Assembly: GCA_027366525.1 (NCBI GenBank)
Contig: DAHXKG010000003.1
Coordinates: 5,453 to 69,452, forward strand
Reading direction: 5' to 3'
Length of the DNA stretch: 64,000 bases
Origin: a candidate division FCPU426 bacterium
Lineage (GTDB): Bacteria > Oederibacteriota > Muellerivitia > Muellerivitales > DAHXKG01
Below, one piece after another: positions 1 through 64,000 of this stretch (position 1 is the stretch's first letter; each line of letters opens with the position of its first letter). The notes under the pieces are model-generated. The model searched no databases and was not told the DNA's origin. It worked only from the letters and a program-made list of their open reading frames with translations. Both the position numbers and the translations under genes were made by a program.

Positions 1-235
1 AATGCTTCCACCTATAAAAATAATTGCATCCTGCTCATTTGGAATATCCTGAATGCCCTCCCAAACACTTTGAAACGGACGATACGGCGGAAGCGATTGT
101 GCCCAAAGAAATTTGCCTTGCAAAACTAATATTCCTAACGTGATACTAATGATTTTTAAAAAATAAAATCCTTGCTTATTCGAATATTTTTCATTAATCG
201 ACATTATGGCTCCTTGGTTTTTATAGTTCCGTTTA

Positions 236-1978
236 TTATGCTCCCAAGGCCCATGGATTCCAAACCTTTGTAAAAAATTTTTCTGGATTTTGTTGATGCG
301 CCGTACCAATAACTGTTATATGTGGAAATTGCTGCTGAATCAATTGGTAGAAATAAGCTTGAAGCTCCTCTTCGAGTGCCGAGGTGGCTTCATCCATAAT
401 TACCCATTCAGGCTGATAAAGAAACACTCTTCCCCAAGCAATACGCTGTTGTTCTCCAATCGAAAGAACCATTTCCCAATGCTGACACTCTTCCAATTTA
501 TATTTTAGGTAATCTAATTGACAAAGAGTAAGAACTTTTTTAACTGCTTCATGAGAAAAATCTGTTTCTGGTTTTGGATAAGTTAAAGTCGCCTTAAGCG
601 TTCCAATCGGTAAATAGATCTTCTGTGGAATAAACATCATTCGGGCACGAGAAGGTATAATCACTCGTCCTTGTGCATAGGGCCAAATTCCTTTCAACAC
701 ACGGATCAAAGTACTTTTTCCACATCCTGAAGGACCTTTCATCATCACTGACTCACCTGGATATAACGTCTGTGATGCCATCGATACTAATACTTTTTGA
801 GAATTCGGAGCTAAAATAGATATTGCCTTAATCTGAATTGGCGATTGTTCTGAGTTGCGTTCTAACAAATGTTGAGCTTGTTGGTAGGCTTGTTTCGTCC
901 GATTTACTTCACACTCAAACCCTTCCAATCGATCTACAACTGCGCTCCAGTAAGCCAGTTTTGCATAATTATCCAGTATCCAAGAAAGGGCTCCCTTAAC
1001 TTGATAAAATGCTCCCCAAACTTGAATCAATCCCCCATAACCCATATGCTTGGTAAAATATCTTGGAGCTGCGACCACTAAAGGAAAAATATCTGAAAAT
1101 TGATTGTAGCCGCTAGAAAAAAAATCCAAATACAACATTTTTTGAATAATGGATTGAAAATTAGAAAAAACATGCTGAAAAGATTTTTTTAAGCTTGTTT
1201 CTTCCATCATTTCTCCATCGCTTAACGCAATATTTTCTCCATTTTCTCGAAGTCGAATGAGTGAAAATCTGAAATCAGCCTCTAAAAGCTGTTGATTATA
1301 ATTAAGTCCCACCAAAGGACGACCTATTCGATGTGCTATCCAAGTTGAAATGCCTGCATAAATCAAGCAAGCCCATACCATATATCCCGGGATGGAAAGT
1401 ATTCTTCCGTAACCAAGGGAAATATGCAAAGGGCCTGAAAGTGTCCACAAAATCGCAATAAATGAAACAAACATGGCTACTTGATTGATTAATCCAACAA
1501 ACAAAGATAGGCTTGAAGTCACAAATTCTCGAATATCATCAGAAATTCGTTGATCAGGATTATCGGTTTTCTGGGTTTCCAAATGCCAAAGATAATGGCT
1601 CTTATTTTGAAGCCACTGCTCCAGAAACCTTCGAGTCATCCACCGTCTCCATTGATTTTGAAGACTTTGAACAAGATACTTCTGAAAAGATGAAACGATC
1701 ACAATCAGCAAAGTCAAAATCAAAAAATATCCCAAAAGTGTCCAAAAAATACTTTCATTGAATTTTTGGATGGCATTATAAAAATGTCGTGTCCAAATGT
1801 TAACCAGAACCATCAAATAAACGTTGCCTAAGGTCAACAGTAGAACCACGAATAATAATCCACGCCCGCTTCCTCCATCTTTAGAAATCCAATAGGATCG
1901 TCCTAATTTCCAAAAACTTTTCAAATGTGACTTGGTAAAAGGTACAGAAGAAAAAAACCTTGGATTACGGGAGTCCAT
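236..1978 (-). CDS. ABC transporter fused permease/ATPase, SbmA/BacA-like (ABCD/Rv1819c type); probable B12 importer
   Basis: DNPDQRI motif, EADFR..L.R.REN EAA-like motif, Walker A GPSGCGKS, LSIGEQQR, Walker B IMDEATSAL; downstream of btuB. Confidence 0.9.
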   Translation of the reverse strand: MDSRNPRFFSSVPFTKSHLKSFWKLGRSYWISKDGGSGRGLLFVVLLLTLGNVYLMVLVNIWTRHFYNAIQKFNESIFWTLLGYFLILTLLIVIVSSFQKYLVQSLQNQWRRWMTRRFLEQWLQNKSHYLWHLETQKTDNPDQRISDDIREFVTSSLSLFVGLINQVAMFVSFIAILWTLSGPLHISLGYGRILSIPGYMVWACLIYAGISTWIAHRIGRPLVGLNYNQQLLEADFRFSLIRLRENGENIALSDGEMMEETSLKKSFQHVFSNFQSIIQKMLYLDFFSSGYNQFSDIFPLVVAAPRYFTKHMGYGGLIQVWGAFYQVKGALSWILDNYAKLAYWSAVVDRLEGFECEVNRTKQAYQQAQHLLERNSEQSPIQIKAISILAPNSQKVLVSMASQTLYPGESVMMKGPSGCGKSTLIRVLKGIWPYAQGRVIIPSRARMMFIPQKIYLPIGTLKATLTYPKPETDFSHEAVKKVLTLCQLDYLKYKLEECQHWEMVLSIGEQQRIAWGRVFLYQPEWVIMDEATSALEEELQAYFYQLIQQQFPHITVIGTAHQQNPEKFFTKVWNPWALGA

Positions 1979-2004
1979 TGATTGTTCTCCTTTATATTCG
2001 ATAA

Positions 2005-4023
2005 TTAAAAATTAATTTTCGTTCCGATATAAGTTGAAAAGCGAGCTGTTCCATAGCCATAAATTTCTTCGTATTGTTCATTGAATAAATTATCAATACG
2101 TCCATAGAGTTGCAGAGTGGGACTGATCTGGTATGATGCAGTGAGATTGACTACAACATAGGAAGGCATCGTCACTAATGTAACCGGGTAAACCGAGTAA
2201 TTGTCATCCTCTCGTGTTCCAACATAAAAAATATTGATCCCGCAATGTATTTGGTTCCATTGATAAAAAATATCTGCGTTCCATTGGTTTTTAGGACACT
2301 CCAGCAATGCAAGTCCCGTTTGAACATTGAGCGCCAGTGTATAGGTGTAATTTACGGCAATATTCAAGTGTTGAATTTCTTGATCAGAAATGCCGATTTC
2401 AAATCCTTGAGTTTGAGCCAGCCCAATATTTACATATTGCCCATATGGTGGAGTTGCAGTCGTGTTAAAATCAATCAAGTTGGAGAAGTCGGTGTGAAAA
2501 AAGTTAAAATTACCTCGAATTTTTCCTTGTTGAAAAAATTGATCCATTCCAGCCTCCCAACTCTGATCTTGTTCTGGCTGCAAATGTACATTCCCATAGG
2601 GTGAATATAATTGATATAACGATGGTATTCTAAAGCCAGTTCCATACGTGATCCGCAACTTACTTTCCCATCCTGGAATCCAATACGCTAACCCTTCTTG
2701 ATGGGTAACATGATCACCAAAGGAAGTCCAATGATCATTTCGAACATTTAAAGAAACATGGATTTGGTGAAATAATGTTGTTTCATCTGCCGCAAACTCA
2801 CTTTGTGTATCAATCGACTGATTAAACAATGTTTGATTCAATCCATATCCATAATTCGCCCAGTCATTAATACTGCCCCATGCACGCTGATCTCTCAATC
2901 CAATCATGACCGTTTCGCCCGAACACAAATCGAAATTATTTTGCCAACTTGCTTGAACTGCACGACCATCGAAAACACCTTGTTCATAATGAGAATTAGG
3001 GTAAGAACTAAATTGATCGGTATAGTTTTGTAAATCACTCGTATTGGAAATATTTAAAATCTGTTCCCAGGTTTGATGCAATAATTTCCATTTTACCTGA
3101 TCACCGGCAATCCATTGTTGTTCATTTAAAAAGTAATTCGGATCGTCTCCACCAATACCCGCTTGAGCATCCAAATGAGTTCGAGACTGAATATCGTCGA
3201 TCAAAATCGTATTTGTTAAATTCGATGTTGGAGCAATTTCAGCATGAATGGATGACGTTGTATTACGATCACCATCATTGATTTGATTTCCAAAGGCTCG
3301 ATCCGCTGAAGGAAATCCCTGGGTATTAAATTGAGAAATGAAAAGATTCACCTGAGCAAAATGATTGCCTGCTGAGGCCTCAGCTGATTCATGAAATGTT
3401 TGATACGCTCCCCCTTCCAAATTGACAAATCCAGATAGGGGGCCTGAACCCGATTGAGTAATAATATTAATGACACCAGACCCTGCATTCGTTCCATACT
3501 CGGCACTTAAAGGGCCGCGGACAATATTAATGTGATCAATATTACCGGCAAATAGCTGATCCCAATTACTGAACGAATCATTCGTGGCAATCGGATCGTT
3601 AAGAGGTATCCCATCCATGAGTACTAACACTTGCCCTGAACTTGCCCCCTGCACATGGACTGAAGCAATCTCACCTGGAGCTCCATCCTGAGTCAGAAAT
3701 AAGCCAGGAGTACCTTGTAATGCTTGCAAAACACTTTGAGCTTGTTTTCGTTGAATGTCTTGAGCCGTAATCATCGACAACGAATCTGCAATATCTTTCC
3801 AAGCAGTTTTTAATCGAGTGGCCGTAACCAACATCGTTAACGGCTTTGAAACTTGACGTTCTTGATGATTGGATTTTATTTTCGCTGTGATTGTGTTTTC
3901 ACTAGCATTTATGGTCAACGTTTTTGAAATAGAAGGAGAAAGCTTCCAAGCCCAAAGTGGGGCACTCACTAGCAACCAAATCCACAAGATGAAAAAACAT
4001 TTCCAACCATAAGAAATACGCAT
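2005..4023 (-). CDS. btuB: TonB-dependent receptor, BtuB-like
   Basis: Plug motifs (VTATR, VLVLMDGIPLND, VRGP.S..YG..A.SGVINIIT), C-terminal F; ATG at 4023 follows GGAG RBS; B12 riboswitch upstream. Confidence 0.85.
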   Translation of the reverse strand: MRISYGWKCFFILWIWLLVSAPLWAWKLSPSISKTLTINASENTITAKIKSNHQERQVSKPLTMLVTATRLKTAWKDIADSLSMITAQDIQRKQAQSVLQALQGTPGLFLTQDGAPGEIASVHVQGASSGQVLVLMDGIPLNDPIATNDSFSNWDQLFAGNIDHINIVRGPLSAEYGTNAGSGVINIITQSGSGPLSGFVNLEGGAYQTFHESAEASAGNHFAQVNLFISQFNTQGFPSADRAFGNQINDGDRNTTSSIHAEIAPTSNLTNTILIDDIQSRTHLDAQAGIGGDDPNYFLNEQQWIAGDQVKWKLLHQTWEQILNISNTSDLQNYTDQFSSYPNSHYEQGVFDGRAVQASWQNNFDLCSGETVMIGLRDQRAWGSINDWANYGYGLNQTLFNQSIDTQSEFAADETTLFHQIHVSLNVRNDHWTSFGDHVTHQEGLAYWIPGWESKLRITYGTGFRIPSLYQLYSPYGNVHLQPEQDQSWEAGMDQFFQQGKIRGNFNFFHTDFSNLIDFNTTATPPYGQYVNIGLAQTQGFEIGISDQEIQHLNIAVNYTYTLALNVQTGLALLECPKNQWNADIFYQWNQIHCGINIFYVGTREDDNYSVYPVTLVTMPSYVVVNLTASYQISPTLQLYGRIDNLFNEQYEEIYGYGTARFSTYIGTKINF

Positions 4024-4124
4024 GATCCCATCTCCCGAGGAAGAAAGCTTTTTCATGCTTTGAAAAAGGAGATGTCTATCTGCATATCCACTTCCCATAG
4101 CCCGAAGAAGCTGTCTCAAAATAG

Positions 4125-4270
4125 CTTGAGGCCGGTCTCCTGACTTAGGGTTGATTCACGAATAAAAGCCTTCCCATTTAAAATAGTGACTTTTATTCCA
4201 GTTACTGCCCAACACCCTTCACAGTGGCGGGTCCGTACCGGAATTTCACCGGTTTCCCGAACACCTCAAG
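4125..4270 (-). promoter_or_regulatory. Cobalamin (B12) riboswitch
   Basis: Minus strand reads GGGAAACCGGTGAAATTCCGGTACGGACCCGCCACTGTGA...GGGAAGGC...AAGTCAGGAGACCGGCC, the conserved B12-element motifs; CTTGAGG/CCTCAAG closing stem. Confidence 0.95.
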
Positions 4271-4281
4271 TTGTTGCATTA

Positions 4282-4310
4282 GTCATACATAAAAAATCAA
4301 GTCCTGTCAA
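4282..4310 (-). promoter_or_regulatory. Sigma70-type promoter for the riboswitch-btuB leader
   Basis: TTGACA, 17 bp spacer, TATGAC just upstream of the riboswitch. Confidence 0.55.
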
Positions 4311-5349
4311 TTTTAAAATTTTTCATCTTTTCTCCAATATTTTTAATTTTTATGGATTATGAAATCGTTCGCTTTTTTCGTCAACAAATTCAAAATTGAA
4401 AAATTTTTAAAATTTTACCACAAAAATCCAATTCGGAGAGAGGGATATGAATAAAAGTGATTTACCGTGGAGCCAATAAGCCTTGTATATTTATTTTTGG
4501 GCTTATTTTTGTTTTCTATAGTTATACTCGATATTTGTTTTTCTTGATTTATTTCTTAACTCTAGAAACTTTCCAATTAACTCCGAAAACCTGAGTTCAA
4601 ACTTCTGAGTCAGCCCTGAATATGTATTAATCAAAAACGTTAGTTTTTAACTTTTTGACCTCACGATGGATCCACTCCTTCATTCGCAAAAATTCTACTG
4701 GAGCAATGTTACTCAATGAACTTGAGAGTACTATGTGCTACACTTTTTCTTCCAAACTTATTTTTTCTTTTACGTCTGTCCACCCCAAAAAACAATGTTG
4801 ATTTATCATTTCTTTCGAAAGCTAGAGTAAAACAAATCGATAAGCGAATTATCTGCTGGTTGTGAGTTCTGTCCTAAAATTCAATACAATTTAAAGTAGT
4901 GTTTTTTATTTCCACCTATGTTCACGATATCCACAAGAATCATATTTATACACTTTGGTTAAATTCGTGAAATTGTCACTGCACAGTCTATAGGTCTTGA
5001 AAATAGATTAATAAATTCTCAACGAAGTCAAGTTTCGATGTAATTTTCCAAGCCGTATAAAAATCTTGATTCCGCACAAACCTTGTTACTAAATCTTGAA
5101 TTTTTTTAGATGTACGTTTTATCAAATTAAAAATTGATGTTTTGTTTTTAAGCTTGTTTCTATGAATATAAAAAATCGTTTTAAGGAATAAAATACTTAA
5201 TTTCATTGATTTTTACTGAATGCGTTCTTCAAAAATATTCTAAAAACGTGTTTTTTCGTTAAAATTAATAACATTTAACGATCTACTCATTATTTTTTTT
5301 ATGATACAATATAAGGAAAACGATTTAATGAGTATTCACTAGGATTGTT

Positions 5350-8300
5350 ATGTTAGCAAGATATTCTTTGAAAATTCTTATCTTTAGTTTAATCATTCAC
5401 ATTTTCTTGGGAATTTTTTCGCTGGTATTAGCCCAATGCACACCTGCAACCGCCCAAATCTGTGTAGCAGTGGATGATTATGCAGAAGTTTATATTAATG
5501 GCGTTTTTTTAGGTCAAGTAAATTACTGTAATTGGAATGGTGCCGGAACTTGTCCACCAGGTTGCTTGAGTGTCCCTGTCTCTTTATTAACCAATCCTAT
5601 TTGTATTGCCATTGAAGATCAGAACACCGCACCAGAAGTTACTTACGCTTCATGGGATTTAGATATTACTTGTAGTAGTGGGTTGCATTCAGAAATTACA
5701 TCCTCTGATGGAAATTATCAAGGTTATTACATTTCCACTGGAAATCCAGCACCTACCCCAGGCCCTGACTCGAGTGGGAATCCTTGGTACTCTCCCAATT
5801 ATAATGGAAGTGGCGTCTTTACATTACCTCCTGTAACTGTAGTCAATGGAGATACTTGGGGACAACCCATTTTTAACCCAGTCACTGGACAACAAATCCC
5901 ATTTATTGCTAACAACAATACTGGAGACTATGGAGATAGTGTTGGTGCTGTTTTCTGGAGGCAATGTGGTGTGACTATCCCAACCCCTCAACCTACGATA
6001 GGACCTGCAACTTTCACAATCACCAAAACATTGGATGGACCCGTAACTGCCAATGGATGTGGAACAAATGATTTTTGTGTAACATTTACGATTGTTGCTT
6101 GCAACACTGGAGGCGCCATTAATACTCCTGTAACCATTATGGATAATCTCATTACGCCTGCAGGATTTCAATTCGTAAATTGGGGCTATGATGGAACTTA
6201 TCCTTACAATAGCCCTCCTAATGGAGAAGCACCCGTACCAAATTCAAACATGATTTATTTTCCAACAGGACTCGGAAATGGATGTGTAACTTTGCAAGCT
6301 GTAGAAGAAAATTATTATTGGCCAAACAATCAGTGTCAACAAGAAGTAGATGAAGCCTCACTTAGTTATGGAGGAAGTGTTAGTATTTCTTCCGCTCCAA
6401 TTACCGTAAATATCCCTTGTTTTACCCCCACTCCTACCTGGACTCCTACTTTCACTCCCACTTGGACTCCTACCTGGACCCCTACTTGGACCCCCACTTT
6501 CACTCCTACCTGGACTCCTACGTGGACTCCCTCTCCAACACCAACTCAATCAACTCCTACTTTTACTCCCACTCCAACTTTTACACCAACTAAAACGCCT
6601 ACGCCTACAAATACTTTTACTCCAACAAAGACTTTAACGCCAACTAATACCTTTACACCCACTCAAACACCTACGCAGACTTCCACTCCGACACCCACTA
6701 ATACGTTTACTTCTACTAGTACTTTTACTCCAACCCAAACCCCCACCTCAACTTTTACTCCCACTCCGACCCCTACGCATACTCCCACCTCGACACCCAC
6801 TAGTACACCTACTCCAACCGCTACGAACACGCCTATCCCATCCGCAACATCAACTAATACCCCCACCAATACTCCTACACCGACGCATACTTTCACCCCT
6901 ACCAACACTTCCACTCCCACTCCCACTAATAGCCCAACCGCTACTCCTACTCAAACTCCAACCTCTACACCTACTTCAACACCCACTAACACATCTACCC
7001 CAACTGCTACTAATACACCTGTCCCATCCGCAACATCAACCAATACCCCCACTAATACTCCTACACCGACACATACTTTCACTCCTACCAACACCCCTAC
7101 TCCCACTCCCACCAATAGTCCAACCGCTACGCCTACTCAAACTTTTACACCTACTCAAACTCCAACCTTTACGCCTACCTCAACACCCACTAACACATCT
7201 ACCCCAACTGCTACTAATACGCCTGTCCCATCCGCAACGCCCACTAATACCCCTACCGATACTCCCACAGCAACTCATACCTTCACCCCTACCAACACCC
7301 CTACTCCTACTCCCACCAATAGTCCAACCGCTACTCCTACTCAAACTTTTACACCCACTCAAACTCCAACCTTTACGCCTACGCAAACTGTGACTAGTAC
7401 ACCAACCAACACAATTACAAATACACCCACCTTCACACCTACTTTTACTCCAACTTCAACAACGACAAATACACCTACTTTTACTCCAACTTTCACATCA
7501 ACTTATACACCTACCGTGACCAATACCCCAACCAATACCCCAACTGCCACTTTCACCAGTACTCCCACTTCGACACCAACTCCCGTTGTTACCGTTGTCC
7601 TGAAAAAGAATGCTTCAAACGCTAATCCATCGTCTGGAGATCAAGAAACGTATACCATTCAAGCAAACATATTTAATAACTCTGCCAAAAATATTGTTGT
7701 CTGGGATACTATTCCCACGGGCTTAACTTATGCCGGTGGTATAACACCCAACGGACAAGTCATTCCCCTACCAACGCCAGGTTCTTCTTCAACAGGTACA
7801 TTACTTGTTTGGAATTTAGGCTCCGAATCTCCAGGATCTTATACCTTCAGTTATCGTGCAACCGTTAATCAATTGATTTTAGGGGGGACGGTAATTACCA
7901 ACTGGGTTGCCTGGCAGGATTTAGAAGAACCTACTCCACTATTAGCTCAAGCTCCCATTACCATTACGGGTGCCTATACCATTAAAATTGGCATTTACAA
8001 CGAATCCGGTGAAGAAGTTAAACAAATTTTAGAAACCCAACTTTCTCAACCACTGGATACCATAAATTTAGAAGTCTCTTCTAATATTACGACGGTGAAT
8101 GGAACCGTGACGATTTACTATCAAGGGGTGAATTTAGGAACATGGAACGGAACTAATACGCAAGGACAGCTCGTGACAAATGGCCAATATTATGTGAAAG
8201 TTGACAATATTGATCCCGAAGGAGCTGTAACTTCCGTCACTAAAGCTATCACGGTTGATCGCGCTCTTCAAACTATTACCGTTTTGGTTTATAACGAGTC

Positions 8301-8892
8301 TGGAGAAGTAGTTCGGCACTTATATGAAACTAATGAAAACTATAGCTCCACTAATAACATTACAGCGGAAACCGTTAGTTCAACGGTCCTCGTTCCTTCT
8401 ACGGCGATGAACTCTCCTCTACTCACCATCCAGTGGATAAACAATTCAGGAGCTGTCATAGGAACAACCACTTGGGATGGCCGAAATGATGCTGGTGAAA
8501 TCGTAACTAATGGAGAATATTTTATAGCGGTAGTCTCAAGTACGGGAACGGGAGCCAATGTTTCACTCACCAAAGAAGTGACCATTAATGGTACTGGAGA
8601 AAACCTGGGTCAGGTCTACGCAGCTCCCAATATCCTTAACCATGGTAACAGCTTACTAAACCTACGAGTCATTCCGCCTGCGGGAGCTGGAAATTGGACC
8701 ATTAGTCGAGTCCGCGTTTATGATGTAAGCGGCGAATTAGTGGACGAATTCGCCGGATCTCCAGGCTCTAATTCGGCCTCTTATAACCTTTCAACATTGG
8801 CGAGCGGACTTTATCTAGTCGTGGTGAATTTGGAAGATGCTCAGGGCCATTTATTAGGTCATCAAATTATTCAAATTGTTATTCAACACTAA
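5350..8892 (+). CDS. Large secreted protein: Cys-rich N-terminal domains, long Pro/Thr linker, DUF11-like domain, FlgD-Ig-like domains, T9SS-CTD-like end
   Basis: Signal peptide; about 390 aa of TPT repeats; WNG../WDGRN..G..V.NG.Y motifs twice; ends [10 protein letters not shown]...IVIQH. Confidence 0.8.
6424..7580 (+). repeat. Coding Pro/Thr low-complexity tract with 12-bp TPTW/TPTF units and three long imperfect tandem copies
   Basis: CCATCCGCAAC recurs at 6838, 7024 and 7228 (periods 186 and 204 bp), each followed by a PSAT.TNTPT...[22 protein letters not shown] unit. Confidence 0.9.
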
Positions 8893-9051
8893 AAAATTAT
8901 GGTGATTCTTGATCGGATAGTTAATTTGATTCCATACAAATCGTTACTGGACTTCATCAATGACTTCCGGTGTCGCTTTGATTGAAAAATAAATATTTAT
9001 TGTTTGAGCATCTGAAATTTTAAATTTTTTTAAACTTATTTTTCGAGGACT

Positions 9052-9987
9052 TTGATGAAAGAGCATACACATCCACTCCTCAACCACCCCATTGATGTCA
9101 GCAGGGAATTTTCAAATTTAGAAAATACCCTATTTCTACCAAAGCAATTGTTGAATTTTAATCTCAAAACTATGATGGGTCAAATTGACTGGAACAGATA
9201 CGCATATAAAATTCGCACAGCTTTCAATCAAGAAGGATTATCTCTGGTTGAACAATCGTCATGGGAGTTCCCTCCAATTTATGATCCTTATTCTGAATTG
9301 AACTCCTTTAAAATTACCTTTTATGGCAATCGAACCGTGAGAATACAACTACATGGTCGATCTTATCCTCATGCTTCAACCTCTTCGCTTATGTTAGTGA
9401 ATCATTTAAAGCCCTCCCCTCCCTGGCCAGTGAAGCACACTAAAAACCGTATTATCTATCAAAGCTCAGCCGGATCGCTCATTATTCATCAAAAGCCTTG
9501 GAGACTTGAAATCCGGGATGCCTCCCATCAAGTACTTACTCAAACAATCAATCTCGAGGATCACCGAAGTCTGCGCAATACGGATCCCCTTCCTTTTTGT
9601 TTTATTCGACCCACACCTAATTATGCCCGAAAATTCGCCGCTACCTTTCAGCTTCATAATTGTGAAAAAATTTATGGCTGCGGGGAATCATTTACACGTT
9701 TAGACAAACGAGGACAAAAGTTGGTTTTGTTTACCTATGATTGTCATGGGGTTCAACATGATGGGATGTATAAACCCATTCCATTTTTCATGAGTAATCG
9801 AGGCTATGGCATGTTTCTTCATACCACCAGTCCCTCTACTTTTGATTTTGGCTATTCCTATGGCGAAGCAACCACTTTATTTACTGAGGATGAGATTTTG
9901 GATCTCTTTATATTTTTAGGCTCTCCCAAGGAAATTTTATCCGCCTATACTCATTGTACAGGCCGAAGTCCCATGCCACCATTCTGA
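9052..9987 (+). pseudogene. GH31 alpha-xylosidase (YicI-like), 5' fragment
   Basis: EKIYGCGESFTRLDKRGQ, YKPIPFFMSNRGYG, YT..TGRSPMPP, then an abrupt stop at the insert junction. Confidence 0.85.
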
Positions 9988-10132
9988 AAACTCAATTTTA
10001 AACCACATTTCTAAACTATTTGTTCCATCTGTAAAATCCGAATAATCTAAAAGTATCTCATATCCATCTGGAGGTATTGGTATAAATCCAAGATCAATTT
10101 GCTTTGGGCTTTTTTTATTTTTCCAATAACTA

Positions 10133-10198
10133 TTAAGCGCGGATGCGTTTGATGCCCGTTCCAGCCTTTTCAATGAAGCCAACACGATGCAACAGGTC
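10133..10198 (-). pseudogene. Fragment of an AlbA_2/HATPase_c_4 (RecG-C-like) ATP-binding protein
   Basis: Translates DLLHRVGFIEKAGTGIKRIRA*, matching the recalled RNP.IADL.HR.G.IEK.GTG motif. Confidence 0.6.
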
Positions 10199-10210
10199 CC
10201 CGTCGTGGAC
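10196..10210. repeat. 15-bp cassette-boundary repeat, copy 1 (GTCCCCGTCGTGGAC)
   Basis: Identical to copy 2; 14 bp beyond the SnoaL gene stop codon. Confidence 0.9.
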
Positions 10211-10224
10211 GACCGGGAACGGGA

Positions 10225-10596
10225 TTACTTCTGTTCGTTCAAATAGAAAGCTTTTACTTTTTGGGCTTTGTTTTCCGCGTTCAACTCCACCACATCAAGA
10301 ACCTGATTACCGTTATCCCGCCGGTAAAGGACCGCGTAACCGCTGGGCGCGGAAAAAACCTGCTCCAGGGTGAAGTGGATATGAGGCGCCAAGGAAAGTC
10401 CCAAGCGGAAATGCTCGCGCAACTCCGTTAATCCATGAAGTTTTCCATCGGGTTTATGCCAACGCACCACCACCGTGTTGGCCTCAAATTCAATCGTGTC
10501 GGCATAGTGACCCATGATTCGATCCAGGTCATGGGCGTTCCAGGCCTCGATCCAATCCCCAGCGATCGTCCGTAAGTCGGCAATATTTTTGAGCAT
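10225..10596 (-). CDS. SnoaL-like / NTF2-family protein
   Basis: WIEAWNAHDLDRIMGHYADTIEF motif. Confidence 0.85.
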   Translation of the reverse strand: MLKNIADLRTIAGDWIEAWNAHDLDRIMGHYADTIEFEANTVVVRWHKPDGKLHGLTELREHFRLGLSLAPHIHFTLEQVFSAPSGYAVLYRRDNGNQVLDVVELNAENKAQKVKAFYLNEQK

Positions 10597-10641
10597 GATG
10601 AAATTACCTATTCTTATTTCACTTTTTCTTGTCGACTCCGG

Positions 10642-10656
10642 GTCCCCGTCGTGGAC
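10642..10656. repeat. 15-bp cassette-boundary repeat, copy 2 (GTCCCCGTCGTGGAC)
   Basis: 12 bp beyond the methyltransferase stop codon. Confidence 0.9.
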
Positions 10657-10668
10657 AAGTAAGCAATG

Positions 10669-11526
10669 TCAAACCGTCGCCACTAGGAACTCTTCGCCAC
10701 TGAATGGCCTAAAGCCATCCTTCCGATTCGAAAAATACCGCTGGGCCAATTCATCCGACGAGACGTGGCGAGCTTTTTGAAACCCAGCCTCGCGGGCAAG
10801 GGCCGTCATCTCCTCCGGCCTGAAGAAACTAACAAAAGGGGTCCCGGCGGCTTTGGCGCCTGCGACCGCTCGCTCCATCCCCACGCGGATCTCAGAGGCA
10901 ACCATCTCGATTGGAAAGATGAAGGTCATAGCAAGCGTAGAACCAGGAGCCGACTGGGCGATGCGATGCAGAGTATCAAAAACGGCGTCCTTCGTAAGGT
11001 ACATGGAAACTCCCGTGGAGGCTACTACCACTGGGTGGGAGGAATCAAACCCTGCCCCTTGAAGAGCCAGCTTCCAATCCTCCCCAGCCTCAAAGTCCAC
11101 TGGAACAAACTTGAGCGAATCCGGGACACCAAAACCCAGTTCCGCTAGGCGCCGAACTTTCCAGGCTTGTGTACTGGGCTGATCCACTTCGAAGACCTGA
11201 AGCTTCTTGGACATTTCCGGCCTACGTTGGACGAAGCTATCCAAGCCAGCGCCGAGGATCACATACTGACCAACGCCCCTTCCCACCTGATCCACCACTA
11301 AGTCCTCCACAAACCGAGCTCGGGCCACGATGGAGGCCTGGAAATATTTCGTCCATTCGGGATGCATGTCGGGCCGGTCACGCCAGCCCGCTTCGGGTGC
11401 CACCAGTTTCAGACCAATTTCATCCTCGAAAATCGGAGGCTTGTCGTCCACCTGAAGGTGCATTGCCCGCCAAAGAGCGGTTCTAACGGCCGTTTGATCA
11501 GGAATAAGCGGTTGTATGTTTTTCAT
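10669..11526 (-). CDS. Class I SAM-dependent methyltransferase (leucine carboxyl methyltransferase/YktD family)
   Basis: TA...A.WRA, RARFVED, QYVILGAGLDSF, VFEVDQP, FVPVDFE motifs; ATG 11526 after a GGGAG RBS. Confidence 0.9.
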   Translation of the reverse strand: MKNIQPLIPDQTAVRTALWRAMHLQVDDKPPIFEDEIGLKLVAPEAGWRDRPDMHPEWTKYFQASIVARARFVEDLVVDQVGRGVGQYVILGAGLDSFVQRRPEMSKKLQVFEVDQPSTQAWKVRRLAELGFGVPDSLKFVPVDFEAGEDWKLALQGAGFDSSHPVVVASTGVSMYLTKDAVFDTLHRIAQSAPGSTLAMTFIFPIEMVASEIRVGMERAVAGAKAAGTPFVSFFRPEEMTALAREAGFQKARHVSSDELAQRYFSNRKDGFRPFSGEEFLVATV

Positions 11527-11555
11527 GCCCCTATCTCCCACCTACTTTTTTTAGT

Positions 11556-11570
11556 GTCCCCATCGTGGAC
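11556..11570. repeat. 15-bp cassette-boundary repeat, copy 3 (GTCCCCATCGTGGAC)
   Basis: One mismatch to copies 1 and 2; shares the following AAGT with copy 2; 27 bp beyond the HEPN stop codon. Confidence 0.9.
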
Positions 11571-11597
11571 AAGTTTTCGACTACAAGTTGTACGTCT

Positions 11598-12011
11598 TTA
11601 CTTCAAAATATCCTTCGGAAAACTTGTGCGAATCGCCGTTCTTACCTTAACGGCTAAGGCCGTCGTTTCTTCGGCTTCCTGCCGATTCATGGGTTCCCAA
11701 TTCCCCGGATAGCGGCCCATCCAGGCATAACTCGTTAATTTTTCCTGCTCAGCAAGGGTCAATGGAAAACTAAAACCCAAAGGAAAAAGTTTGACGATTT
11801 CCGCGATGTCATGGCTTTTCGGGAAGTCGATCGAGAGGTAGACTAGGCGTGATTTTAAATATTTTTCGATGCATTGTTGGGCCAGGAAACAAACCACATC
11901 GCAGGGGCAATCATCGCCCATTTTTAGGAGGTTTTGAAAAGCCTTATGATCGTTTTCAGCCTTCTCGATCCATTGGCGGACAATCGCAAATTGTTCAGGC
12001 GGCACGCTCAT
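11598..12011 (-). CDS. HEPN domain protein (MNT-HEPN module)
   Basis: W..KAE.D, CFLAQQCIEKYLK, PKSHDI, RYP motifs; overlaps the MNT gene. Confidence 0.9.
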   Translation of the reverse strand: MSVPPEQFAIVRQWIEKAENDHKAFQNLLKMGDDCPCDVVCFLAQQCIEKYLKSRLVYLSIDFPKSHDIAEIVKLFPLGFSFPLTLAEQEKLTSYAWMGRYPGNWEPMNRQEAEETTALAVKVRTAIRTSFPKDILK

Positions 12012-12324
12012 AGAGAACTTTCCCCTCGTGAACAGCCGTCTTGATAATGGTCCCCACGATATCCCTGAACTTTCGGACCTCCTCGGGGGTCACCACAAAA
12101 ACATCCTTTGCCAAACCTATCCCACTCAGGGCAAGGCGCACCTCCACACATTTATCGACATGGCGACCTGCGAAGGGCATAACAACTAAAAGGTCCACGT
12201 CGCTATCCTGGCCGGCCGTCCCCCGGGCATAGGAACCGAAAAGGATGATCTGAACCGGGTTAAATTTTTCGACGATCCGCCGGACCATTTCTTGGATGAT
12301 GTCTTGAGCGCTCACGCTTTGCAT
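11995..12324 (-). CDS. Minimal nucleotidyltransferase (MNT)
   Basis: IILFGSYARG....DSDVDLLVV motif; EGKVLYE ending. Confidence 0.92.
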   Translation of the reverse strand: MQSVSAQDIIQEMVRRIVEKFNPVQIILFGSYARGTAGQDSDVDLLVVMPFAGRHVDKCVEVRLALSGIGLAKDVFVVTPEEVRKFRDIVGTIIKTAVHEGKVLYERAA

Positions 12325-12388
12325 TTAATTCCCTTTATGACTCGAATAGGCAATAACGGCTTCAACGATATCCTTGAACGACATTATA

Positions 12389-13444
12389 CCGGAATTTCCC
12401 AGATGGCATTGTCTGGCAACGTTGACGGGTAACTTGGTGTTCATTATATCGCCCCCCCCCCGCTTTTTCCATCCGATTTTGGGGTCAGGACCCAACCTAG
12501 GCGCCAAGCTTAGTCTCCTCAAGCCTTTGGAGACCCCCAAAGCAACTCCGAAATGGTTTTTTCCTCTCGTGGACAGACACCTATCCCTTTGAGATTTTCA
12601 GACAGCCGACTTTTTGACCCTTCCTAAACTACCCGAGCCCCGGCGCCCGTGGCCTCATGGATCCCAAGTCCCGAATCCGGTCCAGAATTTCGGAGAACAG
12701 TTGCCTGGAAACAGCCACTTCCGCCATCCGGAAGACCACGTACCTAGAATGCCGCACCACGTGGGCCCCGATCTTGATAAGTTTTTCCCGCAAGCTCGTC
12801 ATTGACCAGTGCTTCACGGGTTCCGGCAGTACCAGACGGCGCAGAAAGTTGCCCAGGTTGTAGGCCAGGGTAAAAAGCTGGAGCCGCACTTGGTTGTCCA
12901 CGAAATCATGGCAACTTAGCCGCGTCCACTTGACTGCGTTTTTCCCCTCTTTGATCCACTGCTCGGCTGTGCCTCGCCCGTTGTAGAACTTCACCACCTG
13001 CCGCGCCCAATACCGGAGGTTTGTCACGATGAACCCAACGCGTGGAAAAAGTTCCCCGTTGTGGTGTTCGATCTTCGCCACCACCCGGCGGGGTTTTCCC
13101 CAACTGGCAGCCTGGTACTGGAAGCTGTGATACCGAACCAAGGGTCTGTGGGAAGGGCACCCTACGGGACGGGCCAAAAAAGGCTCGACTTCCCGCTCCA
13201 ACACGTCATTGGAAGCCAAGCGAATGACGTAAGAGTAGCCTTCCTTCTCAAGGAACTCATACAGCTCCGGCCGGGCAAACGCCGCGTCGCCCCGGAAGAA
13301 TCGCTGGATGGGCAGGTCTCGGTAGCGTTCCACGATGGGTTCCAACATCGAACGCCACTGGTCGGCGCTAGCGACGTTTCCATTCCGCAAAAAGGCTCTT
13401 TCCAGGTCGCCGAACTGGTTGAAGCAGAACAAAGGGTGATAGCA
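12389..13444 (-). mobile_element. IS1380-family element, 5'-truncated
   Basis: Transposase 3' half (CYHPLFCFNQFGDLE, RGDAAFA, YNGRGTAEQWIKEGK, REKLIKIGA) ending 12629; CATCTGGGAAATTCCGG at 12405-12389 resembles an IS1380 right terminal repeat. Confidence 0.85.
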
Positions 13445-13448
13445 AGCA

Positions 13449-14210
13449 TTGGGAGGAATGGCGGCATCGCTTCGTGGAGGGCTCTCGCTAGGGCTTTGTG
13501 GATTTTCATTTTGGAGTCACGATATTGGCGGTTTTTCTCATCCTCCCAGTTTAGAACTATATCGGCGGTGGGTGCCATTTGGCATGCTGCTGTCCCATAG
13601 CCGTTGTCATGGAGTTCCTCCGAGAGAGCCTTGGTTTTATGGGCAATCATTTGAAAACGAATTTCGCTTATCCGTTGAATTGCGGTATCGGTTAATGCCT
13701 TATCTTTATGCGCAATCCCTGGATAGTTGTCACCAAGGTCATCCTCTCATGCGACCGCTTTTTTTTGAATATCCAAATGATCTTGTTTCCTGGCTTATTG
13801 AAGATGAATATTTACTCGGTTCAAATTTACTTATTGCACCTCTTTTAGAAATTTCACTCCAGCGTCCGGTTTACCTACCTCCGGGTGAATGGATCGATTA
13901 TCAGTCTTCCGTACAATATTCAGGAGGCCAATGGCATATCATTGAATCTGGAAAAATTCCTTGTATTATTCTCGTAAAAAGCGGAACTGTACTCCCGGAA
14001 ACCTCTGTTGTACCCTCGACACAATTCATCGATTGGTCTCATTTGAACTTAAATCTCTATGGCTCCGAACACGAATTTCAGGGTCTGATTGCGCTTCCCC
14101 ATCGTCCACATCTTCATCCTATTCAAATTCAATGGCACCAAAATCAATGGAAAATTCAAAAAGGACATCTTTCAAACGTCATTTATCACATTCAAAAAGT
14201 AGCTCCCTAG
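13449..14210 (+). pseudogene. GH31 alpha-xylosidase, 3' fragment
   Basis: LRGGLSLG..GFSFWSHDIGGF, ELYRRW, HSRCHG, LRYRLMPYLY, PLMRPLFFEYP motifs. Confidence 0.88.
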
Positions 14211-14230
14211 TTCGATAACTAGGGAGCTAC
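14199..14230. terminator. Intrinsic terminator hairpin between the convergent GH31 and degP genes
   Basis: Perfect 14-bp inverted repeat GTAGCTCCCTAGTT-CGAT-AACTAGGGAGCTAC; T run follows on the minus strand. Confidence 0.85.
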
Positions 14231-14237
14231 CATCTTT

Positions 14238-15752
14238 TTAATTATCTTGTAAAAATCCGTATAAGGTAATTCCATTTCTCCAAACTAAAAGTCTAAGTCC
14301 TTGTTTTAAATTACTTTTATTCAAAACACGGGTTAATTGAGCAGCAGTATACACTCGTTGATCATTCGCTTGTATGACCACATCGCCCGGCTTGAATCCA
14401 GCTTGACCCGCAGGTCCATTAGGATTTACATGAGTTAAAATGGGGCCTTTAGGAGCCCCTGCTGGCAAGGGATGATTGGCGGATGAATTAACATATGAAA
14501 TGCCTAAATTATGAATGGTATTGCTCCCGCCTGTAGTTGTTTTCTCCTCCTGTTGCTTCATTTTCTTTTCAAATCCCGGTGTTAACGCTTCCAACGTAAC
14601 ATGAAGCTTTTGAATATGACCATTTCTGAAAATCGTCAAAATAATATGCTGCCCTGGATTATAAGTATAAAGTTCTGCAACCAAATCCGTTGAATTAATA
14701 ATTCGAATACCATCCAGTTTGAGAATGATATCTCCTGTTTTTAATCCCGCTTTTTGTGCTGCACTTCCTGGGTTTACATAGGAAACCAAAGCTCCTTCTG
14801 TTGTATTCAGTCCAAAACTTTTAGCCATTTTATAACTCAAGGATTGAACAATGGCACCTAGTCCCGCTCGAATGACTTTTCCAGTATCCACTAAATCTTC
14901 TGCTACTTTTTTGGCTACATTAATAGGAATGGCAAATCCAATACCTATCGATCCGCCGGATTGACTATAAATCGCCGTATTAATTCCGATGACTTCACCC
15001 TCAATATTACATAGCGGACCTCCCGAATTTCCTGGATTAATCGAAGCATCCGTTTGAATATAACTTTGATACGTTGAATCTTCGCTAATCGGAATACTAC
15101 GACCTTTGGCCGATACCACACCACTCGTAACGGTATGATTCAATCCAAAGGGATTGCCAATGGCAATGACCCATTGCCCGACTTGAATATTATTTGAATT
15201 GCCCAGCACTACATGAGGCAAATATTTATGCGCATTAATTTTAACAACTGCAATATCCGTTTTGGGATCCTTCCCAATAATAGTCCCCTTGAAATGCTCG
15301 CCATCCTGAAGAATAACCGTAATCCGTTTTGCTTTTCCAATGACATGGTTATTCGTCAGAATGTAGCCTGAAGAGGTAATAATAAACCCTGATCCCAAAG
15401 CCTGTTCCTTTTGTTTATACTCTGGGATTTGCCCACCTTGCCCTCCATTAAACCAAAAATTAAAAAATTGATTCAATGAACCAAAATTATTCATTGGAAC
15501 ATTTTCAGTCCACTCAGAACTAATATTCACGACTGCCGGACTAACTTTTGTTGCAACGTCAATAAACGCTTGCTGCACAGCCAAGGCTGGATTACTGGAG
15601 CCTAATTGAACCGGTGGAGGGCCTGAGGGCAGCTGCAATGTTCGTGCAGAAATTTTTGAAACGATACTCCCTGCAATAAAAGCCAGTACTCCTAAAAAGA
15701 GAACTAATTTAATTCTTTTTTTTAGTTTTCCGTTTAAATTTATTAAGTTCAT
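14238..15752 (-). CDS. degP: HtrA/DegP (Do-family) serine protease with two PDZ domains
   Basis: GSGFII, LTNNHV, DIAVVKI, QTDASINPGNSGGPL. Confidence 0.93.
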   Translation of the reverse strand: MNLINLNGKLKKRIKLVLFLGVLAFIAGSIVSKISARTLQLPSGPPPVQLGSSNPALAVQQAFIDVATKVSPAVVNISSEWTENVPMNNFGSLNQFFNFWFNGGQGGQIPEYKQKEQALGSGFIITSSGYILTNNHVIGKAKRITVILQDGEHFKGTIIGKDPKTDIAVVKINAHKYLPHVVLGNSNNIQVGQWVIAIGNPFGLNHTVTSGVVSAKGRSIPISEDSTYQSYIQTDASINPGNSGGPLCNIEGEVIGINTAIYSQSGGSIGIGFAIPINVAKKVAEDLVDTGKVIRAGLGAIVQSLSYKMAKSFGLNTTEGALVSYVNPGSAAQKAGLKTGDIILKLDGIRIINSTDLVAELYTYNPGQHIILTIFRNGHIQKLHVTLEALTPGFEKKMKQQEEKTTTGGSNTIHNLGISYVNSSANHPLPAGAPKGPILTHVNPNGPAGQAGFKPGDVVIQANDQRVYTAAQLTRVLNKSNLKQGLRLLVWRNGITLYGFLQDN

Positions 15753-16104
15753 GTGATAACTCCTTGGATAAAAATGGTTCCTCCGAAACTTTGAATTTTT
15801 CTTCTGAGGAATGTTTCATCAATGACAACTGTTGTAAAAACACTTTTTCAATCTCTTCATTTGAACTCGACAACTGAACAAATATTCGGACACCTGCTAG
15901 ATTGACACCACATTCTTTGACCAAAAAAGTAATACGTTCGAGTCGCTCCACATCGTCTTTGGAAAACATACGAATTTGATTAGCAGATCGACAAGGTTTA
16001 ATTAATCCTAATCGTTCGTATTGACGAATCGTTTGCTCATGTAATCCCAAAAGACGAGCTACCACTCGAATAGTAAATACAGGATCTAGCGGATCGACAT
16101 CCAT
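15709..16104 (-). CDS. hspR: MerR-family regulator, HspR-like
   Basis: PVFTIRVVARLLGLHEQTIRQYERLGLI..R...R.FS..D, GVNLAGV. Confidence 0.8.
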   Translation of the reverse strand: MDVDPLDPVFTIRVVARLLGLHEQTIRQYERLGLIKPCRSANQIRMFSKDDVERLERITFLVKECGVNLAGVRIFVQLSSSNEEIEKVFLQQLSLMKHSSEEKFKVSEEPFLSKELSHELNKFKRKTKKKN

Positions 16105-16131
16105 TCTTATTTATTACCTTTTAAAAGTATG

Positions 16132-16986
16132 TTAAACTTCAACAAATTCCCGAAGTTTTTCGACCTGAGTGGATTTCCGAATTTTATTCATTGCACGTTC
16201 TTCAATTTGTCGAACGCGCTCTTTAGAAATATTAAGTCGTTTACCAATAGCATCCAGTGTTTGTGCTCCTTGCCCATCCAATCCATATCGCCATACCAAA
16301 ATTTTTTCATCCCGCGATCCCAATTTGCTGAGAATGGCTTGCAAATCTCTTGTTAAATCTTGATTCATCAGTTGCTTCTCAAACGCCTCGGTTCCGTGCT
16401 GTGGATCCTTCAAAAAATCCAAAATCGGATGTTCCTGATCGCCAAGAACAGTGGTATCAAGTGATAAATATTTCTGATTGAATCGTTGGAGGTCATTTAC
16501 GACTTCTTGATTGAGATTCATTTTGTCCATTGCTTCGGATTCTTTGAGGACTTCTCCACTCGCTTGTTGGAGTGCCGCTACTTGCTTGTTCAGTTTCCTC
16601 ATTTTTTTAGTTTGACTTTGTGGAATTCGAACTACTCCTATTTTATCCATTAATGCCGCTAAGATCGCTTGTTTAATCCACCAAACTGCATATGACACAA
16701 ATCGAACGTTGCGCTTTGGATCAAATGTTTTCGCAGCACGAATGAGTCCTAAATTACCTTCATTAATTAAATCCAACATTGCTAATCCACGATTCGAATA
16801 ATTTTTAGCTACCGAGACCACAAATCGAAGATTGGCTTCAATTAGTTGATCAAATGCTTTGCTGTCGCCCTGCAAGGTTTTTTCAGCCAATTGTTTTTCT
16901 TCTTCAGCGGTTAACAAAGGAATTCTTGCTATTTCCTTGAGATATGTTGAAAGTGATTTTTCTTCGTTAAAATAAGTCAAAACCAT
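16132..16986 (-). CDS. Sigma70-family (RpoD/SigB-like group) RNA polymerase sigma factor
   Basis: YLKEI...[47 protein letters not shown]. Confidence 0.93.
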
Positions 16987-17050
16987 AATCGCCCTCCTCT
17001 ATCTTGTAAATCCTGGGATTATTTGGAATAAATTTTATTTAGTTTTAAAT

Positions 17051-17080
17051 ATAATATAAGTTGAGCCACTTCATGTCAAG
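17051..17080 (-). promoter_or_regulatory. Promoter with overlapping HAIR-like HspR operator
   Basis: TTGACA-17bp-TATTAT; CTTGACA-N7-GCTCAAC versus HAIR CTTGAGT-N7-ACTCAAG. Confidence 0.65.
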
Positions 17081-17175
17081 TGTATTTATTTCAATTTTAT
17101 AGGTTAGACGTCTGAGTCTTGAAAAAAGTTTATCTGAAATTGAAGTTTTGAAGAATAATTATATTGTTAAATATT

Positions 17176-18231
17176 TTATTCTTTTCTGGAAATTGCTTTA
17201 TTATAAAAAATATTTCGAATCGTATCTAAATACAAAGTAAAGGCCACGGCCATGGGAATCAAATAATAAACAACCCGAAACAGTAAAATGGCAATCAAGA
17301 CTTGATCAATATGTAGCCCTAAAGTATAAAAAAGCCCTGTCACCGCACTTTCAGCAATACCTATTCCACCTGGTACAATATTGAGATTGGATAAAAGGAA
17401 TTGGATAGAAAATCCCACCAACAAAAATCCAAAAGGCAGTGCAATGTTCACGGCACGAAAACAAAAGTAAAATACCAATACCGTAAAAGTCCAATCCATA
17501 ATTACCCAAAATAATGTAATCCCCAATTGCAACCATCCCTGATGCAATAATTGAATGGATTCATCAAAATTGTGCAGCATCCGACTCCAAATTGAATTTC
17601 TGGATTTTTTTCGAAACCAGCGAATCCAAACCCAATCCCAAATTTTAAAACTATAGTTTAAAACCTTATGACGAAACACTGTACTCAAAAAACCAAGCGC
17701 AAAAAAAAGCACCATAATTCCTAACCCGACAATAAGCACACCCACCAAATCTATACCCCATCCGGTATAAATTTTTTTCCACTCCAAAAGATAAACTCCT
17801 CCACTCAAACATAAAATCAATAACACGAAATTTGTTAACATCCCTTGAGCTATTGAAATCGAAATGCCAAATGAATATGAAATCTTAGCTTGTTTAAAAA
17901 GAAATGCGCGTACCGCTAAACTAGAAAGCCCTGCGGATGAAACAATATAATTAAATGTTGAAGATATGAATGTGATCGAAAATAACCGCGGAAATGGAAT
18001 CGTTGTTTTAATTAGTTCAAATAACCCACTAAAGGATAAAGCAATCGAAATGTACGCAAGCGTCGTACAGATTAAAGCAAATATTAGCGCTGAAATTTTC
18101 AAATGATCCAATACACTTGGAAGCTTTGAAATATTAACTAAAAATGAAGCAACTAATCCAAACAAAAACAAACCGAGAATGGCTAATGCAATCAAACCAT
18201 GTGTAGGACGAACGGAACGAGTCATGCGCAA
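17176..18231 (-). CDS. Lysylphosphatidylglycerol synthase TM-like (UPF0104/YbhN) flippase-domain protein
   Basis: Multi-TM protein with PGGIGIAE and LLFRVVYY motifs. Confidence 0.8.
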   Translation of the reverse strand: MRMTRSVRPTHGLIALAILGLFLFGLVASFLVNISKLPSVLDHLKISALIFALICTTLAYISIALSFSGLFELIKTTIPFPRLFSITFISSTFNYIVSSAGLSSLAVRAFLFKQAKISYSFGISISIAQGMLTNFVLLILCLSGGVYLLEWKKIYTGWGIDLVGVLIVGLGIMVLFFALGFLSTVFRHKVLNYSFKIWDWVWIRWFRKKSRNSIWSRMLHNFDESIQLLHQGWLQLGITLFWVIMDWTFTVLVFYFCFRAVNIALPFGFLLVGFSIQFLLSNLNIVPGGIGIAESAVTGLFYTLGLHIDQVLIAILLFRVVYYLIPMAVAFTLYLDTIRNIFYNKAISRKE

Positions 18232-18255
18232 TCCTCGACCAAAGTGATGGTGTTG

Positions 18256-21138
18256 TTATTGAATAATTTCACCATCGTCCAAATCTTTTTCTAAATCCTT
18301 TACAAAGGATTTAGACGATGGAGGCGGTCCAGAATAGCCTGGGGGGGCACCCGGTAGCCCAGGTGCCGCTCCTGCCACGGAAGACTTGGATGCCGTTTCG
18401 GTTGAAGGTGTTGAAGAAGTTGGCGATGAAGGTGGTGCGGTTGATTGAGCTGATTGAGAATTTGTCCCATTGGATAAGGATGGAGATGGATTTACAGACT
18501 TTGCCGGTTCAGAACTCCCGATTGGTTTAGGGGCCATCGAAGCCAGCGGTGGAGTTGCTGGTGATGGTGCTGAAGCCAAACTTGGAGAAGGAGGCACGGG
18601 ACTTGGTTTTTTGTTTAAAAGAGCTTCTAATCCTCCGGAAAGCGAGTTGGACAACGACGGTGTGGGTTCTGATTTGGACATGGAAGATAAATTATCCAAA
18701 GTACCTGAGGATTTAGTGGCAGACTCGGTCTTTGATAAGAGTGGCTCAATCCCTCCCAGCGGCGACTTTACACCCGGAGTCATGGTTGAAGTCGTTAAGG
18801 GAGCGGTAGGCTTTGAAGCATTTCCCGACAATTCCACCGTAGCTGTGGATTTTGATTCCTCCCGTGGTAAACCAGATATTGGCGGCTTCCCGGTAAAATT
18901 AAAAGAACCTAATGCATCCAATGAGGCTGATTTTAGCGTTGCAGCTTTTTCACCTCCGCTACTTGCAGAACCTCCGGCTGTTTTAGGTGTAGTCGATTTC
19001 ATCTTTGCTGAAAAAGCCAAGCTTAATCGGGTTCCTGGATCTGCACTTTCAGCAGTAATCCATCCTCCATACGTCACTAAAATAGTTTTCACTAACGCTA
19101 ATTTTAATCCCGTGCCAGCCAGTTGAGGTGATCCTGAATGCTTCACATCGTAAAACTCATTAAATACATTGGATAAATTATCGGGCGCAATGGTAAGGCC
19201 AGGATCTTGGATTGTTACTTTAATCGACTCCCCCACCGATTCTAAGTGAATCGGGATCACCGAACCCCGCGGGGCATCTTTAATAATCTGCAGAAGAATA
19301 ATATTCCATAATTGAACAAATCTTTTACGAACCACCGATATGGGTGGTAAATCTAGCTTGGATTCTAGTTTGAATTTTAAATTTTTAATTTCCGACTGAC
19401 TTTGAAAATTAAAAATCAAAGCTTCAATTTCATTCGATAAAACAATATCTTCCTTAACTGCTGTTTCCTTTTCAATTTCCACCATATAAATGTCTAAGAT
19501 ATCATTAATAAATTTCTCCAATCGAGCACTACGATTAATTACCATGCCCAAAAATTCCTGTTGCTTTTCGGAAATACCACCTTGAGCGCTTGAAAGCGCC
19601 GATGAAACATATCCTTTGATAATACCGAGCGTAGTTTTTAATTCTTCGGACATCGCCTTAATCGCATCCACTCGAACCTTGGAAACCTGAGTGCTGGATG
19701 TGGTGGAAATAATTTTAAGTAATTTCTCTTCGGCCTCTTTGGATTTTGCTTCGGCTTGGATGAGTTTATTTTGAAAATCCTTTTCTTTTTCTTGTAGATT
19801 CGTAATTTGCATTTTCATTTTAGAATTTTCGGTTCGAACTTGTTCCGTCTGAGATCGAAGTCCTTCGGTCATATTTTTTAATGCCGCCAATTCCGTCAGC
19901 TTATCTTCTAATTGTTGATTCTTTTGCTTAAGATCTTCTTCAAGTTCTTCTGCCTGATGTTGAAATTGCTTTGTTTCTTCCATCAGTTGATCCAGTTGAG
20001 TCTTGGCATTTTTTTTAATAGTTTCTAATTCTAAACCCGTCGCTTCCTTTTCTTTATTCAATCGATCCGTCCAAGAAGCTACAATTTGGAGCACCTGTCC
20101 TACTTCATCTTTACGGCTTAAAGCATTTCCCGGAAGCGGGTTGGAATTTTTAGCAGACTTAGTTAAATAATCCTCAATCTGATGCCAGGGCTTCTTTAGC
20201 GATCGATTTTCCAAACTTCCGATGATTAGAATCCACAGCACAATTAAAATTAATGAAGCACTTAAAGGGCTTTCTTCCAAGGCTTGTATGGATAGTGGGT
20301 GTTTCATTCCACCCATGGAGGTTGTTGATGGCATTGCGATGCTCTGAACAATTCCAAATGCCCCTAAGCCTAAAGGCGTAAAAACATCAACTTTTTGACG
20401 ATCTGGATTTATCGAAAAACCCGATTTTCCTTTTTCAAGATCCTGTTGAATTTTTGATAGCCATGGACGCTGCTGTGGATTAAATGCCGTTGGAATCAAG
20501 GATACATTTGAATCATAAAAATACTTTCCCAAATTCGGTTCTAACAGCCCAATGTTCCCGCCGTTCAGCGTGGCAGTTGCAAAAAAAGTATTTAAATTCA
20601 GAACCACTCCTAATATCCACTTGGGTTTTACAACAGTCGTAAAAATGAGGGCCGAATACGGAAGTCGCTGAGTAAAAAATTGGTAGGGAGGATGAAATGC
20701 CGGGTTTGAAAATTTTTGTCGAATAATTTTAAATTCATGCGTTGCTGCATAGTTGGGTGGAATAAGCCCTGCATTGGATGGAAACATTTTCAAAAAAACA
20801 CCTTGTTGATTGACTAAAAAAGCTCCCGCAAGCTCTGGGTGATCCACTAGAAATTTTTGGATGCCTGAATCGGTTTCAGGCTGATGGGTCCATTTTTGCA
20901 TCTTTTGATAGGTACTCGTAATTGAATGCAGCAGATCGGAAGCAATATTTTTTTGTTCCGACTCTACGGGCGCAATCAATGACTTTAAATGAATCGTTGG
21001 CGCAACATTAGACGAACCTGCACTGATTTTAGGGAACCATGGTAGCGATTGAATAAACGTAAAATAAAACCCTGCTCCCAACAGTAGCAGTGGAATAATC
21101 GTCATCCCAATTAAGATTGAAAAAAATTTTTTATTCAC
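18256..21138 (-). CDS. Membrane sensor histidine-kinase-like protein with degenerate catalytic motifs and a Pro/Ser-rich tail
   Basis: TM, sensor domain, TM, HAMP-like DEVG, coiled coil, MSEELKTTL (H-box lacking His), QDPG and GTGLKLA boxes. Confidence 0.7.
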   Translation of the reverse strand: MNKKFFSILIGMTIIPLLLLGAGFYFTFIQSLPWFPKISAGSSNVAPTIHLKSLIAPVESEQKNIASDLLHSITSTYQKMQKWTHQPETDSGIQKFLVDHPELAGAFLVNQQGVFLKMFPSNAGLIPPNYAATHEFKIIRQKFSNPAFHPPYQFFTQRLPYSALIFTTVVKPKWILGVVLNLNTFFATATLNGGNIGLLEPNLGKYFYDSNVSLIPTAFNPQQRPWLSKIQQDLEKGKSGFSINPDRQKVDVFTPLGLGAFGIVQSIAMPSTTSMGGMKHPLSIQALEESPLSASLILIVLWILIIGSLENRSLKKPWHQIEDYLTKSAKNSNPLPGNALSRKDEVGQVLQIVASWTDRLNKEKEATGLELETIKKNAKTQLDQLMEETKQFQHQAEELEEDLKQKNQQLEDKLTELAALKNMTEGLRSQTEQVRTENSKMKMQITNLQEKEKDFQNKLIQAEAKSKEAEEKLLKIISTTSSTQVSKVRVDAIKAMSEELKTTLGIIKGYVSSALSSAQGGISEKQQEFLGMVINRSARLEKFINDILDIYMVEIEKETAVKEDIVLSNEIEALIFNFQSQSEIKNLKFKLESKLDLPPISVVRKRFVQLWNIILLQIIKDAPRGSVIPIHLESVGESIKVTIQDPGLTIAPDNLSNVFNEFYDVKHSGSPQLAGTGLKLALVKTILVTYGGWITAESADPGTRLSLAFSAKMKSTTPKTAGGSASSGGEKAATLKSASLDALGSFNFTGKPPISGLPREESKSTATVELSGNASKPTAPLTTSTMTPGVKSPLGGIEPLLSKTESATKSSGTLDNLSSMSKSEPTPSLSNSLSGGLEALLNKKPSPVPPSPSLASAPSPATPPLASMAPKPIGSSEPAKSVNPSPSLSNGTNSQSAQSTAPPSSPTSSTPSTETASKSSVAGAAPGLPGAPPGYSGPPPSSKSFVKDLEKDLDDGEIIQ

Positions 21139-23668
21139 GTATTTCCTCCTCTGATTCTCTAGGAACAGAAACCACTGAGACTAATCGATCATTTTCTTCA
21201 AGCTTAATTAAACGCACCCCTTGAGCCATACGACCCGTAGTCTTAATTTCCTTTACTTGTTGGCGAATAACTTTTCCCTCGGCTGTCATTGCAATAAATT
21301 CCTCTTCATCTAATACCGTAATAATGGAAACCACTATGCCGTTTTTAGGAGTGGTTTTTATGTTCAAAATACCTTTCCCCCCACGGCCTTGACGCCGATA
21401 AGCCGTTAGCTTGGTTCGCTTTCCATATCCACGATCGGTCGCTGTCATCAAGGTTTTGCCTTCGATAATTACCTGCATACCTACAACTTGATCATTTTTA
21501 TCTAAGCGAATACCGCGTACCCCTTTGCCGGCTCGCCCTACTTCACGAATTTGTTTTTCTGAAAATCGTATACCCTTTCCTGTGCGCGTCGCAAGAAAAA
21601 TATCTTGTTTTCCATTAGTAATTTCTGCAGAAATCAAGCTATCACTTTTTTCCAAGGTAATGGCAACAATGCCTCCCGATCGCGGCTTTTCAAACGCGGA
21701 TAAGGCTGTTTTTTTGATCAATCCATGCGCCGTAGCCATTTGGACAAATTGCTGTCCTTGAAATTCCTTTACGGGAAGGACTGCAGAAATTTTTTCTCCT
21801 TCTTCCTGACGAATCAAATTGGCTAACGAAGTCCCCTTGGCCGTTCGGGACGATTCGGGAATATCGTAAACCCTCAGCCAATGCACTTTTCCTAAATTAG
21901 TAAAAATCAATAAAACATCATGTGTGGAAGCTGTAAAAATCGTTTCAATAAAATCCGACTCGCGAATCCCGGCGCCGGTAATTCCGCGGCCTCCTCTTCG
22001 CTGCTTTTGATAAAGATCCATGGGCATGCGTTTCACGTACCCATCATGGGATCGGGTAATAATCACCGTTTCATTTTTAATCAAATCCTCTTCCCGCAAA
22101 CTCTCTTCTTTGCCAATAATTTGAGTCCGACGTGGATCGGCATATTGTATTTGAATTTGATTCAGTTCTTCTTTGATCACCTGCCATAGTTTTTTTTCAG
22201 AAGCCAATATACTTTTCAAACGCTCAATCAATTTAATAATTTCCAAATATTCGTCTTCAATTTTTTTGATTTCCAAATTCGTCAATTGTCGCAATTGCAT
22301 TTCCAAAATCGCCTGAGCCTGAATATCCGAAAGGCGAAATTGACGCACTAATTCTAGTTTAGCTTCTTCAGAATTTTTGGAATGCCGGATCACCTTAATC
22401 ACCTGATCCAAATTGACAATGGCTATTTTCAGTCCTTCTAAGATGTGGGCACGACGCTCTGCTTTTTCCAAATCAAATTGAGTTCTTCGAATCACCACTT
22501 CTTTACGATGTTCCAAATAATAATGCAATAATCCCTTAAGATTTAAAACTCGAGGTTGTCCATTTACCAATGCCAGTTGGATGACTCCAAACGAGGTTCG
22601 CAGGGACGTGCTTGTTAAAAGATTATTTAAAACGACCTGTACATGAGCGCCTTTGGAGATTTCGACTACAATCCGCATCCCTTCTCGATCCGACTCATCT
22701 CTCAAATCTGATATGCCATCTAGCTTTTTATCTCGAACCAATTCTGCAATTTTTTCAATTAATTGAGCTTTGTTAACTTGAAATGGAAGTTCTGATACAA
22801 TAATTTGCTCTCGATCATTTTTAAGATTTTCGATGCTCGTTTTAGCTTGAAGTCGGATACTTCCACGTCCGGTCGTATAGGCATCCGTAATCCCCTCGCG
22901 CCCCAAAATAAATCCACCTGTTGGAAAATCTGGCCCTTGAACATATTGCATTAATTCTTTGATTGAGGCTTCCGGATGATCTATTAAATACACCAAAGCT
23001 TGAATAATTTCTCCGAGATTATGTGGAGGAATATTGGTTGCCATTCCTACCGCAATCCCCTGAGCTCCATTTACCAAAAGATTGGGAAATCCGCATGGAA
23101 GCACTGTCGGTTCTTCTCGAGTATTATCATAATTGGGAACAAAATTTACTGTATTTTTATCAATATCGCGCAGTAGTTCTTCAGCCAGAGGGGACATCCG
23201 AACTTCTGTATATCGCTCAGCCGCAGGTGGATCTCCATCAATGGAACCAAAATTTCCCTGGCCATCTACTAACACATAACGCATAGAAAAATCTTGCGCT
23301 AGCCGGACAATCGAATCGTAAACACTGGCCGTTCCATGCGGATGATAATTACCAGTCACATCTCCAGTTACTTTAGCCGATTTGCGATAGGGTTTTCGAG
23401 CAGTTAAGGAAAGGTCATGCATTCCCATAAAAATGCGACGATGAACTGGTTTAAGTCCGTCTCGAACATCGGGCAAGGCTCGACCCACAATAACACTCAT
23501 CGCATAATCTAAGTACGATTCTTTCATCTCCTCTTCAACATACGTTGAAACAACATGGCCTCTCAAATCGCCGCCACTTGAAGAAGATGATTGATTTTTT
23601 AAAAGAGGTAACTCATCCGATCGAAAATCATCGCCAGAATTATTTTTTCTAGTTTTAGGACGTGCCAT
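21131..23668 (-). CDS. gyrA: DNA gyrase subunit A
   Basis: YLDYAMSVIVGRALPDVRDGLKPVHRR, YHPHG, AAERYTE, GyrA box QRRGGRG. Confidence 0.97.
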   Translation of the reverse strand: MARPKTRKNNSGDDFRSDELPLLKNQSSSSSGGDLRGHVVSTYVEEEMKESYLDYAMSVIVGRALPDVRDGLKPVHRRIFMGMHDLSLTARKPYRKSAKVTGDVTGNYHPHGTASVYDSIVRLAQDFSMRYVLVDGQGNFGSIDGDPPAAERYTEVRMSPLAEELLRDIDKNTVNFVPNYDNTREEPTVLPCGFPNLLVNGAQGIAVGMATNIPPHNLGEIIQALVYLIDHPEASIKELMQYVQGPDFPTGGFILGREGITDAYTTGRGSIRLQAKTSIENLKNDREQIIVSELPFQVNKAQLIEKIAELVRDKKLDGISDLRDESDREGMRIVVEISKGAHVQVVLNNLLTSTSLRTSFGVIQLALVNGQPRVLNLKGLLHYYLEHRKEVVIRRTQFDLEKAERRAHILEGLKIAIVNLDQVIKVIRHSKNSEEAKLELVRQFRLSDIQAQAILEMQLRQLTNLEIKKIEDEYLEIIKLIERLKSILASEKKLWQVIKEELNQIQIQYADPRRTQIIGKEESLREEDLIKNETVIITRSHDGYVKRMPMDLYQKQRRGGRGITGAGIRESDFIETIFTASTHDVLLIFTNLGKVHWLRVYDIPESSRTAKGTSLANLIRQEEGEKISAVLPVKEFQGQQFVQMATAHGLIKKTALSAFEKPRSGGIVAITLEKSDSLISAEITNGKQDIFLATRTGKGIRFSEKQIREVGRAGKGVRGIRLDKNDQVVGMQVIIEGKTLMTATDRGYGKRTKLTAYRRQGRGGKGILNIKTTPKNGIVVSIITVLDEEEFIAMTAEGKVIRQQVKEIKTTGRMAQGVRLIKLEENDRLVSVVSVPRESEEEIRE

Positions 23669-23688
23669 GGATTAATGTTGTTCCTTAA

Positions 23689-26277
<2,589 letters not shown>

Positions 26278-26280
26278 TTA

Positions 26281-26625
26281 TTATTTCCTTCCACTTGCAA
26301 TACGAAATTCAACTTGTTGAATATTCAATTCAGGAAATTTTTGTTGAAACAACCGTAGTCCTTGTTGTTTGCGAAACATCATTTCTTGCAATAAAATCGG
26401 ATGATTAAATTCTAAAATTAATTTTCTGGATTTTAAATGAAAGCGGTTAAAAGCATTGGACGCCTTGTCGCCAATCCATTGACGAATCAATTGTTCCAAT
26501 TGAAAGCGATCTTGCTCGGATTTCATCCCCAATTTTTGAAAAGTTCCAGACAAAAAATAAGACAGCGGTGTCATTTCTTTTCGAATGCCATATGATTTTT
26601 TATCTTTCAGCGATTTAGAACTCAT
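26281..26625 (-). CDS. DUF721/DciA-family protein
   Basis: Conserved position between recF and gyrB; size and motif pattern. Confidence 0.65.
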   Translation of the reverse strand: MSSKSLKDKKSYGIRKEMTPLSYFLSGTFQKLGMKSEQDRFQLEQLIRQWIGDKASNAFNRFHLKSRKLILEFNHPILLQEMMFRKQQGLRLFQQKFPELNIQQVEFRIASGRK

Positions 26626-27743
26626 CAGTTTTTATTACTCCCCTCGTTTTCTAAAGCAACGCGACCAGCATCGACTTTAAAAACCCGAGCATCCCCTAAA
26701 AATTTTTTGAAATCCTGCTTGGAGGTTCCAGTTAAAAACGTTTGCCCTTGTTTCTGAAGATGAGCAAGGAAAAATGCTTGACGTTGCTCGTCGAGCTCTG
26801 CCATCACATCATCAAACAGGACTAAGGGATGGGAGCGTTGCTCACCCAACAATGTTAATTGAGCAAGTTTCAAAGCCAAAGCTACTGTTCGTTGCTGCCC
26901 CTGACTTCCAAAATGCTTAATCGATTTTCCATTCAGGATCAGCTCTACATCATCTCGATGAGGACCCACCAAGGTAATTTGCCTCATCCTTTCTTCCTTT
27001 TGAGCTTGCGTCAATTTTTCTAGAAACAATTGCTGCGTTTGATCTATCGATCCATTCCATGAAATAGAAGCCAAGTATCTCAAGGTCAATTGTTCCTGAT
27101 TACCCGTTAATTCCGACAATGCATGCTCGGCAATGCGCTCCAAGTGTTGCACCACTTCTTGACGACGTTGGATGACCCGCGATCCCGCCTGAGACAACGT
27201 GCGATTCCACACTTGCCATTCTTTTTCAAGAAATGTTTCTTTTTTTTTCAGCAAGGCATTTCTTTGTTTTAAAACTCGTTCATACTGCTGTAAATCCGCT
27301 AGGTAACTCAGATCCCGTTGCCATAGTACTGCATCCAAATATTTTCGGCGTAAACCCGGTCCGCCTTTGACTAAATATAAATCATCTGGAGAAAAAATCA
27401 CCATGGGGATTTTCCCGAGAATCAAGGAAAGTCGTTTTTGTTTTTTCTCTTCAAAATAAAGTGTTTTTCCAAAGCCTTTTTTAAATTCCAAAGCCACTCG
27501 CTCACTTCCATGATCATCCATTAATTGGGCTTCTAAGCGCATGGCTGTCTGATCAAATTGGATAAGTTCGTCTTCAGAAACCATTCGAAAGGATCGTGTG
27601 GTTGAAAGACAATAGAGCGCTTCTAAAATATTGGTTTTCCCTTGCGCATTATTCCCCAAAAATAAATTCATCCGAGGATGAAATAGGATTTCCAAGGTAT
27701 CATAATTTCGAAAATGCGTACATCGAAGCCATTGAACATGCAA
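26625..27743 (-). CDS. recF: DNA replication/repair protein RecF
   Basis: FRNY, GNNAQGKTNILEA, GPHRDD, GSQGQQR, DDVMAELD. Confidence 0.96.
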   Translation of the reverse strand: MHVQWLRCTHFRNYDTLEILFHPRMNLFLGNNAQGKTNILEALYCLSTTRSFRMVSEDELIQFDQTAMRLEAQLMDDHGSERVALEFKKGFGKTLYFEEKKQKRLSLILGKIPMVIFSPDDLYLVKGGPGLRRKYLDAVLWQRDLSYLADLQQYERVLKQRNALLKKKETFLEKEWQVWNRTLSQAGSRVIQRRQEVVQHLERIAEHALSELTGNQEQLTLRYLASISWNGSIDQTQQLFLEKLTQAQKEERMRQITLVGPHRDDVELILNGKSIKHFGSQGQQRTVALALKLAQLTLLGEQRSHPLVLFDDVMAELDEQRQAFFLAHLQKQGQTFLTGTSKQDFKKFLGDARVFKVDAGRVALENEGSNKN

Positions 27744-27979
27744 TCCCTTAAAATCCTTATCCTATGATCTGTTAACCTAATTTTCAAATTTTCGACGATC
27801 TCGAGTTAACTCTATTGCCGATGAATGTTATCGCACACACCCCTAGCTCAAAAAATATCTTTTATTCCTTATCATTATAATGCAAAAATAAATATTTCAG
27901 TATTAAAAAATAGAATAATTCAATTTGTTAATCGTTTGTATCTTGAAGATCGCCCACAGAAGCAACTTATTGAGTTTGA

Positions 27980-28543
27980 TTAAGAGCGTTTATGAAATGT
28001 TATTCCCAAGGTCCATAAACCTCCCCCCACTAACGAAACAATTAGGAGCAGTATACTTCCTCGAAACCCAGGATGATCTATCATTAATAACACGGCCCCG
28101 AGCGTTAAAGCCCGCAAACTATTATAGAAGACCCAGATTTTCTTGGATCTCAAAAGAGCCACTTGATCGGTGGAAAGCGAACCGGTCGTCGTTGAATTTA
28201 AGGATCGAAATCCTTTTTTTATCCATGATCCCAGTCCTCCCCCATTAAGAGCTCCCATCAAAATCAAAAATATAACCGCCATTTGAATGTATGCTTGATG
28301 ACTGGCTTGAATTTGAATGGTCAAAAATATCCCTGTGACTAATAATAACAATAAAAACCAAGAGGCCTGTCGATTACAAGTTCTAGCCATCGTCACCCAC
28401 GAGCGAACGACTTCTACATTGTCGAATTGCTGAATCCGGGTCAAGCCGATTCCAAAACTCCACATCAATCCCACAAATCCTAATACTCCAATTAAATGCA
28501 GAAATAAAACCAATCGAAAAATAAGACTCATGTTGCCCTCCAA
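27980..28543 (-). CDS. Multi-pass membrane protein (DUF2269-like)
   Basis: LFLHLIG motif and several hydrophobic segments. Confidence 0.6.
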   Translation of the reverse strand: MEGNMSLIFRLVLFLHLIGVLGFVGLMWSFGIGLTRIQQFDNVEVVRSWVTMARTCNRQASWFLLLLLVTGIFLTIQIQASHQAYIQMAVIFLILMGALNGGGLGSWIKKGFRSLNSTTTGSLSTDQVALLRSKKIWVFYNSLRALTLGAVLLMIDHPGFRGSILLLIVSLVGGGLWTLGITFHKRS

Positions 28544-28633
28544 GGACTTAGTTTAATTACATCTTCAATAGAACACCTTCATTTATTTCAAGCTAATACG
28601 GATGTCCTTCTTCATTCACAAGTCGTGCTCCAT

Positions 28634-29404
28634 TTATTTGACGAGCCGTTGAATCATCGAATAACGTGCTATCCACACGAAAATAACTGTCCACGCCAGC
28701 ATAATGCCCATTGCCATGAATTGAAAGGGCAATCCGAGTGTTAAAGTTCGTACTAGTGAATTTACCGCAGTTAGGGGAAAAATCCAAGCAATATACTGCA
28801 AGATCCGGGGAAGATTCCCAATGGGATAAAAAACACCACAAAAAAGAAACATTGGAAAAACCAAAAGATACTGTGGATAGGAAAGTTCATCAATCGTTCG
28901 TGAATATCCGGCAGAAGCCAGCCCCATAGCTGAAAAAAGCATCCCACCTAAAAAGCAAACAGGAATTAAGGTAATGAGGGATTCTAAATAAAAATGCCCT
29001 GCAATTACTCCAATCATACCGACCACCTCGGCTGCAACGGTAGCTTTGGTGGCATCCCATAATAGTTCTCCCCACAAAACTTCTGAAAGTGTTACTGGTG
29101 TAATTGCAATCGCTTGAAAAATCTTTTGATAATACATGCGTACAAATCCACCAAATCCCCCTTCAAAAAAACCTTGAAAAAGAAGCGTTTGAGCAATGAT
29201 GCCTGAAAAAACAAAACTTCGATATGACAAAATTCGTCCCTGCGTATGAATATTGCCCACCAAGGTTCCCACGCCAATGCCAAATGCCAATAAATAAAAA
29301 ATAGGTTCCAAAAAAGTAGTTAAAAGATAATATGGGAGACTTTTTAAAAAAGCGACGTAATACCTTTTCCAAACGCATTGAATGTTCCATAATGAATCTG
29401 ACAT
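28634..29404 (-). CDS. ABC-2 type permease (NodJ-like)
   Basis: EPIFYLLAFGIG, PMFLFCGVFYPI..LP motifs. Confidence 0.88.
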   Translation of the reverse strand: MSDSLWNIQCVWKRYYVAFLKSLPYYLLTTFLEPIFYLLAFGIGVGTLVGNIHTQGRILSYRSFVFSGIIAQTLLFQGFFEGGFGGFVRMYYQKIFQAIAITPVTLSEVLWGELLWDATKATVAAEVVGMIGVIAGHFYLESLITLIPVCFLGGMLFSAMGLASAGYSRTIDELSYPQYLLVFPMFLFCGVFYPIGNLPRILQYIAWIFPLTAVNSLVRTLTLGLPFQFMAMGIMLAWTVIFVWIARYSMIQRLVK

Positions 29405-29407
29405 TAT

Positions 29408-30238
29408 TTACAATCCTTCTATACCCAGTCGGCTTCCTGTCAATTTTAAATAAACATCTTCTAAATTCGGTTTGCGTTTCCAAATAACACCCGGACGAAC
29501 TTCTTCCTCAACCATTTCTCGAATAATATGCTTGCTAATGAGCCTGTCTGGCGAATCAATATCCAATATTTTTCCAAGATGCAAAATGGCAATACGATCA
29601 CAAAGTCGTTGCGCTTCTTCCATATAATGGGTCGATAATAAAATAGCTACGCCCTTTTGTCTCGCGGCCACTAAAACATCCCAAAGCATGCGACGAACAT
29701 CAGGATCTAAACCTGTTGTAGGTTCATCTAATACTAAAACAGAAGGATTAGAAACCAGCGCTCGTGCTACCTGCAATCGACGTTTCATCCCCCCCGACAG
29801 CGTTTCGACATTGGCTTGAATATATTGCATTAATCCAAATTGTTCTAATAATTTCTGACTTCTTTGATAGGCTTCTCTTTTAGCAATTCGATAATAACTG
29901 GCATGCAAAATCAATTGATCGATTACATTGAAATCGGTATCAAGCGTTTCCTCTTGGTTACAAACACCCAGTCTAGTACGAGCTTGCCGAGGTTGTCGAT
30001 GAACATCATAGCCCTCAATCAGGACTTGCCCACTCGTAGGCGGAAAAAAACCGGTGATGCACTGAATCGATGTTGATTTCCCAGCACCATTCGGTCCTAA
30101 TAATCCAAAGCACTCTCCTGAATATACTTGAAAAGAAATATCCGAAACTGCTTCAACAATTAAACTTTTTTTCTTATTTTGATAATGTTTACTTAAGTGT
30201 ATAACGGTTAATGGGCTCTGACTCATTCTGTAATCCAT
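29408..30238 (-). CDS. ABC transporter ATP-binding protein (NodI-like)
   Basis: GPNGAGKS, LSGGMKRR, LDEPTTGLD, STHYMEEA. Confidence 0.92.
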   Translation of the reverse strand: MDYRMSQSPLTVIHLSKHYQNKKKSLIVEAVSDISFQVYSGECFGLLGPNGAGKSTSIQCITGFFPPTSGQVLIEGYDVHRQPRQARTRLGVCNQEETLDTDFNVIDQLILHASYYRIAKREAYQRSQKLLEQFGLMQYIQANVETLSGGMKRRLQVARALVSNPSVLVLDEPTTGLDPDVRRMLWDVLVAARQKGVAILLSTHYMEEAQRLCDRIAILHLGKILDIDSPDRLISKHIIREMVEEEVRPGVIWKRKPNLEDVYLKLTGSRLGIEGL

Positions 30239-30271
30239 ACCATCTTAAATTCTGAATATAATTTCCACTCA

Positions 30272-30829
30272 TCATTTTAATTGTTTTACAATGCCCGCTG
30301 TTAAATAAAATACTCGTTCAGCTTGAGCGGCTATCCTTTGATTTGCAATACCTTGCAATCGAACAAATTGGCGAGCTAGGGCATTAGAACCAATGACACC
30401 CAATCCAACTTCATTAGAAACGATATAAACACTGGCTTTAATTGTTTGAAGAATTCCTGTCAAATGTTCAAGTTCACTGACAATCTCTTGCTCATTCATT
30501 TTTTTACCGCCAATACCCGACAAAAGATTTGAAAGCCATAATGTAAGGCAATCCAGGACAAGAAGATCTGTTTTTTTCCACGACGCATTCTGAAATACCT
30601 GAGAAATCATATAAGGTTCCTCCATAGTAATCCATTGGGCTGCGCGTTGTTGCTGATGCATCTGAATCGCTTGTTTCATTTCCAAATCTAAAGCACAAGC
30701 GGTAGCTAAAAAATATCGTTTGGAAAAATTTTCCATTTCTCCTTTTTGAAGCGCATATTTGGATTTCCCGGATTTAACGCCTCCTAAAATCAGCGTTACT
30801 GTTTGAAGGGAATTTATATGATTTTTCAC
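30272..30829 (-). CDS. cobU: Adenosylcobinamide kinase/guanylyltransferase
   Basis: LGGVKSGKS.YA, DCLTLWLSN, VSNEVGLG, G.ANQ.IA. Confidence 0.92.
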   Translation of the reverse strand: MKNHINSLQTVTLILGGVKSGKSKYALQKGEMENFSKRYFLATACALDLEMKQAIQMHQQQRAAQWITMEEPYMISQVFQNASWKKTDLLVLDCLTLWLSNLLSGIGGKKMNEQEIVSELEHLTGILQTIKASVYIVSNEVGLGVIGSNALARQFVRLQGIANQRIAAQAERVFYLTAGIVKQLK

Positions 30830-30849
30830 ACTAACCTACAAATTCAAAA

Positions 30850-31497
30850 AATTTAATTAACTCTATTTTACAATGAGAACGCTTAATTTTTGGAAGATTA
30901 TTTTTATCAATATCAATACTGATCATTCCAATAATGTTTGAAACTACTTTAATGCAACTGACCATCCATAAAAAGTGAGCCGTATTCACATACAAAGGCA
31001 TGATTAACATAGCAATCCGTAACTTCAACTGGATCTGATGCATTCACGGAAATCGCCGTTGGATAATACACCAAGCTTCCTGAATTCGTCCAGAAGAGTT
31101 TGTCTTGAGACGAATATTTTTCAATCTGGTTATTATATAATCTGCCACGTAAACATTACCTGCTGGTTCTAAAGCCATCTCCAGTGGGTAATCAACACCT
31201 CCCCAAAAAGTGACAGGCATCCCTGAGACCATAAGATTTGGATCAAATTAGCATTATACGCTAGGGCATCCCTATGGTCAGAACACTGATACAGACCTGG
31301 GTTGCATAACTTCCTGAATACCTTGTCCCAAAACCAAAGAAGCCGGAGGGTGAGATTGTGTGGGTTTGGCTATCAACCCATAGCTCCGAAAGTCATTGGA
31401 TTCGTATTGGATTTACACGCTCAGGTAAGTCAAAGACTGCAGACACACAAAAATATCCATACAAATGTTTTCCCAAAATTATTAAAAACATATACTC
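30850..31497 (-). pseudogene. Frameshifted paralog of the NHL-repeat lipoprotein at 55125-56057
   Basis: 32-bp identity 31037-31068 = 55609-55640; collinear similarity up to the 5' end; fragment MALEPAGNVYVADY; left boundary approximate. Confidence 0.8.
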
Positions 31498-31537
31498 ACT
31501 GAAAACCAATCATTTTATTTATTTCTTTAAGGATAGA

Positions 31538-31566
31538 TTGACGATTGAAAATCCATTCGCTACAAT
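31538..31566 (+). promoter_or_regulatory. Sigma70 promoter of the rpmH operon
   Basis: TTGACG-17bp-TACAAT. Confidence 0.65.
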
Positions 31567-31655
31567 GAGATGCTGACAGAGAGTTTTAGGATTGATCGAT
31601 ATACCTAAGGACTCACTTTTAAAATTATTTATCTTTTAAGAAGGAATTGAGGTTC

Positions 31656-31793
31656 ATGAAACGTACATACCAGCCGAATCGGCGAAAACGCCAGAAAGTC
31701 CATGGATTTCGTCGTCGAATGAAGAGTGTGGGCGGACGTCGAGTTCTCAATGCTAGGAGAAAAAAAAGACGTAAAAAAGTAAGTGTTCAGTAA
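31656..31793 (+). CDS. rpmH: 50S ribosomal protein L34 (not in the ORF track)
   Basis: [45 protein letters not shown]. Confidence 0.97.
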
Positions 31794-31797
31794 ATAA

Positions 31798-32199
31798 TTG
31801 GTTGGAAAGAATTTTATGCCGCGTTTTTTAAAATCAGAGCGGCTTCGGCATACGCAAGAATTTAAAAAGGTTTTTCAACGTTGTCGAAAATATGAAAATG
31901 AGTGCTTTGCATTTTATATTCAGCATCACTCAGACGTAATGATTAGAAAATATGGAATTTCGATTGGACGGGCTTATGGTAAAGCTCATCTTCGAAATTT
32001 GTTAAAAAGGCAGATGCGGGAAATTTATCGGGTGGAACGAGAACAATTTCAAGGGGGGTATTCCATGATTCTTCTTCCCAAGAAAATTTGTTCCAAAGTC
32101 TCTTTTCATGAGCTTAAAAAAGCGTTTCAATTTTTGGCTCAAAAAGCTGGACTTTACTCCCGGACGAAAACCATCGAGGGTTCAGACCTCACGGTATGA
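31798..32199 (+). CDS. rnpA: RNase P protein component
   Basis: ERL....F, GKAHLRNLLKRQMRE (RNR-like motif); follows rpmH. Confidence 0.9.
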   Translation: MVGKNFMPRFLKSERLRHTQEFKKVFQRCRKYENECFAFYIQHHSDVMIRKYGISIGRAYGKAHLRNLLKRQMREIYRVEREQFQGGYSMILLPKKICSKVSFHELKKAFQFLAQKAGLYSRTKTIEGSDLTV

Positions 32200-32242
32200 C
32201 TGTGAAGAGACAAGACGATTTAAGATCATTTGAAGGAATGCT

Positions 32243-32455
32243 TTGATGAAATGTGGAATTTTATTCATGATTAAATTATATCAGCTTTATATTTCACCTT
32301 TTTTTCCACCTTCATGCCGGTTTACACCGACATGCTCAGAATATACTTCTCAAGCTATCTATAAATATGGGATCCTCAAAGGAATCTGGATGGGTCTTAA
32401 ACGCCTAAGTCATTGTCATCCGTTTTCGTCGGGAGGTTTTCACCCCGTTCCTTAA
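32243..32455 (+). CDS. yidD: Membrane protein insertion efficiency factor
   Basis: ISP..PPSCRFTPTCSEY, CHPF..GG..PVP. Confidence 0.93.
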   Translation: MMKCGILFMIKLYQLYISPFFPPSCRFTPTCSEYTSQAIYKYGILKGIWMGLKRLSHCHPFSSGGFHPVP

Positions 32456-32476
32456 TTTTAAATACGGGGGGCTTTT

Positions 32477-34201
32477 TTGAATAGTAATCTTCGTTTTTTG
32501 TTCTTTATTGGCATTTCAGTTTTGATTTTAGTCGCCTTTGGGTATTGGTTCCCATCGTCGCCACCTTTGCCATCCACGCCTTCTTCCGTGGCGCCAGTCA
32601 CGGTCAATTCTCGGCATTCTTCTGTACTTACGTCCAACCATGCCCTCTGGAAACATACCAATCCATGGGTTCGACCGTCTAATTGGAAGTCTGTTCATCT
32701 CCAATCGGTAACCATTCAAACCAATGAATATACCGCTATTTTTACCAATCAAGGAGCCTTGCTTAAGAGTTTTCAATTAAAAAAATATTTCAACCAAAAT
32801 AATCGCCATCCAGTTCAATTGGTGGGCCAACTTCTGCATCATCCACTTCCATTTGAAATCCAGTATGCTGGATTGACTCACATCAATCATAAAAACTTTC
32901 AAATTTTAAGTTCATCTTGTGTTTTAAAGGCTCAGCATCCAACCACCCAATTGATTTTTCAATATACCGATCGCTTAGGAACCGAAATTCAAAAAATTTA
33001 TCATTTTCAATGGAACAGTTATTTAATTGGACTTTCAGTAAAAATTATTCAAAAAGGTCCCGTTCGAATTCCGGCATCTTCGCTAAAAATTCAGTGGGCA
33101 GATACTTTAGGACCCATGGAATATACGGGAACGAATGCAAGAACCGAAACGCAATGCCGCGTGCTTACCTTAACGGATACCAACACGCTTTCGACCCAAT
33201 CAGAAAAGAATCATAAAGGTTTGATCCTTGTCGACTCCCCTATTCGATGGGCTGCTTTGGCTGATCAATTTTTCACCGCCATCTTAATTCCCAAACTTGG
33301 TGAAGAAACCACCGTTCAAATTATTCGAAGAATACCCGCACTTCGATCCCCCACCCAAAAACATCCAACCCCTCGCGTTAAAAAAGGTTGGTATGCTCCC
33401 CAACCAGTTTTAATTTTTCCATGTAATTCTCTCTCCCAAGGCGAGCGTTTGTCTCGGTCGGTTCATGTTTTCTTGGGACCCCAAGATTATTTCTTGCTGA
33501 AAAGTTATCATCTTCAAATGCAACGCATTGTCAATTTAGGCATCTTTGGATTTATTGGCATTTATATGCTTTATGTGCTCCGTTGGTTTGATCTTCTGGT
33601 ACATAACTGGGGATTGGCCATTATTCTGCTTGCTCTATTAGTCAAATTGATTCTTTGGTGGCCGACTCACTCGAGTTATCGCAATATGTACGAAACACAA
33701 AGAAAACTCCGAGAAATTCAGCCTAAAATTGATTCCTTAAAGAAAAAATATCCCAATGACCGTCAAAAACAGAATCAAGAAATGATGGTGCTTTACCAAC
33801 AAGCCGGCATCAATCCTTTAGGTGGCTGTCTGCCCCTCATTGCACAAATGCCTGTCTTTTTTGCTTTATATGCAACACTTGAAAACTGTATTGAATTGCG
33901 AGGAGCTTCCCTTTTGTGGATCCCCGACTTGACGCTTAAAGATCCTTATGGCATTTTACCGATCTTGATGGGGCTGAGCATGATTGTTCAACAAAAAATT
34001 TCTGGACAAGCCATGGCCTCATCGATAAGCAGTCAACAAAAATTCATGATGTGGATTTTCCCGATTTTTCTGACTTTGATTTCCTTCCAATGGCCATCGG
34101 GACTATTGCTCTACTGGGTGGTGGCAAATCTTCTTTCCATCGTCCAGCAAAGAATGGCTAATAAGCCGATATCAAAAAAAGAGGTAAAAAATGAAAAATG
34201 A
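32477..34201 (+). CDS. yidC: Membrane protein insertase YidC
   Basis: NWGLAIILL, QPKI..LKKKY, NPLGGCLP, PSGLLLYW. Confidence 0.95.
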   Translation: MNSNLRFLFFIGISVLILVAFGYWFPSSPPLPSTPSSVAPVTVNSRHSSVLTSNHALWKHTNPWVRPSNWKSVHLQSVTIQTNEYTAIFTNQGALLKSFQLKKYFNQNNRHPVQLVGQLLHHPLPFEIQYAGLTHINHKNFQILSSSCVLKAQHPTTQLIFQYTDRLGTEIQKIYHFQWNSYLIGLSVKIIQKGPVRIPASSLKIQWADTLGPMEYTGTNARTETQCRVLTLTDTNTLSTQSEKNHKGLILVDSPIRWAALADQFFTAILIPKLGEETTVQIIRRIPALRSPTQKHPTPRVKKGWYAPQPVLIFPCNSLSQGERLSRSVHVFLGPQDYFLLKSYHLQMQRIVNLGIFGFIGIYMLYVLRWFDLLVHNWGLAIILLALLVKLILWWPTHSSYRNMYETQRKLREIQPKIDSLKKKYPNDRQKQNQEMMVLYQQAGINPLGGCLPLIAQMPVFFALYATLENCIELRGASLLWIPDLTLKDPYGILPILMGLSMIVQQKISGQAMASSISSQQKFMMWIFPIFLTLISFQWPSGLLLYWVVANLLSIVQQRMANKPISKKEVKNEK

Positions 34202-35228
34202 ATCACGTTCAACTCATAATAGTCGACATTTCAAAAATGCAGCAGAGAAATCAAACTTCTCCTCTAACTACCATTCGAAATCTTCTGCATCCTCCCAAGC
34301 TCGACGAAATGGATCATCTTCTAATTCCCGCTCTTATAACAATTGGAATCGTCCTGTAAGCAAGCCACGGTTTTCTTCTAATACGTATGCTAATGCCAAA
34401 CCATTTCGCAACTCATATTCTAAATCCAAAGATTTAAACTGGATTGAAATCAGTGGGCGAACTTTGGAAGAAGCCAAACTAGAAGCAGCAAATCGCTTTC
34501 AGGTTTCGCTAGAAAATCTGAAAGTTGAAATTCTGGATGAGGGCAATAAAGGTTTTTTAGGTATTGGATCTAAACCTACACGAATCAAAGTTGCGCTCCA
34601 TAAAGAAGCCTTGCCTTCTTTTGTGGAATCCATCGTTGCTCGTCTTTTAAAAGAAATGGATTTTTCGGACCAAGTCCATGTTCAACATGATGCTGACGGT
34701 AAACTCCTTTTAAATATTCAAGGGCCTTCGAGTGCTACTTTGATTGGACGTCATGGGCATACCCTTGAAGCCTTACAATATCTAACGACTAAAATTGTAC
34801 AGCGACTTACGGGTGAAGAACGCATTCATTTTAGCATTGATGTTGAGAACTATTTGAATCGTCAAAAGGAAAAATTAATTGAATTAGCCAAAAATATTGC
34901 CTTCAAAGCTAAAGAAATTGGATCCGAAATCCCTCTGCGCCCAATGGATGCCAAGGATCGTCGTATTATCCATATTACTCTTAAGGATCATCCTGACGTT
35001 ACCACTCAAAGTCGAGGCGAAGGACTCCGACGCCGCGTTATCGTTATTCCTAAACTGAAAACCGTGGCTCCGGCCTCTCCCGCTTCCACTCCAGAAGCAT
35101 CGCCGACAACACTTCCCTTAGATTCTGAATCTGCGTCCCCCACACTTGAAGAACCTTCTCCGTCCACGATGTCTGCTTCAGAGGCTAAGCCAGTTTCAAA
35201 TATCGATGACAATTTTGGGAATCGATAA
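34191..35228 (+). CDS. jag: Jag/KhpB (EloR) RNA-binding protein
   Basis: KGFLGIG, LIGRHGHTLEALQYL (KH), RRIIH (R3H). Confidence 0.92.
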   Translation: MKNESRSTHNSRHFKNAAEKSNFSSNYHSKSSASSQARRNGSSSNSRSYNNWNRPVSKPRFSSNTYANAKPFRNSYSKSKDLNWIEISGRTLEEAKLEAANRFQVSLENLKVEILDEGNKGFLGIGSKPTRIKVALHKEALPSFVESIVARLLKEMDFSDQVHVQHDADGKLLLNIQGPSSATLIGRHGHTLEALQYLTTKIVQRLTGEERIHFSIDVENYLNRQKEKLIELAKNIAFKAKEIGSEIPLRPMDAKDRRIIHITLKDHPDVTTQSRGEGLRRRVIVIPKLKTVAPASPASTPEASPTTLPLDSESASPTLEEPSPSTMSASEAKPVSNIDDNFGNR

Positions 35229-35262
35229 TGAAGTTTAGATCCTCTTATTTTCGGATACGGAA

Positions 35263-36630
35263 GTGTATTTCTTAGGCGACACAATTTGTGCCATTGCGAC
35301 GCCGATGGGGCGAGGTGGTGTTGGAATTGTTCGAGTTTCTGGCCCCCAAGCTTTTGCTTTAGCTTCTTTAATCTCACGCAAAAACCATCTGATTCCTACG
35401 TTCGCTCCGCAAGTCTTGGTCTCAAAATTTTATCATCCCCAAACACAAGAATTGTTAGATGAAGGACTTTTATTAATCATGACTGCACCTAAAAGCTATA
35501 CCACGGAAGATGTTGTTGAATTCCAGATTCATGGAAGTCCATTTATCTTATCAAATTTTATTAAAATTTTAACGCAACAGGGGTGCCGTCTCGCCGAGCC
35601 CGGAGAATTTACTTATCGCGCTTATCGACATGGTCGAATTGATTTAACACAAGCTGAAGCTGTTGAAACCTTAGTGTCGGCCGCCGGAGAAGTGACCGCC
35701 CAACAAGCTCTTCGCCAACTTTCAGGAGGCTTGTCCAATTTTCTTGAACCTTTAGAAGAGCTTTTAAAATCACTTTATTTGGATATTGAATCCCGACTGG
35801 AATTTTCTGAAGATGGAATTCCTCCTCTCGATGAAACCACTTTTCAACAAACGCTTCATCAAACTCAAACTACCATTCAAACCCTGATTGCCAGTTATGC
35901 TCAAGGTAAAATTCTCAAGCAAGGATTAACCGTAACTTTGGCGGGTCCTCCCAATGTTGGAAAATCGAGCATATTAAATCATCTTCTTGGAAACCAGCGA
36001 TCTATTGTCACGCCCTTGCCGGGAACCACACGAGATCTTATTGAAGGAGAACTTTTCATCCACGGTATTAAAATCCGTTTTTGGGATACTGCGGGGCTTC
36101 GAAAAACCCGCCATTTGATTGAACAAGAGGGTATTGCTCGTAGTTATCAAATGATTAAAGAAGCCGATATGATTTGGTGGGTGGCTGATGCTTCCCGCTC
36201 TTTGTCCCGAACTTCTCTTAAAGTTATCCAAACGCTCCCCGCAGATCGCACTTGGTTTCTCTTAAATAAGCAGGACTTAGTTGTTCATCCATCGTCCCTT
36301 ACTTTCCCATTTCCGGAAAACCGATGTTGGAACCTTTCTTGTAAAACACAACAAGGATTCGATTCTCTTTTGAATTTTTTACATCAGTGGGTTTCGGGAA
36401 CCGTTGAAGGAGATCAATTGATGCTGCTTTCGATTCGTCATTGTTTAGAACTAGAAACTGCGTTGTCCCATTTGAAAAATATCAACCAGCTTATTCAAAC
36501 GCATCAACCCCGCGAACTCTGGGCAGAGGAGCTCAAAGAAGCCGTATTGGCTATTGGAAAAATCCGTGGAAAAAATCTTCAAGAAGAAGCTTTTGAAGCA
36601 ATTTTTAAAAATTTTTGCGTTGGAAAATAG
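35263..36630 (+). CDS. mnmE: tRNA modification GTPase MnmE
   Basis: DTICAIATP, GPPNVGKSS, PGTTRD, DTAG, FCVGK end. Confidence 0.96.
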   Translation: MYFLGDTICAIATPMGRGGVGIVRVSGPQAFALASLISRKNHLIPTFAPQVLVSKFYHPQTQELLDEGLLLIMTAPKSYTTEDVVEFQIHGSPFILSNFIKILTQQGCRLAEPGEFTYRAYRHGRIDLTQAEAVETLVSAAGEVTAQQALRQLSGGLSNFLEPLEELLKSLYLDIESRLEFSEDGIPPLDETTFQQTLHQTQTTIQTLIASYAQGKILKQGLTVTLAGPPNVGKSSILNHLLGNQRSIVTPLPGTTRDLIEGELFIHGIKIRFWDTAGLRKTRHLIEQEGIARSYQMIKEADMIWWVADASRSLSRTSLKVIQTLPADRTWFLLNKQDLVVHPSSLTFPFPENRCWNLSCKTQQGFDSLLNFLHQWVSGTVEGDQLMLLSIRHCLELETALSHLKNINQLIQTHQPRELWAEELKEAVLAIGKIRGKNLQEEAFEAIFKNFCVGK

Positions 36631-36673
36631 CTATGCGCTGCAACTCTCCACATAAACTTTCATTCCATTTGGG

Positions 36674-37462
36674 TTAAATCAGAAATTCGGCAACTAAAAA
36701 CGTATGATCCGACGCTTTCGCTGCGGATCGTGGCTCCTTATCAATCCAAATGGATTTGAGCAATTGCCGCATCGATTCCGTGCCTAGAATGTGATCAATT
36801 CTCCATCCACGATTCAATTCAAAATTCATCGGTTGACGATAATCCCAAAAGGTATAGTGCCCTGGACCCTTTTCCTTTTCTCGAAAAAGGTCAATCCACG
36901 TTGATCCTTTGGTTTTTTCAAATACTTGACGGACTTCCGAATGGAAACAAACATGATTTTGATTGTGCAAAGGATCATATAAATCAATTTCGGTAGGAGC
37001 AACATTAAGATCCCCTAACCATAGGGCACATTGCGTGCGAGAAATGGTTTGATGAAAATATTCTTGTAATCGACGAAAATAATTTAATTTAAACTGATAT
37101 TTTTCACTTTCAATTTGAAAACCCTGCGGAATATACGTATTTACAACTCGAATCTTTCCAAAGGTCGCTGCAATAAATCGAGCTTCTTCTTGAACAGAAT
37201 CTGGGAAAAGCAATGTTTCTATTTTCTGGGGATCGCTTCGTGAAATTAATGAAACACCATTATAGCTCTTTTGTCCTCTAAAAATAACCTTCCATCCTTG
37301 TTGCGTGAAAGCTTCTTGTGGAAAATCTGCATCTTGAACCTTTGTTTCCTGAATGGCTAATACATCAGGACGATGTTGATCCAACCACTTTAAAATAATC
37401 GGCATCCGCATTCGGATGGAATTCGCATTAAATGTAGCAATTTTAAATACCGTAGATTCCAT
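36674..37462 (-). CDS. xth: Exodeoxyribonuclease III
   Basis: ATFNANSIR, QETK, GDLNVAP, GWRIDH, SDH. Confidence 0.93.
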   Translation of the reverse strand: MESTVFKIATFNANSIRMRMPIILKWLDQHRPDVLAIQETKVQDADFPQEAFTQQGWKVIFRGQKSYNGVSLISRSDPQKIETLLFPDSVQEEARFIAATFGKIRVVNTYIPQGFQIESEKYQFKLNYFRRLQEYFHQTISRTQCALWLGDLNVAPTEIDLYDPLHNQNHVCFHSEVRQVFEKTKGSTWIDLFREKEKGPGHYTFWDYRQPMNFELNRGWRIDHILGTESMRQLLKSIWIDKEPRSAAKASDHTFLVAEFLI

Positions 37463-37468
37463 ATAGCA

Positions 37469-37759
37469 CTAAGCTTCTTCTTGAAAATCAATGACTCGAC
37501 GTTCTTCGGCTAACGTTTTAATCCATTGTGCGACTTTCTGATGTTCGGGATGATGAATATATTGATTCAACTCGTTGAGCGAGTTAAAGCGGGTAATCAG
37601 AACAATATCACTTTTGGATTCCGAGCTATGGTTTATATTAATGCCAACCTCGAGATTTTGAATTTCATGAATCAAATTTTTAAGTCCCTCTAATTTTTGT
37701 TTCATTTCTGTTGCTTGAGCTGTTTGTTTTAATCTCCATACGACGATATGTTTAATCAT
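37469..37759 (-). CDS. Dabb-family stress-responsive A/B barrel protein
   Basis: MIKHIVVW, Y..HPEH motif. Confidence 0.85.
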   Translation of the reverse strand: MIKHIVVWRLKQTAQATEMKQKLEGLKNLIHEIQNLEVGININHSSESKSDIVLITRFNSLNELNQYIHHPEHQKVAQWIKTLAEERRVIDFQEEA

Positions 37760-37819
37760 TGTAATTCCTTTCCAATCATTTTCTTAAGCTTTTAGTCGGA
37801 GTTGCTTAAATGCCCATCT

Positions 37820-38974
37820 TTAACTTATCTCCTGGTGTGATTTTCTCCAGTTCCATAGTTCTACAACGCCCATCATTAAATGATACATCGAGCTTGATGG
37901 AACTAATTCTTTTGAAGGAATACCGTTTTGGGTGATTCGATCTTCCCATATGCCCCGTGGAGTACAATTCAAGTAATATTTGAACAAATTCTGTTCAATT
38001 TGTTGAACGTGGATATGACGACTTTGATCCGTAATTTTTTTTCGTACCAACCAAGCTTTAAGAGCTTCCGTTTGAACCCATAATCGATGTGTAAATTGTG
38101 TAATTTCTCCTTGATGACTTACTTGATCATAAACTAATTTTGTTTCATGATTAACACCCACTTGATCTGCAAAATCAAGTAATTGATAGGCGATATTTTC
38201 ATTGACTGCCATATGATTTTTAGCTCTGAGTATTAGCCAAGCCCACTCATAATGATGCCCTGGTTCCACTAAAATTTTTCCATTTTCATGAATCGGGTTC
38301 CATTGATCGTTGAATAATTCTCTTAAAACACCATGCGGTATATCGATTAATTTTTGTTCAGCTAATTGATACATTCTTTTCGCTTCAGTCAAAAATCGTT
38401 CATCTTGCGTTACCTCAAATCCAAACACCATTGATTCAAACCAGTGCATATGTGGATTTTGACGTAAAATAGAAACCTCATCCTGGGATTGTCGATAACC
38501 TAATCGTGAGGATGAGATTAAAGAGCCTTGAACTCTTTTCAAGGTTTTCCATACTAATTGAAGCACTTCCTGCTTTTGAGATAATTGATAATACGTTACT
38601 AATCCTAAAACAATAAATGCCGTATCATAAAGATTCATCTGCGCATCCAAAATCTTTCCATCACGAGCAATGCGACTAACCCATTCCCCTGTAGAAATCT
38701 GGCATGTTGCTTTGATGAATTCATAGCCTTGTTCTGCTGCCTTCGGTGCCTGATCATGCCATTTCAAGAGCGCTGCCATGGAAAAACAAAATAATTGTCG
38801 CCCTTGGACTCGCACGCGTTTAAATTCCACATTAGAAATGCTTCCGTCTGGATTGAGGGACTCAATAAACCCCCCATATGTATCATCGACTCCTCTTTGC
38901 ACCCAAAAAGGAAGTGCTTCTGATTTCATCCACGACACAAGATCCATGTTTGTTTCATTCATGATTGGCCTCAT
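37820..38974 (-). CDS. AGE-family epimerase/isomerase (mannose-6-phosphate isomerase-like)
   Basis: RVQGRQ, LYD.AF, QNPHMH, EPGHHYEW, RLWVQTE, SSMYH. Confidence 0.88.
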   Translation of the reverse strand: MRPIMNETNMDLVSWMKSEALPFWVQRGVDDTYGGFIESLNPDGSISNVEFKRVRVQGRQLFCFSMAALLKWHDQAPKAAEQGYEFIKATCQISTGEWVSRIARDGKILDAQMNLYDTAFIVLGLVTYYQLSQKQEVLQLVWKTLKRVQGSLISSSRLGYRQSQDEVSILRQNPHMHWFESMVFGFEVTQDERFLTEAKRMYQLAEQKLIDIPHGVLRELFNDQWNPIHENGKILVEPGHHYEWAWLILRAKNHMAVNENIAYQLLDFADQVGVNHETKLVYDQVSHQGEITQFTHRLWVQTEALKAWLVRKKITDQSRHIHVQQIEQNLFKYYLNCTPRGIWEDRITQNGIPSKELVPSSSMYHLMMGVVELWNWRKSHQEIS

Positions 38975-39140
38975 TAAAATTAAGTCTCATTTGCAATTAC
39001 ATAGCATGATTAATTTTACTCAATACGTATACTCAATATTTTCATTTTTTTAGTTTATGAAACAACCAAATTCTTTTATGCTATACCTAGTAACGGTCAT
39101 TGAGTGCTGTTCTACTCTCACCAATTCAAGGAGAAATTAT

Positions 39141-39926
39141 ATGGGACTATTATCGGGGAAAAAAGCTTTAATTCTAGGTGTGGCCAACGATCGTTCCATC
39201 GCTTGGGGAATTTCAAAAGCTTTTCATCAAGAAGGTGCAGAATTAGGATTTACATTTTTAGGTGAAGCGCTTGAAAAGCGAGTTCGACCTTTGGCCGAAT
39301 CCATCGGCTCCAAATTCATTTTTCCTTGTGATGTTTCTCAAGATGATCAAATTAATCAGCTTTTTCAAGCGGTAGCAAAACAATGGGGTAAATTTGATAT
39401 TCTGGTACATGCGATTGCTTTTGCCAACAAGGATGAACTTGGTGGATTTTTCTATAATACAAGTCGTCCTGGATTCCATTTAGCTCTTGATATTTCAGCT
39501 TATAGTCTTATTGCCGTTACACGTCCAGCCGTCCCTCTTTTAAATCCTGGTGGCAGTATCATCACGCTAACTTATTACGGATCCGAAAAGGTGGTTCCTA
39601 ATTATAATATTATGGGAGTGGCCAAAGCCGCTCTCGAAGCTTCTGTTCGATATTTAGCTTATGATCTTGGCCCTCAACAAATTCGAGTGAACGCTATTTC
39701 AGCAGGGCCCATTAAAACCCTAGCAGCAAGTGGAGTCAGTGGGTTTAAATCGATGTTAAAAGCTTCAGAAACCACAACTCCTTTAAAACGGAATGTTTCT
39801 CAGGATGAAGTTGGATCCACGGCTCTTTATCTAGCCAGTTCGCTAGCGTCGGGGGTTACTGGAGAAATTATCTTTGTGGATGCCGGAGCCAATATTATCG
39901 GAATGCAATTAGATAAAGAAAATTGA
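39141..39926 (+). CDS. fabI: Enoyl-ACP reductase
   Basis: [34 protein letters not shown]; ATG 39141 after AGGAG. Confidence 0.95.
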
Positions 39927-39940
39927 TGGCTTAAAAGGAC

Positions 39941-39970
39941 TTGATTAAGGATACGTTTGTATTCTAAAAT
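39941..39970 (+). promoter_or_regulatory. lexA promoter with a palindromic candidate operator
   Basis: TTGATT-18bp-TAAAAT; near-palindrome AGGATAC-GTTT-GTATTCT at 39948-39965. Confidence 0.55.
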
Positions 39971-40015
39971 AGATGAGTTAAAAATTTTATACTTAATCTA
40001 TTTAGGACCGACACT

Positions 40016-40633
40016 ATGGGCATCAAGTCCGATCTAACCAGTAAACAACAGCAAGTTTGGAACTATATTCAAACCTGCATTCTACAAGATCACTGTCCTC
40101 CTACTGTTCGACAAATCATGCTTCAGTTTCATTGGCACTCGCCTCAAAGTGCTCGAAAACATATTCTCGCATTGGAACAAAAGGGATATTTAAAGCGACA
40201 ATCTAAAACTTCTCGTGGAATTTTATTAAGTCACTCGCCTTCGCTAGCTATTGCTTTGCCCATTTTGGGAAAAGTATCTGCTGGGATTCCACTCCTTGCA
40301 GAAGAAAACCAAAATGGAACGATTCTTGTTGACGCGGGAATGGTTCGTAATCGCAAGAATCTTTTTGTGCTTGAAATTCGTGGAGATTCGATGATCGATT
40401 CTCATATTTTACCAGGCGATAAGGTCATTGTTCAACAAACAGCTCAGGCCGAGTCGGGCGATATTATCGTAGCTTTGATCGATGGAGAAGCCACGGTAAA
40501 ATATTTCAAAAAAATCAATCAACAAATCTTACTCATGCCAGCTAATCCTAAATACAAACCTATTCTAATTAAAGATCAAGAATTTCGAGTTATTGGAAAG
40601 GTTGTTGGCGTGATTAGTGTACGACAATCCTAA
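40016..40633 (+). CDS. lexA: SOS repressor LexA
   Basis: PPTVR, L..KGY, V.AG.P cleavage site, GDSM, EATVK. Confidence 0.93.
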   Translation: MGIKSDLTSKQQQVWNYIQTCILQDHCPPTVRQIMLQFHWHSPQSARKHILALEQKGYLKRQSKTSRGILLSHSPSLAIALPILGKVSAGIPLLAEENQNGTILVDAGMVRNRKNLFVLEIRGDSMIDSHILPGDKVIVQQTAQAESGDIIVALIDGEATVKYFKKINQQILLMPANPKYKPILIKDQEFRVIGKVVGVISVRQS

Positions 40634-40864
40634 AAGGATTTATTTTTAAGTTCGATTTTATTCAATCGGATTGATCTTTATGCCGTATCCTCGCAAATGT
40701 TAAGAATTATTCCAACGCTTCGGTGTGCCATTTTTCATAGACCCTGTGGAACGGTGTGAATAGCCCACCTAAGCAAATTCCCTCCTCATGGTTTGATTGC
40801 CTTGTAAGGTATGAACAATAGCGTAGCCATCTATTCATCGGACAACCGACATGATTTTGAATTG

Positions 40865-41434
40865 TTAGAACATTACTGTTATTTTTTCAGGATGCTGTCG
40901 CTGAAACTCTCTTAAGAAATAAAAGGCAACAATGACCAAAGAATGACGGATTATGCCTTGAGTAATCAAATTGGGAATCTGAATTAAGGGATGAACCTCT
41001 ACCTCTAATTCTTCGGATGGATCTAAATGAAGTTCTGAAACTTTTTGAACTCCTAATGCTAAAAAACAAAAGCATCGATTATTTTGAATCGCTGGATTAG
41101 GATAAACTGAGCCCAATTGAGCCCATTCTTGAGCTTGGCACCCTGTTTCTTCCAAGAGCTCTCGCTGTGCTGCTGCTTGAGGCGTTGAATCATTGGGATC
41201 GATGGCCCCCCCTGGAATTTCCAAACTAATTTCTTCCGTTCCATGTCGATATTGTGAAACTAACATGACATGAAAATCCGGTGTCAAGGCTACAATATTG
41301 ACCCAATCATGCGTCGAAAGAATCCAAAATGGATATTGTCGATGACTTTGAGGCGATCGGCTCTGATACTTCAGGATGCGAAACAAACCACAATTATACT
41401 CGATATTTTGAGACAATTTTTCCCAAGGTTGCAT
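40865..41434 (-). CDS. NUDIX hydrolase (ADP-ribose pyrophosphatase-like)
   Basis: QYRH, EIPGG.....AAQRELLEETG Nudix box. Confidence 0.92.
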   Translation of the reverse strand: MQPWEKLSQNIEYNCGLFRILKYQSRSPQSHRQYPFWILSTHDWVNIVALTPDFHVMLVSQYRHGTEEISLEIPGGAIDPNDSTPQAAAQRELLEETGCQAQEWAQLGSVYPNPAIQNNRCFCFLALGVQKVSELHLDPSEELEVEVHPLIQIPNLITQGIIRHSLVIVAFYFLREFQRQHPEKITVMF

Positions 41435-41441
41435 ATAACCC

Positions 41442-42611
41442 TCATTTATGTTTTTTCTTAATACTGCCCTTTTTTTTATGAATCTTCACGACTCGTTTTC
41501 TTTTGACTGTTTTCTTTATTTTTGAACTACGTGTTTTGATTTTAGCTGATTTATGCTTCTTACTCGCTCGAAGTTTAAACCCTGACATGAATACCGCATG
41601 GATTGCTGCGGTCGAATCGATGGTCTGAATGGGCCGTCCAAAATTATTATTATAAAGCTTTTCTGCTTTTCGAACCCATGAGTCCTTTAATGGAGGAAGC
41701 TCGCCTGCTTTACAATTATCAATGGCTTGTCTTAAATTTCTAATCCCAGGGATGGTGGTTGAAACCTCAGGATATGCCAAAGTCCATTGAATGGCCGTCT
41801 CCGCCATGGATTTTGAAGATGCAGCTAAAAATTGAAGCTTTTTCACTTTTAATAACGTTTCTTGAAGTGATGAACCCCGATAAAGATTTTTTCGATGATC
41901 ATCGCCCAAAAAAATCGTTTGAGCATTAAATCGACCGGATAAAGCTCCAAAAGCTAACGGAACTCGCGCAATCATGCCGATTTTATATTTTTTTAAGATT
42001 GGAAATAACTTGGAAATGGGCTCTTGGTATAAGAGATTAAAAAACACCTGAAGTACATCCACCTGTCTCCATTGAATCAACTCATTTGCCGCATTTGGTT
42101 CTTTATCCTTAAGTGAAATTCCAAAAGCTCGAATTTTTCCTGCTTGTTTCAATTCAGCAATTGTTTTCAAAACACTCGAGCACTGATCATTCCATTCTCT
42201 ATTCCATGTATGCAATTGCAACACATCAATACATTCTGTCTTTAAATTTCTCAAGGACGTTTCCACTTGGTCCTGAATGGATTCAGCTGAAAAGACATCT
42301 TCCAATGGGGTTCCAACGGAATTATTCCAATTTAAATTTTTAGGACGAACCTTAGTCGCTATGATAGCCCGCTCCCCTCTTTCCTGGAGAACGGAAGCAA
42401 TCAGTCGTTCACTATGACCATTGCCATATGCCAAAGCTGTATCAATAAAATTGCATCCCATATTGAGTGCCTGGTGTAAAGCTTGCCGAGAATAAAAATC
42501 ATCCTGTGGACCCCACATGGATCCTCCAATGGCCCATGCTCCAAATCCAATTTCGCTTACATAAAGCCCCGTTGTTCCTAGCCATCGATATCGCATTGCC
42601 CGCTCCTTCAT
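41442..42611 (-). CDS. Aldo/keto reductase with a Lys-rich C-terminal tail
   Basis: VSEIGFGAW, DTALAYG.GHSE, IDVLQLH, IPG. Confidence 0.9.
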   Translation of the reverse strand: MKERAMRYRWLGTTGLYVSEIGFGAWAIGGSMWGPQDDFYSRQALHQALNMGCNFIDTALAYGNGHSERLIASVLQERGERAIIATKVRPKNLNWNNSVGTPLEDVFSAESIQDQVETSLRNLKTECIDVLQLHTWNREWNDQCSSVLKTIAELKQAGKIRAFGISLKDKEPNAANELIQWRQVDVLQVFFNLLYQEPISKLFPILKKYKIGMIARVPLAFGALSGRFNAQTIFLGDDHRKNLYRGSSLQETLLKVKKLQFLAASSKSMAETAIQWTLAYPEVSTTIPGIRNLRQAIDNCKAGELPPLKDSWVRKAEKLYNNNFGRPIQTIDSTAAIHAVFMSGFKLRASKKHKSAKIKTRSSKIKKTVKRKRVVKIHKKKGSIKKKHK

Positions 42612-42629
42612 TTTCAGATTTTTTTGAAA

Positions 42630-43730
42630 TTATTTTAGATTTTTTTGGTGATCCTCTAAATATACTTCTCGATAAATAGAAAAAAAAGCAAGTCCCAAGG
42701 AAAGTATAATGGGTCCTAAAAAAATACCTAAAACGCCATAAACTTTTAACCCTCCAATGATAGTAAAAAAAATTAGAAAAAATGGAAGTTGACTATCATT
42801 TCCGATCATCCATGTTTTGACCAAATTATCCGACAGGTTTACTACAATAATCCCCCATAATGACAAAAGAATCGCTGCCCCAATATGTCCCTGATTCAAT
42901 ACCCAAAGAATGGTGGGAATCCAAATCATAAAAACACTTAAAAAGGGCACAAATGAACTAAAAAAAACACTGACACCTAATAAAACAGGCACCGGAGCCC
43001 CTACGATGGCAAAGCCGGCTCCTGCTAAAATTCCATGAATCAAATTCGTTACTACTAAAGCTCGAACTACTGTTACAACGGTTTGAGTAAATGTCTTTAC
43101 TACTTTTTCTCGATGGTCCGGTTCGATCGGTAAAAAATCTATAATCTTTCTAGAATATTTTTCACCATCTCTTAAAAAGAAAAATACAGCTACAATCACG
43201 AATAATCCATCCATTGCAAATAACGCAATATGTTTAAAAACAAAAGCCAATTTATTGAGTGCTAATTGCGATAGTTTTTGAATGGATGATGTAATTGTCT
43301 GATTAATCAATGATTCTGCATGCACTGGATCAAATCCAAATTTTTCCATTAAAATCAGGATACCCAAATGATTGACTTTCGATTGAAGCCAATCTTTTTT
43401 TTGATCCAAACTCATCCTTGAAAACGTGTGGTACAGATGTCCGATTTCTTGTCCTAATTGAGTCAGCATCCAAAATCCTGGTAAAACAATAATAATCATC
43501 ATTAAAATTGTTACCAAGGCAGCTGATATATTTGCTCGTCTTCCCAACCATTGATCGATCCGTTGATAAAACGGATAAAAAACAAGAGCTAAAATCAGAG
43601 CCCAAAAAAAAGAGACAAGAAATGGTCCAAAAAGAGTAATGAGTAAAACCAGTAGTCCAATAAGAATTACAAAAAAAGCTATTGCGAAAATATTTTTTTT
43701 GTTAATTACCGAAGTAGCCAAATGTGTCAT
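42630..43730 (-). CDS. AI-2E family transporter
   Basis: FFFLRDG, DNL.K, GG...YG..GIFLGP. Confidence 0.88.
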   Translation of the reverse strand: MTHLATSVINKKNIFAIAFFVILIGLLVLLITLFGPFLVSFFWALILALVFYPFYQRIDQWLGRRANISAALVTILMMIIIVLPGFWMLTQLGQEIGHLYHTFSRMSLDQKKDWLQSKVNHLGILILMEKFGFDPVHAESLINQTITSSIQKLSQLALNKLAFVFKHIALFAMDGLFVIVAVFFFLRDGEKYSRKIIDFLPIEPDHREKVVKTFTQTVVTVVRALVVTNLIHGILAGAGFAIVGAPVPVLLGVSVFFSSFVPFLSVFMIWIPTILWVLNQGHIGAAILLSLWGIIVVNLSDNLVKTWMIGNDSQLPFFLIFFTIIGGLKVYGVLGIFLGPIILSLGLAFFSIYREVYLEDHQKNLK

Positions 43731-43934
43731 CCTTCACTATGATCTAAACTACTTTACATTTGCCTTTGGCTTTTTTACTATAGTTAAATCTCAATAAACA
43801 AGACTCTTTTATAAAAAACTTGCTTTATGTTATTATGTTTTCTACTCTAATTTAAGACAATTTATAGCGTTATGCTATTCAAAAATGCTAATGAATTCAT
43901 GAAAATCATGAAATAGATCAAGAGAGCCAAACCG

Positions 43935-44537
43935 GTGAAACGAAATTCAAGATTTCTGGACTGGATTCAAACTTTATGTCCCTTTTCGATGCGTACCGCT
44001 TTACGCCAAGCCATGGATATTTTTTTTATTTCCTCCCTGATTGCCCTTTTATTCAATTCATTTTTTACCTATGGAATTAACCTTAAAGTTCACCCAGTCA
44101 TTCCCATTTCGATTCAACAAATCTTAAAAAAATCCAAAGCCATTCATTATGCAGGCTGGAACGCCCCAGGCTCCCCAACTACTCCTCACATTAATAAAAT
44201 TATGTTTATTAACCTTCAAGGAGCCAAAAATCGATTTGATCAACACGTTACCTTTTTAGATGCCCGTTCTCCCATGGCCTATCGAGCCGGACATATTGAA
44301 GGCGCCCTGAACTTTTATTCAGAACACTTGAATCAATCTGCTCAAAAAATACTTCCACATCTTTTGAATAAAAAGAAAGAATTAGTCACCTACTGTGAAG
44401 GAGGATCTTGTGACTTAGCAATTCGACTCGCTCAATTTCTTCATGAGCAAGGTTATTCGGATGTGGATGTTTTTGTTGGCGGTTTCCCTCAATGGGCACA
44501 TGCGCATTACCCTATTCACCAAGGATCGCACCGATGA
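43935..44537 (+). CDS. Membrane-anchored rhodanese-domain protein
   Basis: LDAR...Y.AGHIEGA, YCEGGSC, GGFPQW. Confidence 0.85.
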   Translation: MKRNSRFLDWIQTLCPFSMRTALRQAMDIFFISSLIALLFNSFFTYGINLKVHPVIPISIQQILKKSKAIHYAGWNAPGSPTTPHINKIMFINLQGAKNRFDQHVTFLDARSPMAYRAGHIEGALNFYSEHLNQSAQKILPHLLNKKKELVTYCEGGSCDLAIRLAQFLHEQGYSDVDVFVGGFPQWAHAHYPIHQGSHR

Positions 44538-45001
44538 AAAAAAAATTACACCCCTCCCATCTATGGATTCCAACCCTACTACGAATTATTTGTGGGCTTA
44601 TCCTTGTTTATGCTAGTCTCGACAAGATTGGACATGCCGCAACGCTCATGCACATTATTGAAGCTTATCAAGTTCTTCCTGTGGCTCTCGTTCCACTAGC
44701 CGCCGTTATTATTCCATGGTTAGAGTTTTTTACTGGTCTTTTACTCTGCTTGGGCGTTTATTGGCGAGGTGCCCTCTTAATCTTCTGCACGTTAATGATC
44801 GTTTATATCTTTGCGCTTGCTTCGGATTTGATTCGAGGCATTGAATTAAATTGTGGATGTTTTTCAATTCGATCAACCGACATGATTAGCTGGTGGACCG
44901 TCCTTCGTGATCTTGGTTTTTTGGGTTTGGGATTATTCACGCTGAAAAGTCCTAAGACCTATTTGTCATTCGATCCCTCTGATTCTTCCTCCAAATCGTA
45001 G
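44534..45001 (+). CDS. MauE/DoxX-family redox membrane protein
   Basis: PWLE, I.LNCGCF motif. Confidence 0.85.
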   Translation: MKKKLHPSHLWIPTLLRIICGLILVYASLDKIGHAATLMHIIEAYQVLPVALVPLAAVIIPWLEFFTGLLLCLGVYWRGALLIFCTLMIVYIFALASDLIRGIELNCGCFSIRSTDMISWWTVLRDLGFLGLGLFTLKSPKTYLSFDPSDSSSKS

Positions 45002-45002
45002 C

Positions 45003-46538
45003 ATGGATTTCTCAAAATCCATTTCTAAATATTTCTGGTTTTTTTCATTACTTATTCTTGCGATGGCCTTTCAGGGATCTCGAGGCATATGGGAGTCCGG
45101 TGAAGGTTATTATGCCGGTGCCGCATGCTCGATGTTTCAAAATCACCAATGGATGCTTCCCTCCATTTATGGAAGCCCTTTCCTTGACAAACCCCCCCTC
45201 TTATATTGGGGCATGATCTTGTGCATGAAATGCTTAGGTCCCCACACCTGGGGAGCAAGACTTTTTATCGCCTTATGCTTTCTTGGAACAACGTTGATGA
45301 TTAAAAAAATTGGAGATGACTTTTGGAGTCCTGTAGAAGGACAATGGGCTGCAATCATTTACGCCACAATGTTACTCCCTTTTGCTGCGGCCAATATTAT
45401 TACGCCTGATACTCCGTTAACTTTTCTTAGTACAACTATGTTTTTCTTTTTTTTAAAAGCAGTACGCGCCCCTGTTCAGAACTTCAATCCATGGAAAATT
45501 TTATTTTTTGTTTTTATAGGATTGGGTTTTTTAACTAAAGGGCCTGCCATTTTAGTCTTGATCCCTTCTTTGATGATTTATTTAATTTATCAAAAAAAAT
45601 TAAAACAATTCTTATTACATTGGGATATCGGTTTAGGAATTTTGATTTCCATGATTCTGGGACTGAGTTGGTACGTCTGGATCGCCGTTCATATTCCCGG
45701 ATCGCTGAAATATTTTTTAAATAATGAAGTCGTTGGCCGATTGTTCACCGCCCAATATCACCGTAATAATGGGTTTTGGGGAACTTTCATTTATATTCCG
45801 GTTTTAGTCCTCGGAACTCTTCCCTGGAGTATATCTTGGATCCCTCAGATTTCTAAATCATATCACCAGCTTCAAAAAAATTGGAACTATCGATTTCAAC
45901 AGCATACGGCCTTTTTATTCATTTTATGTTGGATTTTACCCTCGTTTTTAATTTTTTCGCTTGCTCAATCCCGGCTGCCACTTTATGTACTCCCGCTTTT
46001 CCCGCCTTGTGCATTGGCTACGGCACGCATGTTAAAAGTGTCTGACTCGACTTTCGGCTTAAAATACACTCTAGTTAAAAAACATCTAAACTCATTACTT
46101 CTTGGATTATTGATCATTGGTTTATTGATTTTAAGATGGAGTTTGGCTTGGATTCCAACTTCTCAAAATACGCAAACGCTTTGTCATACATTGCAGAAGA
46201 TTATTCCAGCTTCCGAACCCATTGTTCTAATCAATCAAAATATCTTTGGAATGCAAATGTATCTACCTAATTCCATTCTTTGTACTAAATTGGGAACGAA
46301 TTATCCTTTATTTCATCTCCAAAAGAATCTGACGACTATCTTGCCACATATGGATTTGAAAAATACCTCGGTTGCTTTCTTGATTTCAAGTCAGCAAAAA
46401 AAGCAAGTCGAGCATCTTCTATTACAGTTTGGAATTCTGGAAAAAACTATTCGTTTGCCTTTTCAAAGAATGATTCTTTTTTATGATTTGAAATCACAGG
46501 CTCATTTATACAAAAATAGAGTTAAATCCACCGGATGA
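45003..46538 (+). CDS. ArnT-like GT-C glycosyltransferase
   Basis: DKPPLLYW, ARL, FLTKGP, LPW, YVLPL. Confidence 0.85.
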   Translation: MDFSKSISKYFWFFSLLILAMAFQGSRGIWESGEGYYAGAACSMFQNHQWMLPSIYGSPFLDKPPLLYWGMILCMKCLGPHTWGARLFIALCFLGTTLMIKKIGDDFWSPVEGQWAAIIYATMLLPFAAANIITPDTPLTFLSTTMFFFFLKAVRAPVQNFNPWKILFFVFIGLGFLTKGPAILVLIPSLMIYLIYQKKLKQFLLHWDIGLGILISMILGLSWYVWIAVHIPGSLKYFLNNEVVGRLFTAQYHRNNGFWGTFIYIPVLVLGTLPWSISWIPQISKSYHQLQKNWNYRFQQHTAFLFILCWILPSFLIFSLAQSRLPLYVLPLFPPCALATARMLKVSDSTFGLKYTLVKKHLNSLLLGLLIIGLLILRWSLAWIPTSQNTQTLCHTLQKIIPASEPIVLINQNIFGMQMYLPNSILCTKLGTNYPLFHLQKNLTTILPHMDLKNTSVAFLISSQQKKQVEHLLLQFGILEKTIRLPFQRMILFYDLKSQAHLYKNRVKSTG

Positions 46539-47161
46539 TAGTGGTCAAAAATTTTTACTTGCCGCACTGGCAGCTGCCTCGCAAACCTAACAATTTCCGC
46601 CGCATTCACTGAAAATCGATTGGATTCCTGAAAAACTAATTCTCGATTGAGAATATTAAATGCAACGGCCTTTTTCGTTTGTTTCAATGCAACCGTAAGT
46701 ATGCTTTTCATATACTTCCAGTTATCCTGAATTTGAATATTGAAAAGACCCGATAAAAATGAAAAATCAAAACGCCCCGCGGGATAGGGTTTCATCAAGA
46801 GATGCCGCACCTCAAAATAACCTTGTGGATTCATTTGTTGAGCAGTTTGGAGTATTTCTGGAAATAAATCAATGCCGATATATTGAGCTGAAATTTTTTT
46901 GCGATATAAAAACTGACAGAAAGCGCCAAGTCCACAACCGATGTCTAAAAGTTTCTGATGATTTAATTCTCCAATTTTTAAAAATATTTCAAATCGCTCT
47001 TTTTGACCTTTTTTTGAATTCCAACCCACTTTCTGCTCCAAATTTTTTTGAGTTTTGAATTGAGTCATATAATACGCTCGAAATTGAATTAAATCTGTTC
47101 GAGAAAATCCCGGAAAATATTTTTGACGAAACATGGAATTCAAATGATCCGATCGTGTCAT
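46502..47161 (-). CDS. Class I SAM-dependent methyltransferase
   Basis: VGW.S...Q..RF, LLDIGCGLG; start approximate. Confidence 0.8.
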   Translation of the reverse strand: MTRSDHLNSMFRQKYFPGFSRTDLIQFRAYYMTQFKTQKNLEQKVGWNSKKGQKERFEIFLKIGELNHQKLLDIGCGLGAFCQFLYRKKISAQYIGIDLFPEILQTAQQMNPQGYFEVRHLLMKPYPAGRFDFSFLSGLFNIQIQDNWKYMKSILTVALKQTKKAVAFNILNRELVFQESNRFSVNAAEIVRFARQLPVRQVKIFDHYHPVDLTLFLYK

Positions 47162-47168
47162 TAATTGA

Positions 47169-48008
47169 TTACGCTCGAAAAAAACGAACCGTTTTCTGTG
47201 TTGCTTGTTGAAGAACATTTGACGCTGTTTTAAAGGGATGGGAGCTATTAAATTTGTGATCGGCCTCAGGAATCAAAAACGTTTCCATGTTTTTTGAAAA
47301 TTGCGCTAGCTCCTGCGTTTCTTGAAAGGGAACGGTGTAATCGGCTTGCCCATGGACAGCAAGGATGGGAATCGATAATTTTTCTATGCAACCTTTTATA
47401 TCGCCTTGCAATTCCCAATATTCCAGATCTTCCAAACAGGATTTCAAATATTGCAAGGTTTGGCCCGTACGTGAACTTTCAAATTTTAAAAAGCCCTGGT
47501 GTTTCCAACTCTGTTTGACTTCATTGGAATATCGATTGACATGCGCAATGGTAGCCCAAGTGCAAATTTTTTTAACTTCAGGAGTTAATGCAGCCACAAT
47601 GAAGCTAAGTGCTCCGCCACGCGAATGCCCCCATAAATAAATGTTTTTTCTTGAATCCAATTCTTTTATCACTTGTCCTTCTTGAATTTTCTGAATTAAT
47701 ATTTGGCATTCCTGCATTTGCTGAGATAACGTATCCTTTTCAAAAGAACCTAAATCGGAAAATATGCCATCATTTGACGTCATTCCCGTACCTGAAAAAT
47801 TAAAACGAATCGTTGGAAATCCTGCCTCCGCCAAAACTTGGGCTAACCATGGAAAAAAACTCCAGTCTTTATAGCCTAAAAATCCATGAATCATCAAAAT
47901 ACAAGCCGAAGATTCATGATCTATGGGATTTGGAGTATGCAATGTTCCTCGAATCATTCTCGAGGAGGAAATTTCTGTTTGAAATTCAATTGTTTTTCCT
48001 TGATCCAT
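47169..48008 (-). CDS. Alpha/beta hydrolase
   Basis: HGF.GYKDW, GHSRGG nucleophile elbow, HG..D..V, ADH. Confidence 0.88.
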   Translation of the reverse strand: MDQGKTIEFQTEISSSRMIRGTLHTPNPIDHESSACILMIHGFLGYKDWSFFPWLAQVLAEAGFPTIRFNFSGTGMTSNDGIFSDLGSFEKDTLSQQMQECQILIQKIQEGQVIKELDSRKNIYLWGHSRGGALSFIVAALTPEVKKICTWATIAHVNRYSNEVKQSWKHQGFLKFESSRTGQTLQYLKSCLEDLEYWELQGDIKGCIEKLSIPILAVHGQADYTVPFQETQELAQFSKNMETFLIPEADHKFNSSHPFKTASNVLQQATQKTVRFFRA

Positions 48009-48013
48009 AAAAA

Positions 48014-50074
48014 CTAGTCTCCTATCTCTTTGAATACTTCATTCAAATCGGTCATTGGTTTTTGACAATGATAATTTTGGCAAATGTACACTGTATCTTT
48101 CCCTACCATTTGATGTTTGCCTTCCATCCATGGAATATCGTTTGTGATTGTTTGTATCACTTCTGGCGTTCCCGAAAAAATCATTTGATAGGGCATAAAT
48201 TTTTTCCAAAGTGCTTGAAGTATTGCACTCGGAACCATTGATGCAACCACCACCACCTCACTCGGCGGTGAACTGATCCACTGATAAGCTTGAAGCATTT
48301 GAGTAAAATGTTCTCCTTGAGTTGCAAGACTATCCTGAAAATATTCCAAGATATGATCGGCCTGTTTTCTGAAATCATCTTGAGCGCACCAAACTGACAG
48401 TCGATACAAATTCAAAGCGGCTATGGAGTTTCCTGAAGGAATAGCTTGATCCCAGCCCTCTTTCCATCGAATTAAAAGATGGGGATCCTCTTGATCGATA
48501 CCCGTAAAATAAAAAGCGCCTGTTGAGGCATCTCCAAACAGATGATCCATTTCATGCTTCAAAAAAACAGCTTCCTTTAAATACTGAATTTCAAAAGTGC
48601 TTTCAAACAGATCCAACTGACTTTTTTGAAAAAAAGCATAATCATCAATGAAGGCCTTGGTTTTTACAGAACCTTGACAATAGGAAGCATATAATCGGTT
48701 ATCTTTTTTTAAGTAATTCAAAATAAAATCAGATGCGCTTCGAGCCGCTTCTAAGTATTTCCGATCTCCCAATACCCGATAGCCGATTGCCAATGCGGAA
48801 ATAGCTAAACTATTCCAAGCCGTTAGAATTTTATAATCCAATCGAGGGCGTATGCGTTTTGCCCGGGCCCGAATTAAATCTGTTCTACATTGTTCAAACC
48901 ATTTCCAATCCTTATTAATCTTTTGGAGTTGTTGAAATAAGGGTGATTTTAGAAAAAGAACGTTTTTGCCATCAAAATTACCGGAGGGAGTTACATTAAA
49001 TAATTCAATCCATTTTTGGGCATCCTCTGGATTTAATTCATTATAAAAATCATCCAAATTCCAAGTATAAAATTTTCCTTCAACACCCTCACTATCGGCA
49101 TCTTCGGCGCTGAAAAACCCTCCTAAAGTAGGATCACGAAGCTTATTAAGCAAATAGTCTAAAATTTCCGAAGCCACTCGTCGATATTCTGAATTTTGAG
49201 TTAGTTGAAATCCTTCCAAATATACTTGTGCCAGCAATGCATTATCATACAACATTTTCTCAAAATGAGGGATTTGCCAATATCGATCCGTCGAATAGCG
49301 GGAAAATCCACCTTCTAAATGATCGTAAATACCTCCTTCAGCCATTTGATTTAGTGTTTGATTCAACCACGTTAAAATCCAAGCATCTTTGTTTTTTTGA
49401 TAAAAACGCAACAAAAACGAAATACGTGTCGGTTGAGGAAACTTGATGGAATATCCAAATCCTCCATAAATAAAATCAGCTTCTTTTTTAAGTGTTTCCA
49501 CCACCTGGGTTTCCCAGGCAACATCTATTTTTCCAGAAGAAATTTGAGGTTTACTTAAGCTTTCACGAACCTGATTAAAAATCGTCATTCCACTTTGAAT
49601 TAATTCATTTCGATGATTCATCCATGATTTATGAATCCCTAACAAAAGTTCCTTAAATCCAGTTCGACCATATCGAGTTTCCGGAGGAAAGTATGTACCA
49701 CCCCAAAATGGCGTTAAGTCTGGCGTCAACCATAAGCTGATGGGCCACCCACCCTGACCCGTGAGAAGCATCACCGCATTCATATAAATTTGATCTAAAT
49801 CAGGTCGTTCTTCTCGGTCGATTTTGATAGCGATATAAAATTCGTTCAAAATCCGTGCGATCGTTTCATTTTCAAAAGATTCTTTTTCCATCACGTGGCA
49901 CCAGTGACACGTTGAATACCCAATCGAAAGGAAAATGACTTTGAATTCGCTCTGGGCCTTTGCTAAGGCTTCATGACCCCATGGATACCAATTTACAGGA
50001 TTATGGGCATGTTGAAGCAGATAAGGATTTTTCTCATAGATCAATTGATTGGTAAACGAGGACTCTGAAGCCAT
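48014..50074 (-). CDS. Thioredoxin-domain YyaL/SSP411-family protein
   Basis: [35 protein letters not shown]. Confidence 0.93.
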
Positions 50075-50390
50075 ATTATTTTAAATTTATGTCTTTCCTT
50101 GATTCAATTTGTTCATTGTATCATACCCTGAGTTTTGTCTTTTTCAAAACATCCCTACTGTATTTAAAAATTTTTATCCCTTTCAAAATCCATTTATTCT
50201 TAAAGTTTAATTAAATTATTAAACCTCATATGCATTTTTATTGGATTTTTTTAATTTTAGCAATCAAACTTTGAGAGCCTTTGTCTCACTCATCCCCTGA
50301 TTCACGTATTAGAGATATGCGGATGGAGTTAGAAATCAATCTCGCTCAAATCGATTATGATGATGAAAAAAACGCAGGTTCTCTTTATCC

Positions 50391-52526
50391 CTAATGCGTT
50401 TCCATGGGGGTTTGTTCGATCAACTTTATTTGTTTTTTATTATAAAAATTAATACCTAAGATTCCCAAAAAAACTATCCATCCTATCGCTGAAATTAATA
50501 AACCTATATAAACCCACTTGGGTTGGTATTTCATGGTAACAAGATGATGGCCTGCTGGAACAACCACTGCCCGAAAGGCTCCATCGGCTCTAAAAATTTT
50601 GGTGGATTTTCCATCAATTGAAGCCTTCCAACCCGGGAAATAGGGATCCGATAAAAATAAAAGACCCGCTCGTGGCGCCCAATACCGAATGGATACCTCA
50701 TTATCCCGATAATTAACAATTCGAGCTTTTCCATCGATTGCCGGATTTGAATCGCCTAAAAATTTCGGGTGATGCGTTAACAAGATGATCTTACGTGCTT
50801 GAAACCTTGGACTTAATAGCGCATTTTTAGTTGCAAGAATTCCTCCTTTGACTATTTGGTAACCACTCGCTATAAACGTGCGTGGATCGGTTTTTTGATT
50901 AACCCAAAAATTTGGTCCTTCTTTTTTCTTAAATCCAAAATCATTTGGATAAGCTGAATACTTCAGATTAATTAAATCAAGTAGTGGATCATTCCCAAGT
51001 TTGGTTGGACCTTCAATAAAGATACCCATTTCACTTAAAAAGCATGTATCGGGACTTGAGCGTTGCGAAAGATGATAATACATATTGGCGCAAACACGAT
51101 TGGCAGGATCCACTCTTGGAAAAGTTGGATCATGAAGTACTTTTTGAAACATGGGCTGAGGGAAAAGCGGATCTGTTACATAGAATAGGTGATGTGTTGT
51201 ATTTAACAAAGTTGCCTTGAAAAATGGTCGCCCGAAGTGAACTAAATCTAAAACGGTTCCAATTAATAAAATTCTCGCTATCCACTTCTTCCATATTAAA
51301 AATGATTGTGGTTTTTGATCTGATGAATATTGAAATATATAATTGAACACTAGTCCCGCACCAAGCACCATTGAAAAATCAGTGATAATCATCATCCGAC
51401 CCAACACTCTATTTTTTGAAAATCCAGGAAACCAATGGTAGAAAATTTGGAAAATCAGGCTTGATAACGGCGTTGAACTCCCCATCGATAATAATAGTGC
51501 CAGAATGGCCATCCCCCATAACCATAATAACTGAGGAATTTTTTTGAATAAAAAAATTCCAATTAAAAATAGGATCAACGGAATAATCCCAATATAATTC
51601 ACCAATGACTGATATCCCCAGCGTCCATGCCACGTATTGGTACAAACACTTCCTAAAAAATTGGGTTCTATAAAATGCCATAAATTTATTGGTGCCAAAT
51701 AATCGGTCATACAGGACCAATAACTCATATGCCATCGGTTGGTATGAATCACGAATTGATACGAAGGTAAAATTTGGCAAGCCGCTAAAACAAAGAAAAA
51801 AATGACAAATAACAATCCATTTTGTATGGCTTGCTTCAGAGTAATTTTTCTTGAAATCCAAAAGCAAAAAATCCACCACGCACATGCCATCAATAGATAC
51901 AACGCAATTTGGGGGTATCCCTGAAAAAGAGTCCATGCACAACTTGCTGCTGCCAATCCAAATAATGTTTTGTTTTTTTGATTTAATCCCTTATCCCAGA
52001 AGTAGAGAGTCCAAGGAATCCAGGGTAATGCACATACTAACGCATACTCACCCGTCACCATCTGTGCGAGTGGATAGGCTCCAAATGCATAAGCAATCCC
52101 CCCTAAAATTCCACATTCCCACATACAGCCTTTTTCAATCAAGAACACATAAACCCCTAGAGCCGCTAATCCTAAGCTGAAAAAATAAGTTAATGTTGTG
52201 GCATAAGCTGGATTAAATATAAAATAAAATAAATTAAAAATCGAATAGGCTCCGATGGATGGACACGCTAAGAAAGGTTCTCCCATACTCGCATATGGAT
52301 TCCACAATGCTGGTGTTCGGTTCTTTAAGCTGTTAATCCAATAAACCTTATAGGGAAGAAAAATCGTCATATCATTCCCCCCAATCAAGGCTTGAAAATG
52401 AAACAAAGGGAAATGAAACATCATTATGTCATAAATTAATAAAAGGAAAACACCCCACCATATTTTGTAGTTAGAATTCCATTTTGTTGTGGAATCAGTA
52501 GAGGTCATAATGCGCTTCAAGTTCAT
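50391..52526 (-). CDS. YfhO-family membrane glycosyltransferase-like protein
   Basis: LWNPY...GEP, multi-TM, YFPGWKA.IDG, FRAV.VPAG.H. Confidence 0.82.
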   Translation of the reverse strand: MNLKRIMTSTDSTTKWNSNYKIWWGVFLLLIYDIMMFHFPLFHFQALIGGNDMTIFLPYKVYWINSLKNRTPALWNPYASMGEPFLACPSIGAYSIFNLFYFIFNPAYATTLTYFFSLGLAALGVYVFLIEKGCMWECGILGGIAYAFGAYPLAQMVTGEYALVCALPWIPWTLYFWDKGLNQKNKTLFGLAAASCAWTLFQGYPQIALYLLMACAWWIFCFWISRKITLKQAIQNGLLFVIFFFVLAACQILPSYQFVIHTNRWHMSYWSCMTDYLAPINLWHFIEPNFLGSVCTNTWHGRWGYQSLVNYIGIIPLILFLIGIFLFKKIPQLLWLWGMAILALLLSMGSSTPLSSLIFQIFYHWFPGFSKNRVLGRMMIITDFSMVLGAGLVFNYIFQYSSDQKPQSFLIWKKWIARILLIGTVLDLVHFGRPFFKATLLNTTHHLFYVTDPLFPQPMFQKVLHDPTFPRVDPANRVCANMYYHLSQRSSPDTCFLSEMGIFIEGPTKLGNDPLLDLINLKYSAYPNDFGFKKKEGPNFWVNQKTDPRTFIASGYQIVKGGILATKNALLSPRFQARKIILLTHHPKFLGDSNPAIDGKARIVNYRDNEVSIRYWAPRAGLLFLSDPYFPGWKASIDGKSTKIFRADGAFRAVVVPAGHHLVTMKYQPKWVYIGLLISAIGWIVFLGILGINFYNKKQIKLIEQTPMETH

Positions 52527-52617
52527 TTTTCAAAATAAGTACCTGCCTTCTAAAATATCTCAACTTGAATACTCCTATTAGTTTTATATTTATCCATTCT
52601 TATTCAAGGTCATCAAA

Positions 52618-53085
52618 CTATTGAATTTTATTTTGATTTTGTTGTCGTAATGCTTCATAGATTACAATACCCACCGATGTTGACAAATTCAAGCTACGAA
52701 TTGCATCCGAATACTGCGGAATTTTAAATAATTGATCTTGATACCGTTCGTAAAAATATTTTGGAAATCCCGCTGTCTCTTTACCAAAAATAAAATACGA
52801 ATGGTCTTGAACTTTCATATCCCATAAACTTCTTTGCCCTCGTGTTGAAAGAAAATATAACTGCGAGAGATCCTGCAATGTCTTTAAAAAATCCTCCCAA
52901 GTGACATGGTGAACCCAATCCACTTTTCCCCAGTAATCCAAGCCTGCTCTCTTCAATTCCGGTGAATCCAAATGAAACCCAAGTCGCCCCACGAGATGAA
53001 GACGAACACCGGCGGCTAAGCATGTTCGGCCAATATTGCCTGTATTCCAAGGAATTTCCGGTTCAATCAAAACGACGTGCATCAT
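52618..53085 (-). CDS. trmL: tRNA (cytidine(34)-2'-O)-methyltransferase
   Basis: PEIPWNTGNIGR, RAGLDYW, FGKET, RSLNLS. Confidence 0.94.
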   Translation of the reverse strand: MMHVVLIEPEIPWNTGNIGRTCLAAGVRLHLVGRLGFHLDSPELKRAGLDYWGKVDWVHHVTWEDFLKTLQDLSQLYFLSTRGQRSLWDMKVQDHSYFIFGKETAGFPKYFYERYQDQLFKIPQYSDAIRSLNLSTSVGIVIYEALRQQNQNKIQ

Positions 53086-53106
53086 ATCATCATGAAACGC
53101 TTCAAA

Positions 53107-54015
53107 TTAATTTTTAAATACTTGGCCTGTAATACGCTCATACGCCTCAATATATTTTAAACGAGTTTTTGCAATGACTTCATCGGGCAGCGTAGGCCCT
53201 GGCGGTGTTTGATCCCACTTCAAGGTCAATAAATAATCTCTTACAAATTGTTTGTCAAAACTCTTTTGAGATTGGCCTTCTTGATACCCATCTAAGGGCC
53301 AAAATCGTGAAGAATCCGGGGTTAAAATCTCATCAATTAAAAGCAATTGACCTTTATATAATCCAAATTCAAATTTAGTATCGGCAATTATAATTCCTTT
53401 TTTTTCAGCTAAGTCCCGTCCCAATTGATAAAGCTTTAAACTGATGTCCTTAATTTGATTGGCTAAGGCGTTATCTTTAAGAATTTGCTTCATCGTTTCA
53501 AATGAAATATTCACATCGTGACCTTGGGTTGCTTTGGTCGATGGTGTAAATAAGGGTTCCGGAAGTCGAGACGCTTCTACTAACCTCGGTGGAAGAGATA
53601 TGCCAGAAACTTTACCGGTTTGCTGATACTCTTTTAATCCCGAACCTGTTAAATATCCGCGAACAATACATTCGACGGGAAGCGGTTTGCATTTTTTAAC
53701 CAGCATACTTCGCCCCTCAATTTGGGGGTTTTCTTTTTTTTGAAAAATTTCTGGAAAATCCGTTGATGTGATTGAAAGCGCATGATTCGTAATGATTGAG
53801 TGTGTTTGTTGAAACCAATAATGCGAAATTTGATTTAATACTTTGCCCTTATCCGGAATTCCACTGGGTAATACCACATCAAATGCAGAAATGCGATCGG
53901 TTACCACAATCAACAATTGATCTCCTAAATCATAGATATCACGAACTTTGCCTCGTTGAGGCAAAGGGACACCTGGAATAGTCGTTTGTAATACCACTGC
54001 ATCCGCCTGGGTCAT
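53107..54015 (-). CDS. purC: SAICAR synthetase
   Basis: GKVRDIY, DRISAFD, ADTKFEFG, DEILTPDSSRFW. Confidence 0.96.
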   Translation of the reverse strand: MTQADAVVLQTTIPGVPLPQRGKVRDIYDLGDQLLIVVTDRISAFDVVLPSGIPDKGKVLNQISHYWFQQTHSIITNHALSITSTDFPEIFQKKENPQIEGRSMLVKKCKPLPVECIVRGYLTGSGLKEYQQTGKVSGISLPPRLVEASRLPEPLFTPSTKATQGHDVNISFETMKQILKDNALANQIKDISLKLYQLGRDLAEKKGIIIADTKFEFGLYKGQLLLIDEILTPDSSRFWPLDGYQEGQSQKSFDKQFVRDYLLTLKWDQTPPGPTLPDEVIAKTRLKYIEAYERITGQVFKN

Positions 54016-54986
54016 TTTTCATATCCTTTATTTTTATTTTTCAACAATTGTTGGACATACGTTGCGATGCCTTCCTCTAAAGAAATAAATGAATCTTGAA
54101 ATCCGACATTGCGGGTTTTAGTCATATCGGCTTGAGTAAAATATTGATATCCATTTCTAAACTTTTCAGGCGTTGGAATCCATTCAATATTGACAGGCAC
54201 TTGTAACGTTTTGAATAAACTTAGCGCCATATCATAAAAACTCCGGGCTTGTCCTGTTCCACAATTATATATTCCCGATGCTGGTCTTTTTTTTGAAAAG
54301 AAACAACATAAGCGGACAATGTCATCAATAAAAATAAAATCCCTTTTTTGTTGTCCATCGGGAATATCGGCGCGATGCGATTTAAATAAAATCATTTTTT
54401 TCCCGGTTTGAATCTGATGAAAACCATGATAAATGGTTGAAGCCATACGTCCCTTGTGATTTTCATCAAATCCAAAAACATTAAAAAATTTCAATCCATA
54501 CCATGCGGGAGGCGTTTTAGGCTGTTGAAGTGCCCAAAGATCAAAATCCTGTTTGCTTTGACCATAAAGATTCAGTGGTTTTAATTTGAAAATTCGGGCA
54601 TGATCATCGGAATATCCAAACTCACCTGAACCATACGTTGCCGCACTCGAAGCATAAATAAGTGGAATCTGTCTTTCTGTACACCATTTAAAAATCGTAC
54701 ATGTATAATCCGTATTCCATTTTTTTAAATAGTTTTCATCCGTTTGCCCTGTATCCGTACAAGCACCCAAATGAAAAACTATTTTAATTGAAGTTAACCT
54801 GGGTAATCGGTCTAAAAATTGATCTCGATCAATAAAAGGAACACTTGCTAATCCTTGGGCACAAGATCGTGAACGACCATTTGAAAATGAATCGACTAAA
54901 AGAAGTTCTTCTTCTTGTGTTTGCAATAACTGATGCGCTAATTGACTTCCAATAAATCCATAAGCTCCCGTTATTAAAATAGCCAT
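54012..54986 (-). CDS. hldD: ADP-L-glycero-D-manno-heptose-6-epimerase
   Basis: ITGAYGFIGS, YASSAATYG, PLNLYG.SK, HKGRMAS, YQYFTQAD. Confidence 0.92.
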   Translation of the reverse strand: MAILITGAYGFIGSQLAHQLLQTQEEELLLVDSFSNGRSRSCAQGLASVPFIDRDQFLDRLPRLTSIKIVFHLGACTDTGQTDENYLKKWNTDYTCTIFKWCTERQIPLIYASSAATYGSGEFGYSDDHARIFKLKPLNLYGQSKQDFDLWALQQPKTPPAWYGLKFFNVFGFDENHKGRMASTIYHGFHQIQTGKKMILFKSHRADIPDGQQKRDFIFIDDIVRLCCFFSKKRPASGIYNCGTGQARSFYDMALSLFKTLQVPVNIEWIPTPEKFRNGYQYFTQADMTKTRNVGFQDSFISLEEGIATYVQQLLKNKNKGYEK

Positions 54987-55124
54987 GATCTCATCTAATA
55001 TATCAAATTTTAATTTAAACTTTTAACCGTATTACTTTTATTGGTTTTTAAAAATTTCTGTATTCAATTTCTTAGATAAAATTAATGATTTAAAAATATG
55101 AACCTCAATTTTTCTAGAAAAAAA

Positions 55125-56057
55125 TTACGGCAACTTAATCCAACTCTTCAAGCTTAAGTCCGGATTCAATTCAATAATCGAGTTATTATGATTATCATAA
55201 GTCCACACATTACCCTTCCCATCAACCGAAACTTGCCAACTCGCAGGGGACGTCAAACTTGATGTATGAATCACTTGCTCCGTCGCTAAATCTATTTCAG
55301 AAATTTGCCCCTCACCATCAACATAATAAATATCCGTGTTCTCATTATTCAAGGTGATTCCCGCTAGTTCCGATGCACTGGCCGGAATTGTCTTTAACAA
55401 TACCCCATTCGAGGTATATTCATTAATAGCCTCTGTGTCATAATCAGCAACATAAACTTCCCCTTGATTGCTTAACGCGATTCCAAAAAAATCATCATAA
55501 CTTTTTGATGCTCCTGGCCACTGCTTCAGAACTACTCCCGTACGGGGATTAAGCTGTAAAATACCATAACCTGAACCACTATAATAATCACTCGCTTCCA
55601 CTTGATCGGATGCATTCACGGAAATCGCCGTTGGATAATATATATCAGGTCCTGAACTCGTCCAGAGAAGTTTCCCTTGGGGCGTATACTTTTCTATACG
55701 GTCATTATAGGTATTCGCCACATAAATATTGCCCGCCGGCCCCAAAGCCATATCATACGGATCAACAAACCTTTTCCAAGAAGTGACTGCCATTCCGGAG
55801 GGGCTATAGATGTTGATCGCATCTTTACCATAGTCTAGTACATCAATATCGCCAGAGCCACTGACACAGACTTGAGTTGCATAACTTCCTGAATAACTTT
55901 GGCCTAAAACCAAGGGAGTCGGAGGGACGGATCGCGTGGGCTCAGCCACAGGCACCATTGAACCTGAAGTCATGGGATTTGTATTGGACTTGCACGCTAA
56001 GGGTAACCAAAGACTGCCAATGCACAAAAGTCCCAATAAAAATTGTTTATTCGTCAT
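55125..56057 (-). CDS. NHL-repeat beta-propeller lipoprotein
   Basis: Lipobox-like PLAC; repeats P.DMAL...GNIYVA...N.RI.K. Confidence 0.8.
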   Translation of the reverse strand: MTNKQFLLGLLCIGSLWLPLACKSNTNPMTSGSMVPVAEPTRSVPPTPLVLGQSYSGSYATQVCVSGSGDIDVLDYGKDAINIYSPSGMAVTSWKRFVDPYDMALGPAGNIYVANTYNDRIEKYTPQGKLLWTSSGPDIYYPTAISVNASDQVEASDYYSGSGYGILQLNPRTGVVLKQWPGASKSYDDFFGIALSNQGEVYVADYDTEAINEYTSNGVLLKTIPASASELAGITLNNENTDIYYVDGEGQISEIDLATEQVIHTSSLTSPASWQVSVDGKGNVWTYDNHNNSIIELNPDLSLKSWIKLP

Positions 56058-56172
56058 TTAAAATTCTCTTTTCAAAAAATGGATTTAACCTTCATCTCAA
56101 AACGCATTAACTATAATCAATTCAATGCGTGTTGTAAAGAAATTTATCCACGCTTTCAAAATAAACGATACG

Positions 56173-57270
56173 TTATATAGCTAATCGTTGTGGCAAAAAA
56201 GGATCTAAAGACAATTCCGGCTGCTCATTTAAAATGGACTGAGTAATCAATCGGGCGGTTCCTGGTGCTTGTACAATGCCATGTTTATAATGCCCGGAGG
56301 CCATCCAAACATTTTCGAGTGGACTTAATTTTCCTAAAATCGGGTATTCATCTACGGATTTAGGACGTAGTCCAGACCAAGTTTTTTCAATCAACGATTC
56401 TTGAAATTTTGGAAATACTTTGCGTGCTCCGTTTTTCAGTTTTGAGAGTCCTTCGGATGTAACGGATTTATCAAATCCGACATCCTCCAGTGTACTTCCA
56501 ACAAAAATACGTCCATCCAAGCGTGGAACCACATAAACCGTAGGCGTAAATAAAATATGTTTCAATTGAATTTGTGGAGAATAAAAAAGTATCGCTTGAC
56601 CTCGAATGGGTTTAATCCAATTAGGCATGCCTAATTGATTCAATAAAAGGCTTGTCCAAGCTCCGCTAGCAATAACCAATTGATCAATGGGAATACGTCT
56701 TTGCGAAGTTTCGATGGATTCCACGCGATTTTGATGAATATGGAATGCTTGAATGGTTTCATGTGTATGAAACAACACCTGACGATGATTTAAAACCTGA
56801 GTTAAGGCTTGTAAAAGCCGGGGAGATCGTACTTGACGTGTAACCGGTAGATACAAAGCGCGGGCGATATCGGATGCGATATCGGGTTCGCTCGCCTGAA
56901 CTTGTTTTTTCGAGAACCATTCAAAATCAATCTGCCTTTTTTGCATTCGATCTTCGACGACCTTCATTTGTACTTCATCTTCCAAAGTCCAGCCTAAGGT
57001 TAAACTTCCCGAGCGTACATATTCGGGATCCACCGTACTCTCTTGCTTAATCCGATCAATAAATTCCGGAAAACAATCATAGGAAAACTTGCACAGTGAA
57101 AAAAGTGCTTCTTCCCCCCAAGGAATATTAAAATCTAGATAGCCCGCTGCTGCCCAAGAAGCCTCTTGCCCTAATTCATTTTTTTCAAAAATTTGAACCT
57201 CACAATTTCGATACGTCAGATATTCAGCAATCGAAAGTCCAATCAGGCCGCCTCCAATAATGGTGATCAT
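56173..57270 (-). CDS. thiO: Glycine oxidase (ThiO/DAO family)
   Basis: IIGGGLIG, ASWAAAG, PIRGQ, GLRP, GHYKHG; ATG 57270 after AGGAG. Confidence 0.8.
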   Translation of the reverse strand: MITIIGGGLIGLSIAEYLTYRNCEVQIFEKNELGQEASWAAAGYLDFNIPWGEEALFSLCKFSYDCFPEFIDRIKQESTVDPEYVRSGSLTLGWTLEDEVQMKVVEDRMQKRQIDFEWFSKKQVQASEPDIASDIARALYLPVTRQVRSPRLLQALTQVLNHRQVLFHTHETIQAFHIHQNRVESIETSQRRIPIDQLVIASGAWTSLLLNQLGMPNWIKPIRGQAILFYSPQIQLKHILFTPTVYVVPRLDGRIFVGSTLEDVGFDKSVTSEGLSKLKNGARKVFPKFQESLIEKTWSGLRPKSVDEYPILGKLSPLENVWMASGHYKHGIVQAPGTARLITQSILNEQPELSLDPFLPQRLAI

Positions 57271-58706
57271 ATTTTTATCTCCTGAAAATTTTTTGAAAAT
57301 GTCGCCGTGGAAATTTCTGCTCGTACTTTTGGAAGACTTTGTGGATATTGTTGCTGGAGGTAAATAACGACTTTTTCTCGTATTGCACATCTTAAATCCC
57401 ATAATTGAGCAGAGTCCTTGGCAGTTACCAGAATACGAAGTTGCATGGCCTGTTCATTCGAATCTGTGACTTGCAAATTCCAAAGTCGTTGATCCCAAAG
57501 CGGCTGGGTTTCAATTACATCTTTTAACATTTTACGCAGTTCCTCCAAAGGGACCGTATAATCAACCCAAATAAACACTGCGCCGATCAATTTTGAAGAT
57601 AATCGAGTCCAGTTCTGGAACGGTTTTTCAATAAAATAACTCAAAGGAATCACCAATCGACGATCATCCCAAATATGCAGAATGACATATGTCAACGTAA
57701 TTTCTTCAATACGCCCCCATTCACCTTCGATAACCACCACATCATCCATCCGAATCGGCTGGGTTAAAGCAATCTGAATCCCTGCAAAAAAATTTGCAAT
57801 GGTTTTTTGCACGGCAAATCCCAGTACAATGCCCGCGACGCCAGCCGAAGCTAAGAGGCTCGCCCCCAAATCTCGTACGCTCTTAAATAACATCAAAATA
57901 GAAATCAATGTAAAAAATGCAATGAGCGAATACAAGATGCGCCCAATCACCCGAACATGGGTGTGAATTTTTCTGGCCTGTAAATTATTAGTCGTATCCA
58001 AACCATATTGTTTTAAGATGGTTTTCTCACCCACCTGAACGATTTCATAAAAGACTAATGCTATCGCGATAATGAATACTATATTTATGATTTGAGTCAT
58101 TATGGGTTGAGCTGGCATAGATAAGTTCAAACGCGTGATGACCCAATCCACGCTGATCACAACAATAAGAATACGTAAAATTTTTCCTGCAAGTTGAATG
58201 AACAATTCATTCCATAAGTTCACCGTTCGGGTTTTCCAAGTTTCAAGGATACCTTCGAACCAATAGGTCCATTGGAAAACCACCCAAAATCCTAAAATCA
58301 TTAAGATCAAATCCATGAGGCGATTGATTTTTTCTAAACCCATGGCATGGCCCATGAACCAACGGGTCATCAGCGCTCCCATCATCAAATATCCTATGAC
58401 TGCCCATAAAATAAGGATCAAAGGTTTTTGAAGGCGTTCATATGAAAGATTTATTTCTTGAAGAGTAACGTGTTTTTGGGGATCTTGCTTTTTTTTGAAA
58501 ATTTTTTTCAATCCCAGATGGAGTCCCAAACCTATCATCAAAAAAATTAATGAACTTTCAATGTTGCTCCATGTGAGCCCTCCAAGTATCGATTGCTGAG
58601 CAAGGGAGCCTTCTAAGGAATTTAACTCATGTTGAAATACGCTAAAAATTTTTAAGCATATTCCGCTGGAGGCAGCATTAAATGTCAGCTTCTGGAGTCC
58701 CACCAA
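57267..58706 (-). CDS. MscS-family mechanosensitive channel
   Basis: ASLLASAG, AGIQIA.TQPIR.DD, WD.RRLV.P; start uncertain. Confidence 0.9.
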   Translation of the reverse strand: MVGLQKLTFNAASSGICLKIFSVFQHELNSLEGSLAQQSILGGLTWSNIESSLIFLMIGLGLHLGLKKIFKKKQDPQKHVTLQEINLSYERLQKPLILILWAVIGYLMMGALMTRWFMGHAMGLEKINRLMDLILMILGFWVVFQWTYWFEGILETWKTRTVNLWNELFIQLAGKILRILIVVISVDWVITRLNLSMPAQPIMTQIINIVFIIAIALVFYEIVQVGEKTILKQYGLDTTNNLQARKIHTHVRVIGRILYSLIAFFTLISILMLFKSVRDLGASLLASAGVAGIVLGFAVQKTIANFFAGIQIALTQPIRMDDVVVIEGEWGRIEEITLTYVILHIWDDRRLVIPLSYFIEKPFQNWTRLSSKLIGAVFIWVDYTVPLEELRKMLKDVIETQPLWDQRLWNLQVTDSNEQAMQLRILVTAKDSAQLWDLRCAIREKVVIYLQQQYPQSLPKVRAEISTATFSKNFQEIKI

Positions 58707-58857
58707 TTCACCTAGTTCATTTCGAATATCATGAACACTAGCTTAAAACGGATTCGGTTGGAGTTCAAGCGGTCCCTGGTCAAATCCACTTAAAAAAGGA
58801 TGGCACTCCCGCTTTCACACGTTAACGATTGAACGCGTCATGCCGACTTGATCGAAA

Positions 58858-59271
58858 TTAATTTGAAAGGAATTTTTTTTTCAAAGCGTCTGGGACGGCA
58901 GTGGGTTTCAGTCGCTGGTTTACAAATACGAGAACCTGTTTTGCATCGGCAATTAAGGTTTTATCTTTTTTCAGGCGAAATTCATACGCTAAGGTTATGG
59001 ATGTTTTCCCGATTTTTTCAATCCATCCGGAGGCGATCAGGCTATCTTCAAAATGAGCGGGGGATTGATAATTGATTTCAACGTGAGCCATTACCGTCCA
59101 AAGTTTTAAATCCCGGACTTGCTTAAAAGAGAATCCATAGGCCTTCGAAAGGGCATATCGAATACGTTCAATAAATCGTATAAATTCCGTATTATTAACA
59201 ATTCCGACATAATCCGTTTCAAAAGACATAATAACAATTTCAATTGAAACTTTTTTAGATGCAGTTTTCAT
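58858..59271 (-). CDS. Acyl-CoA thioesterase (4HBT/YbgC hotdog)
   Basis: ETDYVGIVNN..F.R..E..R motif. Confidence 0.85.
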   Translation of the reverse strand: MKTASKKVSIEIVIMSFETDYVGIVNNTEFIRFIERIRYALSKAYGFSFKQVRDLKLWTVMAHVEINYQSPAHFEDSLIASGWIEKIGKTSITLAYEFRLKKDKTLIADAKQVLVFVNQRLKPTAVPDALKKKFLSN

Positions 59272-59278
59272 GCTGAAT

Positions 59279-60400
59279 TCAAATTCTCATCGGCATGATT
59301 ACGCAAAGATAATCTGCATCCGCTTTGCTCTTAAAAATACAAGGATTTAATGGTTGCGTAAATTGCAATTCGACTTGTTCATTTCCAAGATTTTTAAGTG
59401 CATCCAATACATACTTGGCATTATAGGCAATGGTGGTTTCTTCGCCTTCGTATTGAATATCTAAATCCTCTTTGGCTTCACCCATGTCCGGCGTCTTTGA
59501 AGATATCGTGATCTTGCCTTTTTGGATTTTAAAGCGAATAGAATAGGATTTATCCGAAGCTAAAATTGAAACCCGTTTGGTGGCCGCTGTTAACTCTGGA
59601 ACGGACATCGTGGCTTGTTTGTCTGTTTCTTTGGGAATCACTTGTTCATAGTTGGGAAATTGGCCTTCTAAAAGTCGTGTGACTAATTCAACACCTCCCA
59701 TCAGAAACTTCATTTGATTTTCGGTTGAAAAAATTTCAACTACAGCTTCTTCTTCCTGCCCTTTAAATACATCTGCTGTAATTCTTGAAACTTCATTCAA
59801 AGCTTTTGTGGGAATAATCACGCTTCGATTTTCTGGCAATTTCGTATAGTCAGCCTTTTTTTTAACCCAAGCTAATCGATGGCCATCGGTAGCGACCATT
59901 CGCATTTGATCCTTGGTTAACTCAAAGAGCACACCATTTAGAACATAGCGCGTCTCATCTAACGAAACAGCAAAAATAGTTTTACGAATCATTTCCTGAA
60001 GCACGAGTGCTTTTAGTTTTAGTGGATTATCCTTTTTTACTTCAGGAAGAATAGGATAATCATCTTTGGCCATTCCATGAATTTTAAATTGTGATTTTTT
60101 ACATACTAAAATAACTCGATGGTTTTCATCGGTTTCAATATCAACACTTGCGTCTGGAAGTTCTCGACAGATATCCGATAATTTTTTTGCATTAACGGTA
60201 ATGGATCCTGGATCCACAATTTCAGCAGGAATAGAGCATTTGATCCCGACATCCAGATCGGTTGCTGTTAAATCCAATTTGGTATCCCGAGCTTCTAAAA
60301 GAACATTCGATAAGATCGGCATGGTTCCCTTGATAGGAACCGCACTTAAGATGGTTTGGATACCTTTTTGTAAGTCTTGACGACTAAGTACAATTTTCAT
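59279..60400 (-). CDS. dnaN: DNA polymerase III beta clamp
   Basis: PILSNVL, ATDLD, VATDGHRL, MPMRI end. Confidence 0.97.
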   Translation of the reverse strand: MKIVLSRQDLQKGIQTILSAVPIKGTMPILSNVLLEARDTKLDLTATDLDVGIKCSIPAEIVDPGSITVNAKKLSDICRELPDASVDIETDENHRVILVCKKSQFKIHGMAKDDYPILPEVKKDNPLKLKALVLQEMIRKTIFAVSLDETRYVLNGVLFELTKDQMRMVATDGHRLAWVKKKADYTKLPENRSVIIPTKALNEVSRITADVFKGQEEEAVVEIFSTENQMKFLMGGVELVTRLLEGQFPNYEQVIPKETDKQATMSVPELTAATKRVSILASDKSYSIRFKIQKGKITISSKTPDMGEAKEDLDIQYEGEETTIAYNAKYVLDALKNLGNEQVELQFTQPLNPCIFKSKADADYLCVIMPMRI

Positions 60401-60424
60401 GAGAACTCCTTTATCGATGATTCG

Positions 60425-60645
60425 GTTTATAAATTAAATATATAAATAAATTAGTAGTACTAATAGTACCTGGAATTATGTGGAAAAAAATCTAAAACCG
60501 CATGTTTTTAAGTCATAAACTCTTAATTTACTCATAGAATAACTTGTGGATATTATAAAGGAAATCCACCGCCTCGCAATAAAATTGATAGTTACACACA
60601 AAATTCAGAAATGGAAAAGGCGATTCTGAATAAAGCGTGGATAAA
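60425..60645. other. oriC unwinding region: AT-rich tract, DnaA-trios, DnaA boxes
   Basis: TAGTAGTACTAATAGTA 60452-60468; boxes TGTGGAAAA 60479, TGTGGATAT 60545, CGTGGATAA 60636; between dnaA and dnaN. Confidence 0.85.
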
Positions 60646-60651
60646 AAGTAT

Positions 60652-62034
60652 TTATGCATTAGAGATAGAAGTTTGATGAATCCGCGCTTTGAGGAGGTCT
60701 ATTTCATCTTGTAGGAGAATGTTTTGATGAAGCAATTCGTCAATTTTTTCATAGGCATGAATAATTGTTGTATGATCTTTCCCTCCAAACTCAGCACCAA
60801 TCTCGCTTAGGGAATGCGAAGTAAGTTCTCGAGAAAGATACATGGCAACTTGACGTGGAAACGCCACTTGTTTCGTTCGACGTTTGGATTTCATATCTGA
60901 AAATTTGCAATTATAATGCTCGGCCGTAATGCGTTGAATAAGATCAATCGAAATTTTTCGAACTTCTCGAGCAAAAGTATCTTTAAGAATGTCTTGAACG
61001 AGTTTTAGCGTTACGGGTTGGGAGGTCATAGAAGCATATGCGATCACGCGCAACATAGAACCTTCGAGTTCTCGAATATTAGCTTTGACATGATTGGCAA
61101 TAAATTGCGTGACTTCATTCGAGACAACAATGTGTTCATGTTCAGCTTTTTTCCGAAGAATCGCAATACGTGTTTCCAGATCAGGTTCTTGAATATCCGT
61201 AATCAATCCCATTTCAAAACGATTACGAAGTCGGGCTTCGAGTTTAATTTCTTTGGGGTGGCTATCGGAAGTAGCCACAATTTGTTTTTGAGCTTCATAG
61301 AGAACATTGAACGTATGAAAAAATTCTTCCTGCGTAGCTTCTTTACCTTCCCAGAATTGAATATCATCAATGAGGAGCACATCCACGGTTCGATATTTGT
61401 TGCGAAAATCAAATTGTTTGCCCGATTGAATGGAATGAATAAAGTCGTTCATAAAGCGTTCGGAAGAGATGTAAAGAATTCGTTGGGAAGGATTTTTCAG
61501 CTGAACATAGTTACCAATGGCTTGGAGTAAATGGGTTTTTCCAAGACCGACCCCACCATAGATAAAAAGCGGATTGTATGATCGGGCGGGAGCATCTCCA
61601 ACGGCTAAACAGGCAGCATGAGAAAAACGGTTGCTATTTCCAACAACAAAACTGTCAAAAGTAAATTTAGGGTTTAAAATACAATCCGAATCCACTCGAG
61701 ATTTTTCCGGCGTCAAGGATACGGATTTTGAACGTTCTAAAGGTTCCGAGGAAGGAAGAAAAGGCTCCGTTACATTCGATTCGACGTGACTCGGAATTTC
61801 AAATTGAATTTCTAATTGTTGAGGATAAACCTGATTTAACGCTTGTTGAAGTTGAACGTGATAATGATCTAGAATCCACGTCTTAAAAAATTCACTGGGA
61901 ACGGTGATTTTTAAAATTTTATCGTTTATTAAAGCGGCTCGAGTCGGTTGAAACCAAGTTTCAAAGCTTTGCGAGGTGAGGTTTAATTTTAACTGCTCTA
62001 AACATTGATCCCAAAGCTTAGAAGATGAATTCAT
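60652..62034 (-). CDS. dnaA: Chromosomal replication initiator DnaA
   Basis: YNPLFIYGGVGLGKTHL, LLIDDIQF, QEEFFHTFN, GGKDHTT; ATG 62034. Confidence 0.98.
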   Translation of the reverse strand: MNSSSKLWDQCLEQLKLNLTSQSFETWFQPTRAALINDKILKITVPSEFFKTWILDHYHVQLQQALNQVYPQQLEIQFEIPSHVESNVTEPFLPSSEPLERSKSVSLTPEKSRVDSDCILNPKFTFDSFVVGNSNRFSHAACLAVGDAPARSYNPLFIYGGVGLGKTHLLQAIGNYVQLKNPSQRILYISSERFMNDFIHSIQSGKQFDFRNKYRTVDVLLIDDIQFWEGKEATQEEFFHTFNVLYEAQKQIVATSDSHPKEIKLEARLRNRFEMGLITDIQEPDLETRIAILRKKAEHEHIVVSNEVTQFIANHVKANIRELEGSMLRVIAYASMTSQPVTLKLVQDILKDTFAREVRKISIDLIQRITAEHYNCKFSDMKSKRRTKQVAFPRQVAMYLSRELTSHSLSEIGAEFGGKDHTTIIHAYEKIDELLHQNILLQDEIDLLKARIHQTSISNA

Positions 62035-62200
62035 CCACAAGGCCTTTCTTTTCTAAAATCGGTTAAAAACACTTTAAAATCAACCATTTTTTAATTGATG
62101 GATTGAGTTATTCACGATTTATCCACTTTAATATAGAAGCAAAATAAATCGATTTTTTAAAATCATACACCACTTATACACAATTTGTGCATAAGTGGAT
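62031..62200. promoter_or_regulatory. DnaA-box cluster upstream of dnaA
   Basis: TCATCCACA 62031, TTATCCACT 62119, TTATACACA 62174, TGTGCATAA 62186. Confidence 0.75.
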
Positions 62201-62493
62201 CAATCGTTGGAGCATGATTACTTATATTTTTAAAATACATAAAAATCACCTACCATTTTTTAAAAAACACATTCCTTTCGGAGATCTCTATTCAACATGG
62301 ATTCTAACTTTAAAATCAAGTTACGAATGCCCAGCTTCAAAATCAGGCAAGTGAACAAAGTTCAAACATATTTTTTAAAAATCAATTCTGTTAATACTCT
62401 TTTAATTCTTTTTTCATTGAAGTCAAGAAAAAATTTTTTTTAAAAAGCCTTATAAATTCAAAATTTTTATTTATTTTTTTCGCTTGATAATTT

Positions 62494-63441
62494 TTAAAAA
62501 ATATTTTTTAAAAAAATCAAGAAAAAGAGCATTCCTAAACACCCTCCTAAGGAGATTTTTAAAAGCCGAAGTCCGCGAAGGAGGTCTGAAGATTTCGGTC
62601 GAGACGCGGAGGCATTTAAAAAAGGCAAGACATATTTTTGGCCTTCATAAACATTGATGCCGCCTAAGCGGACTTGAAGTGCACCTGCAAAAGCGGATTC
62701 CGCATGAGCCGCATTGGGGCTAGGATGGCAACGGCGATCGCTGAAAAAAACGCGAAGACAATCTCGAAACGAAAAAGGCCCCCATAGGGTTGCTGGAGCA
62801 ATGAAGAGGATGGAGAGACGAGCCGGAAAAAAATTAAACAGATCATCCAGTTTAGCCACGGCCCAGCCTAAACGCTGATAGGGAGGATCCGGATGACCAA
62901 TCATGGAATCACCGGTGCTAATCACTTTGAATAGAAAAGCCAGAGGCACACCGCCCAACAGGCCCCAAAAAATAGGCGATAAAAAACCATCGATAAAACT
63001 TTCCGATAAACTTTCAAGCGTGGCTCGTGTAATTTCGGTTGAAGAAAGATGATCCGTTTCACGTCCGACTAAGTGTGACAGTGTTTGTCTAGCGTGGGCG
63101 AGATGATGTCTTTTTAAATCGTCATGAATCGATGTTCCGAGTTGTATTAAACTTTTAAACGATAGACAAAAATAAAAAAGAATGGATTCGATTCCAAGAA
63201 AGGCGATCGCGGAGTAGTGATGGATCCAGGAGAGTAAAATCCAAAGTGGTAAAACGAAGGTCATGCTAATTAAACACACCAGTAAGCCACCTTGAAATCG
63301 AGAAGCGTTTTTAAAAAAATGTTGACCCCAGGTATACCCGAAACCCATCCAACGAACGGGGTGCGGCCAAGTCTCCGGGTCGCCTAGAATTAAATCGAGA
63401 CCAATAGCGATCAATAGGGCTTGAGCATGATTTTCAATCAT
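62494..63441 (-). CDS. cbiB: Adenosylcobinamide-phosphate synthase
   Basis: GDP..WPHPV, LVGRET, DG..SP, DSMIG, HPSPNA..AE.A.AGAL. Confidence 0.9.
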   Translation of the reverse strand: MIENHAQALLIAIGLDLILGDPETWPHPVRWMGFGYTWGQHFFKNASRFQGGLLVCLISMTFVLPLWILLSWIHHYSAIAFLGIESILFYFCLSFKSLIQLGTSIHDDLKRHHLAHARQTLSHLVGRETDHLSSTEITRATLESLSESFIDGFLSPIFWGLLGGVPLAFLFKVISTGDSMIGHPDPPYQRLGWAVAKLDDLFNFFPARLSILFIAPATLWGPFSFRDCLRVFFSDRRCHPSPNAAHAESAFAGALQVRLGGINVYEGQKYVLPFLNASASRPKSSDLLRGLRLLKISLGGCLGMLFFLIFLKNIF

Positions 63442-64000
63442 ACAATTCAGCGGTTTGGAGTGCATGAACGAGAAGATCATTTTGAGCGTTTGATTGAAGA
63501 CCAATGCGAAAATAACGATCACCAAGTCCGGGATGGAATGATAAAACTCGAATAAACATTTTTTTTTCTTTGAGGAGCCAAGCTTGAAGTTTTTGGGCTG
63601 AAAAAGATGGCGCAAGCCCTTGGAAGGTAAAGGCCGGCAATACCGAAGGAGCGATCTTAAATCCAGAAAGTTGAGCGCATTTTTTTTCAAAGTCCAATTG
63701 AAGGGCATGATTCAAGGATTGACTGTCCTTGATCCAGGCGCAATGTTCCAGAAGAAACCGTCCCAGTTCGATCGCCAAGGTAGAAATGGGCCAAGGTTCT
63801 TGAGATTGTTTTAAAGTTCCAGCCAGCCAATCCGGAACTACAAGCCAGCCTAGACGCAACCCCGGAACACAATATCCTTTCGAAAAAGAGCGAAGAATAA
63901 TTAAATTGGGGGGTAAGGGATATTGCAGCATTGATTCACAGGACGTGTCGGCTAGATCAAAACAAGTTTCATCAATTAAAAAATAGATTTGCGGATATTG
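63434..64000 (-). CDS. Threonine-phosphate decarboxylase-like PLP enzyme (CobD/HisC type), 5' end outside window
   Basis: RSFSK...PGLRLG PLP-lysine motif; adjacent to cbiB. Confidence 0.8.
   Translation of the reverse strand, partial: QYPQIYFLIDETCFDLADTSCESMLQYPLPPNLIILRSFSKGYCVPGLRLGWLVVPDWLAGTLKQSQEPWPISTLAIELGRFLLEHCAWIKDSQSLNHALQLDFEKKCAQLSGFKIAPSVLPAFTFQGLAPSFSAQKLQAWLLKEKKMFIRVLSFHPGLGDRYFRIGLQSNAQNDLLVHALQTAELYD

Follow-up and report, generated by a model that had tools for sequence, protein, structure and literature searches.

An apparent gene-cassette system bounded by 28-bp palindromic sites in relatives of a candidate division FCPU426 bacterium, and a probable decayed array piece in the bacterium itself

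Introduction

Integrons are, to our knowledge, unique among well-studied systems in accumulating single genes in the form of mobile cassettes. They rely on one clade of tyrosine recombinases and on folded attC sites, which are imperfect palindromes of 55–141 nt in the form of a folded single strand, with RYYYAAC...GTTRRRY (R/L) boxes and extrahelical bases. In the pdif modules of Acinetobacter plasmids, the flanking sites alternate in orientation, and the modules require XerC and XerD of the host. SCC elements build up in tandem at a single site, and TnpX (Tn4451) and TndX (Tn5397) cross over at a GA dinucleotide.

Here we describe repeats in a 64,000-nt stretch of a candidate division FCPU426 genome (hereafter the window), together with arrays of the corresponding site in related genomes. 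The arrays resemble integrons in that they are co-oriented, consist mostly of single-gene units in variable order with the site directly after the stop codon, and have a cargo rich in toxin-antitoxin and acetyltransferase genes. In addition, the cassettes joined to a hybrid site on the platform side vary, and many arrays have no adjacent recombinase, as in integrons and CALIN. Unlike attC, as that site is generally described, the site reported here is a near-perfect duplex palindrome of 28 bp without R/L boxes. The enzyme linked to it, unlike that of integrons, is a serine recombinase whose gene sits at the 3′ end of arrays and points towards them, and there are many arrays per genome.

The 28-bp length of the sites, the small toxin-antitoxin or accessory modules and the absence of a recombinase inside the module are shared with pdif modules. 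Unlike those of pdif, the sites are direct (87 pairs versus 2) and linked to a serine recombinase, and their sequence appears, by eye, to be unlike the general dif consensus. The best named relatives of the candidate enzyme are CcrB and CcrA of SCC, which match over 270 residues with scores far below the cut-offs, and the TP901-1 and SPbeta integrases match its catalytic and recombinase domains. At half their size, and lacking both the zinc ribbon and the coiled coil, the candidate enzyme differs from large serine recombinases. The sites measure 28 bp and are alike on both partners, unlike those of large-serine-recombinase elements, and the units are single genes of ~0.8 kb, whereas such elements span 20–60 kb.

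Results

Foreign insert in a GH31 gene

The window contains a 3.3-kb foreign insert (positions 10133..13448, no strand assigned) with a GC content of 53%, compared with 39% in the rest of the window; the arrays of the sister family have a GC content of 46–51%. The insert interrupts a host GH31 gene located on the plus strand. The N-terminal part of the gene product has 311 residues (9052..9987, Pfam Gal_mutarotas_2) and the C-terminal part 253 residues (13449..14210, Pfam Glyco_hydro_31_2nd, positions 239–327 of 328, and Glyco_hydro_31_3rd), with a gap between them that corresponds to ~210 residues of the catalytic domain. The orthologues in 20 related genomes have uninterrupted frames of ~770–800 residues.

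The part of the insert adjoining the C-terminal GH31 fragment is a 5′-truncated IS1380-family element (12388..13448, minus strand), with a transposase ORF at 12629–13432 (Pfam DDE_Tnp_1_4, model positions 173–433 of 435) and a right terminal inverted repeat at ~12388–12410. In an alignment, it is 75–85% identical to the complete IS at L261:5950–7662, terminal repeat included.

The remaining genes of the insert are located on the minus strand, and their identities given in the original prediction agree with the Pfam assignments. The first unit is formed by a gene for an MNT-type nucleotidyltransferase of 109 residues (11995..12324, NTP_transf_2, E 2.5e-13) and by a gene for a HEPN-domain protein of 137 residues (11598..12011, HEPN, E 6.4e-20), which overlaps the MNT stop codon. 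These are followed by a gene for an LCM-family SAM-dependent methyltransferase (10669..11541, LCM, E 2.1e-49; 290 residues when GTG is taken as the start codon; an ATG lies at 11526) and by a SnoaL_2 gene of 123 codons (10225..10596, SnoaL_2, E 3.1e-10). The last feature, beginning right after the third site copy, is a fragment of 20 codons and a stop (10133..10195, minus strand). The fragment weakly matches the interior of HATPase_c_4 (PF13749, positions 47–65 of 89; E 0.0087, below the cut-off), and its 63 nt have no DNA match in the order except in the window itself.

Repeats of the window

Three co-oriented copies of a 15-mer had been predicted in the insert. A pattern scan of the window for GTCCACGAYGGGGAC, allowing up to two mismatches, gave three matches, all exact and on the minus strand, at 11556–11570, 10642–10656 and 10196–10210; 0.11 matches were expected by chance, and at least three were found in none of 100 shuffles. 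The whole-genome scan of the 2.02-Mb host genome identified no exact copy beyond these three and one more copy with a single mismatch on contig C31, and the reversed-motif control had no match in the 2.02 Mb. The 15-mers begin 27, 12, and 14 nt past the stop codons of the HEPN, methyltransferase and SnoaL genes, and an ATG follows 29 nt past copy 1 and 45 nt past copy 2. These distances, and the spacings of 914 and 446 bp between the 15-mers, are as originally proposed. A search of Rfam with positions 9800–13500 of the window gave no match at E-values up to 1.

The anatomy proposed for the repeat, a 15-bp GTCC-N7-GGAC site with 4-bp arms and a 7-bp spacer, has to be replaced, since in the relatives the 15-mer is one half, comprising left arm and centre, of a palindrome of 28 bp, TGTCCACGACGGG-GA-CCCGTCGTGGACA. 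Nor are the window copies stable as the mini-hairpin that had been suggested, as their stability is that of shuffled sequence (z −0.9, −0.4, and −0.2). Read against the 28-bp palindrome, copy 1 (11544..11571, minus strand) has the left arm and centre TGTCCACGATGGGGAC but no right arm, and was classified by the detector as Lhalf. Copy 2 (10630..10657, minus strand) is a complete 28-mer, TGTCCACGACGGGGACCCGGAGTCGACA, of detector class FULL, with three mismatches in the right arm, one of them at a position occupied by G in 107 of 112 related sites. Copy 3 (10184..10211, minus strand; class Lhalf) retains the centre GGGGACC and a left arm in which the first T is replaced by C; its right arm is absent and the gene fragment directly adjoins it.

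The MNT-HEPN unit is 95% identical to a segment of contig C49 of genome G070, and the identity ends just after ...CACGATGGG (...GATGGG), beyond which the sequences are unrelated. The methyltransferase and SnoaL genes, also proposed as cassettes, have homologues in relatives, but the surroundings of these homologues are free of sites, and a full site lies beside none of 19 such loci. For the methyltransferase, these homologues are 65–68% identical and occur in ~15 related genomes, with no sites nearby.

The only serine recombinase of the host genome is a full-length, large enzyme of 509 residues with no site nearby, in keeping with the prediction that the window copy is a remnant lacking its recombinase. 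The window copy is probably inert, because the host genome lacks the short recombinase described below. The insert is probably a piece of an array that was acquired horizontally and then decayed, leaving one damaged full site and two half-sites; the piece lies beside the truncated IS1380-family element, in place of ~630 bp of the GH31 gene.

Structure and distribution of the site in relatives

The palindrome is displayed by 81 site copies with their flanks. A symmetric criterion identified 112 sites in 323 kb. Their centre is conserved, as are the outermost 6 nt of both arms, and the 4 nt on the inner side vary; the loci had been picked via exact left arms, which inflates the conservation of the left arm. 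The site can be read as 13-2-13 or 11-6-11. The canonical sequence forms a strong hairpin (−15.6 kcal/mol, z −5.5). At three variable positions of the inner stem, Watson-Crick pairs are formed in only 66–76 of the 112 sites. Variants of the right arm have no matching change in the left arm and go with the downstream flank.

The genomes surveyed are metagenome bins throughout, and apparent duplicates inside one bin may be strain variants. A 16-mer is present in 27 of the 31 genomes of f2, a sister family in the order of the host, and in none of the 67 genomes from 21 other families of the phylum; the reversed 16-mer had two matches overall in the same survey. Four genomes contain 13–54 exact 15-mers apiece, with none for the control. 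Counts of exact copies range from 13 to a maximum of 59 per genome, and the copies are extragenic and clustered in arrays; with naive ORF calling, 33 of the 112 sites overlap an ORF. An 18-mer had 86 matches in genome contigs, mostly single matches in unrelated GC-rich taxa that were treated as chance, and only the four assemblies with multiple matches were followed. In viral contigs, the 15-mer occurred once per contig among the matches listed, which is the chance level.

Arrays, cargo, and exchange of cassettes

Of the pairs of adjacent sites, 87 share a strand and two do not. The 87 units have a median length of 840 bp and contain one ORF in 51 cases and two in 20. Most of the ORFs (124 of 142) are co-oriented with the site, and the median distance from stop codon to site is 20 nt. 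The cargo, among 139 families, includes PIN (9), PIN_3 (3), VapB (3), ParE (2), and GNAT (4), and several large cassette or flank proteins have no family in Pfam or NCBIfam. Some of the arrays are adjoined by TraG/TrwB-like, ArdC and MobC-like genes.

The sites bound the units of these arrays, a given unit recurs next to different neighbours, and the exchange point lies in the centre of the palindrome. Blocks of at least 80% identity have 36 of their 68 ends within 20 nt of a site centre, compared with 1.4% expected. G001 and G002, members of different genera, have a 1020-bp unit in common at 100% identity; the identity extends from site to site and the neighbours differ. Variable gene order across homologous arrays, which the original prediction had named as its own test, was found in related genomes. 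Metagenome evidence comes from low-depth Logan contigs of three soil runs of one study, with 0.05–0.20 of the sampled words covered. Contigs from this set diverge at four sites, and one joins two sites 7445 bp apart; this contig may come from another strain. A circle junction was not observed in this low-depth set.

Short serine recombinase linked to the site

A tyrosine or HUH enzyme had been proposed to act on the repeats. None of 30 tyrosine recombinase loci in five site-rich genomes has a site within 1.5 kb, and neither has any of 10 Y1 (HUH) transposase loci; the Y1 domain is absent from G074, a genome with 59 sites. The integron integrase (IntI, NCBIfam TIGR02249) exceeds the 265-bit cut-off in none of four genomes in one search and in none of the 32 genomes of the order in another, the best score being 84.5 bits, and the site has neither the length nor the boxes of attC, which bears out the earlier view that it is not attC and the system no integron. 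Physical linkage to the site was seen for a single type of recombinase, a short serine recombinase of ~280 residues. A site follows the stop codon of its gene, or of a 3′ fragment of the gene, in 9 of 10 loci, and in eight of them within 35 nt. As a linkage control, any site was found at 1 of 18 loci of full-length serine recombinases.

The short recombinase has a catalytic domain (PF00239, E 2e-22) with the active-site-serine motif YVRVSSKEQ, which is invariant in five copies, and a recombinase domain (PF07508, E 1.5e-10, model positions 5–99 of 102). The region of the recombinase domain also matches residues 148–264 of the SPbeta integrase. The short proteins end at residues 275–281, just before the CxxC region of their relatives of 509 residues, and contain no zinc ribbon or coiled coil; one of them, with 275 residues, is encoded on contig C17 of G071 (L261:12078–12905). 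The dN/dS values among the five copies are 0.08–0.16. The idea that the short form is a large recombinase split by an array was rejected: there are no C-terminal halves near arrays, and purifying selection acts on the short form.

The recombinase gene lies at the 3′ end of arrays and is convergent on them, with ArdC, RadC and toxin-antitoxin genes as neighbours. Beyond the site that follows it, there is a different cassette each time. Six of these loci have the same arm on the recombinase side, TGTTCCTTTTGG or a near variant of it, which is connected via the centre to a canonical arm and to six different cassettes. A second subgroup of the recombinase has its own arm, and one metagenome contig with this arm on both sides looks like an empty platform. 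The recombinase module of locus L261 is itself bounded by two direct sites. One full-length short-recombinase locus, on contig C9 of G058, has no site, only an arm-like stretch of 12 nt.

Seven genomes have the short gene, complete or as a fragment, and contain 4–59 exact sites (median 38); the other 24 have a median of 3, in a comparison of related, non-independent genomes. Five genomes that are 89–99% complete (G047, G050, G056, G070, and G053) encode no serine-recombinase catalytic domain and have 11–30 exact sites each.

Discussion

We estimate at roughly 0.6 the probability that the 15-mers are part of a 28-bp palindromic recombination site that bounds mobile cassettes and is served by a putative serine enzyme, and that the window holds a decayed piece of a transferred array. 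Cassettes would leave as circles and be reinserted through site-specific recombination at the asymmetric GA in the centre. This would be the work of the ~280-residue serine recombinase, which has the two domains named above without a zinc ribbon or coiled coil, and whose gene ends next to a hybrid site at one end of an array. From the original integron-like interpretation, the boundary sites of a non-integron cassette system are retained, and the site anatomy, the type of enzyme and the cassette status of two units are given up. The cassette system is real and apparently undescribed, with the short recombinase as its candidate enzyme. In the openly accessible literature searched, we found no description of the site or of a cassette array served by a serine recombinase, and none of four site strings. 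The wider proposal, a family-wide analogue of integrons in which the ~280-residue recombinase has its own platform half-site and takes up and releases short cassettes through 28-bp GA palindromes, with many arrays per genome and cassettes that cross genera, is tentative and has somewhat less than an even chance of being correct.

A markedly less probable reading, which still carries some weight, is that the palindrome serves the host, for example in RNA stabilisation or protein binding, as an extragenic element of the REP type, and that the serine recombinase of an integrative element merely uses the repeats as its attachment site. Homologous or illegitimate recombination, or breaks at the centre of the palindrome, would then account for the reshuffling of units. 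Like REP/BIME elements with RAYT, the sites are extragenic palindromes behind stop codons with a lineage-specific sequence; they form a strong hairpin just past the stop codons, there are tens of them per genome, and five site-rich genomes are without a serine recombinase. The short recombinase could simply be the integrase of an integrative element targeting the sites, because its 3′, convergent placement beside ArdC, RadC and toxin-antitoxin genes is unlike that of an integron platform, and the L261 module between two direct sites fits the same view. However, unlike REP/BIME, the stem shows no covariation, as only 66–76 of 112 sites are paired at three variable inner positions, and the copies form clusters with a common orientation (87 pairs versus 2). 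Whole units are swapped exactly from site to site, one of them 100% identical across genera, and junctions are seen with partners that have no right arm in common. Such junctions are beyond the reach of homologous recombination. There is also no link to RAYT-type (Y1) transposases, with a site at 0 of 10 loci and none of these enzymes in the 59-site genome G074. Even if the palindrome were a REP-like element, the recombinase would act on the site.

It is improbable that a tyrosine recombinase (integron-like or Xer-like) or an HUH enzyme encoded elsewhere uses the sites as its core sites. The 11-6-11 reading of the 28-mer corresponds to the layout of dif-type sites, each genome encodes 4–14 tyrosine recombinases, and one of these is located ~1.1 kb from a lone site on contig C26 of G001. 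Against this stand the integron integrase scores, at best 84.5 bits against a cut-off of 265 in 32 genomes, and the lack of a site within 1.5 kb of the 30 tyrosine recombinase loci of five site-rich genomes or at the 10 Y1 loci, with G074 devoid of Y1 transposases. Furthermore, the sole asymmetry of the site is the central GA, which would fit a 2-bp crossover of the serine type better than a spacer of 6–8 bp.

That the repeats are alternative right ends of the neighbouring IS1380-family transposase, enabling one-ended, ISEcp1-like mobilisation of adjacent genes, is suggested by the IS fragment upstream on the same strand and by a 14-nt look-alike, GTCCACGAGAGGAA, 54 nt past the transposase stop codon, but was ruled out in practice by the alignment to a complete IS copy, as the right end maps to ~12388 with a terminal repeat (...catctgggaaattccgg) unrelated to the motif, the look-alike (12561–12575) lies inside the IS, and motif arrays occur at many loci without any IS.

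The site-specific cassette reading can be tested directly at the bench, because both the site sequence and the candidate gene are defined. If it is correct, the very small serine recombinase and the simple 28-bp site could provide a genome-engineering tool. The arrays would represent a second, independent solution to the storage of single genes as mobile cassettes, which would mean that cassette platforms arose more than once. They would also expose a pool of mobile genes, here mostly toxin-antitoxin, acetyltransferase and unknown genes, that is invisible to attC-based tools.

Architecture of the site

A search of the window for the 15-mer GTCCACGAYGGGGAC, tolerating two mismatches at most, has exactly three matches, at positions 11556, 10642 and 10196 (copies 1, 2 and 3 in the order of the array), always on the minus strand. 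By chance, 0.11 matches are expected, and three were reached in none of 100 shuffles. The host genome (2.02 Mb, 33 contigs) contains no other exact copy, and zero matches to the reversed motif; a copy with one mismatch is located outside the window at G000:C31:5995-6009, where about 0.3 would be expected by chance. The pattern search, shuffles and reversed control thus bear out the three copies of the original prediction, and Pfam agrees with its gene calls of an MNT (NTP_transf_2) and HEPN pair, an LCM-family methyltransferase, and a SnoaL_2 protein. The spacing of the copies from the neighboring stop and start codons is also as it described.

An 18-mer version of the motif, searched for in one genome per species, had mostly single matches in unrelated GC-rich taxa. 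Repeated matches were limited to four assemblies, which bear the title "uncultured proteobacterium" or "uncultured bacterium" and contain 54, 39, 23, and 13 exact 15-mers (reversed control 0), located on one strand and clustered with spacings of 0.3–3.5 kb. In 81 copies with flanks, the full element is (T)TGTCCACGACGGG-GA-CCCGTCGTGGACA(A), a 28-bp palindrome in which the central GA is the sole asymmetry; what had been proposed as a complete 15-bp site is the left arm and the centre of this element. A symmetric search of 323 kb of array loci (centre GGGACC, up to seven arm mismatches) identified 112 sites. The centre and the outer six bases of each arm are nearly invariant, and the inner four arm bases vary. 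The right arm is exact in 37 and the left arm in 65 of the 112 sites, a gap that is partly ascertainment, because the loci were chosen by exact left arms. Covariation at the variable arm positions is absent, with Watson-Crick pairing kept in 66–76 of the 112 sites.

The canonical site forms a strong DNA hairpin (−15.6 kcal/mol, z −5.5). A hairpin had also been suggested for the window copies, but none of them folds strongly, unlike the canonical site. The right arm of copy 2 carries three mismatches, and copies 1 and 3 are without any right arm. Additionally, a 13-nt palindrome, TCAGTAGTACTGA, is positioned between the stop codon of a recombinase gene and its half-site (L261:12906-12920), and a similar one, ATCAGTGGTACTGAT, lies 3′ of the right arm at two other sites (L259:7199 and L261:15366); its role may be that of an accessory element or of a terminator.

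Sites delimit exchangeable units

Among pairs of adjacent sites up to 4.5 kb apart, 87 share a strand and two are on opposite strands. The 87 units measure 840 bp at the median (quartiles 661 and 1475), and contain one open reading frame (ORF) in 51 and two in 20 cases. The orientation of the site is shared by 124 of the 142 ORFs, and the median distances are 20 nt from stop codon to site and 49 nt from site to the next ORF start; with the naive ORF caller used, 33 of the 112 sites overlap an ORF by at least 20 nt. Pfam assigned 139 families to the 142 ORFs, the most frequent being PIN (9, and 3 of PIN_3), GNAT acetyltransferases (4), VapB (3), RHH (3), and ParE (2). Some arrays adjoin TraG/TrwB-like, ArdC, RadC, and MobC-like genes, typical of conjugative or mobilisable elements, and others adjoin ordinary genes such as that of a GH116 hydrolase. 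A group II intron reverse transcriptase/maturase gene (L257:8544-10371) starts just after a half-site with a replaced right arm, and further copies of the intron in loci L262 and L269 are 99.9% identical to one another. An IS200-type Y1 transposase gene (G071:C12:25206-25565, in locus L260) is located inside one array unit, and that genome contains nine near-identical copies of it.

The sites are the boundaries of the units. In comparisons between array loci, blocks that are at least 80% identical have 36 of their 68 ends within 20 nt of a site centre, and all blocks of at least 300 nt have 42 of 124 (1.4% expected by chance). A 1020-bp unit is 100% identical, site to site, in genomes G002 and G001, whose genera and source assemblies are different, and its neighbors differ. 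A 923-bp unit is 99.9% identical between two contigs of G001, and a two-gene unit is about 83% identical across three genomes, every time from site to site. All the genomes are bins, in which duplicates may be strain variants; these would still reveal alternative neighbors at the sites. Among the 81 copies with flanks, identical left flanks are joined to differing right arms and right flanks, and the converse is also seen. The right-arm variants go with the downstream flank; therefore, the exchange point is in the site centre, and it is there that the units exchange neighbors. In soil metagenomes of low depth, one contig joins two sites 7445 bp apart through 20 shared letters, and contigs continue into unrelated sequence at four sites; the joint and the divergences may represent other strains rather than excision.

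The window array is part of a foreign insert

The three units are carried by a 3.3-kb foreign insert (about 10133-13448) with a GC content of 53%, compared to 39% in the remainder of the window. At one end it consists of the C-terminal 267 residues of an IS1380-family transposase (Pfam model positions 173–433 of 435). The opposite end is a 20-codon fragment that starts directly after copy 3 and has a weak likeness to part of the HATPase_c_4 domain (E 0.0087, below the cut-off). Neither terminus coincides with a site or with the end of an IS. A GH31 gene of the host is interrupted by the insert, with pseudogene remnants on the plus strand at 9052-9987 (311 aa) and 13449-14210 (253 aa). In 20 related genomes the orthologue runs as one continuous frame of about 770–800 aa, so that about 210 residues were lost here. 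One gene supplies both flanks, which argues against a chimeric assembly of the insert.

The right end of the IS was placed at about 12388 by alignment to a complete copy in a relative, and because its terminal repeat is unrelated to the motif, we rejected the motif as an IS end; a motif look-alike at 12561-12575 is internal to the IS. Complete IS1380-family elements at L261:5950-7662 and L270:2051-3764, in genomes of different genera, are 99.7% identical to each other and 75–85% identical to the window fragment, the non-coding 3′ part of which includes a run of nine G (about 12452-12460, minus strand). Between the GH31 3′ end and a convergent HtrA-like gene is a perfect inverted repeat of 14 nt with a loop of 4 nt (14199-14230), probably a terminator. 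Elsewhere in the window, a 1180-aa ORF (5350-8892, plus strand) contains a very long Thr/Pro repeat block of the TPTPT type, and the GC skew is strongly negative across 6300-7600.

In the 99-genome set of the phylum, in which the host is the sole member of its family, a 16-mer of the site is present in 27 of 31 genomes from a single sister family within the host's order, in up to 59 copies, and in none of the 67 genomes of 21 other families. The sister-family array loci have a GC content of 46–51%, near that of the insert. This distribution and composition indicate that the donor was most likely a sister-family-like genome.

The three window units are together nowhere else among the homologue loci of the relatives, in agreement with the variable gene order anticipated for a cassette array. 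Homologues of MNT-HEPN (70–95% identity), the methyltransferase (65–68%, about 15 genomes), and SnoaL (69%) are in separate places, and none of the 19 homologue loci has a full site next to it. In the relatives sampled, neither the methyltransferase gene nor the SnoaL gene is a typical cassette. From the IS end to ...TTGTCCACGATGGG, the MNT-HEPN unit shares 95% identity with G070:C49, and the two are unrelated from the next base, which places one breakpoint at the palindrome centre between partners without a right arm.

A short serine recombinase is coupled to the sites

The original prediction of a tyrosine or HUH-type enzyme was not supported. Tyrosine recombinases are present in all genomes, but none of 30 loci in five site-rich genomes has a site within 1.5 kb. 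None of ten Y1 transposase loci has a site, and G074, the most site-rich genome, has no Y1 transposase. No integron integrase scored over the cut-off in the 32 genomes of the order.

The candidate enzyme is a short serine recombinase of 275–281 aa. In nine of ten genome loci with the gene or its 3′ fragment, a site follows the stop codon, convergent with the gene, and the array lies beyond. The site is within 35 nt of the stop in eight of the nine; in the ninth it is at 424 nt, and a variant-centre site directly follows the stop. The tenth locus, G058:C9, has no site. Short-form metagenome contigs have a site 12–113 nt after the stop in three of four cases, and the fourth ends within a partial site. 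The short recombinase gene and a hybrid site are therefore physically linked. A second recombinase subgroup has its own arm, (T/C)GTCCCCT..GG, which in one metagenome contig flanks the centre on either side, without any cassette. Full-length relatives in the phylum, by comparison, have a site or half-site at one of 18 loci, and the more distant homologues in metagenomes, with longer reading frames in those checked, at four of 75.

The short recombinase carries the resolvase and recombinase domains with the active-site motif kept, and stops just short of the point at which its 509-aa relatives have the zinc-ribbon cysteines. The dN/dS of 0.08–0.16 indicates purifying selection. The nearest named families, CcrB and CcrA, score far below their cut-offs, and solved relatives are the TP901-1 integrase catalytic domain and the SPbeta integrase. 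Two observations speak against this enzyme: five genomes with 11–30 exact sites (G047, G050, G053, G056, and G070; 89–99% complete) contain no serine-recombinase domain, and several copies of the gene are 5′-truncated. The window's own genome encodes a full-length, 509-aa large serine recombinase (G000:C28:212555-213337, locus L281) with no site nearby, which shares 52% identity with the short recombinase across residues 10–270.

The gene is positioned at the 3′ end of arrays amid ArdC, RadC, and toxin-antitoxin genes, and in locus L261 (G071:C17) two direct sites enclose the entire recombinase module. Because of this position, setting, and module, the short recombinase may be the integrase of an integrative element targeting the sites. 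At six loci in three genomes, one recombinase-side arm (TGTTCCTTTTGG, or nearly so) continues through the centre into a canonical arm and then into six different cassettes.

Putative mechanism and state of the window array

If the short recombinase moves the cassettes, its dimers would bind two 13-bp half-sites and two sites would synapse. Both strands would be cut at the central GA, the non-palindromic overlap of which would set the polarity. Recombination between direct sites would then release a one-site circle, which may enter any site. From what is known of large serine recombinases, a protein lacking the zinc ribbon would be expected to require no more than the inner portion of a half-site, in keeping with the 13 bp, and one lacking the coiled coil would be expected to act without directionality.

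The window array is most likely a fossil, because the host lacks the short enzyme and two of the three sites are halves. The proposal of a remnant without its recombinase therefore stands, except for the enzyme type. The site strings are absent from the papers covered, and the abstract beginnings searched, outside subscription journals and supplements, describe neither the site nor a serine recombinase that serves arrays of cassettes. We rate the finding as belonging with gene-cassette arrays moved by site-specific recombination, as an apparently undescribed variant. If the link to the enzyme proves true at the bench, these arrays would deserve the name of a new class.
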